Positions 1 through 32,366 are shown, numbered from the stretch's first letter. The stretch is DNA of 32,366 nt from Candidatus Woesearchaeota archaeon (GCA_016926395.1 JAFGOT010000004.1:1-32366); one strand, 5' to 3'. Numbers and translations are program-made. Notes: a model not told the origin generated them from the letters alone.

Positions 1-30
1 TTCAATTATTTCATATGCTTTATCAGACAT
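1..30 (-). CDS. N-terminus of a gene running off the left edge (MSDKAYEIIE...), possibly ribosomal protein L7Ae/eL8
   Basis: ATG at 30 with a strong SD (GAGGT, 38-42) 7 nt upstream. Only 10 codons are visible. The L7Ae guess rests on resemblance to archaeal L7Ae N-termini and the k-turn-like leader. Confidence 0.4.
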   Translation of the reverse strand, partial: MSDKAYEIIE

Positions 31-196
31 TTTCTTTACCTCATAGGCAGTTTATTTGTTTGAACCGTAGAAACAGAATGTTTCACAGCCCCTCAATCAA
101 GCGACGAGTCGCTTTCATCTTTCATAGGCAAGCTATGACAGCGTTCAGCAAGCTGAATACTGATATATTATAGGGGAAGAAGGTTTTATTTATAAA
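31..196 (-). promoter_or_regulatory. TATA box plus ~135-nt structured 5' leader
   Basis: TTTATAAA at 189-196; three hairpins (144-157, 122-138, 99-114); TGCCTATGA repeated at 122-130 and 41-49. Confidence 0.45.
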
Positions 197-216
197 TATA
201 TAGTAAAAAAATAGCA

Positions 217-1062
217 TTACAAAGATTCTAACAAACCAACCAATTCCTTTGAAGAAGGCCGTTTAGAGGGTTTTTTTGCAAGACAAGAAGCTATTATTTT
301 TCTATTTTTCTTCCACAAAGAAGACGTCTCATAAAAAACATCAAATTCTGAAGAAATAATGTTACGAAATGTGGCTCCCACAGAATAAATCTGGCTTTTT
401 TCAGTAATTAAACCCCCATAACAAACTTCGGGAGAATAATGCGAATACAAATTCCTATCAGAAATGTGATCTCCTCGAGAACGAAAATAAACAGGAACCA
501 AACAAGAATCAACTAAGACCACAGAATCAACTGTTTTTATGATGTTACCCTTATGAATATCTAAATTTATAAAATCATTATCAGATAATTCTTGGGAAGC
601 CAAAGCAATTTCATAAAAAGTTTTCTGAATATCTTCATTAGACTTATTGAATTTAAATACATCCAAATTTTGACCATCAATGAAAGGAATCAAACCATAA
701 AGAGTACGACTAAAACGATTTTCTAAAGGCTCATCAAAAATAGTTTCTAAATAAGAAGGATTAGCAACTCGTTTAAAGTTAGTCTTCGAAAATTTTTCAA
801 TCAACTTGAAAAAAGAATCATAAGATTCAAAACCAAAGTCAAAAAAGTGTTTGCCATCAAATTCTTTGCCAAACACAACAGGAATGTGTTTTTTTCCATC
901 AATTAAAAAAACAGGAATAGCGCTTGATTGCGTCTGATTAGATGTGGAGATTAAACGAGAATAGGAAGCAGAATAAAAGTCATCTTTCCAATCTAGGACG
1001 CCAATTATTTTATCTAAAGGAAAAGTGGAAGAATTCTTAATATCTAAAAAAGATGATTTCAT
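217..1062 (-). CDS. divergent Ser/Thr (Hanks-type-like) protein kinase
   Basis: Catalytic loop LDIHKGNII, VVLVDS (DFG equivalent), HYSPE (APE), KSQIYSVG (subdomain IX) and SCLAKKPSKRPS (XI). ATG 1062 is preferred because a start at 1140 leaves no room for the divergent promoter. Confidence 0.75.
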   Translation of the reverse strand: MKSSFLDIKNSSTFPLDKIIGVLDWKDDFYSASYSRLISTSNQTQSSAIPVFLIDGKKHIPVVFGKEFDGKHFFDFGFESYDSFFKLIEKFSKTNFKRVANPSYLETIFDEPLENRFSRTLYGLIPFIDGQNLDVFKFNKSNEDIQKTFYEIALASQELSDNDFINLDIHKGNIIKTVDSVVLVDSCLVPVYFRSRGDHISDRNLYSHYSPEVCYGGLITEKSQIYSVGATFRNIISSEFDVFYETSSLWKKNRKIIASCLAKKPSKRPSSKELVGLLESL

Positions 1063-1147
1063 AAAAGACCTAAATTTAAAGCAATTTAAAATGATTTCCC
1101 AACAAACAAGGAACAATTTATAAATAATTAACAGCCACAAATTAGTA

Positions 1148-2029
1148 ATGGCAGTTCATTGGATAATTCATGCAATAATTCTTATCGGACTTGGAATCGC
1201 AACAGTAACAGACATTAAAAAGCGAGAAGTTCCAGATACACTTAATTTTGGGTTGATAATTCTTGGAGTTGTTATTGGAATACTTGGAAGTGTTTTTTCT
1301 AAATCTTGGCAACCATGCATAACATCAATATTGGGTCTTGGAATTGGTTATGGTGTTGGCGCCTTAATGTTCTATACAGGACAATGGGGTGGAGGAGATG
1401 CAAAAATGCTTATGGGAATGGGAGCTATTCTTGGAACACAGTGGACAGAAATAATAAGTTTATTTAACGGAACACAAAACATTCCTTTCTTTTTCACAAC
1501 AATAATCACTATCTTTATTGCGGGAGGAATTTATGGTTTCGCTTATGCAATTTTCTTAATTATAAAAAATCGGAAAGAGTTTAAAATTGAATTTCGAAGA
1601 AAACGTGAAGAGAAAAATATGATTAAAGTAAGAAAAATAGTTCTTGGCGCAACGGCGTTAATTGTTTTAGGAATGTTACTAGTTGACGATAAATTCTTAA
1701 AAATGGCACTTGGAATAATTGCGGTTTTTGTATTTTTTGGTCAATATTTATTTATCATATCTAAAGTTGTTGAAAAAGTTTGCATGATAAAAACAGTCCC
1801 TATTAGAGCATTAACTGAAGGAGATTGGATTGTTGAAGATATAATAGTAAAAGGCAAAAGAATCTGCGGACCTAAAGATTTAGGAATAAGTCTTGAACAA
1901 ATCGAAGAACTGAAAAAAAACAAAATTAGAACAATAAAAATAAAAGAAGGTATTCCATTTATTCCTGGATTTCTATTGGGATATATTCTAATGGTTGTAT
2001 TTGGTAATTGGCTTGTATATTTTCTTTAA
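1148..2029 (+). CDS. A24-family prepilin/preflagellin peptidase (PibD/FlaK-like)
   Basis: Multiple TM helices; catalytic Asp motifs TDIKKREVPD and WGGGDAK; archaeal C-terminal domain ending in EGIPFIPGFLLG. Confidence 0.92.
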   Translation: MAVHWIIHAIILIGLGIATVTDIKKREVPDTLNFGLIILGVVIGILGSVFSKSWQPCITSILGLGIGYGVGALMFYTGQWGGGDAKMLMGMGAILGTQWTEIISLFNGTQNIPFFFTTIITIFIAGGIYGFAYAIFLIIKNRKEFKIEFRRKREEKNMIKVRKIVLGATALIVLGMLLVDDKFLKMALGIIAVFVFFGQYLFIISKVVEKVCMIKTVPIRALTEGDWIVEDIIVKGKRICGPKDLGISLEQIEELKKNKIRTIKIKEGIPFIPGFLLGYILMVVFGNWLVYFL

Positions 2030-2303
2030 ATTGCAATCTATCTTCTAAAGGTTGTTCTTTTGAACAAAGGTTAACTTCGACTGGTTCATTTGTTAAATTA
2101 TCGTTTGCTAAAAATCGAGAATTTTTTGAATCATAAATAACAATAGAACCATAAACTCTTTTTGAATAAACATTTTGATTTGGACGAGATGCTTGATAAA
2201 TAAAGAAACTTGACAGAACAAAAGAAGACGCAATTATTGAAGTTAATATTTGTTTTTTTACTTGAGATTGTTTTTTTGAAGAATACAAATAGTTTTTTTC
2301 CAT
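1959..2303 (-). CDS. hypothetical single-TM protein
   Basis: 114-aa ORF with a basic N-terminus and one hydrophobic helix (ILTSIIASSFVLSSFFIY). Starts 2 nt after the upstream stop; overlaps the peptidase 3' end by 71 bp. Confidence 0.6.
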   Translation of the reverse strand: MEKNYLYSSKKQSQVKKQILTSIIASSFVLSSFFIYQASRPNQNVYSKRVYGSIVIYDSKNSRFLANDNLTNEPVEVNLCSKEQPLEDRLQFKENIQANYQIQPLEYIPIEIQE

Positions 2304-2305
2304 TT

Positions 2306-3025
2306 TTAATCACCTTTTAATTTATTATTTTCATTAACTAAATTTTGAACTAAATCATATTCATATTTTAAGAGAAGATTTCTATCATAAACAAATTGAT
2401 TCATTTTCTTTTCTAAAGGAATAGAAGGATTCTCATAAATATCTTTGTCAATAGTAGTATACATTCTTTTTTCTTTTGGAAAAACAGAATGACCAACATA
2501 CATGCCACCAACAAGAAGAAAACCATAAATTAAATTTTTATAATTAAAATTGAATCGAGAAGTTTTTCTATTATTTCGTTTGATTTTAGAGTATAATTTT
2601 GATCTGATTTTTTCTTTTAAATAATCAACATCAACATCTGAATCAATAAATGCATTAGCCAAAGTAATGAATTCCAAGTCAGATTCAACTTCAACAATTT
2701 TCCTAGAATTAGATCCTGCATAATCATTTACTGAATTTTTAATTTGTTGAATTATTGAGTTAATATCTTGAGAAAGAGAAATATCTTTTTTTAAAATTTC
2801 AGAATTTATATAATTAAGAGGATTTTGCGAATATAGCCTAACTAAAGCAGAATCAGAAGAGAAGTCTTGCACTCTCTGTTTAATAACAGTATATTGTGCA
2901 AGGTCAGATAATGTTTTTGTTTTGTCTTTACTTCTTAGACTAAAAGAAGAAACAAAAGACAAATCTTTTGGCAATCTCAAATTGAGATAGCTTTCAAATA
3001 AATCTGGATTGACCATGTTTATCAC
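2306..3025 (-). CDS. hypothetical protein with one TM helix near the C-terminus
   Basis: 239-aa ORF with hydrophobic segment LIYGFLLVGGMYVGHSVF; no family recognised. Confidence 0.7.
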   Translation of the reverse strand: MINMVNPDLFESYLNLRLPKDLSFVSSFSLRSKDKTKTLSDLAQYTVIKQRVQDFSSDSALVRLYSQNPLNYINSEILKKDISLSQDINSIIQQIKNSVNDYAGSNSRKIVEVESDLEFITLANAFIDSDVDVDYLKEKIRSKLYSKIKRNNRKTSRFNFNYKNLIYGFLLVGGMYVGHSVFPKEKRMYTTIDKDIYENPSIPLEKKMNQFVYDRNLLLKYEYDLVQNLVNENNKLKGD

Positions 3026-3120
3026 AACTATGAATAACTACAACAATCCAATTTATAATTAAGTCAATAAAAACCGAAAAGTCTACGATAAAAGATAACA
3101 ATACAGAAATACAACTTAAA

Positions 3121-3603
3121 TTAAGGCGTTCTATTAAGTTTTTTAAGAAGATAATTGTCTTTTTTTTCACCCGACTCATTTGGTGATTCTTGCTTAATAA
3201 CTTGAGGAGCAGAAGAGGATTTAGTAGCAACTTGATCAGGATTTTGTTTTTGCCACATAAGAATATCAATTTCGTCTTTTATAGATTTAGCAACAGAATC
3301 AAGTTCGATTGGGTCTCCTCTTATCGGTTGCCACAAGAAATCAAGACCGTCATTTTGCATTCTCGCTAAGATATCAGCATATAAAGAATCGTCTTTTTCC
3401 TGAATAATAATATTAGTACCATGAGCACCTATAAGTTCAAAAAGAGCAGTCGCACATTGAGATGTAGCAGAGAAAAAAGCCAAAGTCTCCACATCATTAC
3501 AAAGTCCTAGAGATTTAGAATTCTTCACAACAAGATGACCTTTAACAGAAGGTGTTTCGCTTAATTCAACAGTCAAATAATCATGTTTAAACAATTCACT
3601 CAT
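3121..3603 (-). CDS. degenerate HIT-fold protein (histidine triad absent)
   Basis: PSVKGHLVV and GAHGTNIII match HIT core strands; the triad region reads SLYADILAR. ATG 3603 overlaps the upstream stop. Confidence 0.7.
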   Translation of the reverse strand: MSELFKHDYLTVELSETPSVKGHLVVKNSKSLGLCNDVETLAFFSATSQCATALFELIGAHGTNIIIQEKDDSLYADILARMQNDGLDFLWQPIRGDPIELDSVAKSIKDEIDILMWQKQNPDQVATKSSSAPQVIKQESPNESGEKKDNYLLKKLNRTP

Positions 3604-4669
3604 CAACGTCACCCCCGCGTTCTTTTAATTTTTCAGATAACAAATGAATATTAACATCAACAAAAAGTTCTTTTACATCAGGCCTATTTTTTAATAATTC
3701 GATAAAATAATCAGGATCACTAATAAGAAGTTGTTTTGCTTTAGGTTTTGAGTTAAAATATTCAAAAACAGCAGCTCTTTGTTTTAAAGGATCTTCACCT
3801 AAAAAAACTTCAGGTTTAAGTTCATTTGACTGTGAAGAAGAACTATCCGAAGATTCCAGATTTTGATTGGTTATTTTTTCTTCTTTAGCATCATCTTCTT
3901 TAACAACAGCTACTTCCTTAAATGAAGAACTTAACTGTTTTGATAAAGTTTCAATATCAATACCATTGAATAATTCTTCAAGTTTTGGATTGCCTTTAAG
4001 CTGCTCTTTAAATGAAATAGGATCTTCAATTAAAGCTAATCTTACATCATCGTGTTCTTCTAATATTTGAGCAATTAGTTCTTGTTTCTTAGCCATTAAA
4101 TCAACAAGATCTTTTGCATCTTTAGGACTTTCTTTGGATTTAGAGGAATCATTTTTTGAGGATGAATTTGAAGAAGGCAATATTTTTGAAAGCATGATGT
4201 TTAAATTATTTTTTAGTGGAGCCTCAATAGATTTTTGTTCACCTTTCATCGCAGGATTTTCTTGAAGATTAAAATTAGTCAGAACATCACCTTTATCTCT
4301 TGGAAAAATATGAAACAAAAAGTGAGGAGATTGTTGACCTGCAACAGCACCATTCGCAATAAAAATAGTGGTTTCGTTGACAAGCATTGCTTTTCTAATA
4401 CCATGAGCAATTATTTTGGTAGCTAGAAATATTTTATCAAAAATTTTTGGCGGAATAAGGGGAAGGATTGGAAAATGTTCTTTAGGCATAACTAAAACAT
4501 GACCTTTTCTTGCAGGATTAATATCCAAAATTGCAACTACATTATCATCTTCGTAAACTTTTTTTGAAGGAATTTCTCCTCTAATGATTTTACAAAAAAT
4601 ACAGTTATCTTTTTGAAGCTGTGCAATCTCTTCAGGAGACATTTTTTCCAGCTCTTCTTGGGTAACCAT
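3596..4669 (-). CDS. HIT-family protein with altered triad and long C-terminal extension
   Basis: CIFCKIIRGEIPSKKVYEDD, DINPARKGHVLVMPKEH, GQQSPHFLFHIFPR; two ~52-aa internal repeats in the tail; likely start MVTQEE at 4669. Confidence 0.9.
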   Translation of the reverse strand: MVTQEELEKMSPEEIAQLQKDNCIFCKIIRGEIPSKKVYEDDNVVAILDINPARKGHVLVMPKEHFPILPLIPPKIFDKIFLATKIIAHGIRKAMLVNETTIFIANGAVAGQQSPHFLFHIFPRDKGDVLTNFNLQENPAMKGEQKSIEAPLKNNLNIMLSKILPSSNSSSKNDSSKSKESPKDAKDLVDLMAKKQELIAQILEEHDDVRLALIEDPISFKEQLKGNPKLEELFNGIDIETLSKQLSSSFKEVAVVKEDDAKEEKITNQNLESSDSSSSQSNELKPEVFLGEDPLKQRAAVFEYFNSKPKAKQLLISDPDYFIELLKNRPDVKELFVDVNIHLLSEKLKERGGDVDE

Positions 4670-4914
4670 ACAGTTAGATATAACAAAGATGAACATTTAT
4701 AAAGGTTTTGTAGATAATTAATAATCATTAGAAATGAAGCTTAATTTAAGAGCTCCGAAAAGGGTGGAAGAAGGCCTTTAAAACGGGTTATTTTCGGCTG
4801 TTTTCGTAACGTTTAAATAAGGTAAAAACTTCCAAAAAAGTAGTAAAACAAATATAAAAAAACGATGAAAAAATATCAAATTCTAAATAAAAATTATAAA
4901 AACAGTGTGCGTGA

Positions 4915-6846
<1,932 letters not shown>

Positions 6847-6958
6847 ATTTTATTTTTTTATTTTCAACTTATTAGCGCCAAGAAAAAAATGTCGTTCTTG
6901 GTGTTTAACCATTTTTTACAAAAGTATTTAATTGGAAAGAACCAGAGTTAATCTTAAA

Positions 6959-7558
6959 ATGTCAAAAGGAAGAGATTTTATCAAATCAAACTTATTTACA
7001 GGATTTGTAGCACTATTACCATTAGCACTATTAATTTTAGTTCTGGGTTGGCTTTATGGAATAATAGCAAGAATAATTTTTCCAATAGCACAATTTTATG
7101 GAACGCCTGGTTTTGTAACAAACATACTAGCACTAATTTCTCTATTAGTCATAATTTTTCTAATAGGATTGGCTGTTAGAACAGGCCCGGGAAGATGGTT
7201 TGCGCAAAGAAGCGATAAATATGTACTAGACAAAATACCAGGATATAAAATAATAAAAGATATTATAAAACCATTCGCAGGCAAAGGATATCAAAAATCA
7301 TTTCAATCAGTGGCACTTGTAAATTTATATGAAAACTCAGTTTTAGTAACAGCTTTTGTAACGGACAAATCAGAAAAGAAAGGATACACAACTGTTTTTG
7401 TTCCAACAGGTCCAAATCCTACAAGTGGACAAATAGTACATCTAAAAGACAAATATGTACATCATGTTGATGTTCCAGTTGAAAGTGTTTTAAAATCAAT
7501 TATTGCAGTAGGAAGTGGGAGTAAAAGGATTTTGGAAAAATGTCCAAAAATCAAATAA
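6959..7558 (+). CDS. DUF502-family membrane protein
   Basis: Two N-terminal TM helices; LDKIPGYKII and TVFVPTGPNPTSG motifs. Start is ATG 6959 (alternative TTG 6932). Confidence 0.85.
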   Translation: MSKGRDFIKSNLFTGFVALLPLALLILVLGWLYGIIARIIFPIAQFYGTPGFVTNILALISLLVIIFLIGLAVRTGPGRWFAQRSDKYVLDKIPGYKIIKDIIKPFAGKGYQKSFQSVALVNLYENSVLVTAFVTDKSEKKGYTTVFVPTGPNPTSGQIVHLKDKYVHHVDVPVESVLKSIIAVGSGSKRILEKCPKIK

Positions 7559-7650
7559 ATTCTCAAACATCTAAAAAAATCCTTTTTAAATAAAGAAAAA
7601 AAGTAATTTAAGCCTAATATTTATAAAATAACAACTCTTCTTAGAGAATA

Positions 7651-9051
7651 ATGGTACTAGATAAGCTTGGAGAAAGCATTAGAAACAGCCTTAATAAACT
7701 TGGGAAAAGCGGGTTTATTGACGAAAAAGCAGTTAATGAACTAGTTAAGGACATACAAAGAGCTCTTCTTCAATCAGATGTAAATGTAAAACTTGTTTTT
7801 AATATAGGTAAAAACATCAAAGAAAGAGCACTAAATGAAAAAGTACCTGTAAAACTTTCTAGAAAAGAATTCATAATAAATATTGTTTACGAAGAATTAG
7901 TTGCGCTTGTAGGAAAAGGAAAATCAACAATAAATGTTGATAGTAAAATGCGTAACAACAAACTTGTTGGCACCGATAAATCGGAACCATTTACAATAAT
8001 GCTTGTTGGATTGTTTGGAAATGGTAAAACCACCCTAGCAGGAAAACTTGGAAACTATTTTAAAAAACGTGGTAAAAAAATCGCATTATTATCAACAGAT
8101 ACTTGGCGACCAGCTGCATTCGAACAACTTAAACAACTTGGAAAATCAATTAACGTTCCAGTTTATGGAAAGCCCGAACTTGGTAATCCAGTAAAAATCT
8201 ATAATGAGTTCAAAAAAGAACTTGAAACATTTGATATCGTAGTGGTTGATACTGCAGGACGAGACGCACTTAATGACGAACTAATTGAAGAGTTAAATGA
8301 AATTAATAGTGCAGTTAATGCAGATGAAACATTACTAGTTCTAAATGCAGACATAGGACAATCAGCTCAAAAACAAGCACAAGCATTTCATGATACTTGC
8401 AACGTAACAGGAGTTGTTATTACAAAACTTGATGGTACTGCAAGAGGTGGGGGAGCACTAGTTGCGTGTGCGGTTACAGGAACACCTATTAAGTTTATTG
8501 GCGTTGGTGAAAAAATTGACGCACTTGAAAGTTTTAGACCAGAAGGATTTATTGGTCGACTTCTTGGAATGGGAGATTTAGAAGCACTTCTAGAAAAAGC
8601 TCAAGAAGCAATGAGCGAAGAAGAAGCACAAGACATGGGAAAAAAATTCTTGAAAGGAGAATTTAATTTAATCGATCTTTACGAGCAAATGAAATCCATG
8701 AAAAAAATGGGCAGCCTCTCTAAACTTGTTGGAATGATTCCTGGAATGGGAAATATGAATATTCCAAAAGATATGCTCGAAGGCCAAGAGAAAAAAATGG
8801 ATGCATGGAAAATAATAATGAACTCCATGACAAAAGAAGAGCTTGAAGATCCCGAAATTATTCGAGGAACAAGACTGGATAGAATTGCAGAAGGATCAGG
8901 CCAAGATTTAGGAGACTTAAGACTGCTAATCAAACAATACAAACAATCTAAAAAAATGATGAAGATGATGAAAGGTATGAATGGTAGCGATAAAGATATG
9001 CAAAAGATGATGCAGAAAATGCAAAGTGGCAACAAAAAACTAAAATTCTAG
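7651..9051 (+). CDS. srp54: signal recognition particle protein SRP54
   Basis: ALLQSDVNV, GLFGNGKTT, DTWRPAAFEQL, DTAGR, TKLDGTARGGG, GVGEK, RLLGMGDL; Met-rich M domain. Confidence 0.97.
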   Translation: MVLDKLGESIRNSLNKLGKSGFIDEKAVNELVKDIQRALLQSDVNVKLVFNIGKNIKERALNEKVPVKLSRKEFIINIVYEELVALVGKGKSTINVDSKMRNNKLVGTDKSEPFTIMLVGLFGNGKTTLAGKLGNYFKKRGKKIALLSTDTWRPAAFEQLKQLGKSINVPVYGKPELGNPVKIYNEFKKELETFDIVVVDTAGRDALNDELIEELNEINSAVNADETLLVLNADIGQSAQKQAQAFHDTCNVTGVVITKLDGTARGGGALVACAVTGTPIKFIGVGEKIDALESFRPEGFIGRLLGMGDLEALLEKAQEAMSEEEAQDMGKKFLKGEFNLIDLYEQMKSMKKMGSLSKLVGMIPGMGNMNIPKDMLEGQEKKMDAWKIIMNSMTKEELEDPEIIRGTRLDRIAEGSGQDLGDLRLLIKQYKQSKKMMKMMKGMNGSDKDMQKMMQKMQSGNKKLKF

Positions 9052-9065
9052 TTAAATAACAAAAA

Positions 9066-9854
9066 CTATTTCTCAAATTTTAAACTAACCTTTTTAGCAA
9101 ACCTTGCTAACTGAACTAAATCACCATAACGAGAACGCTTTGGATCACTTGCAAAATAAGGATGTTTTTTCTCCATGTAAATTGCAACACCAGCATTAGG
9201 AACAAAAGAAATTTCGCTTAAATCATGTTGCCAAGCATCAACTAGAATAGAACTATAAATTTTATTTTTTAAAGTATCACCAAAAGGAGTTGGAAAACCG
9301 ACAAAAGAAATATCTCTAGATAAGTTCCAATCTAAACAATGAGAAAATGTATTTAGATTAGGTTTATCAGAAATAATACCTACAGTCTTTTTTCTTGAAC
9401 CTGATAAAATTGATTCAATATCCTCTTTTGCAAAATATGCAGCTGAAAGATGATCGACAGATTTATCTTCAACAAGGACATTAGATTCAGGAATTTTGTA
9501 TATTGATTCTCTTGCATCGTTGGAATTTGCTAACCACATTAGGTGACCTTTAGCAAGATGAGATTCTACAAACAAAGGAGCATCATCTAAAATATAATGG
9601 TTACCTGTTAAAATAATCGGAACAGTAACTGGAAGAAGAGATGCAAAATAAGTTACTCTTTCCAAATCACCACCAGGAATAACAACTAAATCAACAGATT
9701 TTAGGTCTTTAGAATGATTGTTTGAAATAATCGTTCGTGGAAACTTATTGTAGGATAACATTTTGAAAAAAGAAGGGTTGTCCGGGTTTAAAGGTGTTGC
9801 GTGAAAAGGGTGTGTGAGGTGTGATTTTGGAAGCGTTATAAGAAACGTTCGCAA
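9066..9854 (-). CDS. hypothetical protein
   Basis: 262-aa ORF with TTG start and an upstream TATA-like TTTATATA (9908-9915); no family confidently recognised. Confidence 0.65.
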   Translation of the reverse strand: MRTFLITLPKSHLTHPFHATPLNPDNPSFFKMLSYNKFPRTIISNNHSKDLKSVDLVVIPGGDLERVTYFASLLPVTVPIILTGNHYILDDAPLFVESHLAKGHLMWLANSNDARESIYKIPESNVLVEDKSVDHLSAAYFAKEDIESILSGSRKKTVGIISDKPNLNTFSHCLDWNLSRDISFVGFPTPFGDTLKNKIYSSILVDAWQHDLSEISFVPNAGVAIYMEKKHPYFASDPKRSRYGDLVQLARFAKKVSLKFEK

Positions 9855-10004
9855 CCCGGATTCCCCTTACGAGCATAAGCTCTTATGTTACTGTATAGTA
9901 GTACTGATATATAAATATTTCGTTTTTGTGGTTACTGTTAAGTAGTAAAAATATTTGGTTTTTGCAAAAATTGTCAAAAAAAGTAACTTTTGAGTTAAAA
10001 ACAA

Positions 10005-10364
10005 TTATTGATGTAATAAACACACGCCTGCAGAAAACTCAACGCCAGAAGAGTCACAAAAAGACAAAATCTCATCATTAAAACTACCTGGTTGAAACCA
10101 AAATTTTTTGAAGCCCAAAGAAACAGCATTCTTAACAATTTCGAAAGTTACACTTGGTGGAACAACAAAAGCCAGAACAGTAGAATTATCCAAATCATTG
10201 ATTGAATGAATAACAGGTAAATCTAAAATAAAATCTTCATTTGGATTAACGGGAATAACATCTACACCAATTTGTTTTAAATGCTGAAGAATTTTAAAAC
10301 CATATTTATCAGAATTCTTACTAGCACCAATAACAGCATGTTTTAAAGATACATCAAAATCCAT
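10005..10364 (-). CDS. CoA-binding (YccU-like) protein
   Basis: AVIGASKNSDKYG, VIPVNP, FVVPP, FWFQPG, CLL; probable start ATG 10364. Confidence 0.9.
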   Translation of the reverse strand: MDFDVSLKHAVIGASKNSDKYGFKILQHLKQIGVDVIPVNPNEDFILDLPVIHSINDLDNSTVLAFVVPPSVTFEIVKNAVSLGFKKFWFQPGSFNDEILSFCDSSGVEFSAGVCLLHQ

Positions 10365-10406
10365 AAAGATATCACAACAACAAGCGTTTATAATATTTTG
10401 CAAAGA

Positions 10407-10583
10407 TTACTCTTCATAAAAAGTTGAACAAACTCTAGTGCATTTTCCACAATCAACACATTTTTCATTGTCAACAATAGGAACGCCATAACCCACTTGA
10501 GAAATTGCACCAACAGGGCAAACTCTAACAACAGGACAAGGGTGATTAGCAGGACAAAATGAAGGATTAATTTTTATTACCAT
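10407..10583 (-). CDS. small 4Fe-4S dicluster ferredoxin (58 aa, not in the ORF track)
   Basis: Hand translation: MVIKINPSFCPANHPCPVVRVCPVGAISQVGYGVPIVDNEKCVDCGKCTRVCSTFYEE; CxxCxxCxxxC motif plus three further Cys. Confidence 0.9.
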   Translation of the reverse strand: MVIKINPSFCPANHPCPVVRVCPVGAISQVGYGVPIVDNEKCVDCGKCTRVCSTFYEE

Positions 10584-10648
10584 GACAAAAAGAAATACAA
10601 ATACAATTTAAAAAAGAAAAGTTGAAGTGCAAAAAAATGCACAACTAA

Positions 10649-11713
10649 CTAAACATCAAATTGTTCAAGACGAGTGTTAAGCTGTCTGTTAACAAGCAAA
10701 AAAGTCGCTCGTTTGGGAAATTCTTTAATACGCCTAGCACCAATATATGTTCCTGCACTCCTTAAAGAACCAAGCAAATCCAAAATAAACGGATTAATAT
10801 CTCCTTTGTAAGGTATTTTTGTAGTACGACCTTCACTAGCGCGATGAGTCGCAACCTTGCCATAAAATTTTTCCAAAGCAGTTGTTGAACTAGAACCAAA
10901 ATGCATCTTATACTTTTTTCCATTCTCCTCAATTAACTCTCCTTCAGATTGCTCAAATCCAGCAAAAAAAGAACCGTTAAGAGAAAAATCAGCACCTGCA
11001 CAAAAAGCTTTAGCAATATCTCCAGGGTTGGCAACACCGCCATCTGCAATAATTAAACCACAACCATTGCCGTGAGAAATACCATGAGCAGCGTCAGCAC
11101 ATTCAATAACAGCACTAAGTTGCGGATAACCAACGCCTGCTTTACGTCTGGTTAAACAAGCAGCACCACTACCAATACCAACCTTTACAATATCAGCACC
11201 ATTAATTAATAATTCTTCAACCATTTCATTAGTTACAACATTACCAGCAATAATGATATGATCAGGACAAAGAGAACGAACACGTCTAACAGAATCAACA
11301 AAACGTTCTAAATAACCATTTGGTACATCAAGACAAATAAAATCAAAATATTTATCCAAACCAAGCTTAAGAACTTCATCAAGTTTAGAAAAATCTTCAT
11401 CTCGAATACCCATCGTGTATGAAATATATTGAGGGTTGTTAAACAAAGGAAGTTCTTTTGATAACTTATCAACAGAATAATATTTGTGGAGAGTAGTTAT
11501 CATCTTGTATTTAACAAACTCATTAGCAATACTGAATGTTCCAGTGTCTGCCATATTAGCAGCCATAATAGGAATACCAGACCAAGTTTTCTTGCTGTGC
11601 AAGAAAGTAAATGATCTTTCAAGAATTACATCTTTTCTACTTTCTAAAGTGCTTCGTTTTGGACGAATTAACACATCAGAATAATCAAGTTTAACTTCGG
11701 TTTCTATTCGCAT
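10649..11713 (-). CDS. guaC: GMP reductase (E. coli-type)
   Basis: KLDYSDVLIRPKRSTLESR, PIMAANM, DVPNGY, KVGIGSGAACLTR, GYPQLSAVIECADAAH, SEGRT, SLRSAGTYIGA. Confidence 0.93.
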   Translation of the reverse strand: MRIETEVKLDYSDVLIRPKRSTLESRKDVILERSFTFLHSKKTWSGIPIMAANMADTGTFSIANEFVKYKMITTLHKYYSVDKLSKELPLFNNPQYISYTMGIRDEDFSKLDEVLKLGLDKYFDFICLDVPNGYLERFVDSVRRVRSLCPDHIIIAGNVVTNEMVEELLINGADIVKVGIGSGAACLTRRKAGVGYPQLSAVIECADAAHGISHGNGCGLIIADGGVANPGDIAKAFCAGADFSLNGSFFAGFEQSEGELIEENGKKYKMHFGSSSTTALEKFYGKVATHRASEGRTTKIPYKGDINPFILDLLGSLRSAGTYIGARRIKEFPKRATFLLVNRQLNTRLEQFDV

Positions 11714-11789
11714 ACCGTTAGTTAAATCCGGGAGACAGAGTATAAAAACATTACGATTATATATAAATAAAGAATTTTAAAATAATAAA

Positions 11790-11996
11790 ATGGAAGAAAA
11801 ATACATTGAACTAAACACGTTTTTGAAGATAAAAGGACTTGCAAATAGTGGCGGAGAAGCAAAGAATAGAATAAGAAATGAAGAAGTAAAAGTAAACGGC
11901 GAAATTGAAACGAGAAACAAAAGAAAACTCCACATCGGAGATAAAATTGAAATTGCAGGGAAAAGATTCTTTTTGAAAGAAGAAGAGATAAAGTAA
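11790..11996 (+). CDS. S4-domain RNA-binding protein (YaaA/YbcJ-like)
   Basis: IELNTFLKIKGLANSGGEAK...VKVNGEIETRNKRKLHIGDKIEI. Confidence 0.9.
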   Translation: MEEKYIELNTFLKIKGLANSGGEAKNRIRNEEVKVNGEIETRNKRKLHIGDKIEIAGKRFFLKEEEIK

Positions 11997-12004
11997 CGGT
12001 AATC

Positions 12005-12025
12005 TTTTTAAATGAAATAATGTTC
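12005..12025 (+). promoter_or_regulatory. putative tRNA-Thr(UGU) promoter
   Basis: TTTTTAAATGAAATAATGTTC; 19/21 identical to 23413-23433 upstream of tRNA-Thr(AGU). Confidence 0.55.
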
Positions 12026-12084
12026 CAAGAGTTAAGCAGATACAGAGATTACACAATACAGAGACCGAATCTGCACATTATCTT

Positions 12085-12201
12085 GCCTCCGTGGCTTAGT
12101 GGCTATAGCGCCTGACTTGTATACAAAACGAATGTTTTGAACCTTTCAAACTTCGTTATCAAGGAATCAGGAGGTCGCGAGTTCAACTCTCGCCGGGGGC
12201 T
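12085..12201 (+). tRNA. tRNA-Thr(UGU) with 44-nt intron at 37/38 (12122-12165)
   Basis: Acceptor GCCTCCG/CGGGGGC; anticodon arm CCTGA-CTTGTA^A-TCAGG; T arm GCGAG-TTCAACT-CTCGC; U73. Bulge-helix-bulge formed by CTTG/CAAG with TAT and GAA bulges. Confidence 0.95.
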
Positions 12202-12233
12202 TATCTTATTTCTTAACTTTTTTAAAGAGGGAA

Positions 12234-12917
12234 GTGTCCAGAGAAGATATGCTTATCAAATTAATAAGTTTTGACCTTGATGGAACATTAATAACATCTG
12301 ATTTTGACAGATTAATATGGGATGTTCTTATTCCTCAAAAATATGCTGAACAAAAAGGACTTCTTCTCTCTGAAGCACAACAAATCATAGCAGAAGATTA
12401 TATGAAAGATTTAGTTGAACTTAACATCTCTGCAAAAGAATGGTTTGATGTTAACTGGTGGATTAAAAGATTTGAACTAAATATTACGTGGGAAGAACTT
12501 TGGCAAAAGGCTCAGAACACAATTCATGTTTTTGATGATGTGGAAGAAACAATAAAAGAACTAAAAGAATTAGGATATAAAATTATCATTACAACAGGTG
12601 CAAGTCAGGATTTTATAGATATAAAATTAAAAAACACCAATTTCAAAGAAATGTTTGATGAGATAATTTCTGTTTCTAATAAATATAATTCTCATGACAA
12701 GGGATCGGAAGTGTATGAAAAAATATGTGAAGAGCACGATATTAAACCTTACGAACTTCTTCATGTGGGTGATAGTTACATTCAAGATGTACAAGCGCCA
12801 AGAGCAATTGGAGCTCAATCATTATTTCTAAACAGAGATGAAAAAATTAAATCAATAAACACAATAACATCATTAAAACAAGTTGTTGATTTTATTAAAA
12901 ATCAAAAAATAAACTAA
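12234..12917 (+). CDS. HAD-superfamily hydrolase
   Basis: Motif I FDLDGTL, motif II IITTG, Lys in DKGS, motif IV HVGDSYIQDV. Confidence 0.92.
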   Translation: MSREDMLIKLISFDLDGTLITSDFDRLIWDVLIPQKYAEQKGLLLSEAQQIIAEDYMKDLVELNISAKEWFDVNWWIKRFELNITWEELWQKAQNTIHVFDDVEETIKELKELGYKIIITTGASQDFIDIKLKNTNFKEMFDEIISVSNKYNSHDKGSEVYEKICEEHDIKPYELLHVGDSYIQDVQAPRAIGAQSLFLNRDEKIKSINTITSLKQVVDFIKNQKIN

Positions 12918-13393
12918 TCAGAAGGAAAGTTGTTATAAACTTTTATTCCCGCATCAGAGATATAATTTTCTAGCTTTGTTGTGAAGAGATGATGTTTATC
13001 TCTAGTTAAAACATTAGTTTTAGTTTTTATTGCAGCCACCAATAATACTGCATCAGAAGGATCAGGAATTATTCCAAATAAATTATTATCAAAGTCTTGA
13101 ATAAATTTTTTCTCACCCTCTCTATCACCTGGGACTACAGACATTTCATAACGAAATATTCTACCATCACCTTTCAAGAACTTTCTAAAGTGTTCTCTAA
13201 ATGTGTGATTAACATCATGAGAATGAAATAGTACTTCGCCAATATTAAAAGAAGTTAATGCAACTATGTTTTCATCACAAAATATTCTAAACTCTTTATC
13301 TTTTTGATGTTCAAAAACATAATACAAGAAACAAGTATCAATAAAGTAATCAGCATGAGTTATCCGTGGAAGTGAGTCAAATAATTCTTTCAC
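12914..13393 (-). CDS. PIN-domain (VapC-like) protein
   Basis: YFIDTCFL, NIGEVL, DPSDAVLLVAA, VLTRDKHHL; acidic catalytic residues retained. Confidence 0.8.
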   Translation of the reverse strand: MKELFDSLPRITHADYFIDTCFLYYVFEHQKDKEFRIFCDENIVALTSFNIGEVLFHSHDVNHTFREHFRKFLKGDGRIFRYEMSVVPGDREGEKKFIQDFDNNLFGIIPDPSDAVLLVAAIKTKTNVLTRDKHHLFTTKLENYISDAGIKVYNNFPSD

Positions 13394-13816
13394 TTAAATC
13401 ACCAAAAAAATAATCAAAGAAACAACCAGACCTAAAACTAAACCTGCAAATACTTCAATTTTTTTATGTCCATTCTTTAAAACCAACTCTTTTTGTAATT
13501 TCTTATCACTAACAATTTTTTTTAGAACTTGGGCATTCTTACCAGTAGCATACCTAACGCCTATAGCATCCACCATGATGACAACTAAGAATAATAAAGC
13601 TAAAATACTAAAAGAAGATAAACCGTGGAAAAATAATTCTGAGAAAAAGAAAGCACTAGCACTTGCCGTGTGAGAGCTTGGCATTCCTCCACTTTTTGAG
13701 AAAAAATCTTTTTTTGTAAATGATAAATACCCTAAAGAACCCTTTATTATTTGCGCCATAGACCAAGCTACAACTACAGAAATTAATTGAAAAATAGCAA
13801 CCAGATCAACATTCAT
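13394..13816 (-). CDS. DUF212 / divergent PAP2-like membrane phosphatase
   Basis: SGGMPSSHTA, VMVDAIGVR-like motif (VIMVDAIGVR), GHKKIEVFAG; several TM helices. Confidence 0.88.
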   Translation of the reverse strand: MNVDLVAIFQLISVVVAWSMAQIIKGSLGYLSFTKKDFFSKSGGMPSSHTASASAFFFSELFFHGLSSFSILALLFLVVIMVDAIGVRYATGKNAQVLKKIVSDKKLQKELVLKNGHKKIEVFAGLVLGLVVSLIIFLVI

Positions 13817-14776
13817 TTAAACAACCCTTCTAAAAGTTAAATTAATTAAAATCCATTCAACCATCAATAAAATAAAACCAACTATTAAGGCATAATTTCC
13901 AAGGTCGAATGAAAGCTTTGCTTCATGAGATCTAGAGTTAACCTCTTCAAAATAAGAAACCAGTTCATCAGTTGTTTTTGGATAAACCTCATCACCACCA
14001 GTAGTGTTTGCCATTAAGGCAATCGCACCTTTATCTATACCAACGGTTAAGTTAAAATCTTCAGGAAGATAACCAACTAAAGTATCTTCATCACCTAAAC
14101 CAATACCGTGAATAGTAACATGCTTTGAAGCAGCATAATTTGAAGCTGCTAAAATATTATTTTCCATATACGCACCAACAGTGTCTGAACCATCAGTTAA
14201 CAAAATGATAGCTTTGCCACGAGAATCATCAGAAAACATGTTTGTTGCAGTAACTATAGCTCCAGAAATATCTGTTCCTGAAACTCGAGATAAATTTAGA
14301 GAATTAATCTTCATCTTCAAAGGAATAAATTCAGATGTTAAAGGATTAACAACATAAGTCACACCTGAAAATGAAATAACACCCACTTTAGATGAAGAAT
14401 CTAAAGTATTGACAAAAATATTCGCTGCTTCCTTTGCAGCATCTAAACGAGTAGGAACCATATCTCTTGCTGACATAGAAGAGGAAGTATCAATAGCAAT
14501 AACATAATCAAAATCATTACGAAGACCATCATACCAAATACTTGTTCCAGCAAGACCAATTATAAAAGCAAGAATTGTAAGAGTTCTAAGAATAAGAACA
14601 GTCACGTTCTTAGTTACCATCCGTTCGCCAGAAATTCTTTTCAAAGTCATAAAATTTGCAAACTTCAAAGCCTTAACCTGAGTTCTTTTTAAGAAAAAGA
14701 AATGAGCGCCAATAAGCATCGGAATTAGAACTAATAACCATAAAAAGACAGGTTTTGCAAAATCTATAGTCCACAT
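13817..14776 (-). CDS. BatA-like membrane-anchored vWA protein
   Basis: N-terminal FAKPVFLWLLVLIP anchor; MIDAS residues IDTSSSM, GTDISGAI, LLTDGSD; C-terminal TM helix. Confidence 0.9.
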   Translation of the reverse strand: MWTIDFAKPVFLWLLVLIPMLIGAHFFFLKRTQVKALKFANFMTLKRISGERMVTKNVTVLILRTLTILAFIIGLAGTSIWYDGLRNDFDYVIAIDTSSSMSARDMVPTRLDAAKEAANIFVNTLDSSSKVGVISFSGVTYVVNPLTSEFIPLKMKINSLNLSRVSGTDISGAIVTATNMFSDDSRGKAIILLTDGSDTVGAYMENNILAASNYAASKHVTIHGIGLGDEDTLVGYLPEDFNLTVGIDKGAIALMANTTGGDEVYPKTTDELVSYFEEVNSRSHEAKLSFDLGNYALIVGFILLMVEWILINLTFRRVV

Positions 14777-14777
14777 T

Positions 14778-15677
14778 TTAATTTACCAACCTACTTTGTT
14801 TATTAAAAAACTTTTTCAAATTATCAGTTGGATCTTCTCCGTTCTTTAAAACCAAACAATCTCCTTGAACTTTCTTAAAAGTACTTCTTATTCTTTCAAC
14901 ATGCTCGGAAGATAAACGTTCATATTCAGCAGCAAATTTCTTATTATCAACATAAATAGTTTCTCCAGTTAAAGGATCTTTTAAAAAAAACTGACCATCT
15001 CCACTAGGAAGCTTTAGATCACGCTCATCTAAAACAACCATTCCAAAGACTTGATGACGTGCAGCTAGTAAAGAAATATATCTTTGCCATTCCTCAAAAG
15101 GACCTAAAAAATCAGAGAATAACATAATAATTCCTGGTTCAGCCATCATTGAATGAATTTGTAAAAGGGACTTCTTAAAATCTCTAACGCCACCATAATT
15201 CTTCGTATTAAGAAGTTCACGTTCAAACATCAAACGCATACCAGCACCAAATGAAGGTTCTAAAGAAGAAACAATATTAGAATTAAACATCGCAAGACCA
15301 ATTGCATCACCAGACTGCATCGCCGCTTGAGAAATAATAAATAAGATCTCTGCAGCAAATTCTGCTTTAAACTTTTCATTAGAAGAAGAAAACAACATAC
15401 CATCAGAAGTATCTAAAACAAACAACACTTTGAAATTTTTGAACTCTTCAAATTCTCGAAGTAAAGTTTCTTTAGACCTAAGAGATGCCTTCCAATCAAT
15501 AAGAGAAGCATCATCGGAAAAAGTGTACTGCCTATAACCAGTAAATTCTAAACCTCTACCTTTGAAAGTTGTAGCCCAGTTACCTTCTACAGTTCTTGAA
15601 AGAACATCAGGTCTACCAACAACTTGGAAAGAGGAAGCTTTTTTTGCTAAATCCACACGTAATTTATCTACAGGCAT
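14778..15677 (-). CDS. DUF58-family (vWA-like) protein
   Basis: KGRGLEFTGYRQY, IDWKASLR, REFEE, VLDTSDGM; likely start MPVDK at 15677. Confidence 0.9.
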   Translation of the reverse strand: MPVDKLRVDLAKKASSFQVVGRPDVLSRTVEGNWATTFKGRGLEFTGYRQYTFSDDASLIDWKASLRSKETLLREFEEFKNFKVLFVLDTSDGMLFSSSNEKFKAEFAAEILFIISQAAMQSGDAIGLAMFNSNIVSSLEPSFGAGMRLMFERELLNTKNYGGVRDFKKSLLQIHSMMAEPGIIMLFSDFLGPFEEWQRYISLLAARHQVFGMVVLDERDLKLPSGDGQFFLKDPLTGETIYVDNKKFAAEYERLSSEHVERIRSTFKKVQGDCLVLKNGEDPTDNLKKFFNKQSRLVN

Positions 15678-15695
15678 AGGAAAAACCAACAACTA

Positions 15696-16703
15696 TCAAA
15701 CAATTGGAACATGTTTAATAATTTCTTTAACAATATCTTCTGGAGAAATACCTTCTGCTTGCCCTTCGAAATTCAATAAAACCCTATGACGAAGAATATG
15801 TGGACAAACTTCTTTAATATCTTTATGAGTAACAAATGTTCGACCACGCATCAAAGCATGTGCCTTTGAAGCAATAAACAAACTAATACTTCCCCTAGGA
15901 GATGCACCAAAATTAACATATTTTGAAGACATTTCTAAATCATATTTTTTTGGATCTCTTGTCGCATCAACAAGTCTAACAATATATTTTTTGATTTTTT
16001 CATCCATATGAATATGTTTGACTAAATGTTGAACTTTTACAATTTCTTCTTGGGAAAGAATTGGTTTTATTTCAAAAGATTCAAACTTTTGTAAAGTCAT
16101 GTTTCGATCAAGAATAATTTCTTCTTCATCAATAGAAGGATATACCATTAATAATTTGAAAATAAATCGGTCAAGCTGCGCTTCTGGAAGTCTATATGTA
16201 CCTAAGTTTTCAACGGGGTTTTGTGTTGCCATTACAAAGAAAGGCGATGGAAGGTTAAACGTTTCTTTACCAATAGTTACCTGACGCTCCTGCATAGCTT
16301 CTAAAAGTGCAGACTGAACTTTTGGAGGAGAACGGTTTATCTCATCAGCAAGAACAAAGTTTGCAAAAATAGGCCCTTTCATAGTGAAAAAACCTTTACC
16401 TTCTTCATAAGTTGTAACCCCAACAATATCAGTAGGTAAAAGATCCGGTGTGAACTGTATACGAGAATAAGAACAACCAATTATACTTGATAATGTTCTA
16501 ACTAAAAGAGTTTTACCAATACCAGGAACACCCTCTAAAAGAACATTACCATTAGCAATCAGTGCTTCTAAAAGTAAAGAAACCATTTCGTCTTGACCAA
16601 CAACAACGCTGGCAATTTCTTTTCGTGCTTCTTGAAGTCTAGCGTGATATATCTCAACTTGCTTTTTCAACTCTGCAGCACTAAAGCTCCCCTCTTCAGA
16701 CAT
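15696..16703 (-). CDS. moxR: MoxR-proper AAA+ ATPase
   Basis: Walker A GVPGIGKT, RIQFTPDLLPTDIVG, Walker B LADEINR, ATQNP, LPEAQLDRF, GASPR. ATG 16703 is preferred because the longer TTG start lies too close to the TATA at 16792-16799. Confidence 0.95.
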   Translation of the reverse strand: MSEEGSFSAAELKKQVEIYHARLQEARKEIASVVVGQDEMVSLLLEALIANGNVLLEGVPGIGKTLLVRTLSSIIGCSYSRIQFTPDLLPTDIVGVTTYEEGKGFFTMKGPIFANFVLADEINRSPPKVQSALLEAMQERQVTIGKETFNLPSPFFVMATQNPVENLGTYRLPEAQLDRFIFKLLMVYPSIDEEEIILDRNMTLQKFESFEIKPILSQEEIVKVQHLVKHIHMDEKIKKYIVRLVDATRDPKKYDLEMSSKYVNFGASPRGSISLFIASKAHALMRGRTFVTHKDIKEVCPHILRHRVLLNFEGQAEGISPEDIVKEIIKHVPIV

Positions 16704-16824
16704 GATAAAAACATAATAAACACCATATAAATAAGTTACGACACAACTCAACAATAACAACACAATCAATTTATTTTCCAAGTAAGTAAAGTTTATAAAT
16801 AAAATTGGCGTTAAACAAGGTTAT

Positions 16825-17487
16825 ATGTCGAGTAAAAAAGAAGAAGACGTGCAAAAAGTAAACTTAGGATTACTTAGAGACGAAACAGAAGAAGAAATAA
16901 AATACATTCAAAAAAAATTACAAATAGAAGATAAAGAAGTTTATCTTCTAAGTAAACAATTCTTCAAAAAACTATTAGAACTAGATTATGAAACAACATA
17001 TGAAGAATTACTTGAAGAAATAGATAAAATATATCTTGACAAAGAACTTAGAAAAGAAATCCAAGCATTCATAATAAACATAGGACAAATAGAATACAGT
17101 AGAAAAGAGTTCACCCAAGAAGAACTAAGAATACTTCTCGATGAACTAAGAAGAATATCAAAAAAATTAATTCATATTCATCAACAAAAAGGCTTTTTTG
17201 CAAGACTTCTAATTAAACTTGGAGCAAAAGAAGAAAGCGAGGAAACAACAGTTGGAAGTCTAAAAGAAATCGTTGAAAAAGAAGAAGACAAATTAGAAGA
17301 ACAAGTTAAAATATCAAATCTAAGAGATTCGTTAATAGCTTCAGAAAAAGCAATGGATGAAGAACACAACGAAGAAAAAGCAAAAAAATTATACCAAAAA
17401 GCAATGCAACTATACTCCGAGTTGTCAAAAGAACAACAGAATTTTATTTATCCTGAACTTATGAAAACATACAATCACTTAAGCTAA
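16825..17487 (+). CDS. soluble all-helical protein (DUF4129/DUF4381-like domain plus TPR-like helix pair)
   Basis: LSKQFFKKLLELDYETTYEELLEEI...IEYSRKEFTQEELRILLDELRR resembles the helical domain of Bat-operon accessory proteins; C-terminal AKKLYQKAMQLYSEL. Confidence 0.6.
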   Translation: MSSKKEEDVQKVNLGLLRDETEEEIKYIQKKLQIEDKEVYLLSKQFFKKLLELDYETTYEELLEEIDKIYLDKELRKEIQAFIINIGQIEYSRKEFTQEELRILLDELRRISKKLIHIHQQKGFFARLLIKLGAKEESEETTVGSLKEIVEKEEDKLEEQVKISNLRDSLIASEKAMDEEHNEEKAKKLYQKAMQLYSELSKEQQNFIYPELMKTYNHLS

Positions 17488-17490
17488 TTC

Positions 17491-20400
17491 TTATATTTTC
17501 TTTAATTTAAAACTAGAAAGAACGCCAACAATTAAAGCTCCAACAAACAATATCATAATTGCTACAAATAAAACAGGAAAATTAAATGAAGAGTTAGAAG
17601 AAAAACCAAGTTTTCCTAAAAAAGATTGAGGAGTGGTTGATTCGTGAGTTTTAGCCTCATTGACTAGATACTTACAACTATTAATAACAGCATTCAATAT
17701 ATCAAGACCTTCTTGATTATTACCGCCAATTTTTTTCTCGGCTTCATTTAATAATTCATTTAGTTCTTCACATTCAGGATTATCACTAAGCAAATCCCTT
17801 GCAAAACCAATTCTTGAACGAAGAGATTCAGAATCTTCATGTCCCCGTTCTAAAGCATTAACAAACACCACTGAAGTATCGGTAAAATCTTCAGACCCAA
17901 TATAAGCACTAATATTAACTTCAAAAGGAGCATCAGCACGATAATTAGTCATCGTTAAATTAATATCCAAAGCCATTCCTTTTGGAATTATTGTAAAGAA
18001 ATCTTGAGAAAAGATAAAATTCTGAAATGGATAGGATGAGTTTGCAGATAATTGAATATTTTTAAGATCTGCATCCCAATCATTTCTTAACCGAATAGGA
18101 ATTATAACAGTTCCATTTTCATAAACAACAGTAACACCAGGAATTATTAGATTAAACTCTTCAGGAACATTTACCTCTTCTGTAAAAGGAACAGTTATGG
18201 TTTTTGTTTGAGTGATAGTGTTTGACTCACCACTGGTTTGTTGGTTATAATCGCTTTGAGTGTCTAAAATATCAATTCTTATTTCATTTGAAACAGCCAC
18301 AGCACCATAAGGATCGGTTGCAGTAAAATTAACATAACAAGTTCCTATCTGAGTAGGCACAATAACAAGATTTTCATTAGTAAATTCAAAATTAGCCAAG
18401 GCAAGACAGTCACTTCCGTTGTTAGGTGCAAACGTTAAATAACTATCTTCAAACAAGTCTAACTTACCGTTTGAATTATAATCTTCATCAGGATCGAAAA
18501 AAGTCATCTTAGTAAAATCAAATAAACCAAAAAAATCATAATACTGAGTAGGTCCTGAAATCGAACGATTATTTGAAATAGCAAGATTAGATAAACCATA
18601 AACAAAAGTAGGAGGACGATTAGTGTTAGAAACATGAACATCCCAAGTATGCACGTCTTTGTTAAAATTCAAATCAATTACTTCAACAGTAACATTTACT
18701 ATACCATCATCAAAATAATCAAAGAATATATCAGAAGTTTCTAATGGACCATACGTATAAGTATCAACCAAAACACCATCTTTATACCAATAAACAGACA
18801 TAATATCACCAGGCGTGTCATCATGAGCAGTTACTTTGAATGTAACAGTGTTACCTTCAGCAACATTAATGTCTTCAGATAGAGGAGGATTAGTTAAAGT
18901 GTTTTGTAGAACACCACCTAAGGACCAAGGTCTTACTTGATCAATAACAGGAGGTAAACCAGGCGAAACAACAGTGAAGTTTATTGAAAAATTCGACTCG
19001 CCACCCCACAAATCAGTCACAGTAAAATTAATCTGGTGATTACCAAGATGAGAAGAATTAGGTAAAAAAGTCAATCTAAAAACATCCTCGCTTAAATTAA
19101 CAAGTTGAAAGTCAGAGATTGAAAAATTACTTGAAGAAATATTAAAACTCAAATTTAGTGAATCAATAGAATACTGCAAATCTTCATCATAAATATAAAT
19201 ATCTTTTTCGAATGGAACGCCATCAACAACATTAGGAAATGTTAAGTTTTCGATTGTGGAATGATCAGCGTCATCATCAAATAAAGGAACATCATTTAAA
19301 TTAAAGACATGAAAAGAAATATCATCTTCTAAAACAGATCCAAATGAATCAACAAAGGTTAGATGAAAAACATAATAACCAGTATCGTTGTTTGTTGGAG
19401 TAAAATTTATTGAATAATTTGTTCTTGAAGAGTCAAAAGAGTTAAAATTTATGAACTTAGAAAGAATATCTTCTGTTGACAAATTATAATCAATACGCAA
19501 ATCATGGACTATGGATCCGGACTCATTCAAACGAGGTCTATCAATGTCAACAGAGAAAAAAGAATAATTTTCCAAATTAGAATCTAAATCATAAATGGAA
19601 ATTGTTTTTACACATGGAAAGTCTTCAACGCAAGGAGTGTTATCGAAAGTATCTAGGATAGGTGCAGAATTGTTTATCACAGTAATATTCATCGTTTCAG
19701 TATAAGACAAACCTTCGTCATCAGTAATATTTACAAAAAAAGACAAATTACCAATGTGAGATGTATTTAATGGAGCTAAAGAAGTTATATTTCCAGAAGA
19801 TGAATCTATAGTAAACAAAGATGAATTACCACCATAAATAGAATAATAAAAATTTTCACCTTCATAAGTTAAATCATCAGGATCAGAACCATTAACCCTA
19901 AAATAAAACATCAATGAAGTAGCTGTTGAAATAGAATGCATATCAAACAAATTTCCATTATCAGTAAAATTTGCATACTGGTGAATGTAAGGATAATCAT
20001 TCTCATTTGTAATATTCATAAATACATCTAAGTAAATGTTTTGTTTTGGAGTTCCAAACTCATCAACATCAAAAACAGTTACAGTAATATTTCGACAAGC
20101 AACAAACGAATTGTTGTCAGTTATCACAGGATTTTTTGTAATTATAAAACTAGCATTAGTTGAACCTGAACCATTAGCTACTCTTGTTCCAAGCCAAGGA
20201 TTAGGTAAGTCACAATCAGGACTTATCGTAAAATTAATTGTATCATTAACATCCACATCAGTTGCATTTATTGTGTATTGGATAGCAGATGGACTGTTTT
20301 GAGCTAATGTAGAAGGAGATAATTCTTGATAATTTATTACAGGATCGTGATTTATAGCATCAACATCTAATGTAAAAATGTAAGAAGCATTAGCACCCCT

Positions 20401-21288
20401 ATCATCAACTAAAGTTATGTTAATTGAAGTAGAACCAGTTCTTGAAAAATCAGGAGTAAAAGAAAAAGCACCAGTAGCACCAACTAAGTTTATGAAAGAT
20501 TCATTAGAATAAAAAGTCACATTATCATTTTCTTCATCAGATGCAAGAAGAGTAAAAGAACAAACAGAATTTTCAATACAATGAGAACCCATATTTAAAG
20601 TTGTCAAAACAGGAACATCATTAACAGGTCGTATATCAAAGATAACATCTTCCCCTCCCCAAGTTGAACCATCTCGAGCAAAAATAGACATTGTGTGATT
20701 ACCACAAACAGAATCATTTTGAGCAGTAAAAGATATTTGACCAGAAGTTGGATTTATAGCGAATAAAAAAGGAGTAAAATTCAAATCAATAGAATTCCAT
20801 AAAGTTATAGAATCACCATCAGGATCAGTAGCACTAGCTGTTGCTAAATAAGGATCATCTTCATACCAAACAACAGTATTTATCGGCGAAGTCAAAACAG
20901 GAGGTGAATTTACAATAGTAATAGATGAAGAATTAACAGGTCCAAACGTGGTGGAATCATCTTCTAAAAGAACATTACAAAGCCAAGAATCACCCTTTGT
21001 AGTAAATGCAGAAGTTACTGTTAGTAAAGAAGTTGGAATTGCATTAGATACAACATAAGAACCAGATATGCCCGCAGGAACTCCATTCTTATACCAAGAA
21101 ACATTAGCAGTAATAGTTCCAGTGCCCAGCGCAGTGAGGTCACAACTAAATGAAGATAAAGTTGTAACGTTTGTTGCAGGATTTACGCTAGGCCCGGAAC
21201 TAAAAGAAGGATTAGCAAGAGCAAAAGGAACTAAAACTAATAAGATTATAACAATAGAAAAACCAAATAAATTTCGACAACTCACCAC
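17491..21288 (-). CDS. 1265-aa cell-surface protein with tandem cadherin-like/Ig-like repeats
   Basis: Signal peptide ending PFALA; ~8 repeats opened by N-x-x-P and carrying DxDxD-like motifs (ATDPDGD, ASDEEND, ATDVDVND, GSDPDD, YDLDSN, YDEDL, FDPDED); many NxS/T sequons; C-terminal TM helix. Confidence 0.88.
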   Translation of the reverse strand: MVSCRNLFGFSIVIILLVLVPFALANPSFSSGPSVNPATNVTTLSSFSCDLTALGTGTITANVSWYKNGVPAGISGSYVVSNAIPTSLLTVTSAFTTKGDSWLCNVLLEDDSTTFGPVNSSSITIVNSPPVLTSPINTVVWYEDDPYLATASATDPDGDSITLWNSIDLNFTPFLFAINPTSGQISFTAQNDSVCGNHTMSIFARDGSTWGGEDVIFDIRPVNDVPVLTTLNMGSHCIENSVCSFTLLASDEENDNVTFYSNESFINLVGATGAFSFTPDFSRTGSTSINITLVDDRGANASYIFTLDVDAINHDPVINYQELSPSTLAQNSPSAIQYTINATDVDVNDTINFTISPDCDLPNPWLGTRVANGSGSTNASFIITKNPVITDNNSFVACRNITVTVFDVDEFGTPKQNIYLDVFMNITNENDYPYIHQYANFTDNGNLFDMHSISTATSLMFYFRVNGSDPDDLTYEGENFYYSIYGGNSSLFTIDSSSGNITSLAPLNTSHIGNLSFFVNITDDEGLSYTETMNITVINNSAPILDTFDNTPCVEDFPCVKTISIYDLDSNLENYSFFSVDIDRPRLNESGSIVHDLRIDYNLSTEDILSKFINFNSFDSSRTNYSINFTPTNNDTGYYVFHLTFVDSFGSVLEDDISFHVFNLNDVPLFDDDADHSTIENLTFPNVVDGVPFEKDIYIYDEDLQYSIDSLNLSFNISSSNFSISDFQLVNLSEDVFRLTFLPNSSHLGNHQINFTVTDLWGGESNFSINFTVVSPGLPPVIDQVRPWSLGGVLQNTLTNPPLSEDINVAEGNTVTFKVTAHDDTPGDIMSVYWYKDGVLVDTYTYGPLETSDIFFDYFDDGIVNVTVEVIDLNFNKDVHTWDVHVSNTNRPPTFVYGLSNLAISNNRSISGPTQYYDFFGLFDFTKMTFFDPDEDYNSNGKLDLFEDSYLTFAPNNGSDCLALANFEFTNENLVIVPTQIGTCYVNFTATDPYGAVAVSNEIRIDILDTQSDYNQQTSGESNTITQTKTITVPFTEEVNVPEEFNLIIPGVTVVYENGTVIIPIRLRNDWDADLKNIQLSANSSYPFQNFIFSQDFFTIIPKGMALDINLTMTNYRADAPFEVNISAYIGSEDFTDTSVVFVNALERGHEDSESLRSRIGFARDLLSDNPECEELNELLNEAEKKIGGNNQEGLDILNAVINSCKYLVNEAKTHESTTPQSFLGKLGFSSNSSFNFPVLFVAIMILFVGALIVGVLSSFKLKKI

Positions 21289-21491
21289 AATAATACCTGC
21301 AACAATATTATACTATAATAACAAGAGATTTCATTTATAAATGTTTTGACCTAAAAAGGCGTTAAACAGCCAAAAAAAGCACAATTAGATAAAAAAGCGT
21401 TTATAAATAAAGTTTATATATGTTAAGGAATTCCTAAACGAGACAGAGAATATTAATCATAGCCATCAATATTAATAAAAAACCAAAAAAG

Positions 21492-22202
21492 GTGAAAATC
21501 ATGGATTACAGTACAACAGAAATACTAATTGGAAAAGAAAAACAAGAAATGCTAAAAACAAAAACAGTCTCAATCATAGGTTTAAGTGGAATAGGTGTTA
21601 CAGCCGCCCAAATATTAGTACGAAATGGTGTAAACTTAAGAATAGTTGACAAAGAAAGAGTTTACGAAAAAGAAGCACCAAGATACACAACATACATTGA
21701 AGATGATATAAACAAGTTTAAAGCAAAACAAGCAAAAAAAAGACTTGAAGAAATAAATAGCGAAGTTAAAGTTAAATCATTTCATGAAGAATTAACAAAA
21801 GATAATGTTTTTTTACTTGATGCAGATGTAATAATCGATGCAAGTAACAATTTTAAAACATCAAAAATAGTAAATAATTTTGCACTTTCAAAAGACATCC
21901 CGCTAATCTTTGCAAACCATGTTGGAAGAAAAGGTCACGTTCTAGTTGTAGATAGAAAACAAAACAAAAAAGGAGCGTGCGTTGAATGTTTAGAAGAAGA
22001 ATTAAACATTGGATCCATCAAAGAAGATGGCGCTTATGGTCCAACAGCAATGATGGTTGCAGCACTAGCAGCAAATGCAGCAATAAAAAATCTAATTGGA
22101 ATAGAAAATGTTGAACAATTATTAGTTATTGACGCCTTAAAAACAGAAGTTAGACATAAAAACGTTGAGAAAAAACGAACGTGTAAAGCAGGAAAGAACT
22201 AA
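21492..22202 (+). CDS. divergent ThiF/MoeB/E1-like protein
   Basis: IIGLSGIG nucleotide-binding loop, KAKQAKKRLEEINS, IIDASNN, CVEC, GAYGP; start GTG 21492 or ATG 21501. Confidence 0.85.
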   Translation: MKIMDYSTTEILIGKEKQEMLKTKTVSIIGLSGIGVTAAQILVRNGVNLRIVDKERVYEKEAPRYTTYIEDDINKFKAKQAKKRLEEINSEVKVKSFHEELTKDNVFLLDADVIIDASNNFKTSKIVNNFALSKDIPLIFANHVGRKGHVLVVDRKQNKKGACVECLEEELNIGSIKEDGAYGPTAMMVAALAANAAIKNLIGIENVEQLLVIDALKTEVRHKNVEKKRTCKAGKN

Positions 22203-22213
22203 GGATAAATACA

Positions 22214-23251
22214 GTGACAAGTAGAGAAGAAATTATTAAAAAAATTAGAGACCAACTTAACGATAGCGCCAGACCTTTATTTCTATTTGATGATGATCCT
22301 GACGGATTAGCAGCATTCTTATTGCTTTACAAAATGGTAAGAGCAGGAAAAGGTTCTGCATTAAAAGGATCTAATCTTAACGAAGAGTACGCAGAAAAGG
22401 TGAATGAATATTCACCTGATTTAGTTGTGATACTTGATAAACCAATAGTGGAACAAGATTTTTTTGACAAAGTAAAATCTAAATGTATTTGGATAGATCA
22501 CCACGAATTACAGACTCCGAAAGGAGTAACGTACTTTAATCCAAGAAAATATGATTCTGAAAAAAATATTCCAACAAGCCAATTATGTTATGAGATAACA
22601 CAGGAAGACGAATGGATTGCAGCAGTTGGGATAGTGGCTGATTGGTGTATACCACCTCAAGATATAATAAAAAAAACAAGAGAAAAATTTGGAAATGTGA
22701 TTTCTGAAAAAATAGAAAACGCACCAGATGCATTATACAACAGCGACATAGGAAAAATTGCAAGAGTGTTCTCGTTTAATCTAAAAGGTAAAGCAAAAGA
22801 CGTATATGCAAGTATGAAAATACTAAGTAGAATAAAAAGTCCACAAGAACTCCTTAATGAAGAACATGCACAAGCAAAGCTAGTGATGAAACAATACAAA
22901 AATCATCAAAAAGAATATGAAAAAGTTTTAAGTCAAATCGAAGTTAATAAAGAAGACAGCATTTTATTATTCAAATATACAGATAGTTCAAACTCATACA
23001 CAGTCGATTTATCAAATGAATTATTATATCGATACCCTGAAAAATATATAATAATAGCAAGATACCACAATAACTCTTATCGATGTTCTCTAAGAAGCAA
23101 CAAATATCCAGTAGAACCAATCCTTCAAGATGTTTTGAAAACAACAGGAGGAACAGGAGGAGGACATTTGCACGCATGTGGAGCAATAATCCCTGAAGAA
23201 CAGTTTGATAATTTTGTGGAATTAATTAGAGATAAGACAAAAGCTTTTTAA
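22214..23251 (+). CDS. DHH/DHHA1 phosphoesterase (RecJ/NrnA-like)
   Basis: FDDDPDGL, ILDKP, WIDHH, GIVAD, SLRS, GGGHLHACG. Confidence 0.92.
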   Translation: MTSREEIIKKIRDQLNDSARPLFLFDDDPDGLAAFLLLYKMVRAGKGSALKGSNLNEEYAEKVNEYSPDLVVILDKPIVEQDFFDKVKSKCIWIDHHELQTPKGVTYFNPRKYDSEKNIPTSQLCYEITQEDEWIAAVGIVADWCIPPQDIIKKTREKFGNVISEKIENAPDALYNSDIGKIARVFSFNLKGKAKDVYASMKILSRIKSPQELLNEEHAQAKLVMKQYKNHQKEYEKVLSQIEVNKEDSILLFKYTDSSNSYTVDLSNELLYRYPEKYIIIARYHNNSYRCSLRSNKYPVEPILQDVLKTTGGTGGGHLHACGAIIPEEQFDNFVELIRDKTKAF

Positions 23252-23305
23252 GTAAAAAATAAGTTCAAAAAGTAATTCTAAGCAAAGAATTCTAATTGAA
23301 AATTT

Positions 23306-23378
23306 GCCTCCTTGGCTTAGTGGCTATAGCACGGCATTGGTAATGCCGAGATCCCGGGTTCAACTCCCGGAGGAGGCT
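23306..23378 (+). tRNA. tRNA-Thr(GGU)
   Basis: GCCTCCT/AGGAGGC acceptor; CGGCA-TTGGTAA-TGCCG anticodon arm; CCGGG-TTCAACT-CCCGG T arm; U73; 73 nt. Confidence 0.97.
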
Positions 23379-23412
23379 TTTATTTCTAAAATCCCTTTTA
23401 AAAAGGAAAACG

Positions 23413-23433
23413 CTTTTAAAAGAAATAATGTTC
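23413..23433 (+). promoter_or_regulatory. putative tRNA-Thr(AGU) promoter
   Basis: AAAACGC BRE-like element followed by TTTTAAAAGAAATAATGTTC; the TATA begins ~43 nt upstream of the tRNA. Confidence 0.6.
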
Positions 23434-23456
23434 TCTGATTCTAAGCAATTGATTTT

Positions 23457-23529
23457 GCCTCCGTGGCTTAGTGGCTATAGCGGCTGCCTAGTAAGCAGCA
23501 GGTCCCGAGTTCAAATCTCGGCGGAGGCT
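23457..23529 (+). tRNA. tRNA-Thr(AGU), A34 anticodon
   Basis: Perfect cloverleaf: GCCTCCG/CGGAGGC acceptor; GCTGC-CTAGTAA-GCAGC anticodon arm; CCGAG-TTCAAAT-CTCGG T arm; U73; 73 nt. Confidence 0.93.
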
Positions 23530-23539
23530 TATTTCTTAT
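23522..23539 (+). repeat. 18-bp direct repeat, copy 1 (tRNA 3' end; attL-like)
   Basis: CGGAGGCTTATTTCTTAT, identical to 25092-25109. Confidence 0.85.
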
Positions 23540-23571
23540 TTATATAAAGCTCTCAATCTAAAAAATTAGAA

Positions 23572-23985
23572 TTACTTTGAAGGTCTTAATTTTATAAATA
23601 ACCAATTTAATGGAAAATATACTATTAGAACAACTACCAAAGACAATGGCCAGAAAATAATTTTTGAAAGAAGTGAATTATATATGATCATAAATGTTGA
23701 TAACACTACAACAACCAAACTAATAAAAAAATTATCATAAAAATTTTGTTTGTCTTTTAAGTCATCCGAAAAGGAAACATAGATATTATATGATACAAAT
23801 AGTAGAAAAATTAACGTAAAAGTTAAAACTAAAATTCCTTGCGAATTGGTGTCCGTGAAAAGTTCAGTAGAACCATAGACCATTGAAATAAATTTTCCAA
23901 AAAAGAAAGAAACTAGCAAAGAAGCTATCAATGCCGAATTAAAATTTTTAGATTTTCTCCAATGTTTTGTTATTACTTTAAACAT
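23572..23985 (-). CDS. hypothetical 4-TM membrane protein
   Basis: 137 aa with four hydrophobic segments; starts 1 nt after the upstream stop. Confidence 0.7.
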   Translation of the reverse strand: MFKVITKHWRKSKNFNSALIASLLVSFFFGKFISMVYGSTELFTDTNSQGILVLTFTLIFLLFVSYNIYVSFSDDLKDKQNFYDNFFISLVVVVLSTFMIIYNSLLSKIIFWPLSLVVVLIVYFPLNWLFIKLRPSK

Positions 23986-23986
23986 T

Positions 23987-24724
23987 TTATTTTATTGCTT
24001 GTTTTGCTTCTTTGACTTCATCTTCAAAAGTTTTAATTGTATTATCCATTTCATCCATTCGATAATACAGTGTATGTATATTGACTTTCATTTTTTCTTT
24101 TTCACTAGACAATCTGTAAGCTACACTTTTCAAATATCTCATTTTGCCCAACTTTTCTGTAGCTTCTTTTAGTTGACTTTTGAATCGTTTTACTAAATCC
24201 TTTGCTTCTAGAAGATTTCTTGGCCAGTAGGATAACTCTCTCTTAACTTCTGACTCTGCTTTGTTATATTTCTTTTTTGTTTCTTTGATTCCACTTTCTA
24301 TTTCAGTTATTTTGTCTAGAATTTTTTTGAAACTAGATTTTGATGTATATTCAGGATATTTATCTAGATATTCTTGCATTGCATTTATTCTAAAATCATC
24401 AACCTCAGAATCTTTTATTTTTGGTTTTATTGTAACATTTGTATTCTTCTTTCCCTTCTGAGATGTTTTTAGCATTTCTTTTTCGAAATTAGTTTCTTTA
24501 ACTAGTAAATTATTCAGACTCACATATAATTCTGATTTCTCTTCTTCATCAGCCTTTAAATCATTTTTATATTTATGAATCAAAGCCATATTATCCTTAA
24601 GTTTGTGATTCATACCATAAAGCCACTTAACTTTTGACTTAACTTCCTCATGAGTACGATTTAAAGCTTGTTGATACTCTTCTTTGATTGCAATTGCGTC
24701 CTTTTTTCCTGTTATGTCTACCAT
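23987..24724 (-). CDS. coiled-coil protein with LemA-like segment
   Basis: YPEYTSKSSFKKILDKITEIESGIKETKKKYNKAESEVKRELSYWPRNLL parallels the LemA core (YP-L-A---F--L--EL---E--I---R--YN------------FP-NL); likely start MVDIT at 24724. Confidence 0.6.
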   Translation of the reverse strand: MVDITGKKDAIAIKEEYQQALNRTHEEVKSKVKWLYGMNHKLKDNMALIHKYKNDLKADEEEKSELYVSLNNLLVKETNFEKEMLKTSQKGKKNTNVTIKPKIKDSEVDDFRINAMQEYLDKYPEYTSKSSFKKILDKITEIESGIKETKKKYNKAESEVKRELSYWPRNLLEAKDLVKRFKSQLKEATEKLGKMRYLKSVAYRLSSEKEKMKVNIHTLYYRMDEMDNTIKTFEDEVKEAKQAIK

Positions 24725-24725
24725 T

Positions 24726-24893
24726 TTATTTGAAATACTCCTCCTTCTTGAGATTTTTTGGTTTAACTTCAACTTCGAAATGTTTGATTATTTTTTTAAT
24801 TGCTTCTTGTTTTGTTTTTAGCCCATTCACTAATTTGTATATCTCTACTGCTTTGTCTTCCTCAGGGCTTAAGTCTAATTGTATTTTTACCAT
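24726..24893 (-). CDS. DUF2683-like ribbon-helix-helix (antitoxin-like) protein, 55 aa, not in the ORF track
   Basis: Hand translation: MVKIQLDLSPEEDKAVEIYKLVNGLKTKQEAIKKIIKHFEVEVKPKNLKKEEYFK; upstream TATA-like TTTATATA at 24928-24935. Confidence 0.75.
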   Translation of the reverse strand: MVKIQLDLSPEEDKAVEIYKLVNGLKTKQEAIKKIIKHFEVEVKPKNLKKEEYFK

Positions 24894-25091
24894 TTGTATC
24901 TTCTTGATATACGAGAATATACTGAAATATATAAATGTTTCTATGATTTTAGCTCTTTTCAGCTATTAAATTTAAGAACTCAAACGCCTTTTATTCTCTT
25001 AGGGAACTCGTTAGAATTAGCGTTTTACACTGGGGGCTTTATACTTCCTGAGAGCTTCAAGAGAAGGGAAACGGAGAGTCTTTATTTTCGC

Positions 25092-25109
25092 CGGAGGCTT
25101 ATTTCTTAT
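25092..25109 (+). repeat. 18-bp direct repeat, copy 2 (attR-like)
   Basis: CGGAGGCTTATTTCTTAT, preceded by a degenerate T-arm-like GAGAG...TTCGC. Confidence 0.85.
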
Positions 25110-25115
25110 GAATAA

Positions 25116-26342
25116 TTATTCATCACGTAGAGTGTCTGCAGGTTTGTGTTTTGCTGCTTGAACTGCAGGAAGAGTTCCAGCTCCAGCACCAAGTACAAAT
25201 GAGAAAGCTAATGCTCCTAAAAATAATCCCCATGAAAAATGAGCAACCAAAAATGTTTTTCCAAGAGCTTGAGTACTAATTATTTCTACAAGCTTTGCAA
25301 AACCAACTCCTAAAAATATTCCTATCAAACCACCCACCAAACCAAGAAGACCAGATTCGATTAAGAATAAATAAAGAATATCACTATTTTTAGCACCAAC
25401 TGCTTTCATAATACCAATTTCTTTATTACGTTCCATAACTGAAGTAAACATGGTGTTCATAACTCCAATCCCGCCAACAAATAAACTAATAAGAGCAATA
25501 CCAATAAGGACGCCCTGAACAATATTTAAAATTGTGTCGAGTGTAGAAAGCAAATCTTCAGGAGTTTGAACATTAAAACCAACATCATCAACATTCACGC
25601 CTTGATGACGAGCAAGAGATCTAGTTACAACATCAGCCAAATCGTTTAAAGTTTCCTCATCACCTTGAACAACAATAAAATCAATTCGGTCCTCAATACC
25701 CGTAACTTTTCTAAATGAATCCATAGGAATGATAATCATGGAGTCATCTTGCGAACTACCAATTGGTTCAAAAACACCAGCCAAATAAAACTTTTGATCG
25801 TTAATAAAAAATTTATTATTTAACTGAATATTTTTCCCAGCATAAAGTCCACGTTCATTATGATAAAAACCTGTAACAGCGGCAAAAGTATCACCAGGTT
25901 CTAAGTTTCTACCTTTAGCTATGTCCGTAGCAAAAATATCAATAATCAAATTTAATCTTTCGGGTTCAGTTGGTATGCCCACAACTGAATAATATCTGAC
26001 TGAATCTTGAAATTCAATTCGAGCACTTGACATGACATAACCAGATACAGCTTGAACACCTGAAATTCCTTCCAGAAAATCCAAATCAGATTCAACTAAA
26101 GGAACATAACCAGTATTAGCGCCAGGAGGACCAAATTGTGTTTTAGGAGTAATCATTAATTTATCACTACCCATTCTTTCAAAAGTATCATAAACAGCAG
26201 AACGCATTCCTTGGCCTAAACTAATTAAAGAAACAACAGCAGCAATACCAATAAATATTCCAATCATAGTTAACCAACTACGAAGACGTCTCCTCGTTAA
26301 AGAACGAAGTGCAATTTGGAAATATTCTTTGATTAAAGTCAT
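25116..26342 (-). CDS. MacB/FtsX-type ABC permease
   Basis: RRLRSWLTMIGIFIGIAAVV, GGIGVMNTMFTSVMERNKEIGIMKAVGAK, FLIES; ATG 26342 overlaps the upstream TGA. Confidence 0.93.
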   Translation of the reverse strand: MTLIKEYFQIALRSLTRRRLRSWLTMIGIFIGIAAVVSLISLGQGMRSAVYDTFERMGSDKLMITPKTQFGPPGANTGYVPLVESDLDFLEGISGVQAVSGYVMSSARIEFQDSVRYYSVVGIPTEPERLNLIIDIFATDIAKGRNLEPGDTFAAVTGFYHNERGLYAGKNIQLNNKFFINDQKFYLAGVFEPIGSSQDDSMIIIPMDSFRKVTGIEDRIDFIVVQGDEETLNDLADVVTRSLARHQGVNVDDVGFNVQTPEDLLSTLDTILNIVQGVLIGIALISLFVGGIGVMNTMFTSVMERNKEIGIMKAVGAKNSDILYLFLIESGLLGLVGGLIGIFLGVGFAKLVEIISTQALGKTFLVAHFSWGLFLGALAFSFVLGAGAGTLPAVQAAKHKPADTLRDE

Positions 26343-27547
26343 TTTCTTAAACTCTCCACAGGATCCATTCTTGAAGCTTGCATTGCAGGTAGAGTACCAG
26401 CAAGCGACCCAATAACAAATGAAAATAGCAAAGCACCAACTAAAAGCCACCAAGGAAGAGCTGCTTTTAATATAGCAATATCATAAGCTGCTTTCACACC
26501 AATCTCGACACCTTTACTAATCATGATTCCTAACACTAAACCAATAAACCCGCCAAGCAAACCTAGCATTCCAGATTCTATTAAAAATATTCCAAGAACC
26601 TGTTCGTTAGTAGCACCAATGGATTTCATAATACCAATTTCTTTTCGTCTCTCAAGAACGGCAGTGTACATCGTGTTAAGAATACCAATCGCTCCAACAA
26701 CTAAAGAAATCGCAGCAATACCAACAAGCAAAATTTGAACAATAGTTAGTATCTCTTTAAACGAATCAATAGTTTCTTGAGGAGAAGAAACAACAAAATC
26801 TTCTTCACCTACTTTTTGACCTCTATCACGACGAAGTGTTCGTTCAACGGAATCTTTTAGTTGAACCATATCTGCATCTGCTTCTGCGGCTACAACTAAT
26901 AAACTATAATCACCATTTAAATCAAATAACTCATCCATTGCAACTTCAGACATTAGAATAGAATCATCAATCATAAAATTTCCTTTCTTTTTTAAGATTC
27001 CTACAACTTCAAATTCTTTTCCACCAATAGTTACTTTTGAACCAACTTCTGGTTTCAATCCATCAATTTCAACTTTAGAACCAATAGTAATTTTTCCCTT
27101 ATCAGTTCCTGAAATAAGATAACCTTCTTCAAGATCAAAATCCATTATATCTCTAATTACGGCAACCCCTTCTTTTGAAGGAATAGATGCCAAAAATAAT
27201 GCCTCAGAGTTTCCGCGATACTCGACTAAAGCAGGCATCAATTGTCTTCCAAAAACAGTTTTTACACCATTAATACGTTTTAGAAGAGAAATGTCGTGAT
27301 CTGTTACCTTACCAACAGAAGTAGCACCAGGAGGACCAAAACTGTTTCCTGCACCTTGAATAGAAAGTACATCAACACCTAAAGAAGCAAATTGTTCAGT
27401 TACAGCTCCTTCAAGTCCCTGACCTAAACTAATAAGAGCAACGATAGCTGCAATTCCTGCAAAGATACCAATAAGAGTTAACCAACTACGTACACGACGA
27501 TGGGTCAAATTACCAATGGCAATCTTAAACATATCTTTTAGGTTCAC
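26339..27547 (-). CDS. MacB/FtsX-type ABC permease (paralog)
   Basis: RRVRSWLTLIGIFAGIAA, GAIGILNTMYTAVLERRKEIGIMKSIGAT, ASRMDPVESLR. Confidence 0.93.
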   Translation of the reverse strand: MNLKDMFKIAIGNLTHRRVRSWLTLIGIFAGIAAIVALISLGQGLEGAVTEQFASLGVDVLSIQGAGNSFGPPGATSVGKVTDHDISLLKRINGVKTVFGRQLMPALVEYRGNSEALFLASIPSKEGVAVIRDIMDFDLEEGYLISGTDKGKITIGSKVEIDGLKPEVGSKVTIGGKEFEVVGILKKKGNFMIDDSILMSEVAMDELFDLNGDYSLLVVAAEADADMVQLKDSVERTLRRDRGQKVGEEDFVVSSPQETIDSFKEILTIVQILLVGIAAISLVVGAIGILNTMYTAVLERRKEIGIMKSIGATNEQVLGIFLIESGMLGLLGGFIGLVLGIMISKGVEIGVKAAYDIAILKAALPWWLLVGALLFSFVIGSLAGTLPAMQASRMDPVESLRK

Positions 27548-27593
27548 AAATAACAGCCTCGAATTTTAATATAAAAAATAAAATAAAAAACAC

Positions 27594-28799
27594 CTATTTA
27601 TGGTGCTTCTTTGCTTTTTGTTTTTTTACAAACCATCTAACAACTAAGAAACCAACAAGAAGTACTAGTAAGATAGTGCTAAATGAAGGTCCTTTCTTTG
27701 CATTGGCTAGACTGTCATTTGTTTGAAAAGGAACAGTTAATGTTTCTGAAAATTCATTATTATTTTCATCTTTGTAAGTAACTGCAACTTTCAAATCAAC
27801 ATTTTTGGATGAAGGCTTTATAGTAAAAGTTTCACTTCTGTAATCATCAGAATCTAGATCACCAATGTATTCTTTAGAACCTGAAATAACTTCATAGTCA
27901 TCGCTTTGTAATAAAGAAACATCTAAGAATTTTAAATCATTAATTCCTTTGTTTACAAATTTTAAAGTTACATCACCAGATTGACTTGCTCCAGAAACAG
28001 TTGTTTTTTCAACATAAACCTTTAATTCTGGAACAGATTTTACAACAAGACCTATTAAATCCTGTTTCTCTGTTTTAGTTCCTTGATCATCATAGAATGA
28101 TAAAGAGATTGGTAATTTATAATAACCCGGAGTTGCTGTTGGGTAAGCCTTTATAGGAAATGAAACTTCAGATATTTCATTTGGATTAAGACGACCAATT
28201 CTTTGTTCGGTTGCAGATGATGTTGGAATAAAAGGCAAATCAGTAATTGAGCTTTGAGAAACCGCAACTAAACCTAACTGAACACCAATGTTTCGAATAA
28301 CAACCGACTCAGTATTTTTTAGTTTGATAGTAATAACACCATCCCCACCAGGAACTAGTTCTTTTGGGGAAGTTGATACATCAACCACAGATAAAGATAT
28401 GTCATTAGACTTAACTTCAATATCAAGAGATCGCTCTTGCCAATTTTTTCCATCAGGAGAGAATCTAACTTTTAACGCATTATTTCCAACAACAGCTTGA
28501 CTATCAACTTTGATTTGAAAATCAGAAACATAACTTCTTTGAGATTTTAAAGCACCAATAGTTTCTGAACCGTCACCAACAACAGTAAATGGAAATTCAT
28601 CCAAAACTTCTATCATTGCATTTTGAGCATCAGTGTCGCCAATATTATCTAACTCGATGTATGCAGTTACATATTGACCGGGTTGAGCGGGAATTGGCTC
28701 ATATTTTAGTAAATCAGCACTAAGAGAAGGCTCAGCACTAACAACTGGTATTAATACCATTAATGAAATTACCAACAATATAATTAAATTTTTTTTCAT
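27594..28799 (-). CDS. COG1361/CARDB-type S-layer-domain protein
   Basis: Signal peptide; three Ig-like modules (PIPAQPGQ..LDNIGD, PKELVPGG..LKNT, FVNKG); C-terminal TM plus basic tail; canonical position next to a MacB-type ABC transporter. Confidence 0.85.
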   Translation of the reverse strand: MKKNLIILLVISLMVLIPVVSAEPSLSADLLKYEPIPAQPGQYVTAYIELDNIGDTDAQNAMIEVLDEFPFTVVGDGSETIGALKSQRSYVSDFQIKVDSQAVVGNNALKVRFSPDGKNWQERSLDIEVKSNDISLSVVDVSTSPKELVPGGDGVITIKLKNTESVVIRNIGVQLGLVAVSQSSITDLPFIPTSSATEQRIGRLNPNEISEVSFPIKAYPTATPGYYKLPISLSFYDDQGTKTEKQDLIGLVVKSVPELKVYVEKTTVSGASQSGDVTLKFVNKGINDLKFLDVSLLQSDDYEVISGSKEYIGDLDSDDYRSETFTIKPSSKNVDLKVAVTYKDENNNEFSETLTVPFQTNDSLANAKKGPSFSTILLVLLVGFLVVRWFVKKQKAKKHHK

Positions 28800-28809
28800 A
28801 TTAATTCAC

Positions 28810-29505
28810 CTATTTGCTTTTAGGAATTATTTGACCATCACGCAAAACTTCTACTCGTTCTGCTACTTTAGCAGTATCCTCATCATGAGTAACCATAACA
28901 ATTGTCGTTCCGTTTTCTTTATGTAATTTTTTTAGGAAATCCATAACAGTTCCTCCTGTTTTACTATCTAAGTTACCTGTAGGTTCATCAGCCAATATTA
29001 CTTCAGGGTTTACTGCTAAAGCCCTTGCAATTGCAACTCGTTGTTGTTGACCTCCAGAAAGCTCACTTGGTTTGTGATTTTGTCTATCCTCTAGTTCAAC
29101 TAACTTCAAAAGTTCATTTGCTCGTCTTTCTCTTTCAACAGCGTTAACGCCTTGAAAAATAAGAGGCAACATAATATTCTCTTTTGCTGATAAAGTATTG
29201 ATGAGATTGAATTTTTGAAAAATAAAACCAATTTTTTTCCCACGAAGGGTTGCAAGACCAGATTCTGAAAACTTGGAAATATCTTTTCCATCCAATTTTA
29301 TAGATCCAGTAGTAGGACGATCAAGAACACCAATCATATTCATCGCAGTACTTTTTCCACTTCCAGAAGGACCCATAACAGCTAAAAATTCTCCTTTGTA
29401 GACAGTTAAATTCAAACCTCGTAAAGCATGAACTTTATTGTCGCCCATAGTATAAGTTTTCCAAACATCTTGAATTTCAATTAACGGTTTTGCTTTGGAC
29501 GTCAT
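28810..29505 (-). CDS. ABC ATP-binding protein (LolD/MacB family)
   Basis: GPSGSGKST, IGFIFQKFNL, LSGGQQQRVAIARAL, ILADEPTGNLD, VTHD; probable start MTSKA at 29505. Confidence 0.96.
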   Translation of the reverse strand: MTSKAKPLIEIQDVWKTYTMGDNKVHALRGLNLTVYKGEFLAVMGPSGSGKSTAMNMIGVLDRPTTGSIKLDGKDISKFSESGLATLRGKKIGFIFQKFNLINTLSAKENIMLPLIFQGVNAVERERRANELLKLVELEDRQNHKPSELSGGQQQRVAIARALAVNPEVILADEPTGNLDSKTGGTVMDFLKKLHKENGTTIVMVTHDEDTAKVAERVEVLRDGQIIPKSK

Positions 29506-29510
29506 AATAA

Positions 29511-30032
29511 TCAACCTTGTTTTTTTGTTTTATTAATGTATTCAATAATATACGTGTGAAGTTTCTCAAGCAAAAGTGTTTGTTCTAAATCATGTTCCAA
29601 AAGTTCTAAATAAGATTTACCAAGATTTTTTCTTGAAAGAGATTTTTCTTGACGAATATCTTTTTTTAGAGAAGATATTAAATCAGGCAAAGATTCTTTT
29701 TTTGGTTTAACAATAAAATCTAATGCCATAGTGAATTTACCAATCAACATTTCAGAAACATCACGCTGAGCAGCTAAAAATACTTTTTTTGTTCCAGGTT
29801 TTTTAACTCGTTTTAGAATATTCATATCAGATAAATATTTAGCAACAGTACTTACAGTAGCTAACGAATAACCAGTACTTGAAGAAATATCTTCTAAAGA
29901 AACAGGCTCAATAGAACAAAAAACATGAGCATAAATTTTAGTTTCGACAGTTTTAAGACCAAAAGAAGACATAGAAGAGACTATTAATGACTCATAACAA
30001 GCAATCGACTCAGGAAAGTTTTCTTTTACCAT
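29511..30032 (-). CDS. GbsR/MarR-family transcriptional regulator
   Basis: FGLKTVETKIYAHVFCSIEPVSLEDISSSTGYSLATVSTVAKYL wHTH, then KRVKKPGTKKVF wing; directly upstream of the ABC operon. Confidence 0.85.
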   Translation of the reverse strand: MVKENFPESIACYESLIVSSMSSFGLKTVETKIYAHVFCSIEPVSLEDISSSTGYSLATVSTVAKYLSDMNILKRVKKPGTKKVFLAAQRDVSEMLIGKFTMALDFIVKPKKESLPDLISSLKKDIRQEKSLSRKNLGKSYLELLEHDLEQTLLLEKLHTYIIEYINKTKKQG

Positions 30033-30099
30033 TTTCAATAAATACTAAATATTCAAAAAATAGTAAACAAAAATCATTTATAAAGGTTGTGAAAATAAT

Positions 30100-32121
30100 C
30101 TAAAGAGCATAAGAAGAAACATAAGAAATGTTCTTAAAAGTTAGATGAAGAACATCATAAGTCTTCTCTTGATCCGAATCAGATAAACGAGAGTAAATCT
30201 CTAAAGCTTCAATATATTTCTTTCTTGCAATATTTATCTCTTCAAATTGCAAAGCAAGAACGCTGTTATATAACAATTGAATAACATGAACCAAATCTTG
30301 ACCGTCAAAAGAGTCAACTTCATGAACAGGACGAGCTATATCTTGTTTTTTTGTAGGACCTACATCAATAACTAATTGTCTAAAAAGCTCTAAGCTCAAA
30401 TTCAAAGATTCAAAAGACAATGGTTTTGAAGACTCGATAACTTGAAGGTGATTATAATAATCTTCAAGAATTGATTTTATTTGTTTTGATGCACTTAATT
30501 TATTAATGCGAGCAAGAGTTCCGCCAGAACGTGTTGTGTGTTTTGACAATATGAAGTCAAAGAACTGACGAAGAGCTCTTGCAATCGCTGATTGATAAGG
30601 ATAATTAGAGGAAACATCAGAAGAATAAGAGTAACGTTTTTGCATATCTGCAATCATAGATAACAAAGAATCTTTTTCTTCAGAGCTAAGAAGAATCTGT
30701 TTTTTCTTAGAACGAACAAGCATCCAAAGAATCTTAGCAATAAAAGCATTAATTTGTTTTCTAAAAATACGATAAGTTACTCCGGCAACTAAAAGAAGCA
30801 TAGCTAAAGGAATAAGAATAACTAAAATAGAACGACCGACATCGCCAAGAGAGTCAGGCGTTTCCAACCGTCTACAAGCAGGACAAGTCCCACCACAATC
30901 AACACCAGTTTCGTCTTGGTTTTTCACACCATCAAAACAACTAGGACAAGGATCACAATAACCACCACAATCAACACCATCCTCGCCATAATTTTGTATA
31001 CCATCAAAACAACTCATACAAGGCTCGCAATTAGGACCGCCACAATCAGTTTCTTCTTCAAGATTATTTTTTATACCATCATAACAAGTTTCACAAGGAG
31101 GACAAGGACCGCCACAATCGACTCCTTCTTCATTTAATTCATACCCAGGAATCCAGTAATCTTGAACACCATTAACACACTGCTCAATATAATCACATTC
31201 TCTCCAAAAATATTTTGGTTCAGAATCACATCCATTAACATCAGTACATTTACGTTTTTGAGTTCCATTTACATAACAAATTCCCCAATCTTCACAGGAC
31301 CATTCAGGAACACAACGTTCTCTAGGAGGAGCAGCTCCACCACCCCCTCCATCAGGCGTTTGGGGAGCACATTCTAATTCAATAACTATCAAATCACTTT
31401 CGGCATAAAGACCATAAGGGTCGGTTGCTCGTAAAAACACCTGTCCACTGCCACAATCATTTGCACTAAGAATTATTTCAGAAGAAGGAAGAATCATAAT
31501 ATTAAACTCGGGCGAAATAAAGGAACTTGAAAAATTTAAGGGATCACCATCAGGATCGGAAAAATAATTATTAAGATAAATACCTCGTGTCGTAACACCA
31601 TCTTTTAGTTTAAATGGACCTGGAGGAGGAATCAAATTAAGTCTCGGCAGATAAACAGGAGCGTCGTTAGTTGCGACAAAAGTGAAAGTAACATCAATAA
31701 AATCACCATCAAGAGAACAACCACTATCATCATTGACAACAAATCTCATAGTAACATTATCTTGAAAAGAATCATCATTAGTGGGGATTGCAGAGAATAA
31801 ACCCGAAGTAGAATTCAAATCATAAAATAAAGTTCCATTATGTAAAGCAGCAGAATAAGTTAAATTATCACCATCAGCATCAGTTCCATTTAATTGACAT
31901 TCATAGTAAATGTCTTCGACCAAAGTAGTATTACAAGGAAAATCTAGAACAGGAGGAGTGTTAATACACAAATTAACATAACCTTGATCCTGCAACGCAT
32001 TACCAGTTAATAGAGGAGAAGTAGAAACTTGAGAAGCATAATAAATAGTCATCCCTGTTTGCACTAGAGAAAAAATAGCGAAAAATACAACTAAAGTTAC
32101 TATTAAACTATGACGCATCAC
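30100..32121 (-). CDS. 673-aa mosaic surface protein: 2 cadherin-like repeats, TSP1-like module, 4 Cys-rich repeats, TM, helical cytoplasmic tail
   Basis: NTPPVL..GTDADGD and NDAPV..FSDPDGD; GGGGG linker; CVPEWSCEDWGICYVNGTQKRKC; 4x C-x-(D/N)G...DCGG-x-C-x2-C; TM ILVILIPLAMLLLVAGV. Confidence 0.88.
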   Translation of the reverse strand: MMRHSLIVTLVVFFAIFSLVQTGMTIYYASQVSTSPLLTGNALQDQGYVNLCINTPPVLDFPCNTTLVEDIYYECQLNGTDADGDNLTYSAALHNGTLFYDLNSTSGLFSAIPTNDDSFQDNVTMRFVVNDDSGCSLDGDFIDVTFTFVATNDAPVYLPRLNLIPPPGPFKLKDGVTTRGIYLNNYFSDPDGDPLNFSSSFISPEFNIMILPSSEIILSANDCGSGQVFLRATDPYGLYAESDLIVIELECAPQTPDGGGGGAAPPRERCVPEWSCEDWGICYVNGTQKRKCTDVNGCDSEPKYFWRECDYIEQCVNGVQDYWIPGYELNEEGVDCGGPCPPCETCYDGIKNNLEEETDCGGPNCEPCMSCFDGIQNYGEDGVDCGGYCDPCPSCFDGVKNQDETGVDCGGTCPACRRLETPDSLGDVGRSILVILIPLAMLLLVAGVTYRIFRKQINAFIAKILWMLVRSKKKQILLSSEEKDSLLSMIADMQKRYSYSSDVSSNYPYQSAIARALRQFFDFILSKHTTRSGGTLARINKLSASKQIKSILEDYYNHLQVIESSKPLSFESLNLSLELFRQLVIDVGPTKKQDIARPVHEVDSFDGQDLVHVIQLLYNSVLALQFEEINIARKKYIEALEIYSRLSDSDQEKTYDVLHLTFKNISYVSSYAL
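30874..31179 (-). repeat. four tandem Cys-rich (DCGG) coding repeats
   Basis: CVNGVQD..EEGVDCGGPCPPC / CYDGIKNNLEEETDCGGPNCEPC / CFDGIQNYGEDGVDCGGYCDPC / CFDGVKNQDETGVDCGGTCPAC. Confidence 0.9.
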
Positions 32122-32203
32122 ACAACACAGTCTAAAACAGTTCTTTTAACTATTTAAAGGTTTTTAGAAATAGATAAAAAAAAGAAAAATAAGAAATTCA
32201 ACC

Positions 32204-32366
32204 TTAAGGTGTTGAAGCGGTAAATGTCAAAGTAGTACTACCATCAACAGAGGTTGCAGTTGCAGGGAAACCCATCTGAACGTAAAAGTCAAACTGGTCA
32301 GCACCATCAGTAGTATCTAAATTCTGACAAGCAACATAAGAACCAGTATCATTAAACAAAGTCCAA
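32204..32366 (-). CDS. C-terminal part of a secreted beta-rich protein (runs off the right edge)
   Basis: Open frame WTLFNDTGSYVACQNLDTTDGADQFDFYVQMGFPATATSVDGSTTLTFTASTP*; followed by a T-rich tract on the minus strand. Confidence 0.75.
   Translation of the reverse strand, partial: WTLFNDTGSYVACQNLDTTDGADQFDFYVQMGFPATATSVDGSTTLTFTASTP

What the first reader, a model, noticed from the sequence alone, without database searches (positions are those of the whole stretch)
23457..23529. Intact tRNA-Thr with an A34 (AGU) anticodon in an archaeon
Seen: a flawless 73-nt cloverleaf with loop CU-AGU-AA, U73, its own TATA promoter and a T-rich 3' tract. GGU and UGU isoacceptors are also in the window. 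Known: archaea are generally described as lacking ANN tRNAs and the TadA/ADAT A34-to-I deaminase, and their third Thr tRNA is normally CGU. Thr(AGU) is typical of eukaryotes (I34) and some mycoplasmas (unmodified A34). Inference: AGU occupies the CGU slot, implying either an unknown archaeal I34 pathway or unmodified-A34 decoding. It may be favoured by the heavy ACU usage of minus-strand genes here.
Basis: partly seen in the sequence, partly recalled or inferred. Interest (0 to 1): 0.85.

Follow-up and report, generated by a model that had tools for sequence, protein, structure and literature searches.

The report
Archaeal threonine tRNA with A-first anticodon
A tiny DPANN (Woesearchaeota-type) archaeon carries a real, conserved threonine tRNA whose anticodon starts with A, a type that reviews say archaea do not have. 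About one in ten related species have it too, nearly always without the enzyme that would turn that A into inosine.

Summary
Window 23457-23529 (+) is an intact, intron-less 73-nt tRNA-Thr(AGU) (Rfam 66 bits). It lies 78 nt after tRNA-Thr(GGU), and an intron-bearing tRNA-Thr(UGU) sits at 12085-12201.

It is not a consensus error. The same A34 tRNA occurs in 39 of 400 sampled genomes of the order (at least 18 families), in 7 of 9 genomes of a family from another order, and in Micrarchaeota MAGs. Across 23 distinct copies, 13 of 21 stem pairs show compensatory changes while A34 stays invariant.

AGU does not occupy the CGU slot: 35 of 39 AGU genomes, and all five closest relatives tested, also have CGU. 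By synteny it sits beside tRNA-Thr(GGU), and in the sister genus it sits where GGU lies in other relatives.

No TadA or other CDA-fold deaminase was found in this genome. Only 1 of 39 AGU genomes has a TadA.

Best reading: an extra isoacceptor that pairs Watson-Crick with ACU, probably with unmodified A34, favoured by AT-rich codon usage (ACU 46%, ACC 7%). I34 made by an unknown enzyme is not excluded.

Reviews state that archaea lack ANN tRNAs, and I found no published description. Earlier notes of this scan reported A34 Ala and Leu tRNAs in other DPANN genomes.

The parts
23457..23529 (+). tRNA-Thr(AGU), 73 nt, no intron, A34, U73, no encoded CCA
   Evidence: ARAGORN; Rfam 66.1 bits. It is 97% identical to the AGT tRNA of G014. 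It is a member of alignment A1, which shows strong covariation.
23306..23378 (+). tRNA-Thr(GGU), tandem upstream neighbour on the same strand
   Evidence: 66.1 bits. The GGT-AGT tandem is also present in G011 and G004.
12085..12201 (+). tRNA-Thr(UGU) with an intron after position 37
   Evidence: Rfam 54.6 bits with a 46-nt insertion. ARAGORN -i calls tgt i(37,44). The TGT-to-AGT spacing of about 10-11 kb is conserved in G014 and G015.
23414..23422 (+). TATA-like box (TTTTAAAAG), candidate own promoter of the AGU gene (inferred)
   Evidence: Read from the sequence. Solitary AGT genes of G014, G016 and L119 have TTTTTAAAT(A/G) 22-24 nt upstream. Not tested experimentally.
23530..23542 (+). T-rich 3' trailer (tatttcttattta), candidate archaeal terminator (inferred)
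   Evidence: Sequence. Nearly all other AGT genes compared (G196 excepted) are also followed by T-rich tracts.
22214..23251 (+). DHH/DHHA1 phosphoesterase gene, syntenic anchor upstream of the tRNA pair
   Evidence: Pfam DHH and DHHA1. Orthologues (51-57% identity) precede GGT only in G008, G001, G009 and G002. They precede GGT-AGT in G011, and AGT only in G014 and L119.
21492..22202 (+). ThiF-family gene, part of the conserved chromosomal context
   Evidence: Pfam ThiF 143 bits. It aligns with L119 upstream of that locus's AGT tRNA.

Best explanation
This is a functional, chromosomally inherited fourth threonine isoacceptor, tRNA-Thr(AGU), of a Woesearchaeales (DPANN) archaeon.

Origin: it arose by duplication of a C34 or U34 threonine tRNA followed by a change of position 34 to A. 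This happened more than once in these archaea.

Function: it most likely works with A34 left as adenosine. That gives a Watson-Crick reader for ACU, the commonest Thr codon of this AT-rich genome, which would otherwise be read only by G:U wobble of tRNA-Thr(GGU). As in Mycoplasma, it may also read ACC weakly. That would explain why the sister genus seems to have lost GGU and kept AGU at the same locus.

Shown: the gene is intact; it is conserved with compensatory changes; it has a patchy but clade-stable distribution; its locus is syntenic; known deaminases are absent; it is associated with low GC and low ACC use.

Inferred: expression, charging by ThrRS, the unmodified state of A34, and which codons it reads.
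For: 1. Intact tRNA at the stated coordinates.

2. Recurrence. 39 true hits in 400 order genomes, in at least 18 families, against 5 hits of the reversed-pattern control. Family f7 has it in 4/4 genomes and f26 in 6/7. All six family-f1 genomes checked have it: G000, G011, G004, G014, G015, G016. Another order's family f137 has it in 7/9. Micrarchaeia and other Nanoarchaeia MAGs turned up in the global scan.

3. Selection on structure. In 23 distinct copies, 96.9% of cells are paired, 13 of 21 pairs have changes on both sides, and 0 of 500 shuffles reach the observed values. Positions 32-38 (CUAGUAA) are invariant.

4. Long residence. The AGT tRNAs share each genome's own elbow type, either G18/U55 or A18/G55. 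Many carry canonical introns.

5. At least two origins. With position 34 masked, AGT copies fall among CGT and TGT copies, not in the GGT clade (98% support). G039's AGT and CGT differ only at position 34 and one T-loop base. G099's AGT has a different arm, shared with a CGT of its own genus.

6. Housekeeping synteny ThiF-DHH-tRNA.

7. No PF00383, PF14437, PF02137 or PF00962 hit at E<=0.1 in this genome. TadA (NF008113) at E<=1e-25 occurs in only 1 of 39 AGT genomes. G016, 99% complete and AGT-bearing, has no CDA-fold gene at all.

8. A G34 isoacceptor sits next door. I34 users normally lack the G34 tRNA (PMC8879553).

9. Codon usage: ACU 46%, ACC 7%, ACA 40.5%, ACG 6%. AGT-bearing genomes have lower GC (31% against 39%) and lower ACC use (7.7% against 17.5%) in the locus samples.

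10. Precedents. An M. jannaschii tRNA body with an AGU anticodon stays unmodified in E. coli and prefers ACU over ACC by 10:1 or more (PMC11066159). M. capricolum tRNA-Thr(AGU) reads all four ACN codons in vitro, ACA poorly (PMC3711424).
Against: - No RNA data: neither expression nor the chemical state of A34 was observed.
- All four-fold families of this genome prefer NNU (Val GUU 63%, Leu CUU 61%), yet only Thr has an A34 tRNA here. Codon bias alone does not explain why Thr.
- The assembly is 82.5% complete, so a deaminase could lie in the missing part.
- Archaea have an unidentified tRNA adenosine deaminase activity that makes m1I57 (established knowledge, not tested here), so an unknown enzyme is conceivable.
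- If GGU is truly absent in genus g2, that pattern resembles I34 users.
- The GC and codon association rests on 3-8 kb per genome and on related genomes, so its p-values overstate the case.
Confidence: 0.66

Rival explanations
1. A34 is deaminated to inosine by an enzyme not recognisable as TadA/ADAT, or lying in the unassembled part. The tRNA would then read ACU, ACC and ACA, as eukaryotic tRNA-Thr(IGU) does.
For: - In eukaryotes, and in bacteria with expanded A34 sets, A34 tRNAs are usually I34 (PMC11066159, PMC8007984).
- tRNA-Thr(GGU) was not found in genus g2 (G014, G015, G016), where AGU sits at the GGU locus. That is the pattern of I34 users.
- G014 has a COG0590-like deaminase scoring 64 bits to TadA.
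- A true TadA exists in two genomes of the order, G023 and G058, so the gene is available by transfer.
- The genome is 82.5% complete.
Against: - 38 of 39 AGU genomes have no TadA at E<=1e-25.
- G000, and G016 (99% complete), have no CDA-fold gene at all.
- CDA-fold genes are as common in genomes without AGU (51 of 61), and most are of the dCMP-deaminase type.
- GGU is retained right next to AGU in G000, G011, G004, G039, G162, G183 and G346.
- E. coli TadA leaves an AGU anticodon on an archaeal tRNA body unmodified (PMC11066159).
Confidence: 0.17
2. A redundant duplicate with a neutral or slightly harmful anticodon mutation, expressed little or not at all and on its way to loss.
For: - It is patchy within the genus: five of eight g1 genomes examined lack it, and four of these were checked and have GGU alone at the syntenic site.
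- In G039 it differs from the CGU copy only at position 34 and one other base.
- ACU is already readable by GGU.
Against: - A34 and the whole anticodon loop are invariant, while 13 of 21 stem pairs changed in a compensatory way across families, orders and phyla.
- It is fixed in whole families (f7 4/4, f26 6/7, f137 7/9).
- The same change arose independently more than once.
- A TATA-like box is conserved upstream.
- In genus g2 it is kept while GGU is not found.
Confidence: 0.08
3. A tRNA brought in by a virus or mobile element, as phages often carry tRNA-Thr(AGU), rather than a host gene.
For: - Earlier scan notes report tRNA-Thr(AGU) in many phages (not checked here).
- The 5' half is nearly identical across distant families.
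- This genome holds tRNA-targeting inserts, according to earlier notes (not checked here).
Against: - The context is a conserved housekeeping locus (ThiF, DHH phosphoesterase, tRNA-GGU), syntenic across the family.
- No integrase or viral genes lie in the immediate flanks that were annotated.
- The tRNA body follows each host's own elbow type.
Confidence: 0.03
4. An assembly or consensus error at position 34 of a CGU or GGU tRNA.
For: A single-base difference from CGU tRNAs of relatives. The genome is a MAG and raw reads are not available.
Against: The same A occurs in more than 50 independently assembled MAGs from different studies.
Confidence: 0.01

Closest known systems
tRNA-Thr(AGU) with unmodified A34 of Mycoplasma capricolum and other Mollicutes (Andachi 1987 and Inagaki 1995, as cited in PMC11066159 and PMC3711424)
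   Same: A threonine tRNA with a genomically encoded A34 in a small, AT-rich genome with no detectable TadA. It coexists with tRNA-Thr(UGU) and has the anticodon loop CUAGUAA.
   Different: Mollicutes are bacteria with a minimal Thr set (AGU + UGU) in which AGU must read several codons. Here the host is an archaeon and AGU is added to GGU and UGU (and to CGU in relatives), so it is supernumerary. The modification state here is unknown.
Eukaryotic tRNA-Thr(IGU), substrate of ADAT2/ADAT3
   Same: The same anticodon gene (AGT) in a four-codon box. In the sister genus the G34 isoacceptor was not found, as in eukaryotes.
   Different: No ADAT/TadA homologue was detected. The G34 isoacceptor is retained in this genome. 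No evidence for inosine.
Bacterial expansions of A34 tRNAs: Leuconostocaceae tRNA-Thr(AGU) and tRNA-Leu(AAG) replacing the GNN tRNAs (PMC8007984), and Lactobacillales tRNA-Leu(IAG) (PMC13249217)
   Same: The same pair of A34 tRNAs. G014, in the same family as this genome, has an intron-less tRNA-Leu(AAG) beside a Leu(UAG) sibling as well as Thr(AGU).
   Different: Those bacteria carry TadA. These archaea almost never do.
tRNA-Arg(ACG) of Methanobrevibacter ruminantium (PMC8450103)
   Same: An A34 tRNA gene noted in an archaeal genome.
   Different: That is a single-genome oddity, absent from close relatives, with a conflicting isotype score, and read as a lateral transfer. The present tRNA is a normal archaeal Thr tRNA conserved across families.

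Membership tests
Archaeal elongator tRNA-Thr | Cloverleaf that scores as tRNA, with anticodon NGU | tested here: met
   Rfam RF00005 66.1 bits over the full model. ARAGORN calls Thr(agt).
Archaeal elongator tRNA-Thr | Same body as the other Thr tRNAs of the clade: G1-C72, C2-G71, U73, D arm and T arm | tested here: met
   G1-C72 and C2-G71 are invariant and U73 is invariant in A1. The copy is 92-93% identical to CGT tRNAs of relatives, and its acceptor and D arms match its GGT neighbour.
Archaeal elongator tRNA-Thr | Charged by ThrRS and used in translation | not testable with these tools
   Needs RNA or biochemical data.
I34 wobble system (TadA/ADAT plus A34 tRNA) | A34 encoded in a tRNA of a three- or four-codon box | tested here: met
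   AGT anticodon, ACN box.
I34 wobble system (TadA/ADAT plus A34 tRNA) | A TadA/ADAT2-type CDA-fold deaminase in the genome | tested here: not met
   No PF00383 or PF14437 hit at E<=0.1 in G000. NF008113 at E<=1e-25 occurs in 1 of 39 AGT genomes. G016 (99% complete) has none. Caveat: G000 is 82.5% complete.
I34 wobble system (TadA/ADAT plus A34 tRNA) | The G34 isoacceptor of the same box is absent | tested here: not met
   tRNA-Thr(GGT) lies 78 nt upstream. In the sister genus g2 GGT was not found, so the result differs by lineage.
I34 wobble system (TadA/ADAT plus A34 tRNA) | Inosine present at position 34 of the RNA | not testable with these tools
   Needs tRNA-seq or mass spectrometry.
Unmodified-A34 tRNA-Thr of the Mollicutes type | A34 Thr tRNA gene in a genome without a tRNA A34 deaminase | tested here: met
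   within the limits of completeness.
Unmodified-A34 tRNA-Thr of the Mollicutes type | Minimal Thr set in which AGU and UGU are the only readers of ACN | tested here: not met
   GGT and TGT are in the window. CGT is present in all five closest relatives tested.
Unmodified-A34 tRNA-Thr of the Mollicutes type | A34 shown to be unmodified in the mature tRNA | not testable with these tools
   Needs RNA data.

The most novel reading that the evidence does not exclude
DPANN archaea convert A34 of tRNA-Thr(AGU), and of the Leu(AAG) and Ala(AGC) tRNAs seen in relatives, to inosine with a deaminase unrelated to TadA/ADAT. One candidate is the still unidentified archaeal enzyme that makes m1I57. That would be an independent, third invention of I34 wobble decoding, and the first in Archaea.
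Probability: 0.12. Interest if true: 0.88.

Novelty: new variant of a known kind. Interest (0 to 1): 0.64.

Why it matters
Reviews state flatly that archaea have no ANN tRNA genes and no A34 deaminase (PMC8007984, PMC11066159, PMC8879553). That rule is used in models of how the genetic code and wobble decoding evolved.

Here the A34 threonine tRNA is not a one-off:
- It is conserved, structurally selected and arose more than once.
- It is present in roughly a tenth of sampled Woesearchaeales species and in other DPANN lineages.
- It almost never comes with a TadA.

The locus also shows a natural series: GGU alone, GGU plus AGU, and AGU alone. Such a series could show how a G34-to-A34 switch happens, the step that preceded the spread of I34 in eukaryotes.

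The open question, whether A34 is tolerated unmodified or whether archaea have their own I34 route, becomes directly testable by tRNA sequencing of DPANN enrichments or metatranscriptomes. For annotation, archaeal A34 tRNAs should not be filtered out as artefacts.

Tried and rejected
- **Consensus error:** rejected by recurrence in many independent MAGs.
- **'AGU replaces CGU':** rejected by the cross-tabulation (35 of 39 AGU genomes have CGU), by the five closest relatives and by the lack of synteny with CGU loci.
- **TadA-dependent I34:** the order-wide NF008113 search found 2 genomes over the cut-off out of 400, only one of them AGU-bearing. The CDA-fold genes of relatives are mostly dCMP-deaminase, RibD or Cdd types.
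- **ADAR-type and amidohydrolase adenosine deaminases:** none in the genome.
- **Mobile-element origin:** the flanks are housekeeping genes and syntenic.
- **Single origin of AGU:** the tree on 72 columns is poorly resolved (35 of 69 forks open). It only shows that AGU does not come from the GGU clade and needs at least two origins. The number of origins stays open.
- **Full tRNA inventory of G014 with RF00005:** only 25 hits, so this approach cannot prove that GGU is absent there.
- **First order-wide N34 pattern:** 148 rows were unlisted and the T-loop requirement was too strict. It was replaced by the 5'-half patterns.
- **First covariation call:** used a mis-registered structure and should be ignored. 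One search is the valid one.
- **ARAGORN calls on intron-bearing genes:** calls such as Ser(aga), Leu(aag) with intron, Asp(atc), Phe(aaa) and Val(aac) are intron-placement artefacts and were not counted. Intron-bearing Thr genes were re-spliced with a stem-restoring script.
- **Literature:** no paper in the library holds both 'DPANN' and 'A34'. Nothing relevant turned up for Woesearchaeota plus wobble.

Full report
**1. The observation**

ARAGORN finds two tRNA genes in the window: Thr(GGT) at 23306-23378 and Thr(AGT) at 23457-23529, both on the + strand. Rfam's tRNA model scores both at 66.1 bits against a gathering score of 29 (E 1.9e-12). It also finds a third tRNA at 12085-12201 with a 46-nt insertion after the anticodon. 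ARAGORN with introns calls that one Thr(TGT).

The AGT gene is 73 nt, has no intron, has the loop CU-AGU-AA and the discriminator U73, and encodes no CCA. The only non-standard pair is U13.U22 in the D stem, which most homologues share.

**2. The genome**

The window is contig C9 of a 1.02-Mb, 40-contig, 32% GC assembly rated 82.5% complete. ARAGORN finds 28 tRNAs in it. AGT is the only ANN anticodon, and there is no Thr(CGT). Pattern and blastn searches agree on the missing CGT.

Three genomes of the same family are public records:
- G014 is Candidatus Woesearchaeota archaeon CA_2019_TPIn_95.
- G011 is Woesearchaeota archaeon CSBr16_114.
- G016 is Nanoarchaeia archaeon STD2_242.

Each shows a 100% identical 3-kb stretch. 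This is therefore a Woesearchaeales-type DPANN archaeon, as earlier notes of the scan also said.

**3. Not an error, and not alone**

A BLAST of the tRNA pair against 60 relatives found near-identical tRNAs with AGT in G014, G011, G016, G039 and G042, and with CGT in others.

I then used a pattern for the 5' half of a Thr tRNA ending in YT-AGT-R, which also tolerates canonical introns.
- It hits 40 of 400 sampled genomes of the order. 39 hits are clearly Thr tRNAs, against 5 hits for the reversed-pattern control.
- The hits lie in at least 18 families, and some families are saturated (f7 4/4, f26 6/7).
- One of the 39 (G348) is an unpublished genome, so the count is 38 without it.
- In family f1, G004 and G015 also have it.

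A sample of 256 genomes of the class adds a family from another order with 7 of 9, and another with 1 of 1. Several large families have none.

An exact-pattern scan of 185,579 species genomes (intron-less genes only, strict pattern) returned 35 loci:
- About 20 Woesearchaeota/Nanoarchaeia records. Four of these are labelled 'Methanosarcinales' but carry the same sequences as G282, G077 and G154.
- Three Micrarchaeia/Micrarchaeota records.
- One Nitrosopumilaceae contig with a tRNA cluster.
- Eleven bacterial records.

**4. Is it under selection?**

I aligned 23 distinct intron-less A34 Thr tRNAs from Woesearchaeales, other Nanoarchaeia and Micrarchaeota. On the cloverleaf:
- 96.9% of cells form standard pairs.
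- 13 of 21 pairs show changes on both sides.
- The acceptor, anticodon and T stems are 100% paired.
- 0 of 500 shuffles reach the observed values, and slid registers drop to about 40-55% paired.
- C32, U33, A34, G35, U36, A37 and A38 are invariant.

One search used a mis-registered structure and should be ignored.

About 40% of the order's AGT genes carry an intron after position 37. Re-splicing restores a perfect anticodon arm with AGT. The AGT tRNAs also follow their host's own elbow type, either G18 with U55 or A18 with G55. That argues for long residence rather than recent transfer.

**5. Which slot does it occupy?**

The same 400 genomes were searched for the CGT version of the pattern. 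298 have it, and among the 39 AGT genomes 35 have it. The tally includes 12 unpublished genomes, named in that call. The four AGT genomes without CGT are G000 and three MAGs of 71-89% completeness.

The closest relatives G011, G014, G015 and G016 each have both AGT and CGT. G004 has both as well: its AGT, and its CGT (locus L003). AGU is therefore an additional isoacceptor, and the lack of CGU in this incomplete MAG is uninformative.

Synteny points elsewhere. The window has ThiF (21492-22202), a DHH/DHHA1 phosphoesterase (22214-23251), then GGT, then AGT. The DHH gene is followed by:
- GGT-AGT in G011.
- AGT alone in G014 and in L119.
- GGT alone in the same-genus genomes G008, G001, G009 and G002, which lack AGT.

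Two patterns, one of them very relaxed, found no Thr(GGT) in G014 (100% complete), G015 (95%) or G016 (99%). They did find AGT, CGT and TGT in each. This is 'not found', not proof of absence. tRNA detection in these genomes is poor: only 25 Rfam hits in G014. If it holds, AGU is taking over the GGU position in the sister genus.

**6. Where did it come from?**

With position 34 masked, a tree of 73 Thr tRNAs gives the following:
- GGT is a separate clade with 98% support.
- AGT, CGT and TGT are intermixed.
- Well-supported branches force at least two origins of AGT. The best tree needs 11, but most forks are unresolved.

G039's AGT and CGT genes differ only at position 34 and one T-loop base. 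G099's AGT has a different anticodon arm, which is found on a CGT tRNA of the same genus. The f137 and Micrarchaeota versions have other bodies again. The A34 state has thus been reached repeatedly from C34/U34 paralogues.

**7. Inosine or adenosine?**

The genome has no hit at E<=0.1 to four deaminase families: dCMP_cyt_deam_1, MafB19-deam, the ADAR-type A_deamin family and the A_deaminase family.

Among 61 relatives, 51 have CDA-fold genes whether or not they have AGT. Those I read are mostly of dCMP-deaminase, RibD-like or Cdd type. G016 (99% complete, AGT-bearing) has none.

NCBIfam's TadA model passes its cut-off in only 2 of 400 genomes:
- G023 scores 153 bits. It is AGT-bearing, and the gene lies beside thymidine kinase at the host's GC.
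- G058 scores 169 bits. No AGT was found there.

Seven further weak hits are all in genomes without AGT. So 38 of 39 AGT genomes lack a recognisable TadA.

The literature adds three points:
- I34 users normally lack the G34 isoacceptor (PMC8879553), yet GGU is adjacent here.
- E. coli TadA leaves an AGU anticodon on an M. jannaschii tRNA body unmodified, and that tRNA reads ACU over ACC by 10:1 or more (PMC11066159).
- M. capricolum tRNA-Thr(AGU), with unmodified A34, reads all four ACN codons in vitro, ACA poorly (PMC3711424).

These facts favour unmodified A34. They do not exclude an unknown enzyme.

**8. Why would it be kept?**

In 581 long ORFs of the genome, Thr codons are ACU 46%, ACC 7%, ACA 40.5% and ACG 6%. 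An A34 tRNA pairs Watson-Crick with the commonest codon.

In small locus samples, AGT-bearing genomes (n=27) have median GC 31% and ACC 7.7%. Genomes without it (n=26) have 39% and 17.5%. Within the genus, the AGT-lacking species are also the GC-richer ones. These samples are small and the genomes are related, so this is a trend, not a test.

Other four-fold families are just as U-biased, yet have no A34 tRNA in this genome, so something specific to Thr is unexplained. G014 also carries an intron-less tRNA-Leu(AAG) beside a Leu(UAG) sibling. This matches earlier scan notes of A34 Leu and Ala tRNAs in other DPANN genomes (not re-tested here apart from this one case).

**9. Expression signals**

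The signals are plausible but inferred.
- A TATA-like TTTTAAAAG box ends 34 nt before the gene.
- A conserved TTTTTAAAT(A/G) box lies 22-24 nt upstream of the solitary AGT genes of G014, G016 and L119.
- A T-rich tract follows nearly all AGT genes compared (G196 is the exception).
- In G011 the two tRNAs are only 12 nt apart and are probably co-transcribed.

**10. Comparison with what is known**

[quoted passage not shown] They also say that A34 tRNA genes are absent from archaea (PMC11066159) and that unmodified A34 is rarely or never allowed there (PMC8879553). The one archaeal A34 case I found in print is a suspected laterally acquired Arg(ACG) in Methanobrevibacter ruminantium (PMC8450103). 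No paper in the searchable library links DPANN with A34.

The closest working analogue is the Mollicutes tRNA-Thr(AGU). The differences are the domain and the fact that here it is added to a full set. I therefore class it as a new variant of a known kind. This scan has already noted A34 tRNAs (Ala, Leu) in other DPANN genomes. This report adds the Thr case together with its distribution, its relation to CGU and GGU, and the order-wide deaminase test.

**11. Verdict**

The gene is real and functional-looking. The CGU-slot idea is wrong. Unmodified A34 reading ACU is the best-supported mechanism (about two in three). I34 by an unknown enzyme remains open (about one in six). RNA-level data would decide.

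Noticed in passing
L012:1476-1548 (-), L046, L060-L062, L133-L139, L143 and others; not in the window's own three Thr tRNAs: Many Woesearchaeales tRNAs have A18 in the D loop (AGTAGC) together with G55 in the T loop (GTGCAA, or GCGCACA in G042 and in G099's GGT) in place of the near-universal G18/U55 pair. In 74 Thr tRNAs the two changes co-occur without exception (25 variant, 49 standard). Both types coexist in one genome (for example G183, G077). G55 rules out pseudouridine-55.
   Followed up: partly
window, whole length: Strong strand asymmetry of synonymous codons. Long ORFs on the + strand use ACA for 77% of Thr codons. Those on the - strand use ACU for 65%. This implies a marked A/T skew between the strands of this contig.
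   Followed up: no
L063:1354-1809 (-) = G023; L064:1324-1824 (-) = G058: Two genomes of the order encode proteins that pass NCBIfam's TadA equivalog cut-off (153 and 169 bits; HAE...PCxMCAGA motifs), although archaea are said to lack TadA. G023's gene has host-like GC (30%) and lies beside thymidine kinase. G058's lies near NusG and an RRM protein. Substrates are unknown. Transfer from bacteria or mis-binning is not excluded.
   Followed up: partly
L176:20-105 (+) and L173:21-107 (+) = G014 contig C20: G014, in the same family as the window's genome, has an intron-less tRNA-Leu(AAG) about 0.9 kb from a near-identical tRNA-Leu(UAG). This is a second A34 tRNA in this lineage. None was found in the window's own assembly.
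   Followed up: partly
G014, G015, G016 (genus g2), whole genomes: tRNA-Thr(GGU) was not found with two patterns, although AGU, CGU and UGU were. AGU sits alone downstream of the DHH gene, where other relatives have GGU. This may be loss of the G34 isoacceptor.
   Followed up: partly
L100:5247-5323 (-), L112, L124: A Nitrosopumilaceae contig has a cluster Thr(AGT), Thr(TGT) x2, Gln(TTG). Very similar AGT and CGT Thr tRNAs lie on tiny 31-36% GC contigs binned as Desulfobacterales and Bacteroidetes. This may be a marine thaumarchaeal virus or mobile element carrying an A34 Thr tRNA.
   Followed up: no
L103, L105, L118, L119: Four MAG records titled 'uncultured Methanosarcinales archaeon' (28-32% GC) carry tRNA loci that match those of the Woesearchaeales genomes G282, G077 and G154. 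The NCBI names look wrong.
   Followed up: no
G000 whole assembly; G014: Only 28 tRNAs (ARAGORN, G000) and 25 (Rfam route, G014, rated 100% complete) are detected. Several amino acids are unrepresented. Many tRNAs of these genomes may be unassembled or of unusual architecture.
   Followed up: no
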